A program made the position numbers and the translations under genes. The notes beneath the pieces are model-generated. The model was not told the DNA's origin. It saw only the letters and a program-made list of their open reading frames with translations, and did no database searches. A DNA stretch of 64,000 bases from IMG/VR virus record IMGVR_UViG_3300020576_007701. The stretch is one strand, 5' to 3'. Below are positions 1-64,000 of this stretch, one piece after another; within the stretch, counting starts at the first letter, position 1; each line of letters begins with the position of its first letter. The DNA is from a virus. Taxonomy: Duplodnaviria; Caudoviricetes.

Positions 1-787
1 TCCCCTCATCAAGCGTGGTGTGGTTTACACCCTTCATTTTTTCTAATTTAGTTTTAAACTCACTTAAAACATTAATGGATTTTATATCTGAAGAATATTT
101 GGTTTTAACTTCTTCTAATTTTTTATCCACAAGTTGCATTGTCTCAAGTCTAATTGTTTCTAGGTAATTAACCCTTGTTTCAACATCTGAAACTAAAATT
201 TTAAAAACTTTTTTTTCATTCTCGTTTAAATGTTCAAATCTATCATTAAAATTGCTAACAGCAACTTTGGTAATAAATTTCCACGCATCTTTAACAAGTT
301 TTGGAGCGTCTGTTTTTTCATTAGATTTTTCTGACTCAGACACCACTGGTCTAAGCAAGTGATCCATTACAACCTCATAGCTTTTTTGCTCATTTTCAAA
401 ATCAACAAAACCAGGTTTAGTTCTAGCTTCTATTAAAACATTCATCGCTTCAAATAATTTACCGTCTTTTCTAGCTTCCACATGCATGTCATCTAAAAAC
501 TCTCGTCTTATTTTTTTGTTTTCAGCCATTATATGTTCCCATTTTTCATTTATAAAAAGTTGAAGATTTTGATTTAAAAATCTATCAGCCAATCTTTCTT
601 TATCAAAAGATTTACATTCTTGAATACTTTTATAAAAAAGGTGTTGTTTTTGAAGAACAGGTATCTTCTTTACTACTTTAGCAAAACTATCTAAAGTGGC
701 GCTTTTTGACTCTTTTATCATTTCTGAAGCGGATAACTTCATTATTGAGTCTCTTATTGCTCCAAAATTAAAACTGATTTCTCTCAT
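1..787 (-). CDS. Hypothetical phage protein, 3'-truncated by the window edge
   Basis: Not in the ORF track. ATG at 787 (MREISFNFGAIRDSIMKLS...), with the same frame still open at position 2 (...KGVNHTTLDEG). TATTTAT motif upstream at 814-820 (minus). Confidence 0.75.
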   Translation of the reverse strand, partial: MREISFNFGAIRDSIMKLSASEMIKESKSATLDSFAKVVKKIPVLQKQHLFYKSIQECKSFDKERLADRFLNQNLQLFINEKWEHIMAENKKIRREFLDDMHVEARKDGKLFEAMNVLIEARTKPGFVDFENEQKSYEVVMDHLLRPVVSESEKSNEKTDAPKLVKDAWKFITKVAVSNFNDRFEHLNENEKKVFKILVSDVETRVNYLETIRLETMQLVDKKLEEVKTKYSSDIKSINVLSEFKTKLEKMKGVNHTTLDEG

Positions 788-829
788 TGTCTGGTTTTTA
801 TATAGGTTTTACAATAAATATCTAATTTT

Positions 830-861
830 TTTGCATGTCAATAAAAAAAATAGTATATTTG
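830..861 (+). promoter_or_regulatory. Bacteroidota-type primary-sigma promoter (-33 TTTG / -7 TAnnTTTG)
   Basis: TTTG 830-833, 20-nt spacer, TATATTTG 854-861, upstream of ATG 907. Confidence 0.65.
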
Positions 862-906
862 TTACTCTATTATTGTAAAATATAAAAAAATTTAAACGAA
901 AAGCAC

Positions 907-3216
907 ATGATTAATTATGTAAAAGTCAAAAAAGACCTGTATTTCGCCCAACAAATTATTGGGACTGCAGCTCAAAAAGAAAAAATTGTTGAGGTTAATA
1001 CTCATCATTTATTCATTATAGATTGTTCTGGCTCAATGCATGGGCAACTTTCTCAAATTAGAAAAGATTTATTTAACAAAATCTCTACTATTTTAAAACC
1101 TAACGACTCTACAACCATTATTTGGTTCTCTGGTAAAAATGAATTTGGTGTGGTTTTAGAAGATTATCAAGCAAACGGTAAAATGAGCTTAACAAACATT
1201 AAGGCCGCCATTGATAAATATTTAACTTCACAAGGTTTAACAGCATTTAAACAACCATTACAAGAGGCTAAAAAAGTGATTCAAAATGTAATTAAAACTA
1301 AAAAAGATTATTTACACTCACTATTTTTCTTAACAGATGGTTGCGATAATTGCTGGCCAGAAAAAGAAATTCTTAGCGCCATTGATGATTTAAAAGAGTT
1401 TGTAAACGGCGCTACAATTGTAGAATATGGTTACTATTGCAATAGAGAACTTATGAGCAGAATGGCTCAAACGTTTGGCGGTATCCACACTGTTTCTAAA
1501 AACTTTCAAGATTTAAACCCATATCTTGATAAACAATTTTCAAGCGACAACAAAAGTAAAAAAACTTATGTTCAATTAGAAGCTATTCCAGAAAGCCAAG
1601 TAGTTTGGAATGTTGTTGATAAAGATGTAATTCTTTATTCTCCAAATGAAAGCAATGAAGTGGCTATTGGCGTAGATGGAGAAACGAGTATTTATTACCT
1701 TACCAAAAAAGAACCAATTGGCAAATCTCTTGGAGATGCAGATTATTTCAACAAACAATATTCAAGCGGCAAATATTCTAATGATGAAATTCTTAAAGGA
1801 TTTTATGCAGCGTTTTTTGCTTTCAGTAGAAAAAGTGATTACAACACTGTGTCAGACTTATTGAAAATGACAGGTGATGCAAATTTAATCAAGATTAAAG
1901 CAAATACTTTCGGAACTCAAAAAATTACTGAATTAGAAGAAAAATTTGTGTCTTGTGTAAATGACTCTTCTCAAAGATATTTGATTGGATATAATCCAGA
2001 TCTTGAACCAGCCGAGGACGCATATTGCGTTATTGACATGTTAACTGATCTTATGAGTAATGAAAAAAATGCTTGGTACCCACAACATGAAGCTTTCTCA
2101 TACAAAAAGATAGGTTCAAAAACTGTATCTAAAGCAGAAACAGTAAATAAAGAAGATAAAGCTAAAATGGAACAACTTCTTAAAGAGGGTAAATTAGAAG
2201 ATTTACAAAGCGCTCTTGATGAAGCAAAAAATAAATTAGGAGAAGATCTTGAATTTTTTTACGATAATGACTTGCAACCATGTTCTTTCAACGACCTTAC
2301 TTGGAATGAAAAAAGGGCAAATCTCTCAGTTCTTGTGACATATCCAGGATACGTTATGCTTCCAGAAAACAATTTTGGAATTGAATCTAAATTCAAAACA
2401 ATGATCTTCAGAAATTACACAATTGTAAAAGATGGAATAATCCACTCTTATAATTTACCAGTTTCTTTATCAGAAGACACATTTAAAAAATTGCAATTAA
2501 ACGGTTTATTACCAGGAGAAACTTATCAAAGTGAAAAAATTTATGTTTTAAATTTTGAAGAAGTTCCTGTAATAAATAGAAAAATGGTAAGTTCATTGTC
2601 CGCTGTAGATGTATTTACAAACTCTTGGGAGTTGTTAAAACTTCAATCAGCAAACACTGTATTTACAGCTCTTAAAAAGAGATTGTTTAAAGGTGTTGAT
2701 AAAAAATTCGAAGATCTATATGGCACAGATGCTACCACTTGGTTAGCTAGTCTTGGCCTTAAAGATAGCGGTTTTGCGCCTGCTAAACTTGTTGAAAAAG
2801 CTGGAGAAGAAATTGTTGTTAATACACTTGAAATTAAAATTGATAAATTATCAACAAGCAATTCAGCAAAAGATGTTGAAGCAACTGAAAAAATGTTAGA
2901 TTCCAATGGAGCAGTAACAGGTCGTCAAGAATTGTTGGTACCAGCTATCAATGAGTTTAGGCAATTTGTAAAAGGTCTTAAAGATCCTAATGATATGGAC
3001 GCTATTAAAGATTGGTTATATGACAAATCTCGTTCTTTCAGAACTCAAAAAACAAGATTAATGACAGAGATTTCAAAATCTAAATTTTTAACCATTGTTG
3101 GAAAGTCTTGGTTTAAAGAATTTCCAGATAGAAGTCAAAAAGAAATGACTTTAAATCTTGATTCAAAAGATATCAAGTTTATTGTTGAAGATAAAATGTC
3201 TACAGTTAAACTTTAA
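907..3216 (+). CDS. vWA (MIDAS) domain protein with large C-terminal extension
   Basis: IIDCSGSM (DxSxS), LTAF and FFLTDG MIDAS elements; 769 aa. Confidence 0.8.
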   Translation: MINYVKVKKDLYFAQQIIGTAAQKEKIVEVNTHHLFIIDCSGSMHGQLSQIRKDLFNKISTILKPNDSTTIIWFSGKNEFGVVLEDYQANGKMSLTNIKAAIDKYLTSQGLTAFKQPLQEAKKVIQNVIKTKKDYLHSLFFLTDGCDNCWPEKEILSAIDDLKEFVNGATIVEYGYYCNRELMSRMAQTFGGIHTVSKNFQDLNPYLDKQFSSDNKSKKTYVQLEAIPESQVVWNVVDKDVILYSPNESNEVAIGVDGETSIYYLTKKEPIGKSLGDADYFNKQYSSGKYSNDEILKGFYAAFFAFSRKSDYNTVSDLLKMTGDANLIKIKANTFGTQKITELEEKFVSCVNDSSQRYLIGYNPDLEPAEDAYCVIDMLTDLMSNEKNAWYPQHEAFSYKKIGSKTVSKAETVNKEDKAKMEQLLKEGKLEDLQSALDEAKNKLGEDLEFFYDNDLQPCSFNDLTWNEKRANLSVLVTYPGYVMLPENNFGIESKFKTMIFRNYTIVKDGIIHSYNLPVSLSEDTFKKLQLNGLLPGETYQSEKIYVLNFEEVPVINRKMVSSLSAVDVFTNSWELLKLQSANTVFTALKKRLFKGVDKKFEDLYGTDATTWLASLGLKDSGFAPAKLVEKAGEEIVVNTLEIKIDKLSTSNSAKDVEATEKMLDSNGAVTGRQELLVPAINEFRQFVKGLKDPNDMDAIKDWLYDKSRSFRTQKTRLMTEISKSKFLTIVGKSWFKEFPDRSQKEMTLNLDSKDIKFIVEDKMSTVKL

Positions 3217-3229
3217 GTTTACACGCAGC

Positions 3230-3262
3230 AAAAAAAGCCCCAGGATCACTGGGGCTTTTTTT
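3230..3262. terminator. Bidirectional intrinsic terminator
   Basis: A7-GCCCCAG-gatca-CTGGGGC-T7 between convergent genes. Confidence 0.85.
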
Positions 3263-3458
3263 ATTTCTTATCAAACCACTTCCATCCCAACAACATCCTA
3301 GTTGTAATTCTGTGAAACCATGATGGTTTTTTATAATACATAAAAGCTGTTGAATATGCGCCGCCATCTCCTCCAGTAATATCGTAACCACCAACAATTT
3401 TTGGTTGTGTTGACAATGAAAAAGAATCAACGGAATATTCACCTGATGCCATTTGCAT
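3261..3458 (-). CDS. Small hypothetical phage protein (KKPSWFHR...GWKW type)
   Basis: Likely start is ATG 3458 (MQMASGE), just after the stop of the upstream glycosyltransferase; the track start at 3527 overlaps that gene. Confidence 0.6.
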   Translation of the reverse strand: MQMASGEYSVDSFSLSTQPKIVGGYDITGGDGGAYSTAFMYYKKPSWFHRITTRMLLGWKWFDKK

Positions 3459-3460
3459 AA

Positions 3461-4810
3461 TTATACGGTTTGAGGTGCTGATATAGATTGAATATAAGCG
3501 TCTCTTTCTGCTTTTCTTGTCTGACACATGTCTCTATAGAATTGAGCTCTCTGAGCGCTCACAATTTCCATTTCATAGGTATTTTTTACCCACTCATGTA
3601 AATTATTTGCCAAGGTATCTCTATAATCTTTATCTAAGATTACTTTTTTGATAGCTTTGTACCAACCATCTTTATTGTTTTTTACAAGAATACCATTCAC
3701 TCCGTCTTTAATAAGTTCACGATAAATACCAAAATCTTGAGCAATAATACACTTCTTTTTCATACCAGCCTCTACAATTTTAAGTTCAGATTTAACTAAG
3801 TTAAAGTTATTTGGAACTGATTTTATTGTGCCTGGTCTAGGATCATTTTCGTGTACCACTTCCCCGCTTTGTAAAACCTTCACTCTGTCAACTTCTTGGA
3901 TTGGCGCTAATGTTACGTCACAATAATCATAGTGCTTACCAAATTGAGTAAGAGGTAAAGTCCATCTACGAACATAACTTTTGTTATATTGTTCTGCGTA
4001 CTCTTCTCTTTTTATTTTCATTAACCATTTAAAATATTCAGGATCTTCAAGTTTTAATTGAGAATATTTGTTTGTAAATATTTCTTCAAACTTACACCAA
4101 ATTGTTTCATGTGGTAATATCGCCCTTGTATTTCTAGAGCCATCTTGTGCAACCTCTGTTATAGAGCCACGAATATCAAAACCACACATAATGAATTGAA
4201 ACTTATCTTTTACTTCTTGATTACCATATAAAAGAGACATAGAATGATCTATTAAACTTAAATCATGCATATGTGAACTACCACCTATCCAAGAAATTCT
4301 ACACTTTTCTGAAGGGTTTGGTTGAACTTCAGATTTCCACATAGCATGACTTGCATCTATTGCATTTGGAATAACATGAACATTTTTATTGTATGCTTTA
4401 ATGTGAGAAGCAAATATGTCCGTTGTACACGTTACATAATCTGCTATTTTCATTGTGCTTAATATTTTTTCAGTAAGTTTTTCTGTTTTTGCCACCTCAT
4501 ATAAAGGGTGTGTGGTTGCTGGAGCCCAATAGTCATCAATATCCATAATTAATACAACGCCAGCAGCCCTTAATTCAGCAAACACAGCATCCTGCGTTTC
4601 AACTGGACCAAGAGCTCTATGAAAATGGATAATATCAAATTGTTTTAAATATGCCAAATTTTCCACATTTGGACCAAGATTAATTTCAATCTCAAACTCT
4701 TCGCCATAATGTTTTTCAAGGGATTGCGCTGGCCAAATATTTCTCCAATGACCCACGCCGTGTGAGTCCGAGGGTACCATTAATACTCGTATTTTTCTAT
4801 TTTCACTCAT
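3461..4810 (-). CDS. Glycosyltransferase, GT-B fold (GT4-like)
   Basis: GVGHWR, DIDDYW, VIPNAID, WIGGSSH, KSELKIVEAG, GVNGILV motifs. Confidence 0.8.
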   Translation of the reverse strand: MSENRKIRVLMVPSDSHGVGHWRNIWPAQSLEKHYGEEFEIEINLGPNVENLAYLKQFDIIHFHRALGPVETQDAVFAELRAAGVVLIMDIDDYWAPATTHPLYEVAKTEKLTEKILSTMKIADYVTCTTDIFASHIKAYNKNVHVIPNAIDASHAMWKSEVQPNPSEKCRISWIGGSSHMHDLSLIDHSMSLLYGNQEVKDKFQFIMCGFDIRGSITEVAQDGSRNTRAILPHETIWCKFEEIFTNKYSQLKLEDPEYFKWLMKIKREEYAEQYNKSYVRRWTLPLTQFGKHYDYCDVTLAPIQEVDRVKVLQSGEVVHENDPRPGTIKSVPNNFNLVKSELKIVEAGMKKKCIIAQDFGIYRELIKDGVNGILVKNNKDGWYKAIKKVILDKDYRDTLANNLHEWVKNTYEMEIVSAQRAQFYRDMCQTRKAERDAYIQSISAPQTV

Positions 4811-5588
4811 TTATAATTTGTTTTATATGTTTAATTGTTTTTTCTTTTTGAAACATATAATCTTGTTCCCAAATTATAAAGAGTTTATAACCACTTTTTT
4901 CAGCTAACTCTTTTTTTATTCTATCTTGCTCCCAAAGCTCATGTGCATACTTTTGTTTTTTTTGATTGAAATAGTCTGCTTTATACTTGTTTGGATTGCA
5001 ATGCCAGTAATCGCCATTATATTCGATGATCACATTTTTGCCTTTTATTAATATATCGTATTTTAAATTCTCTATCTTAAATTGACCTTCTATAATAAAA
5101 CCACTTTTCTCTAATTCTGTTTTTATTTCTTTTTCAGCTTTTGATATTGGAGTTGTATTAAGCTTACCATTAGCCTGGTTTACATAAGCGTTTTTACGTT
5201 GTATAGCTTTTACATGATCTAGACTGCCATCTTTGTATTTTGTTTTTAAAGCCTCTGATACTGATTTTCTATGTATTGGATTGGCCATGACATTATCACT
5301 TCCACAACATTGACCAGTTCTTGATTTAGAATTCTGAATTTTAGATTTAATACTATGTTTTTTTCCAAAAAAAGGATTATTTTTCCCTGTTTTCGAACAC
5401 TTCAAACAAAGCGCCTTGGCTACTTCAGCTTTTCTAATATTTCTCAACAATATAGCATAATCCAAAGAAGTTTGATGTATGTTCTCTTTGCAATCTGGAC
5501 ATTGCCTATATCCATACCATCTATTATCTTTTTGATAAACTTTAAATTTTGCTATCTCCTCCTGAAGTTGCTCTTGTGTTCTTCTCAT
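4803..5588 (-). mobile_element. Free-standing homing endonuclease gene: Zn ribbon + NUMOD3 + DUF559/Vsr-like nuclease
   Basis: CPDC..CLKC, NNPFFGKKHS (NUMOD3), YDILI..IIEYNGDYWH..IIWE. Likely start ATG 5588 (MRRTQ). Stop overlaps the GT start. Confidence 0.75.
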
Positions 5589-5650
5589 AATTATTCCCTT
5601 TGTCCTACATCTAAATAGTCTTAAAAATGTAAAACAATTCATCCAAAAAA

Positions 5651-5690
5651 TAAAAACCAGATCACATACACAAGATGATCTGGTTTTTAT
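5651..5690. terminator. Intrinsic terminator hairpin
   Basis: TAAAAACCAGATCA...TGATCTGGTTTTTA inverted repeat with T/A tails, downstream of 5707..6309 (minus). Confidence 0.75.
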
Positions 5691-5706
5691 TTTTAAAAGT
5701 TATTTA

Positions 5707-6309
5707 TTATTCTATCTTTTCTGCTATTATAGTGAATTCGCATTTGCCCCACTTTCCTGTCATTTTATCAAAAACACCTGTGTTGTTTAAAAAAGATGGG
5801 TTAAAATCTTCTCCATATATTCCAGGAACTCTTAAGTCAATTACTAATTTTTTTTCTAGAACAGAACTGTGTATTTCACCCCAAGATTTTATTTGAGAAA
5901 AATACGGGATTATTCCACCACGAGGTATTATTTTTTTGTCTCTATAAAATATATCGGTATCAGTCACTAAATTAAAAATATCAAATGGAGTGTCTATAAT
6001 TAATTCACAAATACCACTTTTAAAAGAATGTGAAGAATCTACTATCACTGTAGTTCCTTTCTTTTTTTGTTCAGATATTTCTCCAGTAGTCGGATGTTCA
6101 ATTATCTTCGAATCTAAGAGATAAGTTTCAAGCGATGGAGTAATTGTTCGAAAATAGGTGTCAGAACCAGAAGGTTTAAATTCTATCGGACCTGTTCCTA
6201 AAAAAATTTGTTTTAAACCTTCTTGAATAAGGTGTTTTTCTATGCCGCTAACAGCATTTTTGTCAGATAAGGCAGCACGTAGCTCCTCCTTGTTGATTTT
6301 GTAATTCAT
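5707..6309 (-). CDS. Hypothetical protein
   Basis: 200-aa ORF in phage-typical codon usage. Confidence 0.65.
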   Translation of the reverse strand: MNYKINKEELRAALSDKNAVSGIEKHLIQEGLKQIFLGTGPIEFKPSGSDTYFRTITPSLETYLLDSKIIEHPTTGEISEQKKKGTTVIVDSSHSFKSGICELIIDTPFDIFNLVTDTDIFYRDKKIIPRGGIIPYFSQIKSWGEIHSSVLEKKLVIDLRVPGIYGEDFNPSFLNNTGVFDKMTGKWGKCEFTIIAEKIE

Positions 6310-6424
6310 TGTTTTTCATTTTTTAATTTAACTTCCATGTGGTTGATCCACATAGTTCTGTATTTGTGTATAGAAAAATATATACAAATCAAATCAAAAA
6401 ACAAAATGAATTTTTATTTAAATA

Positions 6425-6450
6425 AAAAACCACCTGTGCAAGGTGGTTTT
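6425..6450 (-). terminator. Intrinsic terminator
   Basis: AAAACCACCT-gtgca-AGGTGGTTTT, with a T-tail on the minus strand downstream of 6531..6803. Confidence 0.75.
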
Positions 6451-6530
6451 GGTTAAGTAGCCTTTAGATTTGAGCAGTGGTAATTAAGCACTTAAGCTTA
6501 AAAGGCATTATTAAATACAAATATACTAAT

Positions 6531-6803
6531 TTATTTAGCGTTTTTATAATTATCAACTTCTTTGCTAGCGGCTTCTAAACTGCTTTCGTTGTAATTTTCA
6601 CAAAGTTGAAGATTAAGATCGTTGTCAAAATTTCTATCTATTTTGATTAGATTTCTTCTTTCTTGAATGTCAATTGTCGTAGTCATTCTTGAGTCTGCAA
6701 CACAAAATTCATTTGGTTTTAAAATCATTCCAATTGTAATCGTGTTGGTTTTAGCCACTGCAACCTTTACTGGGTTAGGACTTACGTTTTTAATTTTCCA
6801 CAT
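6531..6803 (-). CDS. Hypothetical protein
   Basis: 90-aa ORF; CATTTATA variant motif upstream (6821-6828, minus). Confidence 0.65.
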   Translation of the reverse strand: MWKIKNVSPNPVKVAVAKTNTITIGMILKPNEFCVADSRMTTTIDIQERRNLIKIDRNFDNDLNLQLCENYNESSLEAASKEVDNYKNAK

Positions 6804-6848
6804 ATTTTCTTTTTTTTTAATATAAATGTTATTTCCAAAAAACTAAAG

Positions 6849-7937
6849 TTATTTGGTGTAACATTTTCTAGTTGATATTTTATTTACTGGAGTATAGTAA
6901 GTATTACCTTCAATAAGCCACTCCTGAACTTCTGAATTTTCTCTAACTAAAAGTGTTTTATCGTTTTTGTCAAGAGCTTCTTTTAATTTTTTAGGGGTAT
7001 CAATTTTTTGAAAATCATCTACAATTGTACGCATGTTTAAATCAAAATTTTCTTTAACAACAATTGGTACATTAGCACTAATAGTGTTTCCACCTTCGAA
7101 TGAAAGATTGCTTGTGTCAAGTGTTCCGATTAGATTAGTTGTATAAGGCTTTCCGCTGCTTATTGGGTTGTCTTGAGCAATTTGTTTTTGCAACATCCTC
7201 ATCACAATATCTTCAACTGTTTTTTGAAGATCTACTGAAGAAGCAATTTGTCTCACAATTTGAGAATCATCTGTAGAGGTAACTCCATTCATTGCGTTTT
7301 GTACGGCGTATGGATTTTCTTTATATTTAGCCTGCGCTTCAAAATCAGGGTCAAATCTTTTTTCAGCAAACACTGTAGTGCCGTTTGAAAAATCATATTC
7401 CATTTCTCCGATTTTTTCAAGCTTAGCAAGAAAAACTTCCGCTTTCTTTTGGCCATTATCTAACCATAACTCACGCATTGATTTTTTTACATCTGGATCA
7501 GCAAATGTTCTTATTGGTTTAAGAGAAAGGTTTTCGCCACTTTCACTTAGTTCATTTTGACTAAAAATAATTACTTTACCTGGTTGTACTTTATCTAAAA
7601 AAGATGGCAATTCTGGTGTATATTCTGGAATGTTTCCACTTGTACCTTGATCTACATTTTGTCCAGGTGTTTGAGTTCCATCGAATGTTGTGTTTACAGT
7701 TTCTATACTTTCTCCTTCTTCTGGTCCCATTATTGGTTCTTCCGAAGGGTCTTCTGCAAGGTTAGACATTACAGCTTCTGGTATCATTTCTGGAATTTCA
7801 TTAATAGCTTTTTCGTGATTGTAAGCACTCATAACTTTTAATTTTATTTGTTCAATGGCCGCATCATCTAAAACGCCATTTAAGTTCATTTGAGATACTT
7901 GATCACCAATCATAGCTTTAAGCTCTTGCATATTCAT
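6849..7937 (-). CDS. Acidic hypothetical protein, probably head-associated
   Basis: 362 aa, acidic, several hydrophobic-x-E sites; TATTTATA upstream (7954-7961, minus). Confidence 0.6.
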   Translation of the reverse strand: MNMQELKAMIGDQVSQMNLNGVLDDAAIEQIKLKVMSAYNHEKAINEIPEMIPEAVMSNLAEDPSEEPIMGPEEGESIETVNTTFDGTQTPGQNVDQGTSGNIPEYTPELPSFLDKVQPGKVIIFSQNELSESGENLSLKPIRTFADPDVKKSMRELWLDNGQKKAEVFLAKLEKIGEMEYDFSNGTTVFAEKRFDPDFEAQAKYKENPYAVQNAMNGVTSTDDSQIVRQIASSVDLQKTVEDIVMRMLQKQIAQDNPISSGKPYTTNLIGTLDTSNLSFEGGNTISANVPIVVKENFDLNMRTIVDDFQKIDTPKKLKEALDKNDKTLLVRENSEVQEWLIEGNTYYTPVNKISTRKCYTK

Positions 7938-8038
7938 AACTGTGTGTTTTTTATATAAATAGCTTATTTTTTGTGTTTTTGATTTTAGCTATTTACATTC
8001 TTAAAAAATAAGCTTATTTATTAAGAAAGCAATAATTT

Positions 8039-8815
8039 ATGAGACCTAAAACCAAAGAAAGAAAAACACCAAAATATATACAAGAAGAAGCTCAGTCTTT
8101 TAAAAGCAGCCCTAAATCTGTGGCTGCAGAATTTATTAAACCAAAAAAACTAGAATTTGAATTAACCAAAAAACAAAAGGATTTAATGAAAATTTTAAGT
8201 AGCAATAAAATAATTACTGTCACAGGACCTCCAGGTACAAGTAAAACTTTTATTGCGTGTTATGCGGCTATACATGCTTATATGACTGGTAAATGCCAAC
8301 ACATCATCTTATCAAAGCCAACAGAAATACTTTCTGGAACAAAAGATCCAGGAGCTCTACCAGGTTCATTAGAAGAAAAAATGGCCGTTTATGCTGAATC
8401 TTTTTTTGATGCTTTTGATGAAATTCTTGATAAAAAAGATTTTAAACATTTGTGGAATGATAAAATAATAGAATTTAAACCAGCTCAATTTTTAAGAGGT
8501 AGAACAATTAAAAACTCTTTTATCATAATCGACGAATTTCAAAATTTTGATATTAAAGCGCTTAAAAGTATAGTTACCAGATTTGGTAGAAATAGCACAA
8601 TCGTATTCATGGGAGATACAAAACAAAATGATATTGGAAAGAAATTTGTAGCGGTTGATTTATTTAATGAAATCATAAAGCCAATAAAGGGTTGCGCTAT
8701 ATTTAAGTTTGAGAGAGGGGATATTGTGCGTGAACAAATTTTAATTGATATTGTAGATAGATTTGAAAAATTTGAAGAAGAAGGCAAGTTCACTGATACC
8801 ATAAAGGGAAATTAA
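8039..8815 (+). CDS. phoH: PhoH-family ATPase
   Basis: GPPGTSKT Walker A, PGALPGSLEEK, FLRGRT, IIDEFQN, MGDTKQND, DIVR. Confidence 0.92.
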   Translation: MRPKTKERKTPKYIQEEAQSFKSSPKSVAAEFIKPKKLEFELTKKQKDLMKILSSNKIITVTGPPGTSKTFIACYAAIHAYMTGKCQHIILSKPTEILSGTKDPGALPGSLEEKMAVYAESFFDAFDEILDKKDFKHLWNDKIIEFKPAQFLRGRTIKNSFIIIDEFQNFDIKALKSIVTRFGRNSTIVFMGDTKQNDIGKKFVAVDLFNEIIKPIKGCAIFKFERGDIVREQILIDIVDRFEKFEEEGKFTDTIKGN

Positions 8816-8848
8816 AAAAAACGACTATTTATAGTAAACAAAACGACT

Positions 8849-9052
8849 ATGATAGATTATTTTTATCCAGAACTTGACCCAAAAGGTCAAAAAAGCAAAA
8901 AGTTTGTTAACGAACTTTTAAATCCTGAGCAAGCATATTTTGAAGCTCAGAAGAAAGCTGCTTCTATGCAAAAAACAAAAAATGACATTATGGAAAAAGA
9001 CAATGGAAAGCTTTTAACTAATGATGGAAGAGAAATGTTAAACGAACAATAA
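8849..9052 (+). CDS. Small hypothetical protein (C-terminal DGREML motif)
   Basis: 67-aa ORF; TATTTATA at 8826-8833. Confidence 0.65.
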   Translation: MIDYFYPELDPKGQKSKKFVNELLNPEQAYFEAQKKAASMQKTKNDIMEKDNGKLLTNDGREMLNEQ

Positions 9053-9060
9053 TACACACT

Positions 9061-9231
9061 ATGTTACAAGAAGCTAAAAATAAAAAAACCTCATCAAGAG
9101 ATCTTATTTCTCCTGTTAAAAAGAGCGAACCAAAAGAACAAGTAAAAAAAATAAGTTCTGATTCTAATGATATCATTGAAAGAATCGACCAAAAAGTAGT
9201 TATTGAAGATGGTCGTGAGCTTTTAAAATAA
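9061..9231 (+). CDS. Small hypothetical protein, paralog of 8849..9052
   Basis: Not in the track. 56 aa, MLQEAKNK...NDIIERIDQKVVIEDGRELLK; C-terminus matches NDIMEKDNGKLLTNDGREML. Confidence 0.65.
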   Translation: MLQEAKNKKTSSRDLISPVKKSEPKEQVKKISSDSNDIIERIDQKVVIEDGRELLK

Positions 9232-9271
9232 ACCCAAAAAAAATAATCCAACAAAAAAACCCAAGTTTTAA

Positions 9272-9943
9272 TTAGCTTGGGTTTTTTGTTATTTTAGTTA
9301 CATTGTTAATGATTGTACTAGTGAGCGGCTTGTTATTTCTATATATTTTAAGCTGTGCTTGGTATCCGACTTTAATGTGCGGAGAAATAACAACTATATC
9401 TCCAGATAGTAAACCTGGAACTGTTGTGTCAGAAACCAAAAAACTGTTATTAGAAACCTTTTTTAAAGTCATTTCTGAACTTAGAGTACTAATTTTAATT
9501 ACAGTGTTATTTGGCACTTTATCATCATTGATAAACTCAGACATTTCTTTATTTTGAAAAACACTACTTCCTTTTACACCAAGATCTTCCAATTCGCTTC
9601 CAAGCATATTTCTAGTCTGAGAAAGATATTCAATTTTTTTCTGATAAGAAGCAATAAGTTTATCTAAAACTAATGCCTTATCTTTTTTTACTCTTTGAAG
9701 TTCTACATATTCTTCGCTTTCACGAGCAGCTTCTTCTTCTCTATTTAATTTTTCAAGTCTTTTTTCATTGACTTCAATAAATCCAGCATCTAAATCCGCT
9801 AACTTATCTTCGATAACATCTATCTTAGAATCTGTTTCTGAATCTATATTCTGGCCATTAGGAGAAAAAGCCTCTTGATTTATAATCTTAAGGCTTTCTC
9901 TTCTAATAAATTCCAAAAGCTGGCTTTTATTCTTTATTTCCAT
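9272..9943 (-). CDS. Hypothetical coiled-coil protein, probably head-associated
   Basis: Likely start ATG 9943 (MEIKNKSQLLEFIRRES), 7 nt after the stop of the upstream gene. Confidence 0.6.
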   Translation of the reverse strand: MEIKNKSQLLEFIRRESLKIINQEAFSPNGQNIDSETDSKIDVIEDKLADLDAGFIEVNEKRLEKLNREEEAARESEEYVELQRVKKDKALVLDKLIASYQKKIEYLSQTRNMLGSELEDLGVKGSSVFQNKEMSEFINDDKVPNNTVIKISTLSSEMTLKKVSNNSFLVSDTTVPGLLSGDIVVISPHIKVGYQAQLKIYRNNKPLTSTIINNVTKITKNPS

Positions 9944-9950
9944 TTTTTTA

Positions 9951-10862
9951 TTATTCTTCGTCTTCGTTACTAAGGCCTGCAAATTTTCTCATTCTTTTTT
10001 GTTCAGCAAGAATTTTTGCTTGTCTTTCAGAATCTTTACCTTCTAAGAAAATATTTTTCTTGTCAGTTTTAGAACCTTCTGTAATTATTGCGCCTTTTTT
10101 CTTACCGCCTTCACTTACAACTGTATCTTTTTTCATGTCGCCATCTGGATCGCTAAGGTCAGCGTCTTGAGCAACACTCTCACCATCAATTCCTTCTTCT
10201 GAAGTTTTTTCCATTTCAGTTACAACTGCTTCTTGAGCAACTGTTTCTTTTTTAACCTCATCAAATTCTTCTTCTTTTTCAGTGTCTTCTGGACCAGCTT
10301 CTCCATTTTCAGCAGGATTTTCATCAGCAGCAGAATCAACTTCTACTTCTTCGAAATCATCAGCATCAGCATCAGGTTCTCCACCAACTTTTACATCAAC
10401 AGCGCCACCTTCAGAAGCTAATTTAGCATCTATAGATTTACCAAGTTCTGCAAATTTAGCTTCGAATTCTCCCATTGGAGCAGCTTCTGTAGCAGCCATA
10501 GCGCCCATTTCAGAACCCATTTTAGGACCACCCATTTCTGTTTCAGCAGGAGATTCAACGTCAACGTCAAGTCCCATATCTGCAGATCCAGAGTTGTCTA
10601 ATTCTTCTTCGTCTTCTTTTAAAGTCGTAGCGTTTAATTTTTCAAATTTAACTCCAGGTTGTTCACCAGGAACTAAACCAGTTGCAGAACTAGTCTTTTG
10701 CATACCGCTAGCTTCTACTTCACTTAATATTGAGTCTTCACCACTCATTTGTTGAAGTGCTTCATTGATTTCACTTAATCTTTTAGATAAAGTACGTTTC
10801 TTCCACATTTTTTGGAATTCTTCATTTATCATTTTGTCAACTTCGTTTTTTGATATTTTCAT
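9951..10862 (-). CDS. Highly acidic low-complexity protein, possible prohead core/scaffold
   Basis: E/D-rich 303 aa; MINEE, INEA, ITEG and RMRKFAGL motifs. Confidence 0.55.
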   Translation of the reverse strand: MKISKNEVDKMINEEFQKMWKKRTLSKRLSEINEALQQMSGEDSILSEVEASGMQKTSSATGLVPGEQPGVKFEKLNATTLKEDEEELDNSGSADMGLDVDVESPAETEMGGPKMGSEMGAMAATEAAPMGEFEAKFAELGKSIDAKLASEGGAVDVKVGGEPDADADDFEEVEVDSAADENPAENGEAGPEDTEKEEEFDEVKKETVAQEAVVTEMEKTSEEGIDGESVAQDADLSDPDGDMKKDTVVSEGGKKKGAIITEGSKTDKKNIFLEGKDSERQAKILAEQKRMRKFAGLSNEDEE

Positions 10863-10885
10863 AATTTTAAGTTATGGGGGTTTAA

Positions 10886-11242
10886 TTATTTATTTTTAAG
10901 TGCCTTATTTTCTTCTTTGAGTTTGGCAATTTCCTCTTTAAGTTTGTCAACTTCGTTTAAAACATCTTCTTGCAAATTAGTTTCTTCAGCCATTTCTTTA
11001 GCTAAATCAGTAATATGAGAAAGGTTGTTATCGTTTACAAATCCGTTTTTTGTTTGATTAGAAGCATCATTTGGAGTAGCAAAGCCGAAACTTGCAACCA
11101 TACCTCTGTTTTCATTTATAGAAGCTAATTCAGAATTAAGCTTTTTAGCCTCTTCGAAAATTTCTTTTTTTCTTTTAACTCTAAGAGCTTCTTCAATTAT
11201 AGCCTGTTTTAATGTTGCAGGTCCGATTTTTTTAGTTGACAT
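10886..11242 (-). CDS. Hypothetical coiled-coil protein
   Basis: 118 aa; TATTTAT upstream (11259-11265, minus). Confidence 0.65.
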   Translation of the reverse strand: MSTKKIGPATLKQAIIEEALRVKRKKEIFEEAKKLNSELASINENRGMVASFGFATPNDASNQTKNGFVNDNNLSHITDLAKEMAEETNLQEDVLNEVDKLKEEIAKLKEENKALKNK

Positions 11243-11352
11243 ATTGAATCTTTTTTTAATAAATACTCTAAAAAATTTGATTTTTCGCTTTTATTAAGAT
11301 ATTTTTTATCTCAATAAGCACATTAATAAATATATCAAAAAACATAAAAATC

Positions 11353-11661
11353 ATGGAAAACGTAATAGAAGGCACAAACGCCAATTTTCAAAGCTTAATT
11401 TCTGAGGAAAAAATAACAATAGTAGATTTCTGGGCACCTTGGTGTGGTCCTTGTAGAACACTTGGACCAATTTTAGATGAAATTGCAGAAGAAAACAAAG
11501 ATCTACAAGTTGTAAAAGTAGACGTGGATAGTAATTCAGAATTATCTACAGAATATAAAATAAGAAGCATACCAGCTGTTTATGTCTTTAAATCTGGAGA
11601 GTTAATAAATAAGTTTGTTGGCGTTAAGTCAAAAGAAGAAATTTTAAAATTAATTGCATGA
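11353..11661 (+). CDS. trxA: Thioredoxin
   Basis: VDFWAPWCGPC active site, IRSIP cis-Pro loop. Confidence 0.95.
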   Translation: MENVIEGTNANFQSLISEEKITIVDFWAPWCGPCRTLGPILDEIAEENKDLQVVKVDVDSNSELSTEYKIRSIPAVYVFKSGELINKFVGVKSKEEILKLIA

Positions 11662-12296
11662 TAAATGCAGTTGTCTTTGGAGATGGTCGGCATGGCCTTT
11701 TTTCAGAAAGTTTAGAAAAAAATGCAAATGGCGCTTTTAAATGTGTTGAAGTAAAAGATTCATCTACATTCAAGGAAGATGTGTTAAAAGCTTTATCTAG
11801 TGAACTTGAATATACTGCTCTTTTTACAAAAGACAACATTTTGTTTAATCAAATTAATGAGGAAGATATTACAAACACATTGTCTGATGAAGATATTATT
11901 TGTTTTTCATTAAGACTTGGAGAAAATATTACATATTGTAGCACTCTTGAAATGGTGAACAATTTACACGGGCAAGAACATTTTGACAGCATTATGAAGT
12001 GGGACTGGTCTAAACATTATTTAGATTTTGGCTTTCCATTATCTATAAATGGCCATATATTTAGAACTAAAGAATTAACGAAATTAATAAAAAAAGTAAA
12101 TTTTACAAATGCTTTAAGCTTAGAAGAAGGTCTTCAAATGTTTGAATTTCTACCAAGAGAAAAAATGGCTTCTTATATAACAAGCGTTTTAATAAGCGCC
12201 AATGTTTCAACACCAGAGTCGCCGATATTAGAAGAACTAGATTTTTCAAACATAAAAAGCGTAGAACAAATCATAAAAAATAAAAATAATGTATAA
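11658..12296 (+). CDS. Glycosyltransferase-like protein
   Basis: CFSLRLGENI and DFGFPLSINGHIFRT resemble GT-A-associated phage proteins; first gene of the sugar cluster. Confidence 0.4.
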   Translation: MINAVVFGDGRHGLFSESLEKNANGAFKCVEVKDSSTFKEDVLKALSSELEYTALFTKDNILFNQINEEDITNTLSDEDIICFSLRLGENITYCSTLEMVNNLHGQEHFDSIMKWDWSKHYLDFGFPLSINGHIFRTKELTKLIKKVNFTNALSLEEGLQMFEFLPREKMASYITSVLISANVSTPESPILEELDFSNIKSVEQIIKNKNNV

Positions 12297-12870
12297 TTTA
12301 GAAAAAATGTCAAAAAGAGTTCGCCACCTACTTGGTGAGCCAACATATTGTGTAGAACTAACAGATGAATCTATGGAATCATTAATCCAACTTGCAATAA
12401 ACAAATGGAAAATGTTTTCTTCTTTGCACAAAATTAGTACTAAACAAGTAAAGGAAATAGAATATTTTTGGGTAGAATCATATTTTCAAGCTTTATGTAA
12501 AGAATCTCTTGGTATGATACGTGGAAAATTTGACGGCATACAAATACCTGGATCGGTTTTAAAACTTAATTATAAAGATCTTATTTCTAGTTCAGAAATT
12601 GAAAAGAAAAATTTAGAAGAAATGCTCAACACAAACATTGAAAAAACAATTTTAGCCCTATATGTTAATGTTGAAAATTTGAAATACGACGAAATAAACG
12701 AATATATGTCTAAAATTATCAAATCAATTAAAGACCCAAAATTAAAATGTTTCGCTATTGCCACAAAAGGGGAGCCTTCAAGAATAGAATGTTTGTTTCC
12801 AAATTTCACTCCAAGCAAAGAAGTTCAAGAGGCATTAAATAATAAATTGTTATCAATTTTAAAACCATAA
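12289..12870 (+). CDS. Shortened T4 gp13-like neck protein paralog with extra C-terminal domain
   Basis: LLGEPTYCVELTDE and WVESYFQALCKESLGMIRGKF.GIQIPG resemble the N- and C-terminal helical parts of gp13. Confidence 0.55.
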   Translation: MYNLEKMSKRVRHLLGEPTYCVELTDESMESLIQLAINKWKMFSSLHKISTKQVKEIEYFWVESYFQALCKESLGMIRGKFDGIQIPGSVLKLNYKDLISSSEIEKKNLEEMLNTNIEKTILALYVNVENLKYDEINEYMSKIIKSIKDPKLKCFAIATKGEPSRIECLFPNFTPSKEVQEALNNKLLSILKP

Positions 12871-12871
12871 T

Positions 12872-13615
12872 ATGAAAAACAAAATTAAAGTAATTACTCC
12901 TTTTTATAATCCAGGAGAATTTTTAGAAAAGTGCGTAGCATCTTTAACAACTCAAAGATATGATAACTTTGAAATTATATTCATAGACGATTGTTCTACA
13001 GATGGCGCTTTTGATAGACTTCCAAAAGAAGATTCACGTGTAACAATTATTAGAAACACAGAAAGAAAAACCGCTTTAGAAAATATACACATGGCCATTA
13101 TGGAACATTGTGAGCCAGATGATATTGTTGCAATAGTAGATGGTGACGATTGGTTGCCCACCAGAAATGTTTTAAGTTTTATAAACGACTACTACAATCA
13201 GCATGATTGCTGGATTACATATGGCCAAGCCTCTTGGACAGACGGAAGAAGAGGTTTCGCTTCTGCTTATACGCCAGAAGAATTTAAAAATGTAAGAAAA
13301 GCACCATATAAAGTATCTCATCTTAGAACTTGGAGAGCTGGCGTTTTCCAAAAGGTCCAAGAACAAGATCCAAACTTTGATAAAATGAGAGATAAAGATG
13401 GAAAGTTTTATTTAATGTCCTATGACACAGCCATCATGTTCTGTATAATGGAAATAGCTGGCTATGAAAAAACAAAGTTTATTGATGAAATTTTATATGT
13501 TTACAACAGAAGCAATCCACTTTCTGAAGATAAAGTTGATCAGGCTTGGCAATGGGCAGTACATCAAGAGGTGAGTAATAAAATGCCTTTAAAACAAATA
13601 GAAACTTACAAATAA
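12872..13615 (+). CDS. Glycosyltransferase family 2
   Basis: VITPFYN, IDDCSTD, VDGDDW. Confidence 0.9.
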   Translation: MKNKIKVITPFYNPGEFLEKCVASLTTQRYDNFEIIFIDDCSTDGAFDRLPKEDSRVTIIRNTERKTALENIHMAIMEHCEPDDIVAIVDGDDWLPTRNVLSFINDYYNQHDCWITYGQASWTDGRRGFASAYTPEEFKNVRKAPYKVSHLRTWRAGVFQKVQEQDPNFDKMRDKDGKFYLMSYDTAIMFCIMEIAGYEKTKFIDEILYVYNRSNPLSEDKVDQAWQWAVHQEVSNKMPLKQIETYK

Positions 13616-13619
13616 TTTA

Positions 13620-13651
13620 TTTGTTTTTTAAAGTCCAAATTACTATATTTT
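13620..13651 (+). promoter_or_regulatory. Bacteroidota-type promoter
   Basis: TTTG-N20-TATATTTT upstream of ATG 13668. Confidence 0.5.
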
Positions 13652-13667
13652 ATTAAAATAATTACAA

Positions 13668-16277
13668 ATGAAAGAAAAAAAAGAGAAAATAGTAATAACT
13701 GGTGGTTTGGGTTATATAGGTACAGAACTTTGTAAAATATATTCTGGGCACGCTAGATATAAAGAAATAGTAGTTATTGATTCTATTTTTAAATCAGAAA
13801 GAGTTTCGCAATTAACAGATTGGGGTATTAAATTTATACAAGCTTCTATTTTAGATGAATCAGTATTAGAAGAGCAACTTAAGGATGCAAATACTATTAT
13901 TCACTTAGCTGGAATTACCGATGTAGCTTATACAAAAACCGAATCAAACGATGCCAAAGATAAGGAAATTAAAAACATTGGAATTGTTGGTACGCAAAAT
14001 GTAATAAAATATGCAAACAAAGAAGCTAAAATTATATTTCCATCCACGCACGTTGTTTATGAGGGGTTCTCTGAAACAAAAAGAGATATTTTAGAAAATG
14101 AAACTCCAAACCCAGTATTAACATACTCTTTAGGTAAAGTACAATCAGAAAATGATTTAAAAAACTCAGGTTTAAACTATGTAATCCTTAGATTAGCCTC
14201 TGTATACGGCTTCTCAACAGATAGTACCAGAATAAATATAATGCCAAACTTGTTTTCAAAAATAGCTTCACAAAATGGAACTATAAAACTTTTTTCAGCA
14301 GGCGTTCAATTAAAGAGCTTGGTTCCATTGTTTGACGTTGTTAGATGCATGCAATTCATGGAAGAAAATAAAAACATAAACAAAGAAATCTTTCATTTGT
14401 CAAAAGAGAATATGACAGTTAAAGAAGTGGCATTGCTTTGCAAAGAAATAAATTCTAAATTAAATATCGTAGAAACAAACGACGAAATTCCAAATCTAGG
14501 TTACACAATCTCAAATCAAAAATTGTTATCAACTGGTTTTAAATTTAGATATAGTATTAAAGAATGTTTAGAAGAAATGATTTCAAAATGGTCCGAAAAA
14601 ATAAAAACTAAAGATCTAGAACATGTTTCAAAAGGCGGAGATGACTATATTGATGAAAGAGGCAGAATATCAAATTATGAATTAACTGAACCAATAAATT
14701 TAATTGGTTATATTGAGTCTAAAGCTGGGACAGTAAGAGCAAATCACTATCACCCAATTCAAGAGCAAAAATGTCTTTTAATAAAAGGACAATTTATAAG
14801 TGTTATTAAAGATCTTTCAAATCCAGATGCTTTAACTGATACAAAAATTATCAATGAAGGAGACATGTCTGTGATAAAACCAAACGTAGCACACACAATG
14901 GTTTTCACAAAAGATTCAATATTTTTAAATTTGGTTAGAGGAGAAAGAGAACACAAAAATTATGGAATTACACATACAATTCCACATGTATTGGTAGATG
15001 AACCAACCAGGGTAAGGCTTCTTGAAAGTTATAAAACTTTTTGTAGAAGTTGTTATGGAGAAAGACTAAAAAGGGTTATTTCTCTTGGAAATTCGCCGCT
15101 TGCTAATAATTTAAAAAACAGCGCAGATGAAGAAAGTGAAACTTATCCTCTAGAAGTAAACTATTGTGAGGATTGTCATAATTGTCAACTAACATGTGTT
15201 GTACCACCTAGAAAAATGTTTGATAATTATCTTTACGTATCTTCAACCGCTGCTTCTTTTAGAAAGCATTTTGAAGATGCGGCAGATACTTATGTAAAAG
15301 AATTTAATTTAAATTCAAGCTCGCTGGTTGTTGATATTGGAAGCAACGATGGAATAGCTCTTAAACCATTAAAGGAAAAAGGAGTCAATGTTGTAGGTGT
15401 GGAACCAGCTAAAAATATAGCAAAATTAGCAAATGAAAATGGGATAGAAACAATCAATGACTATTTTGATAATAATTCAGTTGAAGAAATTTTAAGCAGA
15501 CACGGCAATGCTGATTTAGTAACTGCTTCAAATGTTTTTGCCCATTCTGACGAACTCGTTAATATCACGAAAGATTCTTTTAAACTATTAAAAGAAAACG
15601 GATCTTTTATAGTTGAGGTGCAGTATCTTTTTGACACCATGAATGATTTAACATTTGATAATATTTACCATGAACATGTAAATTATTGGAGTGTTACATC
15701 AATAAACAACTTCTTTAAAAGCTTAGGTTTTTTTGTATATAATGTTGAACACATAAATACACATGGTGGTTCTATAAGGGTTTTTGTTGGAAGAATTGGC
15801 CAAGTATCTTTAAATGAAAATGTAGAAACATTTTTAGAGAAAGAAAAAGCATTTGGTTTATTAAATTTCGATAGATATGAAAAATTTTCACAAGATGTGG
15901 AAGAGCTTAAAAATAATGTTGTATTTAACATGAATAATTTAAGAGATAAATACAAAGTAATTGCTGGGTATGGATCTCCAGCTAAGGCAACAACTTCTCT
16001 TAATTACTTTGGAATAGATCACAAATATATAGATTACATCATAGAGGATAATAAAATGAAAAATGGTAAGTTTATACCAGGTGTAAACATACCGATAAAA
16101 GATAAAGAATATTGTAATCAAAACTTACCAAATATCATTATTGTAATGGCATGGAATTTCTTTGAGGAAATAAAAAAATCAAACCAAGACTTAATTGACA
16201 AGGGTGTAATTTTTATAAACATTAAAGAGTTACAAAACAAAGATTTTATAATAAAAGATAAAGCCATTATAGCTTAA
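13668..16277 (+). CDS. Trifunctional fusion: NAD-dependent epimerase/reductase + cupin + SAM-dependent sugar C-methyltransferase
   Basis: TGGLGYIG and YSLGK (SDR); DERG..RANHYHP (cupin); CRSC/CEDC Zn site, DIGSNDG, IYHEHVNY, HGGSIR, GYGSPAK (C-methyltransferase). Confidence 0.85.
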   Translation: MKEKKEKIVITGGLGYIGTELCKIYSGHARYKEIVVIDSIFKSERVSQLTDWGIKFIQASILDESVLEEQLKDANTIIHLAGITDVAYTKTESNDAKDKEIKNIGIVGTQNVIKYANKEAKIIFPSTHVVYEGFSETKRDILENETPNPVLTYSLGKVQSENDLKNSGLNYVILRLASVYGFSTDSTRINIMPNLFSKIASQNGTIKLFSAGVQLKSLVPLFDVVRCMQFMEENKNINKEIFHLSKENMTVKEVALLCKEINSKLNIVETNDEIPNLGYTISNQKLLSTGFKFRYSIKECLEEMISKWSEKIKTKDLEHVSKGGDDYIDERGRISNYELTEPINLIGYIESKAGTVRANHYHPIQEQKCLLIKGQFISVIKDLSNPDALTDTKIINEGDMSVIKPNVAHTMVFTKDSIFLNLVRGEREHKNYGITHTIPHVLVDEPTRVRLLESYKTFCRSCYGERLKRVISLGNSPLANNLKNSADEESETYPLEVNYCEDCHNCQLTCVVPPRKMFDNYLYVSSTAASFRKHFEDAADTYVKEFNLNSSSLVVDIGSNDGIALKPLKEKGVNVVGVEPAKNIAKLANENGIETINDYFDNNSVEEILSRHGNADLVTASNVFAHSDELVNITKDSFKLLKENGSFIVEVQYLFDTMNDLTFDNIYHEHVNYWSVTSINNFFKSLGFFVYNVEHINTHGGSIRVFVGRIGQVSLNENVETFLEKEKAFGLLNFDRYEKFSQDVEELKNNVVFNMNNLRDKYKVIAGYGSPAKATTSLNYFGIDHKYIDYIIEDNKMKNGKFIPGVNIPIKDKEYCNQNLPNIIIVMAWNFFEEIKKSNQDLIDKGVIFINIKELQNKDFIIKDKAIIA

Positions 16278-16278
16278 T

Positions 16279-17052
16279 ATGAAAAAAGAAATAAACCACA
16301 TATCAGTAATAATACCATCTTATAATGTAGAGGCTTATACTGACGCAGCTTTAACTAGTATTATTAACCAAGATTATCCAGATTTTGAAATAGTTTTTAT
16401 TGACGACAACTCAACGGATAGGACATTTGAAATTGCTCAAGAATATGCCGCCAAATTTCCAAATATGAAATGCATTAGAAATGACAAGAGAAAATTTCCT
16501 CTTGAAAATTTTAAAATAGGTGTTGAAAATTCTCAACCTGGCTCTATATGTGTTTTGTGTGATGGCGATGATTATTATAAACACGAAAATGTTTTACATA
16601 GAATAAACAAAGAATATTCTAAGTATGATTGTTGGGTAACTTTTGGTACATATGAACATGTAAACCCTTATTCGGACGTTTCTGCTCACTATCACCCATA
16701 TCCTGATGAAGTCATAGCAAACAATTCTTTTAGGAGCCACAAATGGCTCGCTAGCCATATTAGAACATGTAGAAAAGAATTATTCGAAATGATAAAAAAT
16801 GAAGACTTAATAGATCCAGCCACAAACAACTATTTTGCTTTTAATAGTGATTTAGCAACTATGTGGCCAATGATGGAAATGGCTTCTGGTTTACCAAATA
16901 AAATTAGGTATATACCAGATGTTATGTATTGTTATAATGTTGGAAATCCAATAAGCGAAAATAAAGTTAATCAAAAAGAAATTGATAGAATCGAAGCTTT
17001 AATAAGAAGTTCAAAGCCATACAATCCAATTTTAGAATTATCTAATGCTTAA
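16279..17052 (+). CDS. Glycosyltransferase family 2, paralog of 12872..13615
   Basis: VIIPSYN, IDDNSTD, CDGDDY, SHIRT. Confidence 0.9.
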   Translation: MKKEINHISVIIPSYNVEAYTDAALTSIINQDYPDFEIVFIDDNSTDRTFEIAQEYAAKFPNMKCIRNDKRKFPLENFKIGVENSQPGSICVLCDGDDYYKHENVLHRINKEYSKYDCWVTFGTYEHVNPYSDVSAHYHPYPDEVIANNSFRSHKWLASHIRTCRKELFEMIKNEDLIDPATNNYFAFNSDLATMWPMMEMASGLPNKIRYIPDVMYCYNVGNPISENKVNQKEIDRIEALIRSSKPYNPILELSNA

Positions 17053-17947
17053 AAATATGAGTCAAATAATTGATGTTTTAAATAATAATATTTTTAGTTA
17101 TAAGGAAATTTTTGAAAATTCTGAAATCAAACTTTTAAATAACGATGAATTTGATATTAACTTCATCATTGGATTTAGAGGTAGAAAAGAGTTTTTAATT
17201 CCAATGATAAATGCATTTAATAAAGCTGCGGATTTTTATAAAAATAAATTTCCAAATGAAAATAAAAAGTTTTGCTTAACACTTGTTGAACATAGTTTAA
17301 CGCCAGAAAATAAAGAAATTATAGGAGATAAAGCGAACTATATTTGGACACCAGGTAATAAATCTGAACAGTATAGTAGAAGTTTTTCTTATAACTTTGG
17401 CGTAAAATACTCTAATAAAGCAAAGTATTACATTTTACACGATTTAGATATTCTTATTAAGGAAAATTTTTTTGAGGAAATTTATTTAAATTTAAAATCC
17501 GAGTGTCTTCAAACATATGGCAAAAGAAGAGTTTTATATATGTCTCAAGAGTTGACAAATTCTGTTTTATCTGGCGATGTTGATTTTAACACTTTTGACG
17601 AAAATTATCCTAATATAAATCCACCACAAATACTTGGATCAAAAGGTGGTTCAATTTTGGTTGGACACGATTTGTATTATGAGGTTGGAGGTTTTGATCC
17701 AGAAATATTTTGGGGATATGCGCCAGAAGATCAACTTTTTTGGGATAAAGTACAGACAATTTTAGGTGAAATAGATTATGCTGACAATCCGCCAATTGAT
17801 ATTTTTCATATGTGGCACCCGCCTACACTACATCATTCAAACGCTGATTATTTTCCAATGGAAAAATGCTTTTATGAATTTAGGGCAATGAATAAAAAAG
17901 CCAGAATGAATTTTATAAATTTAAAAAAAGAACTCTTCAAAGATTGA
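17045..17947 (+). CDS. Glycosyltransferase, GT-A (GT2/GT7-C-like)
   Basis: LHDLD DxD motif, VGGFDPEIFWGYAPED, HMWH. Confidence 0.8.
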   Translation: MLKNMSQIIDVLNNNIFSYKEIFENSEIKLLNNDEFDINFIIGFRGRKEFLIPMINAFNKAADFYKNKFPNENKKFCLTLVEHSLTPENKEIIGDKANYIWTPGNKSEQYSRSFSYNFGVKYSNKAKYYILHDLDILIKENFFEEIYLNLKSECLQTYGKRRVLYMSQELTNSVLSGDVDFNTFDENYPNINPPQILGSKGGSILVGHDLYYEVGGFDPEIFWGYAPEDQLFWDKVQTILGEIDYADNPPIDIFHMWHPPTLHHSNADYFPMEKCFYEFRAMNKKARMNFINLKKELFKD

Positions 17948-17949
17948 TT

Positions 17950-18216
17950 ATGAGAACACTTAGAAAATATGTAGATATAGATATTAGAGAAACTGTAAAT
18001 GTTGGAATAGAACTTGATTTCAATGAATTAGTTCAAATAATACAACAATGCACTGATAAAGAAAAAGATGAAATTTTACTTGAATTAAAGGGCGGCGGAG
18101 TAATACCAGAAATTCATGGTAGAACAAGGGTTACTTTATTAGATCAAATGAAAATAGATTTTTTCAGAGAAAATTTTAATAAAATTTCAATCGACCAACT
18201 TCAAACACTTGTGTAA
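17950..18216 (+). CDS. Hypothetical protein
   Basis: ORF filling the operon gap; ATG 17950. Confidence 0.55.
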   Translation: MRTLRKYVDIDIRETVNVGIELDFNELVQIIQQCTDKEKDEILLELKGGGVIPEIHGRTRVTLLDQMKIDFFRENFNKISIDQLQTLV

Positions 18217-19103
18217 TGAAAACTAAGACATTTATATTTACAGAAGCTTATAATTGCGGACTTATTTTAAAAAAATGTTTAGAAAGTTTTTTTAAATATC
18301 ATCCAGGTATTACTGTAAACGTATTTGGAACCGCAAAAGATTTTAAAGAACTTGGAAAATTTGACGATGTTGAGTATATTGAATTAAGCGCAGATGAAGA
18401 TTTAAAAGAGTGTTTTAAGCATGGTCATTTAGGCACTGCTCACATAGGTGCAAGAGTAATTAAAGAATTTTCTAAAGATTGCAATTATATAATTCACTTT
18501 GATAGCGATATAATATTTAGAAAAGAATCTCTGTCTTTGTTAAATGAAAAAATTGAAGAGGGTTATGACCTAATTGGTTCTAGGCGTTGTTACAAAAACA
18601 ATATGAACAACCTTGTTTTAGAAGGACTTGAAGATGTTGTGCAAACTTATTTTTTTGCTTTTAATAAAAATAAAATTTATGATTATGATTTCAACACTTT
18701 AAGAAATATGATTGTTGGGTTTTTCAATCCATTGGGGCACGAAATACTTGACTATTTTGATCCTGTTTCATTTGATATTTTGAAAAATAATGGGAAAATT
18801 TATTTCCTTGACACAAATTTAGTTGGCGGTTTATCCGCTGAGGGTAACAGAAAAAACATACACGAAGAATTAAATAGTGATTTTGATTTTGGTACAAATT
18901 TGGTACATTTTGGTGGCATAGGTTCTGGTATGAAATTTTATAAGTTTGGAAATGACAGCGTTCCAGAATCTTATTCCAAGTGGGCCATAAACAGATACGG
19001 CATATATAGTAAAGTAATTTTGGGCTCTGAAAAACAAGACATAGAAATAGATGAAGTAAAAACAGAATTGTTAATCAAAGCATTTAATGAAACAAATAAT
19101 TAA
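18216..19103 (+). CDS. Putative glycosyltransferase, GT-A
   Basis: IIHFDSDIIF DxD motif, LVHFGG. Confidence 0.65.
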   Translation: MKTKTFIFTEAYNCGLILKKCLESFFKYHPGITVNVFGTAKDFKELGKFDDVEYIELSADEDLKECFKHGHLGTAHIGARVIKEFSKDCNYIIHFDSDIIFRKESLSLLNEKIEEGYDLIGSRRCYKNNMNNLVLEGLEDVVQTYFFAFNKNKIYDYDFNTLRNMIVGFFNPLGHEILDYFDPVSFDILKNNGKIYFLDTNLVGGLSAEGNRKNIHEELNSDFDFGTNLVHFGGIGSGMKFYKFGNDSVPESYSKWAINRYGIYSKVILGSEKQDIEIDEVKTELLIKAFNETNN

Positions 19104-19890
19104 TAGCTACACATACCCAGATTGGCCAAATATAGAAATTGAATTTGAAAAGTCAATAGAGTTATTTATAGATGGATTTGATGGGTACAATCCAAACAGT
19201 AATTCATATAAAATTTTACTTGTAAAAGAAGTAGAGGCTATAAGCGGCTTTAAAAGTACAGCAATTGAACATGCTTCAAAATTTGATTTAGTTTTAACTT
19301 ATGACGAGGAAATTATACAAAAATGTGACAATGCTCGTTTTTTTCCTTTCGGAACAACATGGATAAAAAATTACGATTTTTTAAAAGAAAAAAAGTTTCA
19401 AATTTCCCACTTGACTGGCCACAAACAAATTACAAATTGGCATATATTAAGACAAAAAATCCACTATAAACAAGAACTAATTGTCACACCAAGAGATTTT
19501 TATATAAGCCAATATGGCGGAGTTGAAAATGCATTTAACAATAAAATTTTAGGAGAATTTAAAGAGCCTCTTTTCGAATCACAATTCCATATTTGTATAG
19601 AAAATTCTGATCAAAAAAATTTATTTACAGAAAAAACAATAGATTGTCTTATCACAAAAACAGTTCCTATTTTTTGTGGATGTGATAATATAGGTGATTT
19701 TTTTAATGAAAAAGGTTTCATAATTGCAAAGAATGTAAATGACATTATAAAAGAGTGTAATAATTTAACGCCAAACACATATGAAACAATGATGGAGGCT
19801 ATAGATGAAAATTACAATATATGCTTGAAATATGCAGATTCAGTAGGTAATCTTAAAAATACTTTATTAGATATTTTTAAAAATAAATAA
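19087..19890 (+). CDS. GT10-like fucosyltransferase-family protein
   Basis: FHICIENS...FTEKTIDCLITKTVPIFCG, the alpha-1,3-fucosyltransferase-type motif. Confidence 0.75.
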   Translation: MKQIINSYTYPDWPNIEIEFEKSIELFIDGFDGYNPNSNSYKILLVKEVEAISGFKSTAIEHASKFDLVLTYDEEIIQKCDNARFFPFGTTWIKNYDFLKEKKFQISHLTGHKQITNWHILRQKIHYKQELIVTPRDFYISQYGGVENAFNNKILGEFKEPLFESQFHICIENSDQKNLFTEKTIDCLITKTVPIFCGCDNIGDFFNEKGFIIAKNVNDIIKECNNLTPNTYETMMEAIDENYNICLKYADSVGNLKNTLLDIFKNK

Positions 19891-19891
19891 T

Positions 19892-20908
19892 TTATTCGTC
19901 GTATAATAATTTTACCATGCTATTAACTGTATCAAAGTTATCTGCGGTGGCTCTACTATTAGGTATTTTTACATTAAAAGTTTCTTCTAAAAAAACTAAA
20001 ACAACTACCATTGAAAAAGAATCAATATAACCACCTCTTATAAGCGATGTTTCATACGTTACATTGCTTATTCTTTTACAAGAACAATCTTCCTCTGGAA
20101 ACATGCAATAAGAATAGTGACCCTGGTTACTTCCAAAATGTTTTTTTATATAATTTAAAATTATTTTTTTTTCATTTTTTAACTTTGTTTTTGGTTGTAA
20201 AATTTTTGGTTTTACTTCTTTGTCCACTTGATCGTCTATATTTTTTATATTAATTTCATATGGGAAAAGTGTATTAAATAATTTTTTATAAAAATCGTGC
20301 CCCTTCATGGTGTTTATATAAAACTTTTGTGGGGATCTACACTTATATACATCTAAATGTTCATTTATTTTAATGTGGTTTATATCTTCCTTAGAGTCTT
20401 TGTATAGCAAATCATCTTCAGAACCCTCCTCAATGCTATTAGCGGCAACAATCTTGAAAGACAATTGTTTGTGTTTTTTCTTTAATAATTTTACCAATTT
20501 AAGAAGTCCTTTTAAAGGAATTTCTTTGTGAGTCATAAAGGTAAAAATTACATTATCCCCAGATGTATTATTTAAAAGTTTAAAAAAACGTTTAGCAATA
20601 CTTTCTTTGTATCCAGTCCATCCACACCCATCGTCACCTCTTAATACACCGTGTTCATGATGTTTGTAACCTAATTTAGCGTATGGATATTCGTCACAAT
20701 CTGGCGGATCTATTCCGTTTTTTATATTGTTTTCTATGTGCCATTCATAACCATTTTCAACTATATCACAAACAATATCTATATTGCTATTAGCCCAATC
20801 AAATATATAGCCATATCCCAAAAAATTAATACGTGCGTTGTTATTGTTTAATAATTCAGCAACAACGCAGCAATCTCCTATACTAATAATGTGGTTAACT
20901 TCTTTCAT
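19892..20908 (-). CDS. DUF1796-like domain fused to a C-terminal acyl/alanyl carrier protein domain
   Basis: ISIGDCC..IFDW at the N-terminus; GYIDSFSMVVVLVFLEETFNVKI..NFDTV carrier motif at the C-terminus; TATTTATA upstream (20917-20924, minus). Confidence 0.7.
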   Translation of the reverse strand: MKEVNHIISIGDCCVVAELLNNNNARINFLGYGYIFDWANSNIDIVCDIVENGYEWHIENNIKNGIDPPDCDEYPYAKLGYKHHEHGVLRGDDGCGWTGYKESIAKRFFKLLNNTSGDNVIFTFMTHKEIPLKGLLKLVKLLKKKHKQLSFKIVAANSIEEGSEDDLLYKDSKEDINHIKINEHLDVYKCRSPQKFYINTMKGHDFYKKLFNTLFPYEINIKNIDDQVDKEVKPKILQPKTKLKNEKKIILNYIKKHFGSNQGHYSYCMFPEEDCSCKRISNVTYETSLIRGGYIDSFSMVVVLVFLEETFNVKIPNSRATADNFDTVNSMVKLLYDE

Positions 20909-20934
20909 TTTTTATTTATAAATATAGTTCAAAA

Positions 20935-20966
20935 TTTGGTTTTTTATAAATAAAAAATTATATTTC
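20935..20966 (+). promoter_or_regulatory. Bacteroidota-type promoter
   Basis: TTTG-N20-TATATTTC upstream of ATG 20983. Confidence 0.5.
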
Positions 20967-20982
20967 TTCTAATAACACAGAA

Positions 20983-21789
20983 ATGGATAAAAAATATAAA
21001 GTCAACATAAAGCTTCTTGGCGGCATAGGAAACAACCTATTTCAAATAGCTTGTGCTTATGCATATTCTTTAAAACACAATTGCGAATTAGTCCTTTTTA
21101 AGGAAAAATTTGGCGCTACACATGGTTCCTTTGATTCATATTCTTCAAATGTATTGAGGAATATCAATTTTTCAGACCCAAACACTATAAAGCAATTATC
21201 TCAATACCAGGAGCCATTTTTCAATTACCAAGAAATACCAGGCTTTAATGTGGATTTGCAATTAAATGGTTATTTTCAAACAGAGCTTTATTTTAAAGAA
21301 TACTCACAAGAAATACTTGACCTGTTTTCTTATCCAGATAATTTTATAGAGTCAATAAAAAAAGAATACTCTGACCTTTTAAATCTAAACGCTTGCTCTA
21401 TGCATGTAAGACGTGGCGATTACGTTCATCAACCAGAAAATCATCCAACTCAAAGTATGAATTATTATATGAAAGCGATAAAACAAATGCCTTCAGATTC
21501 TATATTTTTAATTTTTTCAGATGATATTGAATGGTGTAAACAGAACTTCCCAGACCTTCCAGAAAAATTTTACTTTATAGAAGGCAATAAAGATTTTGAA
21601 GATTTATTTCTAATGACACAATGTAAAAATAATATTATTTGTAACTCTAGTTTTAGTTGGTGGGGAGCTTGGTTAAATAAAAACCAAGATAAAAAAATAA
21701 TTGCCCCATTATATACTAGGTGGGTAGGACAAGCTTTATCTAATTTGGACACAAAGGATGTAATTCCAAAAAACTGGATTCAACTATAA
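20983..21789 (+). CDS. GT11 alpha-1,2-fucosyl/colitosyl-transferase
   Basis: GGIGNNLFQ, GYFQ, HVRRGDY, FSDDIEWC, NSSFSWWGAWL. Confidence 0.92.
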   Translation: MDKKYKVNIKLLGGIGNNLFQIACAYAYSLKHNCELVLFKEKFGATHGSFDSYSSNVLRNINFSDPNTIKQLSQYQEPFFNYQEIPGFNVDLQLNGYFQTELYFKEYSQEILDLFSYPDNFIESIKKEYSDLLNLNACSMHVRRGDYVHQPENHPTQSMNYYMKAIKQMPSDSIFLIFSDDIEWCKQNFPDLPEKFYFIEGNKDFEDLFLMTQCKNNIICNSSFSWWGAWLNKNQDKKIIAPLYTRWVGQALSNLDTKDVIPKNWIQL

Positions 21790-21799
21790 TAAAAAAAAT

Positions 21800-22717
21800 A
21801 TGAAATATAAAAAAATATTAATAACTGGCGGATCTGGAATGGTTGGTATGTCTTTGAAAAAAATAATCCCAGAAGCTGTATATATTTCTTCCCAAGATTA
21901 CAATTTAACTTCAGAAATAGAAGTTGAAAAAATGATGAATGAAATAAAACCAGACTGCATAATACATTTGGCAGCAAAAGTTGGCGGCATATTTGATAAC
22001 ATGCAAAAGCCAGCAGAGTATTATACAGAAAATGTTTTAATGAACACAATATTGGTTGACAAGGCTTATAAACATGGCGTTAAAAGACTTATAGCGATGT
22101 TAAGCACATGTATATACCCAGACAAAAATGAAACTTATCCGCTTGTAGAAGGTGACTTACATAAAGGGCCGCCAGCTGAAACTAACTTTTCTTATGGTTA
22201 CGCCAAGAGATCTCTAGCTGTTCAAATCGACTCATACAACAAACAATATGGAACAAAATATCAATATTTAACGCCATGTAATTTATATGGAGAATTTGAT
22301 AAATATGGATCTAATAGCCACTTTATAGCTGCACTTATAAAGAAAATACATGTTTCTGTAAAAAATGGAGATGACAAAATAGTGTTATTTGGAGATGGAA
22401 CTCCACTAAGACAGTTTATGTATTCAGACGATTTAGCTTTTGTAATAAAAGAGTGTTTGGACAAGAACATTTATGAAAATATGAATGTTGCCACTGAAGA
22501 AATTTATAATATAAAACAAATGGCCTTAATCGCTCTTGAGGCTTGCCAGGCTGAAAATTTAACCATACATTTTGATACTAACTCTCCAAATGGACAATTT
22601 AGAAAAGATGTGTCGGTGTCAAAACTAAAAAAAATAATACCCCACTTCAATCCTATAAATTTAAGTGACGGCATAAAAAAAACATACAAATATCTTTTAG
22701 ATAACAATAAGTTATGA
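21800..22717 (+). CDS. fcl: GDP-L-fucose synthase / ColC-like epimerase-reductase
   Basis: TGGSGMVG, HLAAKVGGI, STCIYP, YGYAK, PCNLYG, GDGTPLRQF. Confidence 0.88.
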   Translation: MKYKKILITGGSGMVGMSLKKIIPEAVYISSQDYNLTSEIEVEKMMNEIKPDCIIHLAAKVGGIFDNMQKPAEYYTENVLMNTILVDKAYKHGVKRLIAMLSTCIYPDKNETYPLVEGDLHKGPPAETNFSYGYAKRSLAVQIDSYNKQYGTKYQYLTPCNLYGEFDKYGSNSHFIAALIKKIHVSVKNGDDKIVLFGDGTPLRQFMYSDDLAFVIKECLDKNIYENMNVATEEIYNIKQMALIALEACQAENLTIHFDTNSPNGQFRKDVSVSKLKKIIPHFNPINLSDGIKKTYKYLLDNNKL

Positions 22718-24165
22718 AATTTCATAAACAAGAATTTTTATACGACAAAGAAAAAGGCGTAAGAGGTAGTTGTTTTCCAACTGTTCTAGCTTGTATATTA
22801 GATTTGGAACTTGGGCAGGTCCCAAATTTTCAACTATCTTATTGGACACATGAGGAAGAGCAAAATATAATTAAATGTTTATTGCTTAGATATTGTAATG
22901 GTTCTTATGAAAACGCTAAAAAATACCAACAAGACAACTTTGATAATCACAAATCTCTTATGCATAATCAGTGGGCTAATACTATGGATTTTTGGCTGGC
23001 ATCAAAAGGTTACGTTGAAGAATATATTCTTTTAGAAGAAATTGAAGAATGGGTTAAAAAAAACCCAGAAACCCCATATCTAGTAAAGGGTGATTCCAGT
23101 AGAGGTGTCGGTCATGTTGTAATATACAAAAATGGAAAAATGATACACGATCCACACCCATCTAATGAAGGCCTTGTTTCATTAAGAGAAGAACCATACT
23201 CGTATTTAAAAAAAATAACAAATATAAAATATGTCAATTCTCACATAGATGAATTTAATTATATTTTTTCCTCTAATATTGATGCTAATTTAATGAAGCA
23301 AAAAAACGAAATGTCATTTTTATACACATCAACTTTTAGTGAATTTGATATTATGTTTAACGAGTATGACAAAATATTTGTAAAAAAAATAAATTTTATT
23401 TCAGGTATGGGTGTCATAGATTCTATTGCTCAAGATAGAAGCATTGAACAAAAAATGAATAAAGATGGCGCAAAAAAAGCGTCGCTTTTAAATGATATCG
23501 AATTTGTAACAGATCAGGAAATTAACGATCTTAGAGGTAGTCAACATGTATATAAATACACATTTTCAAATAGCGCTAAATTGCTAAAGGAAGGTAAATT
23601 AAAATTCATTAACCCTAAATACAAAGACTATAAAGCAAACGAACTTCTTTTATCTAGTTTGAATACAAAAAATAAAAAAGTAGTTGCAATTAATGGGCGT
23701 AATTTAATTAAGATTCCAGAACGAAACCAAACGTTTCAACCATTAATAGACCACTTGATTAAAGAGGGTTTTTTTGTTGTAAATCTTACTATTAACCCTC
23801 CTGGTTTTAACTATCCAAAAGATTCCTATTACGAGATAACAAATCCAAGTTTAAGTTATAGCGATATGGTGTCTTTTTTTCTATTGTCTGAAACAGTTTT
23901 ATCTGTATGTGATTCGGGTGGAGTTAATGTTCATATTTTAACAGAGGCTAATTTTATATTTCTTGGCCCTGGCGGATGGCTAGATAATCCAGAGTTTGGT
24001 CATGAAGGTACAAGTCTTTTATCTGCGAGAAAAGAAAATACAAATTTCTATACTGAACATTTATTAAATTTTTCACTTGATGAGTTGGTAAATAAAATTA
24101 AACAAATTCCAGGTCGTAATAGACATTCATATTTTTTTAATGAAAACAAGATTGAATTTATATAA
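22714..24165 (+). CDS. Fusion of a Cys-His-Asp (C39/papain-like) N-terminal domain with a GT-B-like C-terminal domain
   Basis: GSCFPTVLACIL...GHVVIY..IHDPHP; C-terminal CDSGGVNVH resembles the GT9 DSG..H motif. Confidence 0.4.
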   Translation: MKFHKQEFLYDKEKGVRGSCFPTVLACILDLELGQVPNFQLSYWTHEEEQNIIKCLLLRYCNGSYENAKKYQQDNFDNHKSLMHNQWANTMDFWLASKGYVEEYILLEEIEEWVKKNPETPYLVKGDSSRGVGHVVIYKNGKMIHDPHPSNEGLVSLREEPYSYLKKITNIKYVNSHIDEFNYIFSSNIDANLMKQKNEMSFLYTSTFSEFDIMFNEYDKIFVKKINFISGMGVIDSIAQDRSIEQKMNKDGAKKASLLNDIEFVTDQEINDLRGSQHVYKYTFSNSAKLLKEGKLKFINPKYKDYKANELLLSSLNTKNKKVVAINGRNLIKIPERNQTFQPLIDHLIKEGFFVVNLTINPPGFNYPKDSYYEITNPSLSYSDMVSFFLLSETVLSVCDSGGVNVHILTEANFIFLGPGGWLDNPEFGHEGTSLLSARKENTNFYTEHLLNFSLDELVNKIKQIPGRNRHSYFFNENKIEFI

Positions 24166-24215
24166 TTTACTTTATTTTGCTGTTAGCTATGATTATGTTT
24201 AAAAAAAACATATTC

Positions 24216-25409
24216 ATGGCAACAAACTTAAAAAATAAACGTGAGCGTATAACTCTTGTAAAAGACACAATAGACAAAAAAGATATTGACCATTTAATTA
24301 ATTGGTTAAAAACATACCCAAAACTTACAAAGGGCGAAAAAACAATTGAGTTTGAACAAGCTTGGTCAAAGTGGATTGGATGTAAATACTCAGTGTTTGT
24401 AAACTCAGGTTCTTCCGCAAATCTTTTAATGCTCTATGCATTAATAGAGCTTTATAAATTAAGAAATGGAAAGGTTGTTGTTCCATCTCTGGCTTGGGCC
24501 ACTGATTTAGCACCAGTGATTCAACTCGGTTTTCAACCACTTATTGTTGATTGCAATTTAGCGGACTTATCTGTTGACTTAGAACATTTGGAATATATTT
24601 TTATGAACGAACAACCTTCGGCAATGATTTTAGTTTCAGTTCTTGGTTTATCTCCAGATATGGATTCTGTTGTAAAACTTTGTAAAAAATATGGCGTTAT
24701 TTTACTTGAAGATAATTGTGAATCTCAAGGAACAATGTATAAAGGAAAAAAACTTGGAAATTTTGGCCTTATGTCTAGTTATTCAACATATTTTGGGCAT
24801 ACAATGAGCACAATTGAGGGCGGCATGATTTCAACAAATGATAGAGAAGTATACAATATGTTAAAACAACTTAGAAGTCATGGTTGGGATAGAGATTTAG
24901 ATGCCACAAGACAAGCTGAATTGAGAGAACAATGGGGTATAGATGACTTCGCAGCTTTGTACACTTTTTATGTGCCTGGTTTTAATGTTAGATCTACAGA
25001 TTTGCAAGCTGTAATAGGTTTAAAACAGCTTGAAAAAGTTGACGATATGATTGCTCAAAGAAATAAAAACTTTGAAATTTTTAAACAAAGGTTATCACCT
25101 TACACATGGTTCCCAACTGAGCAAGAAGAAAGTTTTACTGCAAGTTTTTGTATTCCAATAATAGCTGAAACAAAAGAAGAAAAAGATAGAATAGTAAAAA
25201 AATTAATAGAAAACAATGTTGAGTGTAGACCTTTAATATGTGGTTCAATGGGAACTCAACCATTTTTTGTAAAACATTTTGGTAGAGTTGCTTTAGAAAC
25301 AGTTACAAGAGTTGATGAGTGTGGTATGTATATTCCAAATCATCCACACCTTACAAAAGAAGAAATAGATCATATGTGTAATTGCATACTTAGCGCAATA
25401 GAAGAATAA
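24216..25409 (+). CDS. DegT/DnrJ-family PLP enzyme of His type: ColD-like GDP-4-keto-6-deoxymannose 3-dehydratase
   Basis: VNSGSSANL, EDNCES; SYSTYFGHTMSTIEGG has His at the usual Schiff-base Lys position; LRSHGW, GFNVRST. Likely start 24216. Confidence 0.8.
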   Translation: MATNLKNKRERITLVKDTIDKKDIDHLINWLKTYPKLTKGEKTIEFEQAWSKWIGCKYSVFVNSGSSANLLMLYALIELYKLRNGKVVVPSLAWATDLAPVIQLGFQPLIVDCNLADLSVDLEHLEYIFMNEQPSAMILVSVLGLSPDMDSVVKLCKKYGVILLEDNCESQGTMYKGKKLGNFGLMSSYSTYFGHTMSTIEGGMISTNDREVYNMLKQLRSHGWDRDLDATRQAELREQWGIDDFAALYTFYVPGFNVRSTDLQAVIGLKQLEKVDDMIAQRNKNFEIFKQRLSPYTWFPTEQEESFTASFCIPIIAETKEEKDRIVKKLIENNVECRPLICGSMGTQPFFVKHFGRVALETVTRVDECGMYIPNHPHLTKEEIDHMCNCILSAIEE

Positions 25410-25410
25410 T

Positions 25411-25647
25411 ATGAAGATAAATAAAATCGAAACATATCAAGATTTGCCTAAATATGGTAAATATGTGCTTGTAAGCGGAATCGACAAAGGAATGTATGAT
25501 GTTAGAAGGTGGCACGTTTGCGAAATGAATGACTTAGAAGATGGGTTAGATTATAGAGATAAAGGCCATTTTTTTTGGCTTACTGAAAAAGGAACTAAAA
25601 TAGACGAAGTTACACATTGGTGTGAATTACCAAATATACCACAGTAA
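25411..25647 (+). CDS. DUF551-like small phage protein
   Basis: LP..YVLV...VTHWCELP. Confidence 0.55.
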   Translation: MKINKIETYQDLPKYGKYVLVSGIDKGMYDVRRWHVCEMNDLEDGLDYRDKGHFFWLTEKGTKIDEVTHWCELPNIPQ

Positions 25648-25658
25648 AACTATACAAA

Positions 25659-26084
25659 ATGTTAACTATAAAAGAGTGGCTTTTAAAAAATAATCCAACT
25701 TTTAAAATAGATTGGAATATATTGGGTTGGCAAAACAATCCAAATTTTTTCGGAGATCAAAAAGAATGGAACAATGTGCTTCTCACAAAAATTAACGAAA
25801 TTTCAGCACATATACATATGGCCACATTATTAGGCGGTGCTGACACAATAGAAGTGCACCCAGATAATATGCATTTCATAGAAAGTTTTGACTACTATAA
25901 TGCAACAACAAAAACTATAGGGTTTAGATATTCCGTAATTGTAGATAATCTTATTTCTAAAAATACAATCAATGTGTATTTAAGTGAACAAGCTATAAGA
26001 AATTTTTATAAATTAAATAAAAAAGGGTTAGATATAGATTTTAAAAATACTTATGGGGTTATTACATTAATAAATGGAAATTAA
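25659..26084 (+). CDS. Stand-alone fragment resembling the axial domain of a T4-like major capsid protein
   Basis: QKEWNNVLLTKINEISAHIHMATLLGGAD...RYSVIVD resembles the gp23 segment LLFQIDKEAVEIARQTGRGEGN...KYRVYID (recalled, not searched). Confidence 0.45.
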   Translation: MLTIKEWLLKNNPTFKIDWNILGWQNNPNFFGDQKEWNNVLLTKINEISAHIHMATLLGGADTIEVHPDNMHFIESFDYYNATTKTIGFRYSVIVDNLISKNTINVYLSEQAIRNFYKLNKKGLDIDFKNTYGVITLINGN

Positions 26085-26117
26085 AAAACGGTTTTAATAA
26101 CTGGAATACCTGGCCAG
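26074..26117 (+). pseudogene. Relic original 5' end of gmd
   Basis: ATG GAA ATT AAA A[A]A ACG GTT TTA ATA ACT GGA ATA CCT GGC CAG reads MEIKKTVLITGIPGQ if one A is restored to the A6 run; matches the Gmd Rossmann start (ITGITGQDG). Confidence 0.75.
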
Positions 26118-26128
26118 AAATTTTACAC

Positions 26129-26136
26129 TATTTATA
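26129..26136 (+). promoter_or_regulatory. Putative late promoter TATTTATA (representative; about 18 copies listed in findings)
   Basis: The same sense-strand motif lies roughly 5-40 nt upstream of most structural and endonuclease genes. Confidence 0.6.
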
Positions 26137-26147
26137 ATAAAAATATT

Positions 26148-26984
26148 ATGAAAGAAGAAAACAAAAAAACAGGTATTAAAAAATGTAAACAGTGTTTTAA
26201 AGAATTTCAAATTAACTTGCGAAACAAAAGAAGTGCCAATAAAATATTTTGTTCATCAACATGTGCCAAAAAAAATAACGGCAAAAACAATAAAGGTAAA
26301 AAACGTTCTTTAAAATATAAAAGCATGATGAGTGAAAAAACTTCAGGGAAAAATAATGGTTTTTTCGGAAAGACACATTCTAAAAAATCAGTGCAAAAAA
26401 TGAGCAGTTCCAGTTTGTGGCAAGAAGACAAATTTAAATATTGTAATCTGAAAAACAAAGAAAAAGAGGTTTTAGATGGATTAATGCTTAGTGATGGTTG
26501 TTTGTCAGAAAAATCCAGAATATCAGCTAGACTAACTTTTGGATTTAAATTTAAAGAAACTTGTGAAGAAATATTTAAAACAATAAGTTCGTTAAATTTT
26601 TCTCCAATTTGGCAAAGCGAACAAACAAAATGTTGGCACACAAAATCAAATATGTATCATGATTTATTAGTTGAAAACAAAAGATGGTATCCACAAAAAG
26701 AAAAAATTGTACCATTAGATGTCTTGATTACTAAAACTTCTTGTTATTGGTGGTTTATAGGAGATGGCTATAATATTGATGGAAATGTGTATTTGTGCAC
26801 AGACTCCTTTTCTAAAAAAGATAATGTTTTTTTGATTAACAAATTAAAAGAGAACGGATTTAATCCTTCATTAACAAGCACAAATAGAATCAGATTCAAC
26901 AAAAAAGAAACAATACTTTTTTTAGAGTGGATAAAACCTGAAGGTGAAATAATGGAACAATATAAATATAAATGGAAAATATAA
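26148..26984 (+). mobile_element. Free-standing homing endonuclease gene: Zn finger + NUMOD3 + LAGLIDADG
   Basis: CKQC..FCSSTC, FFGKTHS, VLDGLMLSDG and WWFIGDG LAGLIDADG helices; TATTTATA at 26129-26136; stop overlaps the gmd start by 13 nt. Confidence 0.85.
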
Positions 26985-28000
26985 AACAAAAAAAGATAGC
27001 CCTTTGCTTCGGAATAACGGGACAAGACGGCTCGTATCTAGCAGAACTTCTACTTGAGAAAGGGTATGAAGTGCATGGAATTATCAGAAGATCTAGCAGT
27101 TTCAATACTGAAAGACTTGATCATATTTTTGACAAGCTAATATTGCATTATGGCGACGTAACGGACCCAGCTAGTACGACAAATTTAATAGCTACCATAA
27201 AGCCAGATGAAATTTATAACCTAGCCGCTCAATCACATGTTAAAGTTTCTTTTGAACAACCTTATTACACTGGAATGGTAGATGCTCTCGGAACACTTAC
27301 CATTCTTGAGGCTATGCGCATTCATTGCCCACAATCAAAATTTTATCAAGCCTCTACTTCTGAATTGTACGGTGGTATGACCTATAACATGCCACCAAAT
27401 GGCTACACTGAAGAGTCTGTATTTCACCCAAGAAGCCCTTATGGAGTTGCAAAAATTTATGGCTATTGGGCTGTTAAAAATTATCGTGAAGCTTATAATA
27501 TTTTTGCTTGTAACGGAATCTTATTTAACCATGAAAGCCCAAGACGTGGCGGCACCTTCGTAACAAAAAAAGTAATAAACAACCTTGTTGAAATTAAACA
27601 GGGTAAAAGAGAGGTATTGCATATCGGTAATTTGGATTCTAAGAGGGATTGGGGATATGCAAAAGATTATGTTGAAGGAATGTGGCTTATGCTGCAAAGA
27701 GATGTCCCAGAGGATTTTGTATTAGCTACAAACGAAGCACACTCAGTTCGTGAATTGATAGAATTAACAGCGGAGTCAATTGGTTATAAGATAGAGTGGA
27801 GAGGGTCTGGGCTAGACGAAAAAGGTTATGATGAAATAACTGGAAAATTACTTGTAGAGATTGATCAAAAATATTTCAGACCATCAGAGGTTGAGTTTCT
27901 TCTTGGTGATTCATCTAAAGCTAAGACAGATTTAGGTTGGGAGCCAAAGGTTAAGTTTAAAGACCTAGTTAGGCTAATGGTTTTGCATGAAATGTCTTAA
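26972..28000 (+). CDS. gmd: GDP-mannose 4,6-dehydratase
   Basis: [50 protein letters not shown]. Confidence 0.97.
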
Positions 28001-28034
28001 AGTGTCTAGTTTTTGTCTGGGTTTTTAAAAAAAA

Positions 28035-28066
28035 TTTGCAAAATATAAAAAAAGTTTATAACTTAC
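28035..28066 (+). promoter_or_regulatory. Bacteroidota-type promoter
   Basis: TTTG-N20-TAACTTAC upstream of ATG 28085. Confidence 0.45.
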
Positions 28067-28084
28067 ACCCAAAAAAATAGAACT

Positions 28085-29650
28085 ATGAAAATAGAAGAGC
28101 TAACCGATAGTGACATTTCAAAGGTAAAAGAAATTTACACCAATCAATCCTTGACTTGGGATGATAAAACTGGAAAACTAAAAACACTATTTGGAGTAAA
28201 ATCTGAAAGAACCGTTAGACACTGGTTAGTCAAATTAGGTTTTAAAGAAAAAATGGCCGAAGAATCTGCAGATTATATGGCTGCTAAAAAGAAAAAGCTA
28301 GATAAGACAAAAAAGCGCTATATTGTTTCTTGGGCGCAAAACAATACACCACTTCATATTCCTTTTATGAGAAATATGGAAGCTTATGCTAAACACCTTA
28401 ACGCCTCGATACATGTAGTTGCTGGCAGATATAAAAACCCAACTTCAATTTTTCAAGATCGTGATGAAGAATATTGGGACACAGAATTGTTGGAAAAAAA
28501 TTATTTAGACGCAGCTCAGCATGATATTCATAAATTTTTAACTATTCTTGGTAATGTTAAAACGCAGCCTACGGCTATAAATCCACTTGAAGGTTTTGAA
28601 AGTTTTACAGCTGATAAATCTTGTATTGTTGGCCACCCAAAAGTTCAATTAAAAATGGTTCCAGTTTTAGAAAGTTACGTTCAAAAGATGATGGTAACTA
28701 CTGGAGCTTGTACAGAAAAAAATTATACAGATTCAAAAGCTGGAAAAAGAGGCGAATTTAATCACACACTTGGTTTTGTTATTGTTGAAATAAAAAACAA
28801 TGAAATATTTTTTCTTAGGCAAGTAACTGCTGACATCAATGGTAATTTTAACGACCTATACTACAATGTTACAAACAAAAAAGTAAAAACTAACAACAAA
28901 ATTGCGAGTTTGATCATGGGAGATATACATGTTGGAGACCATGACAAACAAGTTATTGATTCTACTTTAAATGTGCTGTGTAAAAAATTGCATCCAGACA
29001 ATATTGTAATGCACGATATTTTTAATGGACACTCTATTTCGCACCACGAACTAAATGACATCTTCCTTCAATACCAAAGAGATGTAGATGGAACAAACTC
29101 TTTACAAAGAGAATTTGATGAAATGTTGGTGTGGTTAGAACAATTTAAAAAACACAATGTGGTTATTGTAAAAAGTAACCATGATGATGTGGTAGACAAA
29201 TGGTTAAGACATAGCGATGCCAAACACATTAAGGCTAGTAAAAATTATTTATTGTTTACAGAATTATCTTCTATAATTATGCAAAACAAAGCGCCAAAAG
29301 GAATTGTGCCATATATTATAAATCAAAAATTTCCAAAAATTAAATGTCTTGGAAGAGACGATAGTTTTAGAGTAAAAGAATTTGAGTTGGGTGTACATGG
29401 CGATATTGGAGCTTCTGGAAGCAGAGGTTCAATTGGACAATACAGAAGACTAAATACAAAAATAGTAACTGGGCACAGTCATCAACCAGTCAGATTAGAT
29501 GGTTCTCTTTCAGTTGGAACTAGTACTAAGTTGAGGGTAAACTATAACAAGGGTCAAAGTGCCTGGTTGAATAGCCACGTGATTATACATGAGGATGGAA
29601 AAGCACAACATATAAATTTCATAAAGGGATGTTTTACCACCTTTAAATAA
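28085..29650 (+). CDS. HTH + calcineurin-like metallophosphoesterase
   Basis: SERTVRHW (HTH-like); GDIHVG, MHDIF, SNHDD, HGD, GHSH. Confidence 0.8.
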   Translation: MKIEELTDSDISKVKEIYTNQSLTWDDKTGKLKTLFGVKSERTVRHWLVKLGFKEKMAEESADYMAAKKKKLDKTKKRYIVSWAQNNTPLHIPFMRNMEAYAKHLNASIHVVAGRYKNPTSIFQDRDEEYWDTELLEKNYLDAAQHDIHKFLTILGNVKTQPTAINPLEGFESFTADKSCIVGHPKVQLKMVPVLESYVQKMMVTTGACTEKNYTDSKAGKRGEFNHTLGFVIVEIKNNEIFFLRQVTADINGNFNDLYYNVTNKKVKTNNKIASLIMGDIHVGDHDKQVIDSTLNVLCKKLHPDNIVMHDIFNGHSISHHELNDIFLQYQRDVDGTNSLQREFDEMLVWLEQFKKHNVVIVKSNHDDVVDKWLRHSDAKHIKASKNYLLFTELSSIIMQNKAPKGIVPYIINQKFPKIKCLGRDDSFRVKEFELGVHGDIGASGSRGSIGQYRRLNTKIVTGHSHQPVRLDGSLSVGTSTKLRVNYNKGQSAWLNSHVIIHEDGKAQHINFIKGCFTTFK

Positions 29651-30704
29651 AATTTAGTTTTTCAGTCACACCTTCATTATACTTAATTGTTAAAAGAGAA
29701 ATATTGTGCTCCTTGCAATATCTCTCTTTTATTTTGTCGTTAATTTTTCTATTTTTAAAACCTTCGATACCACCAAAATATTCTATAGGTTTATAATGTT
29801 GCATACCATTGTACTCAATGCATAAATTTTGTTTTGGAAGATAAAAATCGAAAGGTAAAGCTAATATATTTTTGCAATCCGCAAATTTATATTGAGAAAT
29901 ATATTCAATACCATTATTTTCAAGAAAGGTACGTATTTGAACTTCACCTGTTGATTCACCACAAGCTGGACATCCATTTCCATTTTTGTGATTATTAGGA
30001 GTTTGGCTAAATTCGCCATGATCTGGGCAAACAATAATTATTTTAGTATGCGCATTAATGTAATTCATTTTTGAATAATCATATTTTTTTCCATGAAACT
30101 CAGAAAAATATTTTAATATTTTTTCTTTTGTTAATTTTTCATTACCATAACACTTCTTGCAGCCTTGACCTTGTTTATGATTATTAAGTGTTTGTTGAAA
30201 CTCACCGTGTTCTTTGCAAATAATAGTAATTTTTTTATTTGTAATAACAGAATCCACTTTTGAATAATCATATTTATTGCTGTGTGTAATATTGCATTCG
30301 TTAATTACCTCCTGAAGTGTTAATTTTTTTCCTGCACATTTAGGACATCCACTTCCATTTTTATGCATACTAGGACTTTGTTCAAAAATACCATGTGTTT
30401 TACAAATTATTTTAATCTTCACATTATCACTGATATATTTTATATTTGAATAATCGTATTTTTTACCATGAACATCTACAAATTGTAATATTACTTTTTC
30501 TTTATCTAATTTATTGTAAATGCATTTAGGGCACCCATTTCCTCTTTTGTGATTACAAGGCAATTGTTCAAATTCGCCATGTTCTTTACATATAACTTTA
30601 ACTTTAGTTCTAGCATTTACATAGTTCACAAGATCATATGAATATTTTTCTCCATGAATTTTTTCAGCTGCTAAAATAAATTCATTATTTTTTTTGTTTT
30701 TCAT
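29643..30704 (-). mobile_element. Free-standing endonuclease gene: four Zn-ribbon (DUF723-like) repeats + PD-(D/E)XK/Vsr-like nuclease
   Basis: Four repeats of H..KYDYS....IICxxHGxF.Q....H..GxGCxxC; FDFYLP..CIEYNGMQHY. Likely start ATG 30704 after TATTTATA (30723-30730, minus). Confidence 0.8.
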
Positions 30705-30786
30705 AAAAAATTTTTTATATTTTATAAATAGTAGAAAAAATGTTATTATACGATAATTTTTTAAAAGGCTAATAAGCAACAAAAAA

Positions 30787-31026
30787 ATGTATACAGAAAT
30801 AATTCATATTGGCGAAGGTAAATTTAATGTTATGATGGAGGACGGATCTTCAAAAGAAGCTGGCCCAAATATTCGTGGAATGATCAGATATACTTATTTT
30901 GAAGATTATACCATACCACCTCTTGATTGGGCGGTAAAACGTGAAATATTTTTACAAGACTATCAAAAAAAAGTAATGCCAGAAATTTTGTCTGGTAAAA
31001 TTAAACCTGGAAAACACAATTTTTAA
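30787..31026 (+). CDS. Hypothetical protein
   Basis: 79-aa ORF in an operon. Confidence 0.55.
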   Translation: MYTEIIHIGEGKFNVMMEDGSSKEAGPNIRGMIRYTYFEDYTIPPLDWAVKREIFLQDYQKKVMPEILSGKIKPGKHNF

Positions 31027-31034
31027 ATAAAACA

Positions 31035-31793
31035 ATGGAAAAGTTAAAAACAATAGGAATTTCAATAGACGGAACAATACGTGATTTCGCAGATAAATTT
31101 GACAAACAGTATAGAAAAGTTTTTATTCATAACCCCAATATTGTGGCCATGAATGAAGATGTTACATACAAAGAACAAACGCTAGAAGAGGCGCAAATTG
31201 TAGAAGATACAATAAGAGAAAAAGAAAGAGAATTAATCACTCTTCCAATGGATTCATATGATTTATTAAATCACTATAAATTCTCATCTCAATCAATAAA
31301 AATGTCTAAAATTGAAGATAGAGAAGGTTTAAACATGGATCCAATTGAGTATAACCCAAAACAGAATCTGGAAAAATTTTTATATGAAGATTACCCTTTT
31401 CAAGTATTTGGCCAGGCTGAGGAATATAAAGGCGCTATGGATGCTGTAAACAAACTACAAAGCATAGGCCTTACTAAAGAAAAATTTGATGTTGTACTTC
31501 TTGGAACTCATAGATCTAAGGCTATAGCTGCTACATATTTCTTTTTAAGTACAATAAATTGCAGAATTAGAAAAATTGTTTTTGTGGGTTCTGAATCTGA
31601 AAAATGGAACCACTGTGATGTTTTAATAGATTCTTCACCGATAGCTATTCAAGCTAAGCCGAAAGAAAAAACTGTTATAAAAATAACACACTTGTATAAT
31701 CAGTGGGATGCCGCTGATTTTTCTTACCCCTCAATAAAAGAAGCTTGTAATGAAGCTATTTTTGATAGAATTTTTAATCAGATTGATAAATAA
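31035..31793 (+). CDS. HAD-superfamily 5'(3')-deoxyribonucleotidase-like protein, possibly degenerate
   Basis: IGISIDGTIRDF (motif I, first Asp is Ser), DVLIDSSP, YNQ. Confidence 0.55.
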   Translation: MEKLKTIGISIDGTIRDFADKFDKQYRKVFIHNPNIVAMNEDVTYKEQTLEEAQIVEDTIREKERELITLPMDSYDLLNHYKFSSQSIKMSKIEDREGLNMDPIEYNPKQNLEKFLYEDYPFQVFGQAEEYKGAMDAVNKLQSIGLTKEKFDVVLLGTHRSKAIAATYFFLSTINCRIRKIVFVGSESEKWNHCDVLIDSSPIAIQAKPKEKTVIKITHLYNQWDAADFSYPSIKEACNEAIFDRIFNQIDK

Positions 31794-31804
31794 ATCCATA
31801 ATTA

Positions 31805-31836
31805 TTTGGTTTTTAATGTCTAATGTTTTAGATTTT
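31805..31836 (+). promoter_or_regulatory. Bacteroidota-type promoter
   Basis: TTTG-N20-TAGATTTT upstream of ATG 31853. Confidence 0.45.
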
Positions 31837-31852
31837 ATAAAAACCAATAATT

Positions 31853-32989
31853 ATGAAAAAACAAAACAAAAAATCTAATTCTGTTAAGAAAGCTGCACCT
31901 AAAAAAGCAGCAAAGAAAGCAGCAAAGAAAGCAGTAAAGAAAGCAGCAAAGAAAGCAGCAAAGAAAGCAGTAAAGAAAGCAGCCCCTAAAAAAGCAGCCC
32001 CTAAAAAAGCAGCAAAGAAATCAGCGCCAAAGAAAGTTGTTAAACCAGCTGCTAAACCTACAGTAAAAGCTTCAAAAAAGAAAAAAGCGGCTCCTAAAAA
32101 AGTTGTAAAGAAAGCAGCCCCTAAAAAAGGCAAAGATAAAAAAACTAAAAACGTTGTTAAAAAAGTTGTAACAACTACAACTACAACAACAACAATCACC
32201 TCAGTAAACCCAACAGAAACTCATTATTTACTTATTCTTGATGAGAGTGGATCTATGGGCAATGTAAGAGAAAGCACATTTAACGGTTTAAATGAACAAA
32301 TTCAAACTATTAAAAACTTGTCTTCTCAATACCCAGATCAAAAATATTACATTAATATTGTAAAGTTTAGCGATAATGTAAGTCCGCTTATTGAAAACAT
32401 TGAAGCTTCTCAAGCAAAAGAGTTTAAAGTAAGCGATTATTCTCCAAATGGAATGACTGCCTTACATGATGCAATCGGAGTATCTGTAAACAACCTTAAT
32501 AGCAGAATTCAATCTAGAATTAATTCTGGTGAAGCATCAGCTTTTGTTGTTATTTTAACGGATGGAGATGAAAACGTATCAAGAGAGTATAACGCAGCAA
32601 AAATCAAAACATTAATTACCGACCTTGAAAAAGGTGGCATGTGGACATTTAGTTTTATAGGCGCTAATCAAGACTCTGTTTTAACAGCTAAAAATCTTGG
32701 AGTTAATGTATCTAACACAATTAATTATACTGCCTCTTCAGCTGGTACTTCTTTGTCTTTCGCTACATTGGGAGCTTCTTTAAATAAAAGAGCAGCTTAT
32801 ACAAGCGCTGGCCTTTATGCAGCCACCACAGATAATCTTATGTCTTCAGTAACAAATGGTCTTGCCAACATTGGTGAAGATGCAAGCTTGCTTGATCTTT
32901 CTGGTAATGTTACAAAAGAAGAATTAGACAAAGCAGCCGAGTCTTTAAAGTTAAAAAACTCAAATAATTCAAGTAGTTCTAACGCTTAA
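31853..32989 (+). CDS. Histone H1-like Lys/Ala/Pro-rich tail + poly-Thr linker + vWA domain
   Basis: About 100 aa of KKAA(P)K repeats, T8 run, then ILDESGSM, GMTALHDA, VILTDGDEN (MIDAS). Confidence 0.85.
   Translation: MKKQNKKSNSVKKAAPKKAAKKAAKKAVKKAAKKAAKKAVKKAAPKKAAPKKAAKKSAPKKVVKPAAKPTVKASKKKKAAPKKVVKKAAPKKGKDKKTKNVVKKVVTTTTTTTTITSVNPTETHYLLILDESGSMGNVRESTFNGLNEQIQTIKNLSSQYPDQKYYINIVKFSDNVSPLIENIEASQAKEFKVSDYSPNGMTALHDAIGVSVNNLNSRIQSRINSGEASAFVVILTDGDENVSREYNAAKIKTLITDLEKGGMWTFSFIGANQDSVLTAKNLGVNVSNTINYTASSAGTSLSFATLGASLNKRAAYTSAGLYAATTDNLMSSVTNGLANIGEDASLLDLSGNVTKEELDKAAESLKLKNSNNSSSSNA
31886..32130 (+). repeat. Coding tandem repeats (12-nt AAGAAAGCAG[CT]A and 15-nt AAAGCAGCCCCTAAA units)
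   Basis: Visible directly; encode KKAA/KKAV/KKAAP. Confidence 0.85.
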
Positions 32990-33006
32990 TTTTTTCCTTT
33001 AATTAT

Positions 33007-33044
33007 AAAAAAGTCAGAAGATAATATCTTCTGACTTTTTTTTT
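33007..33044 (+). terminator. Intrinsic terminator
   Basis: AAAAAAGTCAGAAGAT-aat-ATCTTCTGACTTTTTTTTT. Confidence 0.85.
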
Positions 33045-33109
33045 GAAAAAACTATTTACTTTACTTTCATAGGTATATATATTTATTCAAATTAAACATT
33101 TTAAAAAAC

Positions 33110-34330
33110 ATGGAAAAAGAAGCAATAGAAGCTACAGTCGCAGAAGCGCCATTAAGCCATAATCAGATTATAGAATCAACAATAAGCAAACTTGAAAGTA
33201 ATAACTTTCATGTTTATTATTATGCGCCAGCTATGAATACACCAAGTGGCGGTGTTGGGGTGCTACTTAAAAGTGCAAAATTACTTCATGATGCAGGTTT
33301 TAAGGCTAAGATAGTATACGAACCAACAATTGATGAAAAAGCTTCTTACGAAGAGTCTATGAAGCAAAAACAAGAAGTTCATGTTTACCATAAATTCAAC
33401 CCAACTTGGTTGGATTTTGATATGAGCGGAGTTGAATTCATTCCACTTGGAGATAAAGATATTTTTATCGTTGGAGAAAAAAATGAAAAAGGAGAATATA
33501 AAAAATTCACATGCCAACCATTAAATGTAAATCCAGAAGATTTTTTAATTATTCCAGAAGGATTTCCAAATGTAATGCAAAAAACAATGCAAGTTTCTTG
33601 TAAAAGAATTGTATTTGCTCAAAGTTGGTTTTATGTTTTGTTAGCTATGAGACCAGCTGAAAAATGGCAACATTTTGGAATGCAAGATGTAATTAGCGTT
33701 TCTGATGCAATTACTGAATATTTAAATTCTACAATGCCAGGTTTAAATATCAAAAATTTTAAACAAGGAATAAATAGAAATATTTTCAAAGTACCTTCAA
33801 AATTATCTTCTAAACTTCCTATCGTTGGTTTTACTGGAAGTAGAGGTTCTGAAAATAAAATGAAAACACACAGCATTATAAGAAATTTTTATGCATTCTA
33901 TCCTCATCTTAAATGGATTAGATTCATAGAGCTTGCTGGTATGGATAGAGAGCAGTTTGCAGAAAGATTAGCTTCTTGCGCATTTGTTCTTTGTACAGAT
34001 GATATTGCTGGTTTTGGTACGCTTCCTTTAGAGGCTATGGCGTGTGGAACTCATGTAGTAGGTTGGGCAGCATTCGGTGGAAAAGAGTACATAAATAATG
34101 AAAATGGTTTCTGGACCACAAATGGAGATATATTCCAAACTGCAGAAATACTAGGAGTAGCAATCGACAAATGGTTAGCTGGCGAACTTGATCAAGAAGA
34201 AGTGCAAGCTTCTTATGAAAAAACTTTAGCTCCATACACTGAAGAAAATGAAAAAAATGAATTTTTAGATATTATTAACCAATATAAAACAGAAAGAATC
34301 AATGAACTTGAAGGAATCAAAACAAAGTAA
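33110..34330 (+). CDS. Glycosyltransferase, GT4-like
   Basis: PSGGVG, IIPEGF, AGFGTLPLEAMACG. Confidence 0.8.
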   Translation: MEKEAIEATVAEAPLSHNQIIESTISKLESNNFHVYYYAPAMNTPSGGVGVLLKSAKLLHDAGFKAKIVYEPTIDEKASYEESMKQKQEVHVYHKFNPTWLDFDMSGVEFIPLGDKDIFIVGEKNEKGEYKKFTCQPLNVNPEDFLIIPEGFPNVMQKTMQVSCKRIVFAQSWFYVLLAMRPAEKWQHFGMQDVISVSDAITEYLNSTMPGLNIKNFKQGINRNIFKVPSKLSSKLPIVGFTGSRGSENKMKTHSIIRNFYAFYPHLKWIRFIELAGMDREQFAERLASCAFVLCTDDIAGFGTLPLEAMACGTHVVGWAAFGGKEYINNENGFWTTNGDIFQTAEILGVAIDKWLAGELDQEEVQASYEKTLAPYTEENEKNEFLDIINQYKTERINELEGIKTK

Positions 34331-35240
34331 TTGCTTATTAGCAATGTACGTATATGAAATGCCAACAGAACAGGCATTAGCAGAATGTCTATATAGCATT
34401 TGCGAACAAACCAAGCCAGTAGATTTAATTATATATACTTGTGGTTTGACAGATGAGCAAAATAATTTGTTAAAGAAATTAGCAGACGCTCCATTTTATA
34501 CTTTAACCAAAAGAAATGAAAAAGACGAATTGGTTCAAGAAAAAATAGAGGCAACTAAAAAGCTTAACTACAATATCGTTGGCTCGACAACAGATATGAA
34601 TTTTGCGCAAATATTTAATACCACTTTTAATATTGCAAAACAAAATGATTATGAAACAATTTCTTTTATTGAACCAGAAGATAGTTTTTCTTTAAGATGG
34701 TTTCATACAGCAAGTGTTTTTATCGAAGAAAATCCAGATCTGTCAATATTTTTACCATTGATAAAAAACTCAATTAATGGAACTTTTACTGGGTTGTTAA
34801 ATGAAGCTTGTTGGGCAGAAGGACAATCAGAAGAAGCTGGTAAAACAGACATTAATCTTTTGATGAAGTATAATTGTGTAAACCCGCTTGGAGCTGTTTA
34901 TAAAATTGAAGCAATTGCTGAATATTCAGAATTAGATGAGACTGGAAAGTATTTGCCGATGAAAGAAAGTTTAAAAATAAGTCACTATTATGAATTCTTT
35001 ATGAGAATGGTCTATAATGATTTAAAAGTTTTCACTGTACAAAGACTCGGTTATGAAATGAGAATTGTTAGAAAAGAAGTTTTTAAAGATTCTACATGTA
35101 AACTTCCACAAGATATAACTTCTTACCCAATTGAAAGAGGTGGAATTAGTCCAGAAGAAGGAAGATTTTATGTTGAATTAGCTAAAAAAGAATATTTTTT
35201 CGACAAAGATAGACACAAAACATTTTCACCAACCATTTAA
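34302..35240 (+). CDS. Glycosyltransferase-like protein (GT-A/GT2-like)
   Basis: SICEQT, FIEPED, LNEACWA, YEFFMR; coupled to the GT4 gene. Confidence 0.55.
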   Translation: MNLKESKQSNCLLAMYVYEMPTEQALAECLYSICEQTKPVDLIIYTCGLTDEQNNLLKKLADAPFYTLTKRNEKDELVQEKIEATKKLNYNIVGSTTDMNFAQIFNTTFNIAKQNDYETISFIEPEDSFSLRWFHTASVFIEENPDLSIFLPLIKNSINGTFTGLLNEACWAEGQSEEAGKTDINLLMKYNCVNPLGAVYKIEAIAEYSELDETGKYLPMKESLKISHYYEFFMRMVYNDLKVFTVQRLGYEMRIVRKEVFKDSTCKLPQDITSYPIERGGISPEEGRFYVELAKKEYFFDKDRHKTFSPTI

Positions 35241-35244
35241 AATT

Positions 35245-36231
35245 ATGAAAAAACCTTCAATTAAAAAAGAAACGAAGGCTAACAACATTAATTTAAAGAA
35301 AGAAAAAAATAAGAAAAATAAAGCTGATTTAGAAATTGTAGACAAAAATAAATTGGAAGAAGCCTCAAAAGAAAAAACCTTAGATGCTCCACAACCAGAA
35401 ATTGATGTCTTAATACAAGAACTAGAGAAAAAAAGAAAGGCTTATTGGACTGAAGATACTGAAGCTGCAGTTGTTGAATATTTAACTCATGACTTTCATT
35501 ATTACGACATTCAAATTGAAAAATATTTAGAAGATTGTAATAAAAATAAAAGTTCTATAAATGAAGAATATATAACAAAGCTTAGACAGGCCTCATTTGA
35601 AGCTTCTAGTCAAAGTGTTCTTAATGCAAAAGACAAAGTTTATAGGGATAGAATTCAAAAACCTCTTAATAAATTAGTTGAAAACATTATTTTTAACTTT
35701 AAATTGTTTAGGCCTGGCGTTGATATAAAAACTTTACACAACGATTGTTTGTCTTTTGTTTTTGGCAAGTTCGCTAATTTTAATCCAAATAAAAATACGA
35801 AATCTTTTTCCTATTTTGGAACCGTAGCTAAGCATTACCTACAGGGAGAGAAAAAAGATCTTGATAAGTCTTTACAGACAAATTTAGATTATGACAACCA
35901 CAGGGATGAGGCTGATAGTACTGAAACTTTTGAATTAGATCAAAAATCTGAACTAGAAACTTCTTATACTCTTTTTAATCATGTGATTAATTCTATAGAA
36001 CAAGAACTTGATAAAGGTAATCTTTCTGAAAACGATATGAAGGTTGGCGATGCTATAATAGAAATATTTAGAAAGCACGAAGTATTAGGGGCATATAATA
36101 AAAATCACATCTATCAACTAATAAAAGAAAGTACTGGATTGCAAACTAAAGATATAACTTATTCTTTAAGCAGGTTCAGAGTTTTTTATAGAATACTTAA
36201 ACAAGATTTTATAAAAAGAGATGATGACTAA
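35245..36231 (+). CDS. Phage sigma factor, T4 gp55-like (late transcription)
   Basis: Sigma region-2-like KLVENII...DCLSFVFGKFANFNPNKNTKSFSYFGTVAKHYL; sits just before the structural module. Confidence 0.6.
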   Translation: MKKPSIKKETKANNINLKKEKNKKNKADLEIVDKNKLEEASKEKTLDAPQPEIDVLIQELEKKRKAYWTEDTEAAVVEYLTHDFHYYDIQIEKYLEDCNKNKSSINEEYITKLRQASFEASSQSVLNAKDKVYRDRIQKPLNKLVENIIFNFKLFRPGVDIKTLHNDCLSFVFGKFANFNPNKNTKSFSYFGTVAKHYLQGEKKDLDKSLQTNLDYDNHRDEADSTETFELDQKSELETSYTLFNHVINSIEQELDKGNLSENDMKVGDAIIEIFRKHEVLGAYNKNHIYQLIKESTGLQTKDITYSLSRFRVFYRILKQDFIKRDDD

Positions 36232-36589
36232 AATTGAAAGAAAAGAAATTTTCTTAGAAATATTAGAAAATTGGTTTAATGATTTAACCCAAGAAATAAA
36301 CACAGAAAACTGCATAGGTTTTTATATGCATCTTACATTTAGTTTAAAATTTGAATCAAATATTTCTATCGACGACAAAAGCGATAGAAATTTTTTTTTA
36401 AAGTCTGCTCTGGATATTTTGCACAATTTTGACACGCTAATAGAAAGCAAAATAAAGCCAGTAGATCTCATTATAACCAAAAAAGCTCTTGAGGCTATAT
36501 GCGCCGAAAAGAATACTAGTTTTGATGAATTATTTTCTGAACTATCTGAAATATATAATGTTGCAAAGACAGAATTTCTTTGCAAATAA
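36221..36589 (+). CDS. Hypothetical protein
   Basis: 122-aa ORF overlapping the previous stop. Confidence 0.55.
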   Translation: MMTKIERKEIFLEILENWFNDLTQEINTENCIGFYMHLTFSLKFESNISIDDKSDRNFFLKSALDILHNFDTLIESKIKPVDLIITKKALEAICAEKNTSFDELFSELSEIYNVAKTEFLCK

Positions 36590-36625
36590 CTTTTTTTTAC
36601 TGATTATTTATAGTTAAAACACATT

Positions 36626-37009
36626 ATGAGTAAAGAATTAAAACTTGACGAAGAAAGCTATTTAATGCTTTTAAATAAAATTCTTAAAAACAAAGAAGAA
36701 GAGAGAGATATGGCCCTTGATAGATATAGAAAGGCCGACGAGAGCATGACAAACAATGAACACTTTATGTTACTTGGAAAAAATGCAGCTGCGTTTTTAA
36801 GACAGGCTTCAGATGCCACAAACGATATAATGTCTCTTTCAAAAGAAATAAAAAGTATATTATTTAAAGAAAACGACACCGCATCAAGTGGCGGCTCTAC
36901 ATCAGTGTCAAGCGACGAAGAAATGAGAGCAATTATTGATGCTGTTAAAAAACAAGAAAAAGAATTAGGAATAAGTCAACCAGACGCATCAGAAAACGAA
37001 GATAATTAA
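36626..37009 (+). CDS. Hypothetical protein (late)
   Basis: TATTTATA at 36605-36612. Confidence 0.65.
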   Translation: MSKELKLDEESYLMLLNKILKNKEEERDMALDRYRKADESMTNNEHFMLLGKNAAAFLRQASDATNDIMSLSKEIKSILFKENDTASSGGSTSVSSDEEMRAIIDAVKKQEKELGISQPDASENEDN

Positions 37010-38271
37010 TGGCACTAGATTTACCCATAAATGCACCCTTAACAGAAACTCAAGCTGAACTTACCGCAAAAATAGGTTCAATGAAAAGTTTGTTGTCTAT
37101 ACCAAGCATTAGAAAATCTAATATTCCAAAAGCTAATCAAATTTCAACATTTGATTATCTATTAAAGATATTGGACACAATGGGTTTAACTCCAGAAATA
37201 GTTTTTAACGCTTTTTTGACCAAAGTTTTTGATCAGACTGGGACTTTTCTTGAAGAAAAAGTTATTGATGCAATAGGTGATTCTATTGGTCAGAAAGGAA
37301 CTCAAATTTCTCCGTGGATAGATAATCCAAACGCTTCTGCAGCAACAAAAAAAGCATATAAACTAGCGAATAAGGAATATCTAAAAACAATAATACCAAA
37401 AAGTTTTTTACAGGTTTATAAACAAAAAATTGCCAAAGATCTTGTGGTTATGATTTTTGGACCAAAAAAAGTAAACAATTTAAGTTTAAACACTAATCAG
37501 ACGCAGGTAGATTTTTTTATAAGCAATGCTGTTTGTAGTGAGGGTTTATTTAGTCTTTCTAATCCGCCAGTAACAAGAAATCAAGATATAGAATATAACA
37601 GAATAAAACTTAGGACACAATTAGAAAAAGGAGAGGTGGTTTACGAAATATCTTGTCAAGATGTAAAAATAAAACTTCCAGAGGACCCAGGTTATTTATT
37701 TACTGGTGGAGGACAATATACACAACCAAGCTCTGTGCAGTCTCCAGCAAACTCTTTAATAAGATTAAATCAATTTGTTGGAAACCAAGTTCAAAATATC
37801 AACAATGAATCAAATGCAAATAAGGGTGGTAAAAGATTTGCTCAAATTTTAATAGAAAAACTTTTAAGTTTTATTTCCGTGTTAATACAACCTTATTTGC
37901 CAAGTGTTTTTACATTAATAAACAACAACCAAATAGATAGTCAAAAAATACCTATGAGCACTGTTATCTTTAGTAATTGTGATATCGCAAACGACACATC
38001 AAATGAGGAAAAAAAGGAATTTGCAAAAAGTTTGTTCAACGCATTACTAAAAGATCTTTTAAAAATGTTACTACTTCTTGCAATAAATAAATTTAGAAAA
38101 TTAGTAACAAATTATTTTGCGAGAACCGCTTTAGAAAAACAAAAAAGAAAATTGGAAAAAGCTAAGCTTAAATTTAAAGTATTTAGCAAATTAGCAGATG
38201 CTGCCGACAAGATAGAAAAGTACCAGGCGGCAATTTCTACATTAAATTCAGTATTAGGACAAATAGTTTAA
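37009..38271 (+). CDS. Hypothetical virion/baseplate-region protein
   Basis: 420 aa, translationally coupled in a late operon. Confidence 0.6.
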   Translation: MALDLPINAPLTETQAELTAKIGSMKSLLSIPSIRKSNIPKANQISTFDYLLKILDTMGLTPEIVFNAFLTKVFDQTGTFLEEKVIDAIGDSIGQKGTQISPWIDNPNASAATKKAYKLANKEYLKTIIPKSFLQVYKQKIAKDLVVMIFGPKKVNNLSLNTNQTQVDFFISNAVCSEGLFSLSNPPVTRNQDIEYNRIKLRTQLEKGEVVYEISCQDVKIKLPEDPGYLFTGGGQYTQPSSVQSPANSLIRLNQFVGNQVQNINNESNANKGGKRFAQILIEKLLSFISVLIQPYLPSVFTLINNNQIDSQKIPMSTVIFSNCDIANDTSNEEKKEFAKSLFNALLKDLLKMLLLLAINKFRKLVTNYFARTALEKQKRKLEKAKLKFKVFSKLADAADKIEKYQAAISTLNSVLGQIV

Positions 38272-38281
38272 AATAAAATAT

Positions 38282-38698
38282 ATGGCAGCAGTAAGCATAG
38301 ATCAAGATTTAAATATTTCTGAAGAAATTGCAACATTTCTTTTATTTTTATTAAATGAAAATAGAATTCAACTACCAAAATTATCAATAAAACAGATATT
38401 ATTGGCAAAAACAAGACCTGGTTTAAATGCGGAAATTTTAACCTCTTCTGTTGTTTCTAGATTTCCAGAAATAGGTATTCCAACAGGTCCTCTTATTGGA
38501 GGGGCTCCAAATGTAATGGAAAAATATACAAGTGTACTTCTTGATGAAATCGTAGATGCTATACAAGGAGATATGAGAATAGACGTTGTAACAGATCCAG
38601 GAGCAACTGTAATTGCTTCTGGTGGTAACGCTGGAGGTCCAGTTGTTGCAACAGGAGCGGTAACCGTACCACACACTGGAGTGGGAATAGCAAGATAA
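38282..38698 (+). CDS. Hypothetical baseplate-region protein
   Basis: 138 aa with GGNAGGPVV motif, upstream of the spike gene. Confidence 0.6.
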   Translation: MAAVSIDQDLNISEEIATFLLFLLNENRIQLPKLSIKQILLAKTRPGLNAEILTSSVVSRFPEIGIPTGPLIGGAPNVMEKYTSVLLDEIVDAIQGDMRIDVVTDPGATVIASGGNAGGPVVATGAVTVPHTGVGIAR

Positions 38699-38701
38699 AC
38701 T

Positions 38702-38917
38702 ATGACAAAACAAGAATTGTTATCAGAGGCTAGAAAGACAGCTAGCGCACATGAAGAAAAAAAAATTGTTATTAAAAAAATTTTAGACGATTTAGATAAA
38801 GAAGAAAATACAAGTCAAAAGCACATTAATGGAATTGCAGCCGTTAATGAATTATTAAAAGAAATGCGTGCTCTAGAAGAAGAACACGAAAAAATATTAT
38901 TAGAAATTAAGAAATAA
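38702..38917 (+). CDS. Small coiled-coil hypothetical protein
   Basis: 71 aa; stop overlaps the next start. Confidence 0.6.
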   Translation: MTKQELLSEARKTASAHEEKKIVIKKILDDLDKEENTSQKHINGIAAVNELLKEMRALEEEHEKILLEIKK

Positions 38918-39873
38918 TGCCAGGAGGAATAGACGATTTATCAAAAAGTTTACTTGAATCAAGTGGACAAGGTGTTTTTTCAGAAGGCAATCAAAGGTCT
39001 AGAAATATATACCCAGCTATTGTTGTTAACATAAGTGATCCACTAGAGCAAAACAGAATTATAGCAAGAATAGTTAATCTAGATAAAGATGGCAATATAC
39101 TTGGCGGAAGAGATAGAGATGTACCAGATAGTAAACTTCCAATGTGTATGCCATTTGGACCAGAACACATTCACGTTAGACCTCTTGTTGGAGAAATGGT
39201 AATGATTTTTTTAGAAAACCCATCAGATAATTCAGCGCCAAGATATTGGTCTGGACCCATAATAACTTCTAAATTAAAATTAAAAACACAAGAGTATAAA
39301 GAATCTGTAAAAATAATGGATTATACTGATTTTGCAGTAAACAAAAGCACGAAAAATAATCCAAAAACAGCTACTTTGTTTCCAGAACAAGCCGACGTGG
39401 CCATACAAGGAAGAGATGATGCAGATTTAATATTAAGACCAAAAGAGGCAACTTTAATAGCTGGAAAATTTAAACCAAATACAACAGATCAAAATACAGA
39501 AACGCCATCTTATGTAAAGTTAAAACAAATAAGTAATTCAAGTGGTTCTCTTAAAAATTTTTCACAAGCTACAATAGTTTCTACAAATGTAAATATATAT
39601 TCTCCGTTGGGTAAATTTCGTGGAAGCGATCTTAAACGATTTGAAACAAATCCAAACTTAAGTTCTTTTGGTGATTTAGCAGGAACTCTTCACCCAGTTG
39701 TTTTTGGAGATGAGTTATTAAAGTTACTAGAAGTGATGATAAGATTCTTAACCACTCATATCCATACGCCTCAAAGCCCTCCAAGCCCAATGCCAGATTT
39801 TACAACACTGCAAACTTATACAGTTTCAGGCAATCTTCAAAAATTAATTTCTAATCACATTAGAGTTAATTAA
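38917..39873 (+). CDS. Baseplate central spike/hub, gp5/VgrG OB-fold
   Basis: AIVVNISDPLEQNRIIARI..P..VGEMV.IF..RYW OB-fold; C-terminal THIH spike-tip motif. Confidence 0.75.
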   Translation: MPGGIDDLSKSLLESSGQGVFSEGNQRSRNIYPAIVVNISDPLEQNRIIARIVNLDKDGNILGGRDRDVPDSKLPMCMPFGPEHIHVRPLVGEMVMIFLENPSDNSAPRYWSGPIITSKLKLKTQEYKESVKIMDYTDFAVNKSTKNNPKTATLFPEQADVAIQGRDDADLILRPKEATLIAGKFKPNTTDQNTETPSYVKLKQISNSSGSLKNFSQATIVSTNVNIYSPLGKFRGSDLKRFETNPNLSSFGDLAGTLHPVVFGDELLKLLEVMIRFLTTHIHTPQSPPSPMPDFTTLQTYTVSGNLQKLISNHIRVN

Positions 39874-41285
39874 AAGGGCCTAATAACTCTAAAATTAATT
39901 ACATCTTGTAAAAGTCTAGATGTGCCCAATTCTTTAACCTTAAATTGTATTTGATAGGTTTGGTTGTGTAACAACCAACTTGTATCTAGCACAAAATATA
40001 CAGACGTATTTTTGTTAATTATAGCCTGGTTCATACTTGACCATGGAATTACTTCCTCTTGGTTGTTCATCACCATTCTATACTGAATATCATATTTTGT
40101 CTTAGGATAATTTGTTGTATAATTTACTCTTAAATCGCAATATACTCTAGTTACTTCCCCTATATTTAAAATAGAGTCGTTTTCTATGCCATATACACTT
40201 AAGTTATAAGAATTAACTTGAGGCGCATTTGTAAAATAATAATTATCTTGTATTGTAAAAAACTGAGTATAATCTTGAACATCATATCCAGGGTTATATG
40301 TAAAGGCTGATCATACGTCCTTATACTGAGTTCCCTTTGTAGCTGCACTCATAAATACGTCAACATAATAAACACCTTTTTCCAATTGTGTTGGAACTAA
40401 TCCAGTTTGAACATCATTACCAGCATATGTTTTTATAGATACTGTAGATGCCGAAAAATAATTTGCTGCCGAATTGCCGCTATAAGTGTATAGAAACAAT
40501 CTACACGCTCTATTGTTTGTTACATCATTTCTATCGTCAATAAAATTTTGGTTAGCTACTACTTCTATAAATGGCTTAAACGCTGTATTTGTGTGCATTG
40601 TAAAAAAAGAAGCTATATACCTTGTGTCTGTGCTTAATAATTCATAATCTCTCCTGTATGCTAAACCTAATCTTCCCTCAGTAGCCCCACTCGCTAGCCA
40701 TTGATTTACCATTGTGGTAATATCCATTTCTATATCTTCGTCCCCAATGTCAAAATGCTGAGTTGCATAAGAAGTTGTTGACGCTGTTGGGTCTAAATAC
40801 ACTCCAGGTTGATCCCAAGTTGTAGTTGAATTTGAAAAATTCCAATTCGAATATCCACTAACTATTGGGCTACCCTTCTGTTTTACAAGATAATGTTCTT
40901 TTAAAATGTCGTATCCACGACCCTCATCAAAATCTTTATTTACTGGAAAACATACAAGGTCATAAGAGGCAGCTATTGATTTTTCAAGTGTTTCAAACTC
41001 ATATTCTGCCTCAAGTACTCTATTTCTTGGAATAGAATTTTTCATTTTAAGCTTATAAGAAACAACGCTACCAGACATAATTTCTTTTGAGTTTATTTTA
41101 GATAATAAATCTACAAGGTTGAAACTGGCAATATATCTACTATAAGAGTTTCTTCTGGCTAAAGCTGTATCGGTTCCACCGCCACCATACCATAGGTCTG
41201 CAACAGCGTTTTGACCACTATTATATCCAGCATATAAGCCACTTGCAATTGTGTTGTTCTTATTTGCGTAAATTCTTAAAATCAT
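39870..41285 (-). CDS. Virion structural protein (471 codons) interrupted by one in-frame TGA at 40311-40313
   Basis: Track ORFs 40311..41285 and 39870..40076 are in the same frame; the 78 codons between them are open (KDV*SAFTYNPGYDVQDY...YRMVMNN). TATTTATA upstream (41300-41307, minus). Confidence 0.75.
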
Positions 41286-41385
41286 GCCCTTTTTTTTATT
41301 ATAAATAGAGAGTTATATTGTTTTTTGACCAAAAAGCCTTATGTCTTTGTTTTTTTTGTAAACATATTTATATTAAATAATAAAA

Positions 41386-41772
41386 ATGGCTATAAGCATA
41401 AAATTTCCATTCCAAGAAGGCACTGAAGGTGGCATATTTAGATACAACATTACCACACCTGAAAAGGTGAGGACTAATCTTGTTTCGCTTCTCACAACAA
41501 AAAGAAAGCAAAGGCCAATGAATAATGATTTGTATTCCCCATTATATGATGTCATTTTTGAACCCTGGGACGAAATAACATCTGACAGATTACAAAATGA
41601 TTTGCAAAACAAAATAAACAAGTACATACCAGAAATTTCCATAGAAGATATAGTGTTCACTTTTGACGAATATACCCTAGTGTTAAACACAAAAATAATA
41701 TACTCAATTTTTGAATTATCTGATGCCCAAGATTTTGTAGAAATAGATATTCAAACTCAACCAACTAACTAA
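41386..41772 (+). CDS. Baseplate wedge protein, gp25-like
   Basis: SIKFPF, VRTNLVSLLTTKRKQRPM..LYDVIFEP, KYIPEI. Confidence 0.8.
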   Translation: MAISIKFPFQEGTEGGIFRYNITTPEKVRTNLVSLLTTKRKQRPMNNDLYSPLYDVIFEPWDEITSDRLQNDLQNKINKYIPEISIEDIVFTFDEYTLVLNTKIIYSIFELSDAQDFVEIDIQTQPTN

Positions 41773-41783
41773 AAAAAACAACA

Positions 41784-43634
41784 ATGGCTACTCCACAAGT
41801 AAATTATTTAAGTAGAGATTATTCTTCAATAAGAGAAGATCTTATAAATTATTTAAAAGCATTTTTCCCAGATCAATGGCAAGATTTTAATGTTGCCTCT
41901 CCTGGAATGGCGTTATTAGAATTAAATGCCTATGTTGGAGATATACTTTCTTATGTGGCAGATAAAAAATTTAATGAACTTTTTATTGATGGAGTTATTG
42001 AAAGAAAATCTGCTTATAGATTAGCTAAAACTTTAGGTTATAGCATACCAGGAGTAAGGCCAGCTTTAACATTAGCTCAAATTACAATTGAAGTACCTGT
42101 AACAGCTAACGGTCCAGATCCTGATTATTTACCTTTATACAGACCAGGTGTCCAAATAAAGGGTGCTGGGCAAGTATTTGAAACAGTTTCAGAAGTAGAT
42201 TTTTCAAGAGATTTTAGCGAAACTGGAGATCCAAATAGAATTATACAACCTATTCTTAACGGAAATCAAGATTTAATAAGATATCGTATTATTAAACAAG
42301 AAAAAATAAAAGCAGGCGTTACAAAAATTTTTAAAAAGGAAGTAACAGCAGATGATGCTAAACCCTTTTTTCAAATTACTCTTCCAGAAAATAATGTTTT
42401 AGAAATTGTAAGTCTTATAATAATGCCATCTCTTGGAATAAACACAAATCCAACTTATGAAGATTTTAATGACTTTAGTTTAAAGTTTTGGGAAGTAGAA
42501 TATTTACCAGAAAATTTTTTATTTGTTGAAGACGGTACAGTGACCGCAAGTGATTCTTATAAAAGAGGAACCTATATGGAAGTGGAAAAAAGATTTATAA
42601 AAGAATTTTTAACCGATGGTACATGTAAAATAACCCTTGGTGGCGGAACTTCAGATTACAATGCATACTCAGATTATCTAGATGCTTTGTCAGGTGAAAA
42701 ATGTCCACCAAACGAGTTAAGTGTTTCAACGGTTTTAAATAACAACGCTCTTGGTGTTATGGTTCCACCAAACTCAACAGTGTTTATAAAATATAGAGTT
42801 GGTGGAGGTTCTTTGAGCAACGTCGGATCAAACACACTTCAGGAAGTTGGAAATATAGATGCAATTATAACTGGCGCTGACCCAGTTGCAAATCAACGTG
42901 TGATTTCTTCTACCAGAGTTAATAATCCAGTACCTGCTATAGGTGGAGTTGGTCTTCCAAGTGTAGAAGAAATTAAATATAATATTGCAGCAAATTTTGC
43001 AAGTCAAAAAAGGTGTGTAACTCTTGAAGATTACATATCTAGATCTTATCAAATGCCTGGAAAATTCGGAGCTCCTTTTAAGGTTCACGGACAAATTGAA
43101 GACAATAAAGTAAAGCTTTATATTTTAACAAAGAGTTCTGATGGCACACTTATATCAAATTCTACTTCTGATATAAAAAATAATTTAGCTCAATTTTTAA
43201 TGCCATATAGAATGATTAATGATTATGTGGAAATTAATGATGGCAAAGTTGTCAATCTGCAAGTTGAAGTAGATCTTTATGTGAATAAAGATTTTAATGT
43301 GAACGAAATAAAAGCCAACTGTATTGCTATGGTTGCAGACTTCATGGACATTAACAAATGGGAAATGAATCAAAATATTTATATTTCACAAATCACTGAT
43401 ATATTAAGAGAGGTGCCAGGTGTTATAAACGTTGTTGATATTAGATTTTTTAACATGGAAAGTGGCGGATATTCTTCCACTCTTTGCTCACAGGCTACTG
43501 GAAATAGAACCATTACAAATGCGGGTGGTTTTAGAACACAAATAGAGTACATTGATAACTCTATATTCGGTTCTCCATTAGCTATGTGGGAAATAAAAAA
43601 TACCTCATCCGATATAAGATGTAGGGTTGCGTAA
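41784..43634 (+). CDS. Baseplate wedge protein, gp6/baseplate J-like
   Basis: YLSRDYSSIR, LLELNAYVGDILSY, YRVGGG, PAIGG, QKRCVTLEDY. Confidence 0.88.
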   Translation: MATPQVNYLSRDYSSIREDLINYLKAFFPDQWQDFNVASPGMALLELNAYVGDILSYVADKKFNELFIDGVIERKSAYRLAKTLGYSIPGVRPALTLAQITIEVPVTANGPDPDYLPLYRPGVQIKGAGQVFETVSEVDFSRDFSETGDPNRIIQPILNGNQDLIRYRIIKQEKIKAGVTKIFKKEVTADDAKPFFQITLPENNVLEIVSLIIMPSLGINTNPTYEDFNDFSLKFWEVEYLPENFLFVEDGTVTASDSYKRGTYMEVEKRFIKEFLTDGTCKITLGGGTSDYNAYSDYLDALSGEKCPPNELSVSTVLNNNALGVMVPPNSTVFIKYRVGGGSLSNVGSNTLQEVGNIDAIITGADPVANQRVISSTRVNNPVPAIGGVGLPSVEEIKYNIAANFASQKRCVTLEDYISRSYQMPGKFGAPFKVHGQIEDNKVKLYILTKSSDGTLISNSTSDIKNNLAQFLMPYRMINDYVEINDGKVVNLQVEVDLYVNKDFNVNEIKANCIAMVADFMDINKWEMNQNIYISQITDILREVPGVINVVDIRFFNMESGGYSSTLCSQATGNRTITNAGGFRTQIEYIDNSIFGSPLAMWEIKNTSSDIRCRVA

Positions 43635-43642
43635 ATTTAAAT

Positions 43643-46600
43643 ATGACTACAGAAGAAATTTTATATAAAACATCTAGGACTGGAACAACAGTATTTTATT
43701 TTGTTCCAAATATTAGCGAAGGTCAAATTCCAGATTTGGTTGATTTAACTTGGGTTACATTAAATGGAAATGGCGCACCATTGGAATACGGATATTTTAA
43801 AGATTCTAACGAAATTTGGATAAATAAATTAGTTAATTCTTATTATATAAACTCCCAATTAAGCGCCACATCTACTATACACATAACTGGTTATAGTAAG
43901 GTAGAAATATTTAATACAAAAATAGAAGACAATCAAAAAGCAAACATTAAAAGTAAATTTACCAATGGTGTTTCAGAAGTTTATAAAAACGAAATAATAC
44001 AATTTAACAATAATGCCTCAGAAGATCTAAAATCTTCTTTGTTAGACCCATTAGCCACATCAAGTCAAATACGCTCTTCTTCTGAATTTATCACCCAACA
44101 GAATAGTAATTCTACTTCTATTTTATTAACACCAATAGTTATCTTTAATAATGCGTTGATAGACGATATGTTTGCAAACATAAAATTATCTAGAACTTTT
44201 GAAACTCTAGATACTTTAAAAGTTTATAATAAAACAATAAACAGCATACCATCTCAAGAATCTTCCACTGGTATTCTTTATGGAAAATTAGAGGCTAAAC
44301 AATTAATAAAAGATTCAAAAGGCAACAACATCAAGATTCCGCTAAGAAATGTTCCAATTGGAATTTTTAACCCAGATGATGAATTCCCGACACCTTCTTC
44401 TATAAATGACGATGGAGATAGAATGTTTCTTAATATAAAAGAAAATGCTAAAAATGATTTATATTTCGATTCTATTGCTTATGAACTTGATCAAAATTTT
44501 TTAAGGTCTGCTTCACAATTTAATACTGTTCCATCTAAATTTAAGCACATAACAATAACAAATGATAATGGCGAATTTTTTATTTATGATGCTCCAATAG
44601 GAAATAAAATTTTAGTTTTTGAAGTAGATTTATTTAAGCAAGGTTTAACTTATGATGAAATTGTTTTAAATAATTTTCCATTTCCAATAAACGAGGGTAT
44701 ATCCAACGGACAACTACCTTGTTATTATTATAATCAAGTGCCAGTAGATATTGTTTCAACATGGGGAACCAACCAAACTGGTTATACAGAATTAGATGTA
44801 TCTGTTAATTTAGATTTAAGAAAATGGACCACATACATATTTGCACCTGGAGCATTTGGAAAAGAAAAATTAGAAATAACAACAGCTAAGAATGCGGCAA
44901 ATACATTAAAAATCGAAGTTAGAGATATGACCCTTGAAGGGTTTCCGACAAAATCTGTAACAGTTGCACAAATAGCTGATGATTTAGATAGAAAACCAAA
45001 CTCTAGATATAATTGGACAAACGAATTCACTGATCAAAAAAGCAAGTTGCAATATGATCAATTTGGGTGTCATGTTTTAAAATTGCCAGCTAATTTATAT
45101 GACCCAAATGGTTACAGAACAGATCTTGATGGCGTTCCAACAAATCAAAAAGGTGTGTGGTTAACAGCATATCAATTTAAAACTTATATAAATGAAGTTA
45201 TTTGTTATAGAACAACTGGTGGTTTTTTAAATCCTGGAAACAACTTTTTTTATAGTCATTTTGACTTAAACTACACTGGTTCAATTACTGGTAATGGTAC
45301 TGCGCCAATTTTTGGTTTGGGCCTTGGAACATCCATTTATAGTAAACCTTGGTCTATATCTTTTCCAGAACCATATAAAATAACAAAAAAACCAATTGCG
45401 CAAAGATATTTTGGAGGCGATCAGAGAACAATAAAATCACCTTATATAGTTGAAGAGCCTTGGTATAGCGATGGAGATCTTGTTGGTGTTATGGTAGACC
45501 CAGCTAGTGGTAATTCTGCTAACGCTGGTGGATTCGGCCTTCAAAACTCTGTAACATTTGGCAATTATGTAATTAATAGAATAGGTCAAGTTGCAACAAA
45601 AAATTATATGTATAAATATGAAAAAGAGGTTGCTTGGAACGAAACTTACGCAAACGGTTTTCAACCTTTTTGGACTCAAGCAAGAAAAGGACCCTATGAT
45701 TCTACAACACCAAATGATCCTAAAATGTTGTTGGCTGGAATGTCATCTGTAAACAATGGAGAAAAATACCAAAGATTAGAATGTGGTTATGGGTATTTTA
45801 TGAAATATCGTGAATGGCCTAGAGTTTTTAAAATAGAGTGGGGAGCTGATTTTTATTATATGCCAGATACAATGTGGGCTGATGGTCCAACTGGAAATAA
45901 AGGTGCTCTTGATGGCCCAGAAGATAATCCAGGCCCAGGATACACATTGCCTCAAACTTATAACAATAATGGCTTTTCATCGTATCAACCATGGATAAAC
46001 CAAATTTATAATTTAGAAAATAAAAATATTGTTTTTGCTTTTAACAATAAAACAGTTAGAAGAAACACTATTGATATTTATAGAATAGTAAAATCTGGAA
46101 CTGACAATATTAGTATCCCTCAAAATTTTGTTATATTAACTGCGACGAGAATAGATTTTGGACATGTTAATCGTGCGTATTCAGTTAAAATAACTAACGC
46201 TGGAGAAATTGACTCTGTTATGATTAACAGATTTAATGATAGAATTTGGATTGAAGGTGGCGGTATATCTGCAAGATATATATCTCCAGGTGATTCTTTT
46301 ACATTAAAACCAAACTCATATATTGTTATTGATGAAACAACTAGAGAGGGCTTTAAGCAAGATGTAAACTATTGTTTAGATTACACGGTTATAACTTTTC
46401 CTGGAAACGCTTCATTTAATGTAGAAACAAACAAATATGAAAAAGCTAATTATAATTTTAGACTTCTTGTAAATGGTAAGGTGGAAAAAGATAGTAAAAG
46501 ATTTAATGACGCTGGTGAGGCGTTAACATTTACAAATTATCCCCCTCAACTTAGTTTAGTAGCAAAGATAGCGCCAGATACACATGCGTTTTATTCTAGA

Positions 46601-46693
46601 CAATACGTTGACGACAAGGAGAGTCAAGGTATAAATGTTGACGGTCAAGCTAAGAAAAATGATAACAGAATTTATAGTATGATTCTTACTTAA
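43643..46693 (+). CDS. Large baseplate/tail-associated structural protein
   Basis: 1016 aa directly after gp6; TNDNGEFFIYDAPIG carboxypeptidase-regulatory-like segment. Confidence 0.6.
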   Translation: MTTEEILYKTSRTGTTVFYFVPNISEGQIPDLVDLTWVTLNGNGAPLEYGYFKDSNEIWINKLVNSYYINSQLSATSTIHITGYSKVEIFNTKIEDNQKANIKSKFTNGVSEVYKNEIIQFNNNASEDLKSSLLDPLATSSQIRSSSEFITQQNSNSTSILLTPIVIFNNALIDDMFANIKLSRTFETLDTLKVYNKTINSIPSQESSTGILYGKLEAKQLIKDSKGNNIKIPLRNVPIGIFNPDDEFPTPSSINDDGDRMFLNIKENAKNDLYFDSIAYELDQNFLRSASQFNTVPSKFKHITITNDNGEFFIYDAPIGNKILVFEVDLFKQGLTYDEIVLNNFPFPINEGISNGQLPCYYYNQVPVDIVSTWGTNQTGYTELDVSVNLDLRKWTTYIFAPGAFGKEKLEITTAKNAANTLKIEVRDMTLEGFPTKSVTVAQIADDLDRKPNSRYNWTNEFTDQKSKLQYDQFGCHVLKLPANLYDPNGYRTDLDGVPTNQKGVWLTAYQFKTYINEVICYRTTGGFLNPGNNFFYSHFDLNYTGSITGNGTAPIFGLGLGTSIYSKPWSISFPEPYKITKKPIAQRYFGGDQRTIKSPYIVEEPWYSDGDLVGVMVDPASGNSANAGGFGLQNSVTFGNYVINRIGQVATKNYMYKYEKEVAWNETYANGFQPFWTQARKGPYDSTTPNDPKMLLAGMSSVNNGEKYQRLECGYGYFMKYREWPRVFKIEWGADFYYMPDTMWADGPTGNKGALDGPEDNPGPGYTLPQTYNNNGFSSYQPWINQIYNLENKNIVFAFNNKTVRRNTIDIYRIVKSGTDNISIPQNFVILTATRIDFGHVNRAYSVKITNAGEIDSVMINRFNDRIWIEGGGISARYISPGDSFTLKPNSYIVIDETTREGFKQDVNYCLDYTVITFPGNASFNVETNKYEKANYNFRLLVNGKVEKDSKRFNDAGEALTFTNYPPQLSLVAKIAPDTHAFYSRQYVDDKESQGINVDGQAKKNDNRIYSMILT

Positions 46694-46698
46694 AAAAA

Positions 46699-47289
46699 AT
46701 GGACGATAAAAAGAAAATACTTTTAGGTGATTATGATATAATCTCAAAAGACAATGAAGACTTGTTTTTAAATGTAGAATTGCAACGTACCTTTTCTGAA
46801 GTAAAGCAAGAAAGGCACGATATAGTTTTTGATGTTTATAAACAATGGACAAAAGAAAGAAATAATTCTAGAGATTTTAGAATATATGGAATTATTGATT
46901 CTAATGTTGTTAATACTAATAATACAACTCTTGTTATATATTATGATAAGGATATTGAAGAGAGTAATTTTAAAGAAATACAAACTACAAGCCTAGTATA
47001 TGGCGGCTATAATGTGTATGGTTTTAAGAAGGGAAAATTTTTATTAGAATTACAAGATTACCCATATGATTTTGTACACATTAAGTTTTTAGGAGATGGC
47101 GTTAATACAAACGATCAGTTTTTTACTCAACAACTTGTTTTTAGAGATGCCGAGCAAAGTATAATAGATTATGGAACTCAATCTATTGAAATTGATGATA
47201 ATGGAAATACTGTTACTATCAATAACGATTTCTACTTCTTATACAATAAACACTGGATCAAAAAAGATTTAATTATCTCAAAGAAATAA
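46699..47289 (+). CDS. Hypothetical structural protein
   Basis: 196 aa, ERNNSRDFRIYG motif, tail-module context. Confidence 0.6.
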   Translation: MDDKKKILLGDYDIISKDNEDLFLNVELQRTFSEVKQERHDIVFDVYKQWTKERNNSRDFRIYGIIDSNVVNTNNTTLVIYYDKDIEESNFKEIQTTSLVYGGYNVYGFKKGKFLLELQDYPYDFVHIKFLGDGVNTNDQFFTQQLVFRDAEQSIIDYGTQSIEIDDNGNTVTINNDFYFLYNKHWIKKDLIISKK

Positions 47290-47308
47290 AAGAACAATAT
47301 TTATTATT

Positions 47309-47833
47309 ATGGAATATTCTCTTGAGAACATACAAAAGTTTAAAATTTTTGCAAGAACCACACCAACCGATGATGTTGGTGGTTACAAATTTGTACACGA
47401 GGGAAATGTTAGAACTGCACAGTCAACACCGCAATTTGATTTTTTTATTCCATTAATGTTAACGAGAACTGGCAGTTTAAGTGAATATGTTGAGATTTTT
47501 AGAGATACAAGTATTTATAAAATAGAACGTCAAGAAGTTAATCCATGGTTTTTAGAATTTAGTTTTTTCGATTCTATTAAATACAACAAGCCAACTGTTG
47601 GTTCTGGTCTTACTCAGGTAGTTATTGATTATATAAGAAGAGCAATGCCAGAAACAGAAAGCATGAACAATGATCAAGTTAGAGTGTGGTTTGATACAGT
47701 TGGTTATAACGATTTACCTTGGTACAAAGGCCAATCAAATGAAATAACAGCAGATTTTTTAGATAAACTATCTTTAAACAATGAAGATATAGTTTCAAAG
47801 GCTTTTTTTAGAAAAATAGATATAAATAAATAA
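47309..47833 (+). CDS. Hypothetical structural protein
   Basis: 174 aa; TATTTAT at 47298-47304. Confidence 0.6.
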   Translation: MEYSLENIQKFKIFARTTPTDDVGGYKFVHEGNVRTAQSTPQFDFFIPLMLTRTGSLSEYVEIFRDTSIYKIERQEVNPWFLEFSFFDSIKYNKPTVGSGLTQVVIDYIRRAMPETESMNNDQVRVWFDTVGYNDLPWYKGQSNEITADFLDKLSLNNEDIVSKAFFRKIDINK

Positions 47834-48981
47834 TGCAAACGTTTCAAATACTATTAAATAAGTCTTATACATCTACAACCATAAGTCAAGTTAGCCAACA
47901 ACTAACAAATGAATATTATATGTATCAGACAAATAATGGCGGTGGAATTGTTAATTTTTCTAATGTTAGAGGTTTTTTAAATGATTCTAAAAACCAACAA
48001 ATTATTAATGACTTTTTTGCTTATTTAACTGGAAGCACAACTAAAGAGCAAACTATAAACATAGTAAGTTCCGATGAAAAATTGTCGAATGTTTTTAATG
48101 ATTATTATCAAAGATTAACTAAATCTGCTAGTACAAGAGCCAATTCATCAAGAGCAGACGATTTTTCAAGTTTAACAAGTGCGTTATCCGTGGATTCATC
48201 AAGCTCTCAAGGTTTTTCTATTACAATATTAAACAACAATGAGGGCTCTAGCAGTCCATCATCAGAATCCAATTCTTCACCAGTTTCAAACTTTAATACA
48301 TCAAATGTGTCTTTGGGTTCTGAGGTATCTGCAACGTCAGCTGGTTCTAATACTTCTGTTTCTCCAACATCACAAGATTCAAGTGCTGCAGTGTCAGCAT
48401 CAGCATCTGCGGATGTATATGGAGGACTTTCAGATTCTATACCACAAATTCCAAAATATAGCATGACTGCTACAATAGCAAAAAATTTAGCTGGTGGTTT
48501 TGGCTCTATTGAAAAAGTATTTTATCATGATTGGGCTAGCGAAATTTTCCAAATTGGAAGACCAAACCCAAATTTAATACCAGCTATAGCGATTAAACAA
48601 GAATTAACAGGTATTACACTAAGTATAGCAGGCGGCACGCTCTCTACAAGAACTAAAAATATATGGGTTGACACAACTTCAGAAGAAAGTTATTACATAC
48701 CAGTTTATCTTCAAAGATCTACAAATCAAATTTCAAGAAATAGTTATTCTGCAGATTTAATTATACTTCCAAAAAGAACACTATCTTCTTACCCAGAATA
48801 CAGCGGAATTACAGAAGGTTTAACTACAACGCCAACATCTACAAGAATAAGCACCATATTAGATTCTTTTGTGGATTTAAATATAGAGACAGATGAGTCT
48901 AAATTTTACGCAATAACAATCGCCCCAATTGCTGTTGCCGCAACTACTGGTGGAAATACGGCACCAACTGGAACCGCTTAA
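47833..48981 (+). CDS. Ser/Thr-rich hypothetical structural protein
   Basis: 382 aa with central Ser-rich low-complexity segment. Confidence 0.6.
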   Translation: MQTFQILLNKSYTSTTISQVSQQLTNEYYMYQTNNGGGIVNFSNVRGFLNDSKNQQIINDFFAYLTGSTTKEQTINIVSSDEKLSNVFNDYYQRLTKSASTRANSSRADDFSSLTSALSVDSSSSQGFSITILNNNEGSSSPSSESNSSPVSNFNTSNVSLGSEVSATSAGSNTSVSPTSQDSSAAVSASASADVYGGLSDSIPQIPKYSMTATIAKNLAGGFGSIEKVFYHDWASEIFQIGRPNPNLIPAIAIKQELTGITLSIAGGTLSTRTKNIWVDTTSEESYYIPVYLQRSTNQISRNSYSADLIILPKRTLSSYPEYSGITEGLTTTPTSTRISTILDSFVDLNIETDESKFYAITIAPIAVAATTGGNTAPTGTA

Positions 48982-49066
48982 TTTTGTTTTTGTGCGATAA
49001 TTTACTATTATTAATAAAAAGTAATTATTTTTTCCTGTTATTTATAGATAAATTAATACAAAAAAC

Positions 49067-49942
49067 ATGGCTGTTGGAATTTATGGAAATCGCAAATTAT
49101 CAGACGTATCTGAATCAGATGTAGATATATTTTATGCTTATAGCCCAGATAGAAATACTTTGGGCGACACGCAATTTGTACCACTCTTTAATTCAGTAAC
49201 CACAAATGAATTTAGAAAAATGCTTGGGGCAGATGGCGGATATAAATTGAGATTGCCAGCTAGTACTTTTAATAAACTAGGTTTTTATACAGTTTTGATT
49301 AAACCAAAAGCTTTTGAAACGACAATATTAGATTGTAGTTTCATTGTCACAAACACAAACCAAGAATTACAAATTTCGAAGAAAGGAATTATAATACCAA
49401 AGCTACAATTTCAAAGCGCAGGAAGTCTTGTTGGATATCAAATTGAATACTTTAACACGAATGGTGAAAAAATAAGAAATTTTCATAGAATAGTTACTAG
49501 CAGCGATCTTGTTAGCATAAGCTCAAATAGTAACTCTTCTAGCCCAAGTTCCACATCTTATTTTTTAGATCCAAATGGTACACAATTATTTTTAACTTTG
49601 ACACCAGATGAAGTATCTTTAATTACAAATCAAACAAGTCCAGATCTTGGAATTAAAGGGCAAAAAATAATAATTTCAAATACCTTTTTTGACCCAGCCT
49701 TGTTAGAAGTTGAAATGGTTGATCAAACGATTAAGACACTTTCTTATGTTCTTTTGGGAAATGCTGTAAGAGATTTATCAAATGGAGTACTTTCAATATT
49801 TGATGACGCTGGAAATTTATATACACAATACAATCTTTTAACCAGAAAATCTACATTTAATAATGCTAATCTAGATATTAAAGAGAGACGTACAAACATA
49901 AATTTGAACGAGAATTATTTCAATACATCTCAAGGAATTTAA
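49067..49942 (+). CDS. Hypothetical structural protein
   Basis: MAVGIYG..., GYKLRLPA..FNKLGFYT; TATTTATA at 49039-49046. Confidence 0.65.
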   Translation: MAVGIYGNRKLSDVSESDVDIFYAYSPDRNTLGDTQFVPLFNSVTTNEFRKMLGADGGYKLRLPASTFNKLGFYTVLIKPKAFETTILDCSFIVTNTNQELQISKKGIIIPKLQFQSAGSLVGYQIEYFNTNGEKIRNFHRIVTSSDLVSISSNSNSSSPSSTSYFLDPNGTQLFLTLTPDEVSLITNQTSPDLGIKGQKIIISNTFFDPALLEVEMVDQTIKTLSYVLLGNAVRDLSNGVLSIFDDAGNLYTQYNLLTRKSTFNNANLDIKERRTNINLNENYFNTSQGI

Positions 49943-50316
49943 TATACTTTTCCTATAATGTACCAATTTTCACCAGTGCCAATAAAGGTTACTGATTCAC
50001 CTGGAAATAATACATACGGTGGAACAACGCCATCAATTTTCTTTCCGCCAGCTGTTATAACAGAAATTGTTGGTGTAGAATTATTGGCATTTTTCACAGT
50101 AATCATTCTTCCATTTGTTAATGTTGGCAATGTAATTGTTGATCCAGGATCTATACTAACAGCTAAAAAACCATCATTTAAATTAAAAGCATAAGCTCCA
50201 CCGACTACAGTTTTTAGAGCTATTCCATTAAAATTTGCTGTGCCAGAAAACGAATTATTCAAGGAAATGTTTCCTTGACGATAAGTAACTGCAGATAATA
50301 AAAGTTCGGTATTCAT
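49939..50316 (-). CDS. Small beta-rich tail-fibre-like protein (paralog B)
   Basis: TITLPT..GRMITVKN..IDG..L....VT......WYI. Confidence 0.6.
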   Translation of the reverse strand: MNTELLLSAVTYRQGNISLNNSFSGTANFNGIALKTVVGGAYAFNLNDGFLAVSIDPGSTITLPTLTNGRMITVKNANNSTPTISVITAGGKKIDGVVPPYVLFPGESVTFIGTGENWYIIGKVY

Positions 50317-50684
50317 TATATGTAAGCATTAGTTATATACCATTCAGCTCCACCATCACTTTGTAGTGTAACAGCCTGCAAAGGACTTAATGTAACACCA
50401 CTTCCAACACCATCTATTGATCCACTATCTGGAATTATATCCATAGTTCCAGCTCCATAATTTTTGCAAATTATTATTCTAAATTCCCCATTTGGAGCTG
50501 GTAAATATAAATTACCACCAGTTTGCACAATAAAAGTGTCGCCAGGCTGAATATAATATGTGCTTCCAGTAGATATAGTTTTTAACGCTATTGCGTTTAG
50601 ATTTGCCGTACCAGAAAAAGCGGCATTTATAGCAACTCTTCCTTGGTTGTAGGTGTATGCTGTTGATATTAATTCGCCATCCAT
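50316..50684 (-). CDS. Small beta-rich tail-fibre-like protein (paralog A)
   Basis: Shares EL.S..TY.QG...N..FSGTAN.N.IALKT with 49939..50316; TATTTATA upstream (50697-50704, minus). Confidence 0.6.
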   Translation of the reverse strand: MDGELISTAYTYNQGRVAINAAFSGTANLNAIALKTISTGSTYYIQPGDTFIVQTGGNLYLPAPNGEFRIIICKNYGAGTMDIIPDSGSIDGVGSGVTLSPLQAVTLQSDGGAEWYITNAYI

Positions 50685-50720
50685 TTTTGTTTTTTTTATA
50701 AATATGAATAAAATAATAAA

Positions 50721-52364
50721 TTAGTAACCTACAGGTATTTCATCTGCTTTTGAACCCCAAGTGTCCAAAGCATTACCCCAAAGATTTGCAATACGGAAGT
50801 TGTAAGTTGTGTTTCCAGCTATAGCAAAATTCCTAGCTTCAGTTAAATAACCTCTATAGTTATTATAAATAGTATAATCACCTGGTACAAGACCAGAGTA
50901 AGAATAAGTACCAGCAGAACTTATAAATGCAACTAGAGTGCTACCGTTTGGCGTTATTAAAGTTGTTGTTCCACCAGAAACTAAACTTCCTGTAATTGTA
51001 CCACTAAGATAAAAAACAGAGAATGTGTTTTCGTAATCTAAAGAAGGTGGAACAACTGGGACTACATCAGTAGCTGTGTGAATAGAGTCTATTTCAACTA
51101 ATACACTACCGCTTAATGAAGTACTTAAAGTTTGTGCTGTATATGGTGAAGAAAACGCTACAACAGCCCTTCTAACATCAAATACGTCAATTATTTCTTT
51201 TGAATTTCCTATTCTGTAAATAAATTCAGTATTTGACTGAATAGGTATTTGTGTTGTGTAAACATTTTTTGTTGTAGAAGCTTGTGAGTCTACACCATAT
51301 GTAACGTTTTGTAAAACCTGTACATTGTCTAATGTTTTTTCTACAGTATAATCTACTATACTTGTTCCTGTAAAACCAGTGTTAAAAATATCATAGCAAA
51401 TTTGCACAACACACGAATCGGCCTTGTCTGAATTTGACCATCTAAATTCAGGTGTAAAAGTTGTAATATCACCCTGTGTAATTGGATATTCCATTATGGG
51501 TTGATCTGGTACTACAAAATATGTAAAAAAGTGTCCAGCAACATTTAGACCAAAATATGTTGATGCTGTAATTGAATGTATTTCAGAGCTTGTTTGCCCA
51601 GTAAAAACATCACTCCACGCCTCTGTAGCAATTGTTGTTCCAGTAGTTCCAGTTATTGTGTATTTATCTACATAATCTTTTTGAAGATTTAAATAGAAAA
51701 TCATTTTAGTCTTTAAAAAATATTGAGCTTTATCAGTAAGAGCCTCTTGTTTATATGAACCCAAACTTGTAATAAATTGTTTAATTGGAATATCATAAAT
51801 AGCCCCAGTTATACCAGTTGTAGAAGCCGTAATTGTACTTATCGGATTTTCAAAATAAGCTTGTATTGTAGATAAATCATTTGGTGTTAAAGGTTGTCCA
51901 AAAAACTTTTCAGGAATTGGAATTGGATTGTTACCAGATTTTAATGTTTCTTGATTTTCTAAAGCTTTATTTTTTGTTCCAGCTTTTGAATCTGTTGAAC
52001 TGGCAACGTCATTTTTGTTTACAAAACTTGGTTTATTAGTAATTTGATTATCACTGTAAAGTCTATGAACATCATAACTTAATTTGTAAAGTTCGTGCAC
52101 AAAAAAACTATTTCCGCTTAAACTAAAAGTATTAGATGTAAAAATAAATCTTAAAGGAGGATTACCAACATTTGTAAAAATAGATGTTGAATCTTGGTCA
52201 TAGTAATTTGGTGTTCCGCCGTAAGTAACATATTGAGGAACCCTAAACACATAAACGGGTGAGGTGCCATCATTTGCATCAGCAAAATTATTGTTATAAA
52301 ACACCTGAGACGCAGTTGTACTGTGTCCAGCTGTAATAGATCTTATTTCTTTATTTATTGGCAT
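50721..52364 (-). CDS. Thr-rich structural protein with Ig/FN3-like and carboxypeptidase-regulatory-like segments
   Basis: TPEFRWS..YRIG; GTYSYSGLVPGDYTI. Confidence 0.55.
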   Translation of the reverse strand: MPINKEIRSITAGHSTTASQVFYNNNFADANDGTSPVYVFRVPQYVTYGGTPNYYDQDSTSIFTNVGNPPLRFIFTSNTFSLSGNSFFVHELYKLSYDVHRLYSDNQITNKPSFVNKNDVASSTDSKAGTKNKALENQETLKSGNNPIPIPEKFFGQPLTPNDLSTIQAYFENPISTITASTTGITGAIYDIPIKQFITSLGSYKQEALTDKAQYFLKTKMIFYLNLQKDYVDKYTITGTTGTTIATEAWSDVFTGQTSSEIHSITASTYFGLNVAGHFFTYFVVPDQPIMEYPITQGDITTFTPEFRWSNSDKADSCVVQICYDIFNTGFTGTSIVDYTVEKTLDNVQVLQNVTYGVDSQASTTKNVYTTQIPIQSNTEFIYRIGNSKEIIDVFDVRRAVVAFSSPYTAQTLSTSLSGSVLVEIDSIHTATDVVPVVPPSLDYENTFSVFYLSGTITGSLVSGGTTTLITPNGSTLVAFISSAGTYSYSGLVPGDYTIYNNYRGYLTEARNFAIAGNTTYNFRIANLWGNALDTWGSKADEIPVGY

Positions 52365-52365
52365 T

Positions 52366-54801
52366 TTATAAAGTTGAAATTATTTGAATTTTTTCTCCCA
52401 CATCTAAAAAGTCTAAACTAGCTCTTACAGCAGATATAGATGCGTTAATATTTGTATTTAGTATAATATCTACTGTGGCAGCTTTTATACTAACTGTATA
52501 TGGAATGTGAACATTAATAACAACGTTTTGTACTGTAATATTATCGTAATGAAAATCGTTTATAGCTGGTCTTAAATGAAGTGGCGTAACAACTGGATTT
52601 AAATCAGGTGGTAAGTGACCCTTAAATTCAGAACCACGATTTACTCCTTCTTTATAAACAAATTTTTGTCTATTAAATATTGTATTTCTTATAGTAGTTC
52701 CACGTGATTCCAATATTGTCGTTGCTGGCAACAATTGTAAAGTATAGTTTGTAAAATTCATTTCAAGAAGATTTAGAAATGCTTCTAATCTCTTAAATGT
52801 TAATTTGTGTGACGATGGATTTTGCCAATAATAATAAGAAAGATAAGCGTTCTTTAAACCGTTATATGTTGAAATATTAAAAGTGTTTAATATTTCATCT
52901 GTATTGCTTGAATTATATGTATTGTTTCCAGTTGTTTTTCTATCACGAGGATCAATTAAATTTGCGTAAATATAATTTAACCACTCATTAATTGTCATTG
53001 CACTTATTGCTCCATTCGCCATTACATTAGCCGAAACAAGATATTCTGCTGGTACTGTTGTGGATGTTAATAGCCATGTTGTTCCAGTTTGTTGTTGATA
53101 AAAACCAAACACACCACACTCTATAGCTGCAGCTGGATCAAGAGACATTCTAAATTCTTTTGAATTTATTGTGTCTTGAGAACCGTTTACTCCAGAAAAA
53201 CCAACAATAACTTTGCCGTTGTCTATTGTTTTATTTGGATTAAATTCTGGTGTCCATTGCGTAATATAGTCGTGGCCATTACCTCTTCCTGAACCACCCT
53301 CTTGAAATATGTATCTACTTTGAGAATAATCAATGTAACCATTATCGTTTATTTTATTTGATAAACTAGTTGTACCGCTAGTTAAAGCATCTTGATAAAC
53401 GTTATTAATTTTATAAACAAATTCATCTAATTGCACCATACATTCTGGCGCTCCCATTAATTTAAATAAAAATGTTAACCCGTCCCTGGTTCCTTTTTTC
53501 TTGTATAACCAATTTATGTTTATTAAAATTCTTCTCCATATCTCAACGTTAAAATGAGAGTAAGAAGTACCTTCACCATCTACGTCCGCAGATAAGTATT
53601 CGAATAAATCTACTTCATTAAAAGAATCTACTAATTTCCATCCAAGTAAATTGCTTAATTTATGCATGAATTTTTGAGGCACACTTTCTGTGCCGTCATA
53701 TTCTACAGAGTGAGCATAAGCGATTCCATCTATATAATTTTTTATTTGATCAAATTCATGCGCATATGCTTGAACTGTGCTTTTATAAATTTGATTATCT
53801 GAATCCATATCCAAAAAAGTATCTGGAATCATGGTTCTTAACATGATGTTTGTTTTAGAATCATCTATGTTCGCAGCAGCTCTTAAAATACTGTCTTTAT
53901 AATCATCAAATTCAGTTCCAAAACTATCTGGCGCAAACCCATCTATTGTTTTAGGCCAAACAAAACTAGTTTCTGTATAACCAGAATCAGTTTCTATATT
54001 TGGTACTAAAAGTTTTTCGCCATATAACAGATGTTTTTCTAGGCTGCTTAAATTTAATTTATATTGAGAAAATCTTTTTCTTGAAGGTCTTATATAAATT
54101 GGTGCTGTACTAGAACCAATTATTTCCTCTAAAGATCCACTTATAACAAAATATAAATAAGAATCAGTACCAGCAGAAAAACTATACTCTGTAATAGGAA
54201 CAATGTTTGTCATTCCAGTTGTTGTAGATCCGCTTAAATCAATAGCAAACTCTGTATAGCTATCAACTAAACTGAATACGCCATCCATTGTGGAACCTGA
54301 ATTCAAAATTATATTTCCCTGATTTGATATTGCTGAATAAGGTACTTTAAAAGAAGAAATTCTAACTCCAGTCATTGTGTTTGCAGAAGTTACATAATCA
54401 TAAATTGTTGTTCCAGTACCATTATCATATGAAAGTATGGCGTATGGGAAATTTGTAATTATACTATTTATTGAATTCGCTACCTCAGTATAAAAAGAAC
54501 CAAAATAAGAATAACTAAACGCATCATTTGGTTTTAAATTAAGTTCGTTTGGGTTAACAGAATAAGATTGTGGTGGTGTAAAATTTTTTATACCAAGAGT
54601 TTCAAGAGTTGAAAAAGAATCAAACTTTAAACTTTCATTGCTTCCAGTAATTGATACCGAGGCATTATCTTTATAAATTCTAAAATCACCAAATGTAAAA
54701 ATGGAGTCAGAATTAGTATTCAACAACCTTTTATCCTCACCAGGTCTGTAAAAAACCGATAAGGTATCTGCTGAGTTTGGCGTAATTAAGTTGCTTGACA
54801 C
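52366..54801 (-). CDS. Baseplate wedge/tail protein containing a P2 gpI-like domain
   Basis: VPQKFMHKLSNLLGW...WRRILININWLYKKKGTRDGLTFLFKLMG; GTG start; TATTTATA upstream (54820-54827, minus). Confidence 0.7.
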   Translation of the reverse strand: MSSNLITPNSADTLSVFYRPGEDKRLLNTNSDSIFTFGDFRIYKDNASVSITGSNESLKFDSFSTLETLGIKNFTPPQSYSVNPNELNLKPNDAFSYSYFGSFYTEVANSINSIITNFPYAILSYDNGTGTTIYDYVTSANTMTGVRISSFKVPYSAISNQGNIILNSGSTMDGVFSLVDSYTEFAIDLSGSTTTGMTNIVPITEYSFSAGTDSYLYFVISGSLEEIIGSSTAPIYIRPSRKRFSQYKLNLSSLEKHLLYGEKLLVPNIETDSGYTETSFVWPKTIDGFAPDSFGTEFDDYKDSILRAAANIDDSKTNIMLRTMIPDTFLDMDSDNQIYKSTVQAYAHEFDQIKNYIDGIAYAHSVEYDGTESVPQKFMHKLSNLLGWKLVDSFNEVDLFEYLSADVDGEGTSYSHFNVEIWRRILININWLYKKKGTRDGLTFLFKLMGAPECMVQLDEFVYKINNVYQDALTSGTTSLSNKINDNGYIDYSQSRYIFQEGGSGRGNGHDYITQWTPEFNPNKTIDNGKVIVGFSGVNGSQDTINSKEFRMSLDPAAAIECGVFGFYQQQTGTTWLLTSTTVPAEYLVSANVMANGAISAMTINEWLNYIYANLIDPRDRKTTGNNTYNSSNTDEILNTFNISTYNGLKNAYLSYYYWQNPSSHKLTFKRLEAFLNLLEMNFTNYTLQLLPATTILESRGTTIRNTIFNRQKFVYKEGVNRGSEFKGHLPPDLNPVVTPLHLRPAINDFHYDNITVQNVVINVHIPYTVSIKAATVDIILNTNINASISAVRASLDFLDVGEKIQIISTL

Positions 54802-54933
54802 GGTAATTCTATTTTTTTATATAAATATTCGTAAAAAAGATTTCGATTATAAAGCAAAATCTAACAACTATTTACATTCTTAGTCTTATTTATTATTTTT
54901 TTTTACTAATATTTATAGGAAATTGTAAAAAAT

Positions 54934-56982
54934 ATGAGTTATCTACAACAAGAGCCATTGACCTATTTAAACATCAAATTGACAGATGATGGAAGAAGAT
55001 TGTTGTCACTCGGTCAATTAAGTTTTTCCAAGGCTGTATTATCAGATAGGGAAATAAAATACGATTTCGATAATACAAGCTCATATAATATTTCTTGTCT
55101 TGATAAAATCATTGCCCCAAAAGATGCAAACCCATTATTGCCACTTTATAATTTTGATGGTACTGACCCAATTCCATTTAGTACAATTGCTTCAGCAAGA
55201 CAAATAGTTTCAGCATCAACACCTTCAACTGGCTTTTATACTGGTTCTTCTTCAAACTGGGCACTTGATACAACGAAAATGCTTGGCAAATCAGTTATTA
55301 CATATTCTAAATTTACACCAAGCGGATCAACATTTATAAAAATGTCTGGCGGAACATATTTTCCAAAAGGTGGAGAATTAATGTTTGTACCTTGGAAACC
55401 TATTCAAAATAGTGGAAACACTAGTGTATCTACAACCTTAGTTGGTTCTGGAACGCCACTTGTTTCTCTTTGGTATAGAGTTATAAGTGCAAATACAGCA
55501 TCTTCAACTGTTTGGTTAGATAGACCATTACCAAATTTTGGCGCTACTATCGCCACTTCTTCTTTATCTGCAAATACATATTTTTATCCATTTAGCGGAG
55601 TTGATACCTACTATGGTTCAGCTACTACTTTGGCTACTCAAGTTTGGAATATGAATATAGTTCGAACAAGTAGTGTTATGGGAACAGATGGAACCATGAG
55701 TGCTTATACCACATATGGTTCTGTTGACTATAATGGAAGTAAACAATATTTTGGTTTTTCTTCTGAAACACGTGCGCTCGGAATAGTCCATTATTCAAAT
55801 AAATTTAGTGGAAATACCTACGCAGAACAACTTATAGAAGGCACAGTTGTGGTTGATATGCCTCACATAATGTGGCACAATTCTACTGCAAGTGCTGGCC
55901 AAGCAAATACTTGGGGATTATCTCTTTCTGATGCGGCTGGTCCAACAACATATGATGCTTTAGCTGGAACATCTTATAGACCTCTAAGGGACGGCACCTC
56001 TACAAGTGATATGATTGTTGGTAGAGTTTATCATAAATTAAAAATGATGATAATCACAGATCCAGAATTGCTTTGTGCTCTTACTTATAAATCAAATAGA
56101 AACTTTACGCTTCCAGCTTTGTCTTTAAGTACAAGTTTTGCGCCAAAATATCCTTTGTCAACATCTGATGCAACAGGTATTTTAGAAACTGGTTACACTT
56201 ATTATGTTACCTATCTTGTGGATAACGAATGGGTATATTCTCCAGCTGCAACTGGTCTTACATATGGTTATCAAACGCCTTTAAATTGTAACTATATTTC
56301 TCAAATTGATGGCGTGAATGACAGTAATGGAAATCCTCAATTTTTAAGAGTTGGATTTGCCTCTAATGGTTTTCCTTTTTTAAGAAGTGGAACTGGGATG
56401 GAAACATACTCTGGTACTGGATGGAATGCAAACAGAGTGCAATTAATGGTTAACAAAGTTAACAATACATTGTATCCAAATATGAAAATTGATAATTTGC
56501 CATCTGATAGTTGGAAGTTGATTTCTTCATCTTTATCTGGCGGTAATGGTATATACAGTGGAACAAGCACTTCATCAATTGATGCAACTTCATTGCTTAC
56601 ATATAATTATATTATATCACAAGAAGATTATAATTCAGGATCCACTTTTGCTCTTAGCAATCGTTATTCTGCATTTACTCAGAATACTAGTTATTTAAAT
56701 AGTGGCCTAACATTTGGGGATGAATCATTTTTCTTTGGAAATATAACGTGCGATATAATGGCGACAACGTTTAAGAGTGTTTTAACAGTATTAGCATCAA
56801 ACTCAGCATTCAACTCTTCAAATAACCCTTCGTTTAATTCAACAATAAACTTAGATACATATATTTCAGAGGTAGGTGTTTTGGATTCTAACAATGTACT
56901 TGTTGGTATAGGTAAGTTTACTTATCCAATACCAAAAAATTCAAGTAGGTTTTTAGCGTTTCAATTAGAAATTGATTTTTAA
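54934..56982 (+). CDS. Tail-collar/fibre-attachment-like structural protein
   Basis: N-terminal KLTDDGRRLL and C-terminal YISEVGVLD..LVGIGK..PIPK; TATTTATA at 54910-54917. Confidence 0.65.
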   Translation: MSYLQQEPLTYLNIKLTDDGRRLLSLGQLSFSKAVLSDREIKYDFDNTSSYNISCLDKIIAPKDANPLLPLYNFDGTDPIPFSTIASARQIVSASTPSTGFYTGSSSNWALDTTKMLGKSVITYSKFTPSGSTFIKMSGGTYFPKGGELMFVPWKPIQNSGNTSVSTTLVGSGTPLVSLWYRVISANTASSTVWLDRPLPNFGATIATSSLSANTYFYPFSGVDTYYGSATTLATQVWNMNIVRTSSVMGTDGTMSAYTTYGSVDYNGSKQYFGFSSETRALGIVHYSNKFSGNTYAEQLIEGTVVVDMPHIMWHNSTASAGQANTWGLSLSDAAGPTTYDALAGTSYRPLRDGTSTSDMIVGRVYHKLKMMIITDPELLCALTYKSNRNFTLPALSLSTSFAPKYPLSTSDATGILETGYTYYVTYLVDNEWVYSPAATGLTYGYQTPLNCNYISQIDGVNDSNGNPQFLRVGFASNGFPFLRSGTGMETYSGTGWNANRVQLMVNKVNNTLYPNMKIDNLPSDSWKLISSSLSGGNGIYSGTSTSSIDATSLLTYNYIISQEDYNSGSTFALSNRYSAFTQNTSYLNSGLTFGDESFFFGNITCDIMATTFKSVLTVLASNSAFNSSNNPSFNSTINLDTYISEVGVLDSNNVLVGIGKFTYPIPKNSSRFLAFQLEIDF

Positions 56983-57019
56983 TAAAAAAATTATATTAAT
57001 ATTTATAAAAAAATAAACA

Positions 57020-57592
57020 ATGGGAAGAATAGCTTCGGCATCAACAGTATACGCAACAGCATATTTATCTGAAAAAGGTAGATCGTATCTTTTTAATAAG
57101 GGTAATATTCGTTTCGATGCCAACGGAAATGATTTATTTGAAATCTTGGCATTTGGCCTGGGAGACCCAGATACGAATTACGCTACAAATGTAAGATTAG
57201 AGTCTGGAGATATTCCAGATATTACTGGAAAATCAGAAGACTGTATTAAATCAACAGCAGACTACATCCAATCTACATTAGTTTATTACGCAGTTGACGC
57301 AATGGCCTTCGTAGATCCGCAATATTCAACAAATATTGTTGGTAATATTTTGTATTTAAACACTGATGCTGGAATGCCAGCAAATGCTGCTACGGATACT
57401 CCACCAGTACCACCTCCAGTAGTTGTAGTTACTAATACTCCTACTTCGGCGGCAGCAGCAGCGTCTGCATTCGGTGTACCAGGAGGAGATGACGTTTCAT
57501 CACACACTGTACTTGTAACTTCTACTTCAGCAGTCGCTGGTACTTTATTAGGTGGTGGTATTACAGGTATTCGTAAATCTCTTAGACAATAA
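57020..57592 (+). CDS. Structural protein related to the N-terminal part of tail-collar proteins
   Basis: AYLSEKGRSYL..FGLGDPDTNY; low-complexity C-terminus; TATTTATA at 57000-57007. Confidence 0.6.
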   Translation: MGRIASASTVYATAYLSEKGRSYLFNKGNIRFDANGNDLFEILAFGLGDPDTNYATNVRLESGDIPDITGKSEDCIKSTADYIQSTLVYYAVDAMAFVDPQYSTNIVGNILYLNTDAGMPANAATDTPPVPPPVVVVTNTPTSAAAAASAFGVPGGDDVSSHTVLVTSTSAVAGTLLGGGITGIRKSLRQ

Positions 57593-57625
57593 TAAATTTT
57601 AATAAGCGACAAATAAATAAAAAAA

Positions 57626-58213
57626 ATGGCAGCAGCAACCAATACAACATCAGCAGCAATAATCCCGTCAACTCCAAATACGGCACCAAGTGCAATTGCT
57701 TTTAAGCAAGAAATCATATTTTCAACAGTTGACAAAAACAATAATAACGCCCCTTTAACAGAGGCTTTTATTGTAAGCGGACCTACTTCTCCAGGAGTTA
57801 CTCAAATAAATCTTGGAGGTGGCGGTGGAACAAAATGTGTAATACCACTTACTACAACCTCTGGAAATGGAGCGCCATTTTTAAAAGTGCACTTTCCAAC
57901 AGTTGGAAATATAATGTATGTAACATTTTGTGTATCTAATAATTTAATGCAAGATGGTTATTATGATTATAAAACTGGTGTTCCAGCTTCTTTTGTAACA
58001 GCTCTTAGAGCTTGGATAAATACAAATCCAGCAACTGGTCAACCATATATAAACTCAAATGGTACACCAATAGTTAGAGCAAGAAATTTAAAATTTATTG
58101 CTTACGGCGCAGGTACAAATAAACCTGGAAACGCTGTAACTTTCTTTTTAAAATATCAAGGAACTTTTGGTGGTCAAGCAGTTACGGCAGCAACAACAGC
58201 ATCTACAGCATAA
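57626..58213 (+). CDS. Hypothetical structural protein
   Basis: 195 aa, Thr/Ala/Gly-rich. Confidence 0.6.
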   Translation: MAAATNTTSAAIIPSTPNTAPSAIAFKQEIIFSTVDKNNNNAPLTEAFIVSGPTSPGVTQINLGGGGGTKCVIPLTTTSGNGAPFLKVHFPTVGNIMYVTFCVSNNLMQDGYYDYKTGVPASFVTALRAWINTNPATGQPYINSNGTPIVRARNLKFIAYGAGTNKPGNAVTFFLKYQGTFGGQAVTAATTASTA

Positions 58214-58248
58214 GCTTAAATAAATTATATAATTAAAAAAACAAAAAC

Positions 58249-59361
58249 ATGGCATCACAAATTTTTAAAGCTGTAGCAAGTACAATATCAAATAGACAAG
58301 AAACGTCAACAAACGTTACGTTAAATGGAAGTGGTATTACTTATACATTATGCGACAGAACAGATACAACAAATAAAAAAGCAAATTATTTTACTTCTTT
58401 TAATTTGCCAAATATTTATTCTGATCTAGCAAGTGGAAGTACTTTGGCTTTAGCTAACCCAGAGATACTTCAAATAAATGTTGATAGAATTGTAATAATG
58501 CCTATTGATAAATCAAGTTACAATGAAATAATTGATGGTCGTAGCTTGACAATTAAAGTTCCTCAAACATTAGTGTTTAACTCAACAATGAGTTCGAAAA
58601 CAATTGTTTCAAGCACATACTCTTCTTTAATGAAAAAAGAAAGCAATGTATTTTTAGGAAATAATATTGCTTTCTTATTTTGTGATGAACTCAATTTACC
58701 ATACACTGGAACTACAAACGCTGGAACAAATACAAAAAGTTCAGTTACCACATGGAATACAACATCTTACGCTTTAAGACCAGCAGCTATACCGTATTCA
58801 GATCTTGATATCACTAGTGATATTAACACAGATAAAAGACCATCAAATTCAATTAAATATGCAACGCCTGTAACGGCTGCATATCCAAATAACACAAACC
58901 AAGGTTATAATTACGATATACCTTGTGGAATTGTTTGTTTAGATAAAGGATTTATAGTTTTAACACACCCGTCAATTGTTGATAGTATGCCATGGACTCA
59001 AGGTATTAAAGCATATTCAAATGCTGCAAATACTGGTGGATCGTCTGGTACAACAGATATTTACTTTAGTGATACATCAAAATCTCAAACTACTTTTACC
59101 GATATAAGTATTAGCTTTAAAACCTCTGTAATTTGTATGGGATTACCTGGAGAATTTTACTTTACAAACAATCCAACTTGGGATGCCGCAAAAAATGCGC
59201 AAGAATTTAATGCACAAACTCATAATTATGACTCTTTATATATAACTGAAATAGCTTTGTATAACAGAAAAAGTGAATTGATTGCGGTTGCTAAATTAAG
59301 CGAGCCAGTAGAAAAAAACTTCACGAACTTGATCACGTTCAACATTGATATTGAAGTTTAG
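58249..59361 (+). CDS. Structural protein with tail-collar-like C-terminus
   Basis: YITEIALYN..ELIAVAKLSEPVEK, paralogous to the C-terminus of 54934..56982. Confidence 0.65.
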   Translation: MASQIFKAVASTISNRQETSTNVTLNGSGITYTLCDRTDTTNKKANYFTSFNLPNIYSDLASGSTLALANPEILQINVDRIVIMPIDKSSYNEIIDGRSLTIKVPQTLVFNSTMSSKTIVSSTYSSLMKKESNVFLGNNIAFLFCDELNLPYTGTTNAGTNTKSSVTTWNTTSYALRPAAIPYSDLDITSDINTDKRPSNSIKYATPVTAAYPNNTNQGYNYDIPCGIVCLDKGFIVLTHPSIVDSMPWTQGIKAYSNAANTGGSSGTTDIYFSDTSKSQTTFTDISISFKTSVICMGLPGEFYFTNNPTWDAAKNAQEFNAQTHNYDSLYITEIALYNRKSELIAVAKLSEPVEKNFTNLITFNIDIEV

Positions 59362-59398
59362 TGGAATTAATTGACTGATTATCAGTAAGTTACATTTT

Positions 59399-59427
59399 AA
59401 CTCTTGGGTTTTACTCAAGAGTTTTTT
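59399..59427 (+). terminator. Intrinsic terminator
   Basis: AACTCTTGGGT-ttt-ACTCAAGAGTT followed by a T-run. Confidence 0.75.
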
Positions 59428-59449
59428 ATTTTATTGAAAACCTAAATTT

Positions 59450-60121
59450 ATGCCAGGAATATATCAAATAAAAAACAAAATTAACAACAATATCTATGTT
59501 GGATCAGCAAAAGATTTCTCACGACGCATAGGTGAACACACAAAATTGTTGAAAAAAAACAAACACCACTCTTCTTATTTACAACATGCTTGGAATAAGT
59601 ATGGAGAAGATAATTTTATTTTTGGATTACTTGAAGTGGTTGAAGATTTGTCTCAATTGATTAAGCGTGAACAGCATTACATAGACACTTTAAATCCTGA
59701 ATATAACATGTGTCCTACAGCTGGCTCTAGGCTTGGGTCTAAAACCACAAAAGAAACAAGAGAAAAAAATCGTCAAAACGCCACCAAATTTTGGCTTGGT
59801 AAAAACCTATCAGAAGAAACTAAGAAGAAGATTGGTGATGCCAACAGAGGTAATCAACACACTCAGGAAGCAAAAGATAAGATCAGCGCAAATCATAGCA
59901 GACATAATCTTGGAAAAAAATTTTCTGAAGAGTCTAAATCAAAAATGGCAAAGGCTAAAGCAATGCCAATCTCACAATACACATTAGATGGTCAATTTAT
60001 TCGCTCCTGGGACTCTGGCAAGCATGTTCAGAATGAAACTGATATGAACCAGGGTAACATAAATAAAGTGTGCCTAGGCAAGTATAAACAAGCTTATGGA
60101 TTTGTTTGGAAGTTTATCTAA
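59450..60121 (+). mobile_element. Free-standing GIY-YIG homing endonuclease gene with NUMOD3/NUMOD1 domains
   Basis: GIYQI..IYVGS..R...H..LQHAWNKYG..REQHYI..EYN; SEETKKKI repeats; ISQYTLDG...AYGFVWKF. Confidence 0.9.
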
Positions 60122-60588
60122 TATCTTAAATGTGGTTTTTCACTATTAGCAAAAAGCAACACAAGTTTATTGAACATATCTATTTGAATATCGTGATATT
60201 CAGTACACGTCATTGTTAAAAGCGGATAATTTTTTAACACATAATTTGGAACATGCGCTACTATGTTAAAAATAAATCTGTTTGGATCATCAGATAATAC
60301 TCTGATGTGAATATAAATCTCTTTACCAACACTATCAACTCTAGCGTGAAATCTTTTATCCATTGTAAAAGTGTGTATGGGATCAAATCGACCATAAGAA
60401 GGATTAAATTCACCATAAAAATGTAATCCATTGTCGTTTAATACAATGTATTCAACATCTTCTTTTTTTATCGGAAAACTTTCAATGAAATCACAAAAAA
60501 TAAAACTATCTTTATGTATTGTAATACCTGTTTGTTCCTGCATATCTGATTTTAGTATATGCTTATAATATTCCTCTTTTGTCATCAT
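60118..60588 (-). CDS. Hypothetical protein
   Basis: 156-aa ORF convergent with GIY-YIG. Confidence 0.6.
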   Translation of the reverse strand: MMTKEEYYKHILKSDMQEQTGITIHKDSFIFCDFIESFPIKKEDVEYIVLNDNGLHFYGEFNPSYGRFDPIHTFTMDKRFHARVDSVGKEIYIHIRVLSDDPNRFIFNIVAHVPNYVLKNYPLLTMTCTEYHDIQIDMFNKLVLLFANSEKPHLRY

Positions 60589-60590
60589 GT

Positions 60591-60737
60591 TTATTTCTGT
60601 TTAGGTGTTGGTTCTGGTGCGTTTTCTGTTTGAGAAGGCAGTTGAGTGGTTATTGGTTTCTCTGTTGAAGTACATTTTTCTTCAGGTTTCATTGGACCAC
60701 CCTGTGTAGTTTCTGTGAACTTTTCTACTTTTTTCAT
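60591..60737 (-). CDS. Small disordered hypothetical protein (48 aa)
   Basis: Not in the track. MKKVEKFTETTQGGPMKPEEK...PTPKQK, ending 2 nt before the next ATG; TATTTAT upstream (60778-60784, minus). Confidence 0.5.
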   Translation of the reverse strand: MKKVEKFTETTQGGPMKPEEKCTSTEKPITTQLPSQTENAPEPTPKQK

Positions 60738-60789
60738 GTTTTGTATTTTATAAAATATAATACAGTAATTCTAAAAGATAAATAGATTA

Positions 60790-60821
60790 TTTGATTTTCT
60801 CGTTTTGTTTCGATATATTAT
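60790..60821 (+). promoter_or_regulatory. Bacteroidota-type promoter
   Basis: TTTG-N20-TATATTAT upstream of ATG 60834. Confidence 0.45.
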
Positions 60822-60833
60822 TGAAAACAAAAC

Positions 60834-61391
60834 ATGGAAAATAAAACAAAATATATTTTAGGCTTAGATATTTCAACCAGTTGTATAGGCTACTCTCTTT
60901 TTAATGAAGATGGAAAACTTGAAACTGCAAGCTATGTAAAGTTTGGAGACAAATTAACATTATTTGAAAAACTAGAAGAATTCAAAAAAGCGATTACTTT
61001 TATTAAAGAATATAATGTGGCTTTCATCGCAATTGAGGAGCCTCTTAAAAAATTCATGGGAAAATTTTCATCAGCTACCACAATTGCGTTATTGAATTTT
61101 TTTAACGGAATGGTCAGTTCATATTTGTATTTAGAATTTAAAATTGAGCCAGTTTATTTTAACGTAAACCACGCACGTAAAGAGGCTTTCCCAACTATGA
61201 AGGTTGAAAAAGAGGGTTCCATAAAACATGAGGTGTGGAATAAAGTAAAAGAATTAGAGCCATTAATTGATTGGAAATACGGACCTAAGTCTAGAAAACT
61301 TCTTGACGAAAACTATGATGTTTGCGATAGTTATGTCATAGCATTGTGCATGCTTATCACAATTGACAAACAAAAGACACCAGTTGTCTAG
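60834..61391 (+). CDS. RuvC-like Holliday junction resolvase
   Basis: ILGLDISTSCIG, IAIEE, DVCDS acidic tetrad. Confidence 0.8.
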   Translation: MENKTKYILGLDISTSCIGYSLFNEDGKLETASYVKFGDKLTLFEKLEEFKKAITFIKEYNVAFIAIEEPLKKFMGKFSSATTIALLNFFNGMVSSYLYLEFKIEPVYFNVNHARKEAFPTMKVEKEGSIKHEVWNKVKELEPLIDWKYGPKSRKLLDENYDVCDSYVIALCMLITIDKQKTPVV

Positions 61392-61397
61392 CTTTTT

Positions 61398-61429
61398 ATT
61401 GCTAAGTCAATGATTTTTAGCTATATTTG
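61398..61429 (+). promoter_or_regulatory. Bacteroidota-type promoter
   Basis: ATTG-N20-TATATTTG just upstream of the primase ATG. Confidence 0.55.
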
Positions 61430-61434
61430 CATGT

Positions 61435-62418
61435 ATGTCCAGCGACAAAAACAATCTTTTAATAATCAATATTGTCCAAGGTTTTCTTGGAACACCCAGA
61501 CATTCAAGCGGTGCTGAGTCAAGGTTGCAATGGGAATTTAATTGTCCTTCTCCAAAATGTAGAGGTGATCATAATAAATTTAATTTAGCATATCGCTCTG
61601 ATTCTAAGATATTTAAGTGCTGGAAATGTAAATATAGCGGTTTTGTAACAACTCTTGTTGGTAACCACGGATCAAAAGACGATATAGCCAGGCTAAGGCT
61701 GGTTTTGCCAAAGTATGACCAATCTAGCTTTCAAACTTTTAAACGCCCAGATATTGACTATACGTCTATTGCGTGCGATTTGCCAGTGGGATACATGCCG
61801 TTATCCCAAGAAAGAAAAAGCAAGCTCTGGGAGCGTGCTTGGGAGTACATGACAATAGAACGAAAAGTTAGTCTTCCACAAATTGATAAGTTTAAAATAG
61901 GTTATACAGAAAACGGACCAAGAAAATATAGAATTATAATGCCTTCTTTGAATGCGGCTGGTAGAATTAATTATTATGAAGCAAGAGCTTATTTAAAAGA
62001 TGCCAAGAGACCGTATTGGAAACCAGACTCACCTCATGTGCACGATATAATTTATAATGAATATTATATAAATTGGGATTTGCCGATTTACTTGGTAGAG
62101 GGTGTTTTTGATTCATACAGAATTCAAAATTCTATACCACTACTTGGCAAAACGCCATCTCCTCTTTTGATAAGTAAATTATTAGAGCATAATAGCACTG
62201 TAATAATCTGTCTTGACTCAGATGCGTTTAAAGATAGTGTAGATTTTTACAAAATGCTTTCTTCTCTTGGATTAAATGTTTTTTTTATTGATCTAAAGGG
62301 TGAAAAAGATATTTCAAAAATATATGAAGATCATGGGCAAGAAAGATTAAACGAAATATTAAAGCAGCCAAAAAGAATTGATACTCTTTTTGAAATTAAT
62401 AAAATACTAAACGAATAA
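61435..62418 (+). CDS. DNA primase (Zn-binding + TOPRIM)
   Basis: CPSPKC..CWKC; RIIMPS; LVEGVFD; CLDSDA; KDIS. Confidence 0.88.
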   Translation: MSSDKNNLLIINIVQGFLGTPRHSSGAESRLQWEFNCPSPKCRGDHNKFNLAYRSDSKIFKCWKCKYSGFVTTLVGNHGSKDDIARLRLVLPKYDQSSFQTFKRPDIDYTSIACDLPVGYMPLSQERKSKLWERAWEYMTIERKVSLPQIDKFKIGYTENGPRKYRIIMPSLNAAGRINYYEARAYLKDAKRPYWKPDSPHVHDIIYNEYYINWDLPIYLVEGVFDSYRIQNSIPLLGKTPSPLLISKLLEHNSTVIICLDSDAFKDSVDFYKMLSSLGLNVFFIDLKGEKDISKIYEDHGQERLNEILKQPKRIDTLFEINKILNE

Positions 62419-62450
62419 AATACGGAGTTAAATGTTTTAAAATATAAAAT

Positions 62451-62753
62451 ATGAAAAGATTAATTAATGCAATAAAAATGGGTTTTTTTACATATAAAAA
62501 TCCAAAAATTTTTCAGCAATATACTTTTAAAATGCTTGCCGATTTATTTGAACTAATTTTAAAGGTATCTCATGAGGATAGGCATATGATGACTCATATT
62601 GCTTTTATTCATCCAGAAGACGGCACCGAACATCAGATAGTATCTATTTGGGCTGGAGCTGGTGCCGCTGCAGAACCAACAAAAAGAATAAAAGAATTAT
62701 TAGAAGAAAACTCTAGGTTAAAAGCATTGTTAAACCAACAAATTAAAAATTAA
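62451..62753 (+). CDS. Hypothetical protein
   Basis: 100-aa ORF. Confidence 0.6.
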   Translation: MKRLINAIKMGFFTYKNPKIFQQYTFKMLADLFELILKVSHEDRHMMTHIAFIHPEDGTEHQIVSIWAGAGAAAEPTKRIKELLEENSRLKALLNQQIKN

Positions 62754-62762
62754 CAACCATTC

Positions 62763-62792
62763 ATGAAAATTGCACATTTAGCGGATATACAA
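62763..62792 (+). pseudogene. Relic original 5' end of the SbcD/Mre11 gene (MKIAHLADIQ)
   Basis: Ten codons matching the downstream gene start MRICHLADIQ; the frame then runs into unrelated sequence and stops at 62846. Confidence 0.88.
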
Positions 62793-63754
62793 TTATTTAT
62801 TTGTGAATGTCAAATATCTATGCTTTTTTATCATATTTATCAATAAAAACAAATTATGATAAAATGTGAAATATGCAAACAAGAGTTTAAACAAATTAGT
62901 AATACCCATTTAATTGAACACAATATAGATAAAAATGAATATAGAAGACTTTTTCCAGAAGCAAAATTGAAAAGTGTTTGGAATTTAGGCTTAAATAAAG
63001 AAAGCGATAAGAGGGTTCTAAAAAACGCCTTGGCGCTTAAAGCTAATCACTGGGTTAAAGACGAAGAAAAAAAGAAAAACATATCTAATAAAATAAGTCT
63101 TAGTAAGACTGGAGGTAAAATAAGTGAGAAAATTAAAGAACAATTCAGGCAAAAATATAAAGGTCAAGGCAATCCAAATTTTGGTAACACATGGTCTGAT
63201 GAACAAAAAAAAGAATCATCTGATAGAATGAAAGAAAAATATAAAGATCCAGAATATGTTGAAAAGTTTAAAAATTCTCATTGGAGTAACAATGAAGAAA
63301 AAAAACAAATAGTCACAAAAAAAGCTTCAGAGTATATAGCAAATGCAATTAGTTTAGGGATAATTAAAATTAATACTGGATATAAATGCGGCTGGATTTA
63401 TTCTGAAAAAATGAAACAAGAATTTTATTACATGTCTTCTTACGAACTTAGAAGAATGATTTTATTAGAAAAATCAGAATTGGTAAAAGAGTATACAAAC
63501 AAACATGGAATAAAATTGCAATACAATAATAAAAAAGGTGGTTTATCTTATTATATACCAGATATTTTAATTACATTTTACAATGGGGATGTACGTTTAG
63601 AAGAGGTAAAGGGCTATGTAAGAGATAAAGATGTTTTTACATTAAAAAATGAAGTTGCAAAATCATATTGTAAAGAAAATAATATAGAGTATAAAATAAT
63701 ATTTAAAAAAGATATAGAAAATTTATGAGAATTTGTCATTTAGCGGATATACAA
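62775..63754 (+). repeat. Perfect 18-bp direct repeat CATTTAGCGGATATACAA flanking the endonuclease cassette
   Basis: Copies at 62775-62792 and 63737-63754, 962 nt apart. Confidence 0.95.
62856..63728 (+). mobile_element. Free-standing endonuclease gene: C2H2-like Zn finger + NUMOD3-like + TnsA-like PD-(D/E)XK nuclease
   Basis: CEICK..THL..H, GNPNFG..WSDE, YMSSYELR, YIPDILI...LEEVKG; TATTTAT at 62834-62840; ATGA overlap with sbcD. Confidence 0.8.
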
Positions 63755-64000
63755 GTAAGATTTGGATCTAGACACGACGAGTACAGAGCTGTGTTTAAAA
63801 GCCTTATTGAAGATCTTGAAAAAGTAAAACCAGACAGAATCGTGGTTGCTGGAGATATTAGCCATCATAAAATAAATATGTCTCCTGGTTCTTTTAATTT
63901 AATTTCAGAACTATTAATAGGTTTATCAAGGGTTGCACCAACTGATGTGATTTTAGGAAACCACGACATGAACTTGCAACAGTTAGAACAAGGTGATGCA
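63725..64000 (+). CDS. SbcD/Mre11 (T4 gp47-like) recombination nuclease, 3'-truncated by the window edge
   Basis: Not in the track. MRICHLADIQ, VVAGDISH and LGNHD phosphoesterase motifs; near primase and RuvC. Confidence 0.88.
   Translation, partial: MRICHLADIQVRFGSRHDEYRAVFKSLIEDLEKVKPDRIVVAGDISHHKINMSPGSFNLISELLIGLSRVAPTDVILGNHDMNLQQLEQGDA

Follow-up and report, generated by a model that had tools for sequence, protein, structure and literature searches.

How does gmd, the gene for GDP-mannose 4,6-dehydratase, begin at a viral locus in which a LAGLIDADG endonuclease gene separates two candidate gmd starts? The window analyzed here is a stretch of 64,000 nucleotides from IMG/VR virus record IMGVR_UViG_3300020576_007701 (Duplodnaviria; Caudoviricetes), and the phage, which has not been cultured, is represented by a single assembly. 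The endonuclease ORF interrupts the NAD(P)-binding loop GxTGQDG of gmd after the Gln codon and before the Asp codon (Table 1).

Organization of the gmd locus and properties of the nuclease

The working Gmd matched PF16363 over positions 1 to 332 of 332 (E value, 4.5e-136) and contains GITGQDG, so that its GxxGxxG loop is intact. As the sequence-only reading had stated, the working gene restarts within the last codons of the endonuclease, and ATAAATGGAAA occurs at both ATGs (26070 to 26080 and 26968 to 26978). The two ORFs overlap by 13 nt, and ATAAATGGAAA extends to a direct repeat matching at 18 of 20 positions. The relic, the endonuclease ORF, and the upstream 141-amino-acid ORF, for which no Pfam family was matched, share one reading frame. 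The relic ends 11 nt before TATTTATA, a motif with 25 occurrences in the window, where 13.6 would be expected, and regarded here only as a putative promoter element; a scan for sigma-70-type promoters and terminators gave counts no better than chance. A spacer block of the form AAATTTT...CTATTTA...ATG is common to L082, L090, L095, and L097, four relatives that carry homologous endonucleases.

Table 1. Features of the gmd locus, with positions counted from the first nucleotide of the window
Feature	Position	Strand	Remarks
Upstream neighbor, 141-aa ORF	25659..26084	+	Native; stop overlaps the orphaned gmd ATG
Relic (orphaned native gmd start)	26074..26117	+	ATG to Gln codon of GxTGQDG; 1-nt deletion, Thr-to-Pro change
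Cassette left end, conserved spacer	26118..26147	+	5' of the endonuclease; holds TATTTATA at 26129-26136
Homing endonuclease gene, 278 aa	26148..26984	+	Cys4 zinc finger, NUMOD3 segment, monomeric I-SceI-like LAGLIDADG nuclease
Cassette-borne replacement gmd start, first 18 codons (Met to Gln)	26972..27025	+	ATG within endonuclease Lys-Trp codons
Probable co-conversion tract	27026..27080	+	gmd beyond the insertion point; tested segment begins at the GITG codons (27011), in the preceding part
Working GDP-mannose 4,6-dehydratase gene, 342 aa	26972..28000	+	PF16363

The endonuclease matched PF03161 (LAGLIDADG_2) at 57.4 bits (cutoff, 25; E value, 2.2e-15), its NUMOD3 segment corresponds to PF07460, and its two LAGLIDADG motifs lie around residues 108 to 117 and 200 to 207. 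Residues D116 and D206 and four cysteines are invariant in 37 homologues, and dN/dS values of about 0.1 to 0.2 indicate purifying selection. A search of solved structures with the single sequence gave no match, whereas the family profile matched I-SceI (E value, 7e-8) and the DNA-binding domain of I-TevI (E value, 1e-3). The predicted model (pLDDT, 91.7) has a pseudo-symmetric two-fold alpha-beta-beta-alpha-beta-beta-alpha fold and matches I-WcaI (E value, 2.5e-10; TM score by target, 0.66) and I-SceI. These two enzymes are the best sequence-profile and fold matches for residues ~84 to 271 and, like the window protein, have two LAGLIDADG motifs per chain. However, identity to them is about 20%, and the window protein carries in addition a Cys4 finger at its N terminus and a NUMOD3 segment resembling the DNA-binding domain of I-TevI. 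I-SceI and I-WcaI are encoded in mitochondrial rRNA introns, whereas the window nuclease is not intron encoded. The invariant catalytic aspartates and zinc-finger cysteines, the purifying selection, and the confident model suggest that the nuclease looks active.

The relic is the native start of gmd

Read from the ATG at 26074, the relic gives MEIKK and then, after a 1-nt shift in the A-run at 26083 to 26088, TVLITGIPGQ, with CAG at 26115 to 26117 as the final codon. A scoring matrix for Gmd N termini was built from 36 sequences and used to scan all six frames of the 153-kb record. The relic scored 25.5 bits and ranked second in the record, between the true gmd start (31.6) and the next match (13.2). 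The best matches in 40 random genomes averaged 11.5 bits and reached 16.8 at most, and the relic thus stands far above random sequence, as its earlier interpretation as a decayed gmd start implied.

A search among deposited phages for close relatives yielded only gmd bodies at 64% to 78% nucleotide identity and no synteny, and an IMG/VR search with the upstream 141-amino-acid ORF yielded no relative. An endonuclease-free allele, L101, came instead from a large protein collection; its gene order is DegT, a 134-amino-acid ORF, gmd, and a 521-amino-acid gene. The L101 homologue of the 141-amino-acid ORF (60% identity) runs 4 nt into an intact gmd immediately downstream, and the native gmd start overlaps the stop of the upstream ORF in L101 in the same way as the relic does in the window. 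The same adjacency of upstream ORF and gmd was found in the P0071 contig. The body of Gmd in the window is 92% identical to that of L101 and 88% identical to that of L002, another allele that lacks the endonuclease.

The first 15 gmd codons of L101 resemble the relic and not the working start, with 10 of 15 residues and 32 of 45 nucleotides matching the relic, and the alignment of the window with L101 is continuous as far as the Gln codon, where it breaks off. The 1-nt loss in the relic is borne out by the A-run, because the orthologous intact start of L101 has seven A residues and the window has six. Since the deletion lies in a homopolymer, an assembly error at this position is possible in principle.

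These alignments identify the relic as the native gmd start, cut off by the insertion. All sequence statements of the sequence-only reading about a decayed gmd start with a 1-nt loss in an A-run and an end 11 nt before the spacer motif hold, and L101, the closest endonuclease-free relative, has a different upstream sequence, no LCFG, and an intact gmd with a native start that corresponds to the relic. A second pair consists of L100, with the endonuclease, and L005, without it, both lying behind the same epimerase gene. In both testable pairs, the relic resembles the local native allele. The two occurrences of the 11-mer at the ATGs are probably of independent origin, one native and the other brought by the cassette.

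The residues LCFG in the working start had been taken as a further mark of replacement. They are atypical indeed, but they do not testify to replacement, since ICFG occurs in the endonuclease-free L002 and LIFG in L017; LCFG is a trait of gmd in this phage clade and not a mark of the cassette. The native starts of L101 and L003, which abut the upstream gene, indicate that A, F, or T is possible at the atypical position. The L002 allele, with ICFG and no endonuclease, was also considered as a refutation of the replacement; this was dropped after the L101 and L003 starts and the match between the relic and L101 had been seen.

The endonuclease occupies the gmd start in all sampled lineages

Twelve lineages were sampled (the window, L082, L090, L091, L095, L097, L098, L099, L100, L104, L105, and the L003 remnant), and the endonuclease, with 38% to 74% identity within the family, was located at the gmd start in all 12. 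Its upstream neighbors are of at least five kinds: DegT with various small ORFs, GLF mutase, an epimerase, a PfkB-like gene, and ORFs of unknown function. A broader IMG/VR search with the endonuclease alignment returned the same four loci. The working N terminus overlaps the conserved C terminus of the endonuclease in every lineage, and the junction is homologous throughout.

A clear relic lies just 5' of the endonuclease in nine of these lineages and a weak one in one more. The relics of L099 and L003 are fully intact, in-frame starts ending at Gln. A ten-residue matrix scan of all loci was not used, as it missed the stop-interrupted relics of L082 and L095 and true gmd starts had entered its null distribution. 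The working N terminus is unlike even the freshest relics. Target site duplication at each insertion was rejected on this ground, the intact relics of L099 and L003 differing strongly from the adjoining working copy. Only remnants of the endonuclease are left in L003 and four other gmd lineages, and decayed cassettes retain the replacement-start piece; the working N terminus of L099 resembles those of L021 and L061, where only the 3' end of the endonuclease remains.

The alternative that survives best, although we consider it rather unlikely, is that the relic is functional, serving as a left homology arm, as an operator of the nuclease gene, or as an N-terminal extension of the nuclease reached by a -1 slip on the A-run. 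Its motif is recognizable in 9 to 10 of the 12 lineages despite an endonuclease dS above 1, the differences from relic to relic fall mostly at third codon positions, in the window the relic and the endonuclease share a frame that no stop interrupts between them, and a model for yeast WHO elements gives a displaced fragment exactly the role of homology arm (PMC7282813). However, the frame of the relic relative to the endonuclease varies among lineages, the relic immediately precedes a stop (TGA or TAA) in L003, L090, L097, and L104, and no relic is visible in L098 and L105, whose endonucleases are intact. Third-position variation is equally expected if the relics are recent samples of different functional gmd genes. 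A programmed frameshift joining the relic to the nuclease was rejected, as frames and stops differ among relatives.

The endonuclease and gmd trees conflict

Alleles with and without the endonuclease are interleaved on the gmd tree. In this tree, the window and L101 together group with L002, and L090 and L097 are sisters, whereas in the endonuclease tree the window groups with L090 (support, 100/100) and L097 is distant. Approximately unbiased (AU) tests, for which the groups were named after the trees had been seen, rejected the swapped groupings (P = 0.0018 and, on the gmd side, only 0.027).

The 5' end of gmd also departs from the rest of the gene. Over the first 53 to 69 nt from the GITG codons (about 27011 to 27080), the window agrees with L090 at 11 of 13 informative sites and with L097 at 8 of 9; the corresponding values for the remaining gmd are 65 of 193 and 56 of 183 (permutation P values, 0.005 for L090 and 0.013 for L097). 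The replacement start aligns with the cassette end of L090 and not with the native start of L101. The tract is seen only by the informative-site test, no breakpoint being visible in sliding nucleotide identity, and it is a probable co-conversion tract. The patchy presence of the endonuclease and a history unlike that of its host gene argue, indirectly, for mobility.

One ancient insertion followed by vertical descent only, with no homing, would require L101, L002, and L005 to be products of excision by recombination between relic and replacement, an explanation that we judge improbable, and more so than a functional relic. It fits the synonymous divergence, which is saturated even between the closest endonucleases (dS > 1), so that the sample holds no evident recent transfer and the distribution could largely be old, and it fits our failure to find a near-identical endonuclease in two different backgrounds. 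In addition, the relic and the replacement copy form short direct repeats around the cassette that would allow precise excision, and the remnants indicate that loss is common. This explanation is at odds, however, with the supported tree conflict and the rejection of congruent groupings by the AU tests, with the cassette-like 5' tract in the window, with the variety of upstream neighbors and the resemblance of each testable relic to its local native allele, and with purifying selection on a nuclease whose catalytic residues are intact.

A group I intron or an intein, with Gmd spliced from the upstream start, has a negligible probability. Introns and inteins typically carry LAGLIDADG genes, and the insertion point lies in a highly conserved motif, as it does for such elements, but every lineage has a complete second start and N terminus after the endonuclease. 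The spacer between the relic and the ORF is only 30 nt long, and there is none after the ORF; Rfam gave no match at E values of up to 1 over 25600 to 27400, and Pfam gave no intein or Hint domain. Moreover, the window relic is frameshifted, and stops and frame changes intervene between relic and ORF in relatives. Equally negligible is a chance Gmd-like peptide in A+T-rich spacer, for although the motif is short (10 to 15 residues), its score exceeds every match in the random genomes, it is orthologous to the real start of L101, and most family members have it at the corresponding position.

A probable start-replacing homing cassette

We therefore favor, with a probability of roughly 85%, a site-specific homing-endonuclease cassette of ~0.9 kb (26118 to 27025) that was inserted in gmd and replaced its start without splicing. 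The splicing-free intragenic homing proposed in the sequence-only reading gains support from the location of all 12 endonucleases on gmd starts, the relics, the L100/L005 pair, the 3'-end remnants, the tree conflict, the 5' tract, and the lack of a splicing signal. The cassette comprises the conserved upstream spacer, the nuclease gene, an embedded new gmd ATG, and a substitute for the first ~18 gmd codons. Insertion severs the native start, from ATG to Gln, from its gene, and the severed piece decays upstream as the relic. If the cassette is expressed in this way, Gmd would be translated from the cassette ATG, making RNA or protein splicing unnecessary. In a mixed infection, the nuclease would be expected to cut an endonuclease-free gmd at the DNA encoding G-I-T-G-Q/D-G-S-Y, and repair off the cassette-bearing genome would then copy the cassette and some tens of bases of flanking gmd.

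The working junction closely resembles this presumed target: the L100 junction and the native site of L005 differ by one base in 30 nt (10 codons) counted from the GITG codons. Because the two are nearly identical, any immunity of a carrier to its own nuclease would lie elsewhere, or the target is misplaced. GC3 over the 29 codons that surround the site is higher than in the rest of the gene in alleles with an intact endonuclease and not in endonuclease-free or remnant alleles (one-sided Mann-Whitney P = 0.006, with alleles treated as unrelated), a pattern that is only a hint that the element-borne start may confer resistance.

By analogy with the WHO elements, the cassette might be a self-sufficient 5'-end homing unit, with a re-spelled resistant start, the relic as a left arm renewed at each homing, and precise excision sustaining a cycle of invasion, decay, and loss; we hold this extension tentatively, at somewhat less than even odds. 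If it is true, a synonymously re-spelled resistant copy would explain the patch of G/C-ending codons at 26993 to 27034 and the raised GC3, the relic would stay recognizable through its renewal as left homology arm, and the two copies would permit precise excision, regenerating susceptible alleles.

Relationship to known elements

Fungal mitochondrial mORFs create hybrid genes in atp6 of Allomyces macrogynus and in atp6, atp9, cox2, and nad3 of Glomus (PMC3630166, citing the original Allomyces report). There, as here, an intron-less LAGLIDADG (or GIY-YIG) ORF brings a foreign gene terminus that is expressed, the displaced native terminus decays, and the displaced copy matches a close relative while the inserted copy is divergent (PMC3630166). 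The mORFs, however, exchange the 3' end of the gene, in some cases with an in-frame fusion to the ORF, and reside in an organelle (PMC3630166). The window cassette replaces the 5' end, supplies a start codon, and resides in a bacterial virus.

In the yeasts Torulaspora and Lachancea, FBA1 is the homing target of the WHO elements (Coughlan et al. 2020, PMC7282813). They share with the gmd cassette the replacement of a gene end at each integration without splicing, a displaced fragment adjoining the nuclease gene, and the decay of nuclease genes to pseudogenes (PMC7282813). They differ in that the WHO nucleases derive from inteins and carry fused zinc fingers, the elements exchange the 3' end of the gene, and experiments have demonstrated allele-specific cleavage (PMC7282813). 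In the WHO model, the displaced fragment is a homology arm and the element-borne end gives resistance (PMC7282813); for the gmd cassette, both functions are conjectural, and no tandem cluster of relics was seen. Judged by sequence alone, the gmd cassette has the terminus-replacing layout, with two termini of which the contiguous copy is intact and the displaced copy native, and it appears to be a mirror-image variant of mORFs and WHO elements, at the 5' end instead of the 3' end and in a phage.

The seg and mob endonucleases of T4-like phages are free-standing and spread by "intronless homing," cutting a nearby conserved gene and co-converting its flanks, and mobE splits nrdA in phage Aeh1. 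The gmd endonuclease likewise is an intron-less phage gene that appears to spread by cutting a conserved gene in endonuclease-free relatives. The seg and mob genes lie in intergenic positions or divide a gene into two parts that both still work, whereas the gmd cassette orphans a gene start and supplies a replacement. We know of no seg/mob-type element that does so, and a literature search for a phage precedent of a start-replacing endonuclease cassette found none; of the seg and mob endonucleases, it brought up only SegB (PMC2330249).

Implications

The usual view is that a homing endonuclease spares its host gene by residing in an intron, an intein, or an intergenic site. The gmd cassette would represent a third route, which nature has replicated many times in phages and in which a conserved coding motif is entered and a new start and first codons are supplied, the replacement start being written partly within the reading frame of the nuclease itself. 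For annotation, it would account for orphan mini-ORFs and odd N termini beside endonuclease genes, where the first codons may be foreign. The loci form a natural time series, in which relics run from intact through frameshifted to absent and nucleases from intact to remnant, that could be used to study the life cycle of a selfish nuclease. The I-SceI-like enzyme, with a putative target in the very conserved glycine-rich nucleotide-binding loop of Gmd, may also interest enzyme engineers. At a glance, sbcD in the same genome has the same layout with a different endonuclease gene, and start-replacing cassettes may be a general, so far undescribed route for endonucleases into the 5' ends of phage genes.

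Layout of the gmd locus

The window, bases 32001 to 96000 of a 153-kb IMG/VR virus record that is estimated to be about half complete, has a G+C content of 32%. Three ORFs lie between the DegT-family aminotransferase gene and gmd, and gmd starts 13 nt ahead of the stop of the last of them, the endonuclease ORF, which it overlaps. An orphaned gmd start (the relic) precedes the endonuclease: the 141-aa ORF's stop overlaps the ATG at 26074, from which MEIKK is read, and after a 1-base step along an A-run the frame encodes TVLITGIPGQ, with its last base at 26117. TATTTATA is located 11 nt past this end. The sequence-only reading had described this layout, the relic, and the restart of gmd, and every detail proved correct when the sequence was reread.

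Features of the gmd and sbcD loci in the window
Feature	Position	Remarks
DegT-family aminotransferase gene	24177-25409	Upstream of three ORFs and gmd
DUF551-like ORF	25411-25647	Between DegT gene and gmd
141-aa ORF, without family	25659-26084	Between DegT gene and gmd
278-aa endonuclease ORF	26148-26984	Matches to LAGLIDADG_2 (E 2e-15) and NUMOD3
gmd	26972-28000	Whole PF16363 profile matched (E 4.5e-136)
sbcD orphan start, ten codons	62763-62792	Same layout as gmd, same genome
sbcD-associated 290-aa ORF	62856-63728	After orphan sbcD start
sbcD working start	63725	Overlaps 290-aa ORF stop (layout region 62763-63793)

A single TAA (26082 to 26084), with the A-run just after it, divides the 141-aa ORF from the relic and the endonuclease ORF, all three being in the same frame; this arrangement (26082 to 26148) is not conserved in relatives. 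The T4 late-promoter consensus, TATAAATA, occupies 26961 to 26968 (+ strand) within the conserved YKYKW codons of the endonuclease and stops 3 nt short of the gmd ATG. A double constraint, as protein and as signal, may act on these codons. The DegT-family protein contains YFGHTMSTIEGG, in which a histidine occupies the usual PLP-lysine position of these aminotransferases, as in ColD 3-dehydratase, and gmd may therefore feed a GDP-colitose pathway.

The relic is the native gmd start

A scoring matrix built from 36 distinct Gmd N-termini was used to scan the whole record in six frames. The relic scored 25.5 bits, second to the true gmd start (31.6 bits), and the third-ranked match (13.2 bits) was another Rossmann enzyme. 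The best matches in 40 random same-size genomes had a mean of 11.5 bits and a maximum of 16.8 bits, well below the relic, for which the sequence-only reading had proposed a comparison with a Gmd N-terminal profile.

The 141-aa ORF has a homologue (60% identity) on the related contig L101, which has the gene order of the window (DegT, small ORF, gmd, and a 521-aa gene) and no endonuclease. Its gmd start, MKNKKTALIAGITGQDG, overlaps the stop of the small ORF, as the relic ATG does, and shares 10 of 15 residues and 32 of 45 bases with the relic (our count). The A-run has seven A's in L101 and six in the window, confirming the 1-nt loss suggested earlier, and the two Gmd proteins share 92% identity from GQDG onward. 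In a DNA alignment of L101 with the left flank of the window, homology was unbroken through the end of the small ORF and the relic and ended at the Gln codon, which identifies the relic as the start native to this lineage of gmd. Contig L100, which has the endonuclease, and its gmd sister L005, which lacks it, form another pair of this kind; the upstream epimerase gene is the same in the two, and L005 has a native start at the place of the decayed relic of L100.

One insertion site and a replacement start

The window endonuclease has 67 homologues (38% to 74% identity). In every one of the eleven further lineages in which the genomic setting was inspected, the gmd start is located directly downstream of the endonuclease and overlapped by it, and the upstream neighbors vary (DegT with various small ORFs, UDP-galactopyranose mutase, an epimerase, a PfkB-like gene, and unknown ORFs). 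The endonuclease family is specific to one site, the gmd start. In nine lineages, a Gmd-like relic precedes the endonuclease ATG by 13 to 35 nt; L104 has a weak relic in addition, and none was visible upstream of the endonuclease in L098 and L105. The relics of L099 and L003 are perfectly intact short ORFs ending at the Gln codon, followed by five extra codons before the stop (L099) or by the stop immediately (L003), and a stop directly follows the relic in L090, L097, and L104. Because the relics end there, the insertion point is placed between the Gln and Asp codons of GxTGQDG, the NAD(P)-binding loop of Gmd.

The most distant homologue (38% identity; L104:3225-4350) is also located on a gmd, which there is divided between two frames (151 and 239 aa). 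In an abundant phage (L091:3300-4450; also L092 to L094), whose endonuclease, P0005, occurs on 24 contigs, the gmd ATG of the cassette and the N-terminal codons after it do not share a frame, at a seven-A run, and the gmd body is broken into 257-aa and 110-aa pieces in different frames; this gmd either is decaying after invasion or needs frameshifting.

The working ATG of gmd is placed, in every lineage, within or immediately after the conserved codons for the endonuclease C-terminus (...YKYKW...). The working N-terminus of L099 resembles those of L021 and L061, which keep only the last ~28 to 60 endonuclease codons, and further remnants are present in L003 (both ends kept, middle deleted), L016, and L084/L085. 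The endonuclease can decay while its 3' end persists, since that end now bears the start of gmd. A simple target duplication was ruled out, as the working copy is very different from the adjacent relic even where the relic is freshest. The 11-mer shared by the two ATGs represents one native and one cassette copy; because the native version differs in L101 and the cassette copy is conserved across the endonuclease family, the sharing is probably coincidence or microhomology, not duplication. The LCFG of the working start, previously regarded as a sign of replacement, does not serve as one: in endonuclease-free L002, where the DegT stop overlaps the gmd ATG, the start carries ICFG, L017 has LIFG, and the intact relic of L003 has IIFG. 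The residue preceding this glycine is variable in this phage clade, with or without the cassette.

Probable mobility of the cassette and alternative explanations

In the Gmd tree, the window groups with L101 (95/91) and then with L002 (100/98), both without the endonuclease, and L090 and L097 are sisters (97/92). In the endonuclease tree, the window groups with L090 (100/100), and L097 is distant. AU tests, in which the groups were named after the trees had been seen, rejected two groupings: L090+L097 for the endonuclease (p 0.0018) and window+L090 for Gmd (p 0.027). Over the 69 nt that begin at the GITG codons, the window agrees with L090 at 11 of the 13 informative sites (positions where L101 and L090 differ), compared with 65 of 193 beyond; versus L097, the values are 8 of 9 and 56 of 183 (p 0.005 and 0.013, respectively, by permutation over all 5' prefixes). 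This site pattern suggests a short co-conversion tract at ~27011 to 27080, such as is usually left by repair from a donor that has the endonuclease.

A purely vertical history with precise deletions may account for some of the distribution, the relic and the replacement copy being direct repeats, but it leaves both the tree conflict and the 5' tract unexplained. Fusion of the relic to the nuclease by a slip on the A-run, which the shared frame of relic, endonuclease, and upstream ORF in the window would allow, has a low probability because frames and stops differ in relatives. Location of the endonuclease ORF in an intron or intein is contradicted by the absence of RNA family matches in 25600 to 27400 and of an intein domain in the 278-aa ORF (Pfam), by the spacing (only 30 nt upstream of the ORF and 0 nt downstream), and by a complete second N-terminus, which makes splicing unnecessary. 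The main interpretation of the sequence-only reading, a splicing-free cassette that replaces the gmd start, is correct, and relatives provide natural intermediates.

The endonuclease and possible self-immunity

Both LAGLIDADG aspartates (D116 and D206) and four N-terminal cysteines are invariant among 37 homologues, and dN/dS is ~0.1 to 0.2, with dS saturated. With the family profile, a nearly full-length match to I-SceI was obtained (E 7e-8), residues 50 to 94 match the I-TevI DNA-binding domain (E 1e-3), and the AlphaFold model (pLDDT 91.7) best matches I-WcaI and I-SceI. Based on these residues, profiles, and model, the protein is predicted to be a monomeric nuclease of the I-SceI type with a zinc-finger/NUMOD3 arm added for DNA binding, and it probably remains active.

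Since the sequence rebuilt at the working junction closely resembles the presumed target, a carrier must escape its own enzyme. The mean GC3 difference between the 29 codons around the site and the rest of the gene was +0.06 in intact-endonuclease alleles, -0.03 in endonuclease-free alleles, and -0.04 in remnant alleles (one-sided Mann-Whitney p 0.006, uncorrected for relatedness). This raised GC3 fits synonymous respelling for immunity, which experiments have demonstrated for the resistant FBA1 end of yeast WHO elements (PMC7282813), but it is only a hint because the L100 junction differs from that of L005 by a single base. Among alleles whose endonuclease is intact, a patch of G/C-ending codons is present around the insertion site in the window (26993 to 27080; G+C, 45%, versus 37% for the whole gmd and 32% for the genome) and in the same region of L090, L095, L098, and L105.

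Other probable mobile elements and known systems

At sbcD, the first ten residues of the working start are nearly the same as those of the orphan start. A further free-standing endonuclease is probably encoded at 29643 to 30782 (- strand), immediately adjoining the conserved 521-aa gene at its 3' end; this 379-aa protein consists of repeated treble-clef zinc-finger modules (DUF4379 and DUF723). ORFs of ~330 aa with weak AP2 or NUMOD3 matches are located just upstream of DegT in three related contigs (L082:149-1141, L090:1-920, and L095:92-1087). Mobile nucleases seem to have a hotspot in the sugar-gene cluster.

The phage cassette works in the same way as fungal mitochondrial mORFs (PMC3630166) and yeast WHO elements (PMC7282813), but both of these act at the 3' ends of genes, whereas the cassette acts at the 5' end, as their mirror image. 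Replacement of a 5' end means that the element must supply a start codon, which in the cassette is written inside the nuclease's own last codons. No phage description of a start-replacing element was found in the literature searched, where absence is not proof. The gmd cassette is a real feature: a 5'-end, phage-borne form of a selfish element of known kind, for which the series of natural intermediates is unusually complete.

Follow-up and report, generated by a model that had tools for sequence, protein, structure and literature searches.

How can an endonuclease gene settle among the most conserved codons of a DNA-repair gene and leave that gene in working order? To our knowledge, homing endonucleases are thought to persist in essential genes only through introns, inteins or the splitting of a gene into two pieces. 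The locus described here lies near the end of a 64,000-nucleotide stretch of DNA (the whole of it is called “the window” below) from a large uncultured phage, IMG/VR record IMGVR_UViG_3300020576_007701, and it may represent a third route for phage homing endonucleases: to enter the most conserved codons near a gene start and to bring along a spare gene head. The original prediction, made from the letters of the window, was of just such a cassette. We have followed that idea into the relatives of this phage, and we think that it is probably right: with a probability of about 0.8, this is a homing endonuclease cassette inside a fused sbcD-sbcC gene (sbcDC), one that carries a replacement gene start and spreads to empty alleles. 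In what follows, we try to say what the cassette is, what it has done to its host gene, whether it moves and whether anything like it has been seen before.

A doubled gene start

The host gene is a Mre11-Rad50-like DNA-repair gene. Its product, a fused SbcD-SbcC of 1155 aa, runs beyond the end of the window to coordinate 67192, and the window holds, on the plus strand at 63725–64000, its working start and first 92 codons. The protein has Metallophos (1e-7) and AAA_23 domains, matches SbcD/Mre11 sequences in the PDB and contains GD, GNHD and GDIH motifs. Phosphoesterase motif I of SbcD/Mre11 usually reads D-x-H. The cassette sits directly 3′ of sbcD codon 10, which is the end of motif I; the motif itself, however, is D-I-Q in the window and in most of its relatives, and only L007, L010 and L018 have D-I/V-H. 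As a separate observation, L008, L019 and LR756508 have sbcDC as a gene in pieces, split at a second site that follows the GDIH motif.

Codons 1–10 of this gene are present twice in the window, as MKIAHLADIQ from a first ATG and as MRICHLADIQ from a second. The first copy (62763–62792, plus strand) is what we call the stub—the original sbcD codons 1–10, severed from their gene. The two copies lie within a direct repeat (62759–62795 and 63721–63757; 37 nt, 84% identity, spacing 962 nt), the core of which, codons 5–10, is a perfect 18-mer (18/18) on the plus strand at 62775–62792 in the stub and at 63737–63754 within the working start. The 18-mer occurs at these two sites alone in the 64 kb, even with 2 mismatches tolerated; dinucleotide-preserving shuffles predict 0.01 matches, and 0/100 of them gave two. 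Nothing separates the copies except a 63-nt spacer and an endonuclease ORF of 290 aa. If the first copy is joined to the sequence 3′ of the second, the result is MKIAHLADIQVRFGSRH..., identical to the gene start of the closest relative, L008. The doubling, the repeat and the restoration of an intact gene by removal of 962 nt had all been noticed at the outset, and all are borne out.

Further evidence lies in the relatives. A DNA similarity search with region 61400–64000 against 50,697 phage records returned no match, and relatives were, therefore, sought through protein patterns. The alleles found comprise ten that are occupied, drawn from independent IMG/VR, Logan and ENA assemblies, five distinct ones that are empty (L008/L009, L002, L003/L004, L007 and L010) and one footprint (L006). 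L008 and L009, with 90% SbcD identity to the window, are the empty alleles that had been anticipated. In the window, the native left flank of the cassette is a 100-aa ORF (62451–62753, plus strand) of unassigned function, for which neither Pfam nor PHROG gave a match; its ortholog (L008:3690–3992; nucleotide identity 72–93% in 60-nt windows) is followed directly in these relatives by MKIAHLADIQVRFG. One homologous site between the same flanks is, thus, occupied in the window and empty in L008 and L009, and the uninterrupted start of L008 equals the stub plus codon 11 onward. The nuclease-free relatives carry a single sbcD start each; both starts in them would have spoken against an insertion of this kind.

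The occupied alleles share one layout. All ten have the same order of parts—upstream gene, stub, promoter-like spacer, nuclease, ATGA overlap, full gene (the ATGA being present in the nine whose contigs reach that junction)—and all have their insertion junction after codon 10. The genes 5′ of them vary, being either primase directly or ORFs of 57–100 aa, and because these upstream genes differ, homology among the occupied alleles begins at the stub. Could the arrangement be a chimeric contig or another artifact of assembly? With a metagenomic assembly as the source, the worry is a natural one, but an 18-bp repeat is too short for mis-joining in modern assemblies, and the same architecture recurs in ten assemblies that are independent, come from different projects and have diverged sequences. 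Because of that recurrence, we take an artifact to be excluded.

A homologous stub is found in 10/10 occupied alleles, in various states of ruin. That of the window looks fresh, to judge by its match to the working start of L008 (28/30 identical, in the same place behind the same upstream ORF), and it departs at one position from a consensus built on stubs together with naive empty starts. Its frame stays open for 27 codons, to a stop at 62844–62846; it is not closed after codon 10 because the TAA of most relatives is TTA here. A stop after codon 10, or in L012 and L104 after codon 9, is present in 7/9 relatives’ stubs and absent in L018 and the window. Four stubs are broken outright: L005 has ATA and a 1-nt deletion, L014 has lost its first two codons and abuts a stop, L015 has two codons deleted, and L109 has ATT for ATG. 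The downstream ATG and N terminus are intact in every occupied allele, those with broken stubs included. No protein can be initiated from the stubs of L005, L014, L015 and L109, and the working start must, therefore, be the downstream ATG. On average, stubs retain 77–81% identity, vs. 57% at the (saturated) third codon positions of the nuclease. The footprint, L006, has lost both stub and nuclease; before its ATG stand the final ~35 nt of the nuclease ORF, and the ATGA at the working start is retained as well. Comparison of these alleles shows, at the level of sequence, that insertion beheads the original gene, that the cassette supplies a new head and that ten codons stay behind as an apparently dead stub.

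Might the ten codons not be dead at all? If a self-splicing group I or II intron or a translational bypass took out the 962 nt, the protein would begin at the upstream ATG, and the window taken by itself would permit this: its upstream copy is intact and in frame, and dropping the 962 nt restores the reading frame. The relatives tell another story. Rfam matches were absent from 62300–64000 of the window (E≤1) and, by gathering score, from L012, L014, L018 and L019; the noncoding part is just 63 nt; a stop stands directly after the stub in most relatives; four alleles have lost the upstream ATG or its frame, whereas the downstream ATG is always kept; and L006 retains the downstream start only. 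Splicing or bypass is, in our judgment, very improbable, and the prediction that the damage is contained by a new start and without splicing is supported by the lack of an Rfam intron match in five occupied loci and by the four stubs unable to start. Nor is this a gene in pieces, its upstream fragment being ten codons long and decayed in four alleles.

The new head is not a plain copy of the old one. Working codons 2–4 (R-I-C) are unlike those of the stub, and codons 5–10 are the same. Cys4 (TGT) is found in the working copy of the window and in five other occupied alleles, and Ala4 is found in the window stub and in the sister L008; the working codons 2–4 evidently arrived with the cassette. 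The working copies differ from naive starts, yet they share no single changed position. We considered recoding of the working copy as further evidence and dropped it: third-position G+C is 30% in codons 2–14 and 26% in the rest of the gene, an excess of G/C-ending codons that is not significant (p=0.21).

The nuclease and its spacer

What, then, is the enzyme? The ORF (62856–63728, plus strand) encodes a free-standing TnsA-like PD-(D/E)XK endonuclease that matches Pfam PF08722 (TnsA-like N) with 29.4 bits (cut-off 26.5). An N-terminal CxxC...HxxxH finger is followed by a central helical region, recognized as NUMOD3 in part of the family, and by the C-terminal TnsA-like PD-(D/E)XK domain. The AlphaFold model has a pLDDT of 78 (>85 in the nuclease domain), and Foldseek matches it to the TnsA chains 1t0f and 1f1z with probability 1.00 and E ~4e-5. 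E197, D236, E250 and K252 are invariant across 15 close family members, each of ~290 aa. The most distant family member, P0016, has 31% identity. With dN/dS at ~0.10–0.25 in non-outgroup pairs, the nuclease is evidently under purifying selection. Pfam match, fold match, invariant E/D/ExK residues and dN/dS together make the putative nuclease look active, and its domain appears to be of the site-specific endonuclease type with catalytic residues intact. The TGA of the nuclease gene overlaps the new ATG of sbcDC, as first noticed, in an ATGA at 63725–63728 (plus strand) that is common to the nine occupied alleles with a contig reaching the junction.

TnsA is a subunit of the Tn7 transposase. Might the cassette have arrived by a Tn7-like transposition, with the repeat as its target-site duplication? 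The nuclease domain is TnsA-like by both Pfam and fold, and there the resemblance stops: the gene stands alone, among primase, small ORFs and sbcDC, with no TnsB- or TnsC-like neighbors; terminal inverted repeats were not found at the cassette ends; the repeat is imperfect and 30–37 nt long, vs. a duplication of 5 bp; and the differences between its copies track donor vs. recipient. We give transposition next to no credence.

The left end of the cassette is the spacer (62793–62855, plus strand), which can be aligned in nine of the occupied alleles with a mean identity of 72–77%. In most relatives, it begins with a stop codon, TAA or TAG, and it includes a conserved GC-T5 tract. TATTTAT occurs twice in the window spacer, at 62794–62800 and 62834–62840, and only the second copy, 22 nt 5′ of the nuclease ATG, is conserved in relatives. 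The heptamer precedes 49/167 ORFs, the highest count among its 21 letter permutations (mean 15.6), and its position peaks at 20–24 nt upstream of the ATG. It is, we conclude from this distribution, a general promoter-like motif of this phage. A “late-promoter” motif had been named at first; the motif is real, enriched and promoter-like, it comes in two copies of which one is conserved, and its late class is a conjecture. A scan for σ70 promoters and terminators found no terminator and 15 promoter-like matches, vs. 10.4 ± 3.1 in shuffles, which is no excess. Single-sequence folds of the spacer RNA are mostly no better than shuffles (z = −0.8, +0.1 and +0.3), with L019 alone at −2.6. On the side, two conserved helices are 93% paired, with weak covariation that 30–44/500 shuffles equaled.

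Mobile or settled

If the cassette homes, one can imagine the steps. The nuclease would cut nuclease-free alleles in or near the conserved stretch of the sbcD start. Repair templated by an occupied genome would then bring in the cassette; the left homology arm would be the stub together with the DNA upstream of it, and the right arm would be sbcD from codon 11 on. Both arms fall within the best-conserved portion of the gene, and the element could, therefore, move among phages with different upstream genes. The nuclease would be transcribed from the cassette’s own TATTTAT promoter, which would drive sbcDC as well. Translation of sbcDC would come about through re-initiation at the ATGA overlap, and the 3′ end of the nuclease gene would thereby have become the translation start region of its host. 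Invasion, stub decay and occasional loss would make up the life cycle of the element.

The trees speak partly for a more sedentary history. The SbcDC tree groups L014 with L015 (100/99) and rejects L005 with L015 (AU p=0.00014), whereas the nuclease tree groups L005 with L015 (92/91) and disfavors L014 with L015 (AU p=0.039, which is marginal and concerns a group picked after the tree was seen). Apart from this one local conflict, the two trees are congruent at the clade level and the divergence of the nuclease is about that of the host gene, and most of the nuclease’s history could, therefore, be vertical. Suppose, accordingly, that the insertion is old and immobile: a single entry by illegitimate recombination in the ancestor of the group, followed by vertical descent of a domesticated gene—kept, for example, as a regulator or partner of SbcDC or for sbcDC translation—with the empty alleles made by deletion between the repeats. 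Beyond the agreement of trees and divergence, the conservation of the nuclease protein in the face of saturated synonymous sites fits this account, as do its strict linkage to sbcDC in each copy examined and the direct repeat, which offers a route to precise loss. What the account does not predict is the stub of the window, which is near-identical to the working start of a 90% relative when an old pseudogene should resemble the decayed stubs of L005, L014 and L015. It also sits poorly with Cys4, which goes with the nuclease against the host tree (window vs. L008), with the local conflict between the trees and with a junction that is constant while the upstream genes of the occupied alleles vary. 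We regard an old, immobile insertion as unlikely and prefer a cassette that homes.

Some observations weigh against homing. In comparison of the window with L008 3′ of the insertion, no clear step marks a co-conversion tract, the 60-nt profile being noisy (72–93%), and a dip in identity at nt 61–200, where L014 and L004 are closer to the window, is within noise. The 18/18 identity of codons 5–10 in both copies is not explained by simple one-break repair. The working copy of the window closely matches the likely nuclease target, and it would have to escape self-cleavage.

A second cassette of the same design is found elsewhere in this genome, at gmd (26074–26984, plus strand; gmd is PF16363 at 5e-136). 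Its left end is a decayed gmd start with one base lost (26074–26118, plus strand), its spacer contains TATTTAT, and its LAGLIDADG_2 endonuclease ORF (26148–26984, plus strand; PF03161, 2e-15) overlaps with its final codons the working gmd start at 26972. Homologous LAGLIDADG nucleases in L100–L103 also adjoin gmd; L100 retains part of the stub, and in L102 and L103, only a 97-aa nuclease remnant is left. The gmd nuclease is unrelated to that of sbcDC and has the same N-terminus-replacing layout.

It is tempting to go further. Perhaps phage homing endonucleases use N-terminus-replacing cassettes as a general strategy, one not yet described, through which host expression becomes dependent on the parasite—a suggestion that we offer as tentative and consider doubtful as it stands. 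The element would, by way of TATTTAT, ATGA and the nuclease 3′ end, capture the promoter context and start region, and the host gene’s dependence on its parasite would shield the nuclease from decay and loss. If true, this would explain the long codivergence of nuclease and host under purifying selection, the footprints that always retain the nuclease 3′ end (L006 at sbcDC, L102 and L103 at gmd) and the presence of two unrelated nuclease families with the same layout in one genome.

Why should any of this matter? A conserved target is one that diverged phages have in common, and homology arms inside the gene are independent of the genes upstream. The start signals of the host gene end up within the parasite. 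For annotation, a short orphan ORF or a doubled gene start next to a nuclease gene may be read as a scar, with the working start downstream, and the insertion sites may mark boundaries of exchange between phages. The element is also a candidate for a new class of site-specific nuclease, TnsA-like and free-standing. Finally, ten occupied alleles, five empty ones and one footprint make a natural series of invasion, decay and loss, usable for study of the life cycle.

Likeness to known systems

In the literature searched, from which subscription journals were mostly absent, we found no phage case of N-terminus replacement. The C-terminal ~135 residues of its nuclease share fold and catalytic motif with Tn7 TnsA (1f1z, 1t0f) at 18% identity. 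Unlike TnsA, the enzyme comes without partner transposition proteins or transposon ends, and its N-terminal two-thirds consist of a finger and a helical region for DNA binding, as is typical of phage homing endonucleases.

The free-standing seg and mob endonucleases of T4-like phages are similar in habit, being single-gene nucleases with presence/absence polymorphism among related phages, their own phage promoter (here a candidate), a possible hairpin over the start codon and flanking markers carried along (PMC2988022). They normally lie between genes and cut a neighboring gene, whereas the sbcDC cassette lies within an ORF, has a replacement gene head and uses another nuclease family. Similar in placement are the genes in pieces—mobE in nrdA of phage Aeh1, mobA in gene 39/60 of T4 and seg in gene 43 of phage 25 (PMC2988022)—in which an endonuclease likewise occupies a critical, conserved part of an enzyme gene without intron or intein, and the host function is presumably kept. 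There, two polypeptides reassemble; here, a 10-residue stub decays, and the whole protein comes from the downstream piece.

A close parallel in design is found far from phages. In fungal mitochondria, mobile ORFs (mORFs) have formed hybrid genes in atp6 of Allomyces macrogynus, atp9 of Rhizopus, cox2 of Mortierella and atp6, atp9, cox2 and nad3 of Glomus (PMC3630166; also PMC7487136). In each setting, an intronless endonuclease ORF (LAGLIDADG or GIY-YIG in the mORFs) lies inside a conserved protein gene, a foreign copy of a gene end has been brought in, and the displaced native end persists as a remnant that is not expressed and that is closest to a relative’s gene. To call this form of damage control unprecedented would be too strong; mORFs do the mirror image at the 3′ ends of genes (PMC3630166). 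They replace the C terminus, often in frame with the nuclease ORF, whereas the sbcDC cassette, in a phage and with a TnsA-like PD-(D/E)XK enzyme, replaces the 5′ end and, for that reason, must also supply a start codon, a start region and, apparently, a promoter. In other words, the sbcDC cassette appears as a gene hybrid of the mORF type turned end for end, by likeness of design and not by common descent.

A duplicated gene start and its empty counterparts

How can an endonuclease gene lie within the start of another gene and leave that gene intact? The original prediction was that a cassette inserted in the sbcD start supplies a replacement N-terminus; our analysis confirms the observation and supports this interpretation. 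The window spans bases 32001-96000 of a 152,940-bp IMG/VR viral record (G+C 32%; completeness 52% by CheckV), a length and completeness that make its source a large uncultured phage. Within it, a 37-nt repeat (62759-62795 vs. 63721-63757, 84% match, spacing 962 nt) is opened in both copies by ATG, and each copy encodes residues 1-10 of a calcineurin-type phosphoesterase. Its perfect 18-bp core, already noted from the sequence, occurs at just two sites in the window, with 0.01 matches expected from shuffles. Between the copies lie a 63-nt spacer (62793-62855) and, also as noted, a 290-aa nuclease ORF (62856-63728), which scores above the curated threshold for Pfam TnsA-like N and whose TGA overlaps the second ATG.

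The gene downstream had been taken for SbcD/Mre11. Its phosphoesterase N-terminus stands, but the gene is an sbcD-sbcC fusion (63725-67192; 1155 aa; Metallophos and AAA_23 domains), not sbcD alone. The fusion protein matches solved SbcD/Mre11 structures by sequence and has a CPTC zinc-hook-like motif near residue 785, and the fusion is common to all relatives examined. For the SbcD domain, Tenacibaculum and Microcystis phages are the nearest cultured relatives, at only 24-32% identity. Phosphoesterase motif I (63746-63754) is aligned as D-I-Q, not D-x-H, in the window and most relatives; the His is kept in L007, L010, and L018.

Protein-pattern searches of viral contigs yielded nine related loci. 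The two closest, L008 and L009 (90% identical over residues 1-220), carry the window's 100-aa upstream ORF, then 11 nt, and then the uninterrupted start MKIAHLADIQVRFGSRHDEYRAVFK, which is exactly the window's stub (the left-behind codons 1-10, 62763-62792) joined to the sequence past the second repeat; the window's stub is identical to the working start of these relatives at 28 of 30 positions. That is, the expected empty allele exists, and removal of 962 nt does restore an intact gene. The nuclease is also absent from L002-L004, L007, and L010.

Occupied alleles and the start in use

The nuclease belongs to a small family, with just 16 members in a set of 5.8 billion proteins (mostly of ~290 aa), and every copy with readable downstream context lies directly upstream of fused sbcDC with a four-base overlap; the L109 contig stops inside the nuclease gene, its downstream side beyond view. 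The stub of sbcD codons 1-10 is found 65-95 nt upstream of the nuclease ATG in all 10 occupied alleles (the window, L005, L012, L014, L015, L018, L019, L104, L106, and L109), with an identical junction after codon 10. Of the nine relatives, seven have a TAA or TAG that closes the stub at once: five directly after codon 10 and two, L012 and L104, at that codon. The L018 stub has no immediate stop, and in the window a TTA lets the stub continue for 27 codons. Because the DNA upstream of the stub differs (either primase itself or small unrelated ORFs of 57-100 aa) while the occupied alleles align from the stub onward, the left boundary of the shared element is placed at the end of the stub.

Which of the two starts, then, is used? 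The stub ATG has become ATA in L005, where 1 nt is also deleted, and ATT in L109; the L014 stub is minus its first two codons and abuts the upstream stop, and the L015 stub is minus two codons. Nine occupied alleles have contigs that reach the downstream ATG and N-terminus, and both are intact in each. L006 has neither stub nor nuclease, but the final ~35 nt of its nuclease ORF (KLVFKKDLNKL, then stop) remain before the ATG. They are a deletion footprint and show that the region preceding the host gene's start is now provided by the nuclease 3' end. Rfam gave zero matches in five occupied loci. The decayed stubs (L005, L014, L015, and L109), the intact downstream starts, the L006 footprint, and the Rfam null together exclude a need for splicing, and the downstream ATG holds as the working start. 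The L006 primase gene appears as two ORFs (256 and 148 aa; L006:2677-3748), and an N is present in the sbcD start region; this may reflect sequence error rather than biology.

The spacer holds TATTTAT (62834-62840) 22 nt before the nuclease ATG. This motif lies within 60 nt upstream of 49 of the genome's 167 long ORFs (~30%), ranks first in frequency among its 21 letter permutations (mean 15.6, next best 25), is strand specific (reverse complement in 18 vs. 49 upstream regions), and peaks 20-24 nt before the start codon; frequency, strand bias, and position make it a credible, indeed probable, promoter element of the phage. It had been called a late promoter, and here only a probable promoter role is retained: the motif stands before tail genes and many others alike, so the "late" class is unsupported. 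The ATGA overlap fits a possible translational coupling of the nuclease and sbcDC. Two short spacer helices are conserved, with 93% of cells paired vs. 19-52% with partners slid: an inverted repeat, GATAT(A/T)CA-N12-TG(T/A)ATATC (62785-62814; alignment A2 columns 7-14/27-34), joining the last eight stub bases to the cassette, and a six-pair hairpin (columns 62-67/79-84) in which the nuclease start codon pairs with the promoter motif's 3' half, recalling the T4 homing endonuclease hairpins that delay translation (PMC2988022). Covariation is weak in both, so we treat them only as leads.

The nuclease and its possible mobility

E197, P235-D236, and E250-x-K252, a PD-(D/E)XK pattern, are invariant among 15 family members. 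An AlphaFold model from the 15-member alignment (mean pLDDT 78, >85 in the C-terminal domain) has TnsA chains 1t0f and 1f1z as its best PDB matches (E ~4e-5, probability 1.00, ~135 residues); like that of other phage homing endonucleases, the N-terminal part carries a CxxC...HxxxH finger and helical repeats, and in some members the repeats score as NUMOD3. With a pairwise dN/dS of 0.10-0.25 (the distant L018 apart) and saturated synonymous sites (pS 0.45-0.71), the gene has been kept functional over a long time. The sole cultured-phage match to the nuclease domain is in Bacillus phage Moonbeam (KM236246.1 / NC_027374.1, 11042-11551; 30% identity), annotated "endonuclease."

The nuclease and SbcDC trees agree at clade level, and the nuclease may have been passed on largely by vertical descent, or by homing between close kin. 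Three features of the alleles argue for continuing mobility. The window's stub is pristine, departing just once from the stub and naive-start consensus, and its sister L008 is empty, in contrast to the decayed stubs of L005, L014, L015, and L109 (mean identity is 57% for nuclease third positions vs. 77-81% for stubs). Cys4 (TGT) occurs in the window's working copy and five other occupied alleles, in both clades, and Ala4 in the window's own stub, L008, and all other nuclease-free alleles, so that Cys4 travels with the nuclease. Finally, the SbcDC tree (815 residues) groups L014 with L015 (100/99) and rejects L005+L015 (AU p=0.00014), and the nuclease tree groups L005 with L015 (92/91) and disfavors L014+L015 (AU p=0.039); this conflict is moderate evidence of mobility, because the group was picked after the tree was seen. 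Against mobility count the lack of a clear co-conversion step between the window and L008 and a "recoding" of the working copy that is not significant by G/C-ending codons.

The longest exact run shared by stub and working copy is 18 nt in the window only (9 nt in other alleles) and includes a GCG codon absent from every other stub; the window's working copy resembles a fusion of donor-type codons 2-4 with native-type codons 5-12. Codons 5-10 on both sides are more than simple single-break repair can leave; they would be explained by two-molecule repair or by subsequent gene conversion between the copies. The direct repeat also offers a route for precise cassette loss.

Other insertions and known systems

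At gmd, a LAGLIDADG_2 ORF (Pfam 2e-15; cassette 26074-26984) lies between a decayed start, reading MEIKK.VLITGIPGQ with one lost base allowed for, and the working start (26972), which overlaps the nuclease's last codons. The insertion point follows ..TGQ of the Rossmann motif, the spacer contains TATTTAT (26128-26134), and the nuclease is missing at gmd in the 90% relative (L020). Four other viral contigs (L100-L103) carry homologous nucleases, all of them abutting gmd; L100 keeps part of the gmd stub, and L102 and L103 keep only a 97-aa nuclease remnant still overlapping the gmd start. With the two cassettes, TnsA-like and LAGLIDADG_2, one layout is thus used by two unrelated nuclease families in one genome.

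A second insertion site in sbcDC, after the GDIH motif (~residue 215-221), truly splits the gene into two ORFs, the downstream piece restarting with a short new leader. It is occupied in L008:4001-8507 and also L009 (a 268-aa ORF in L008, with PHROG homing-endonuclease matches and no Pfam match), in L019:3367-5870 (a weakly DUF559-like ORF), and in the 484-kb huge phage LR756508 (LR756508.1, 1027-5252; a 305-aa TnsA-like relative); L019 carries both sbcDC insertions. The primase-sbcDC neighborhood is a hotspot, both for nuclease genes and for the turnover of small ORFs. Immediately upstream of primase, L015:1-359, L017:1-362, and L019:367-1200 (minus strand) each hold a NUMOD1/NUMOD3 (I-HmuI-like) endonuclease gene, and the window has a third homing-type endonuclease gene (59450-60121; GIY-YIG plus NUMOD3) after a tail gene.

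Naive, freshly invaded, long-occupied, and deleted alleles form a natural series that documents the sbcDC cassette. Insertions in phage coding sequences are known as genes in pieces (PMC2988022), and our literature searches turned up no account of an N-terminal counterpart for phages. In fungal mitochondria, a mobile endonuclease ORF carries the replacement for a displaced gene end, there the C-terminus (Allomyces atp6; Glomus atp6, atp9, cox2, and nad3) (PMC3630166), whereas in phage sbcDC it is the N-terminus that is replaced. The principle of an endonuclease-carried gene end is therefore already known from these mitochondrial C-termini, and the N-terminal phage form is a variant of it.
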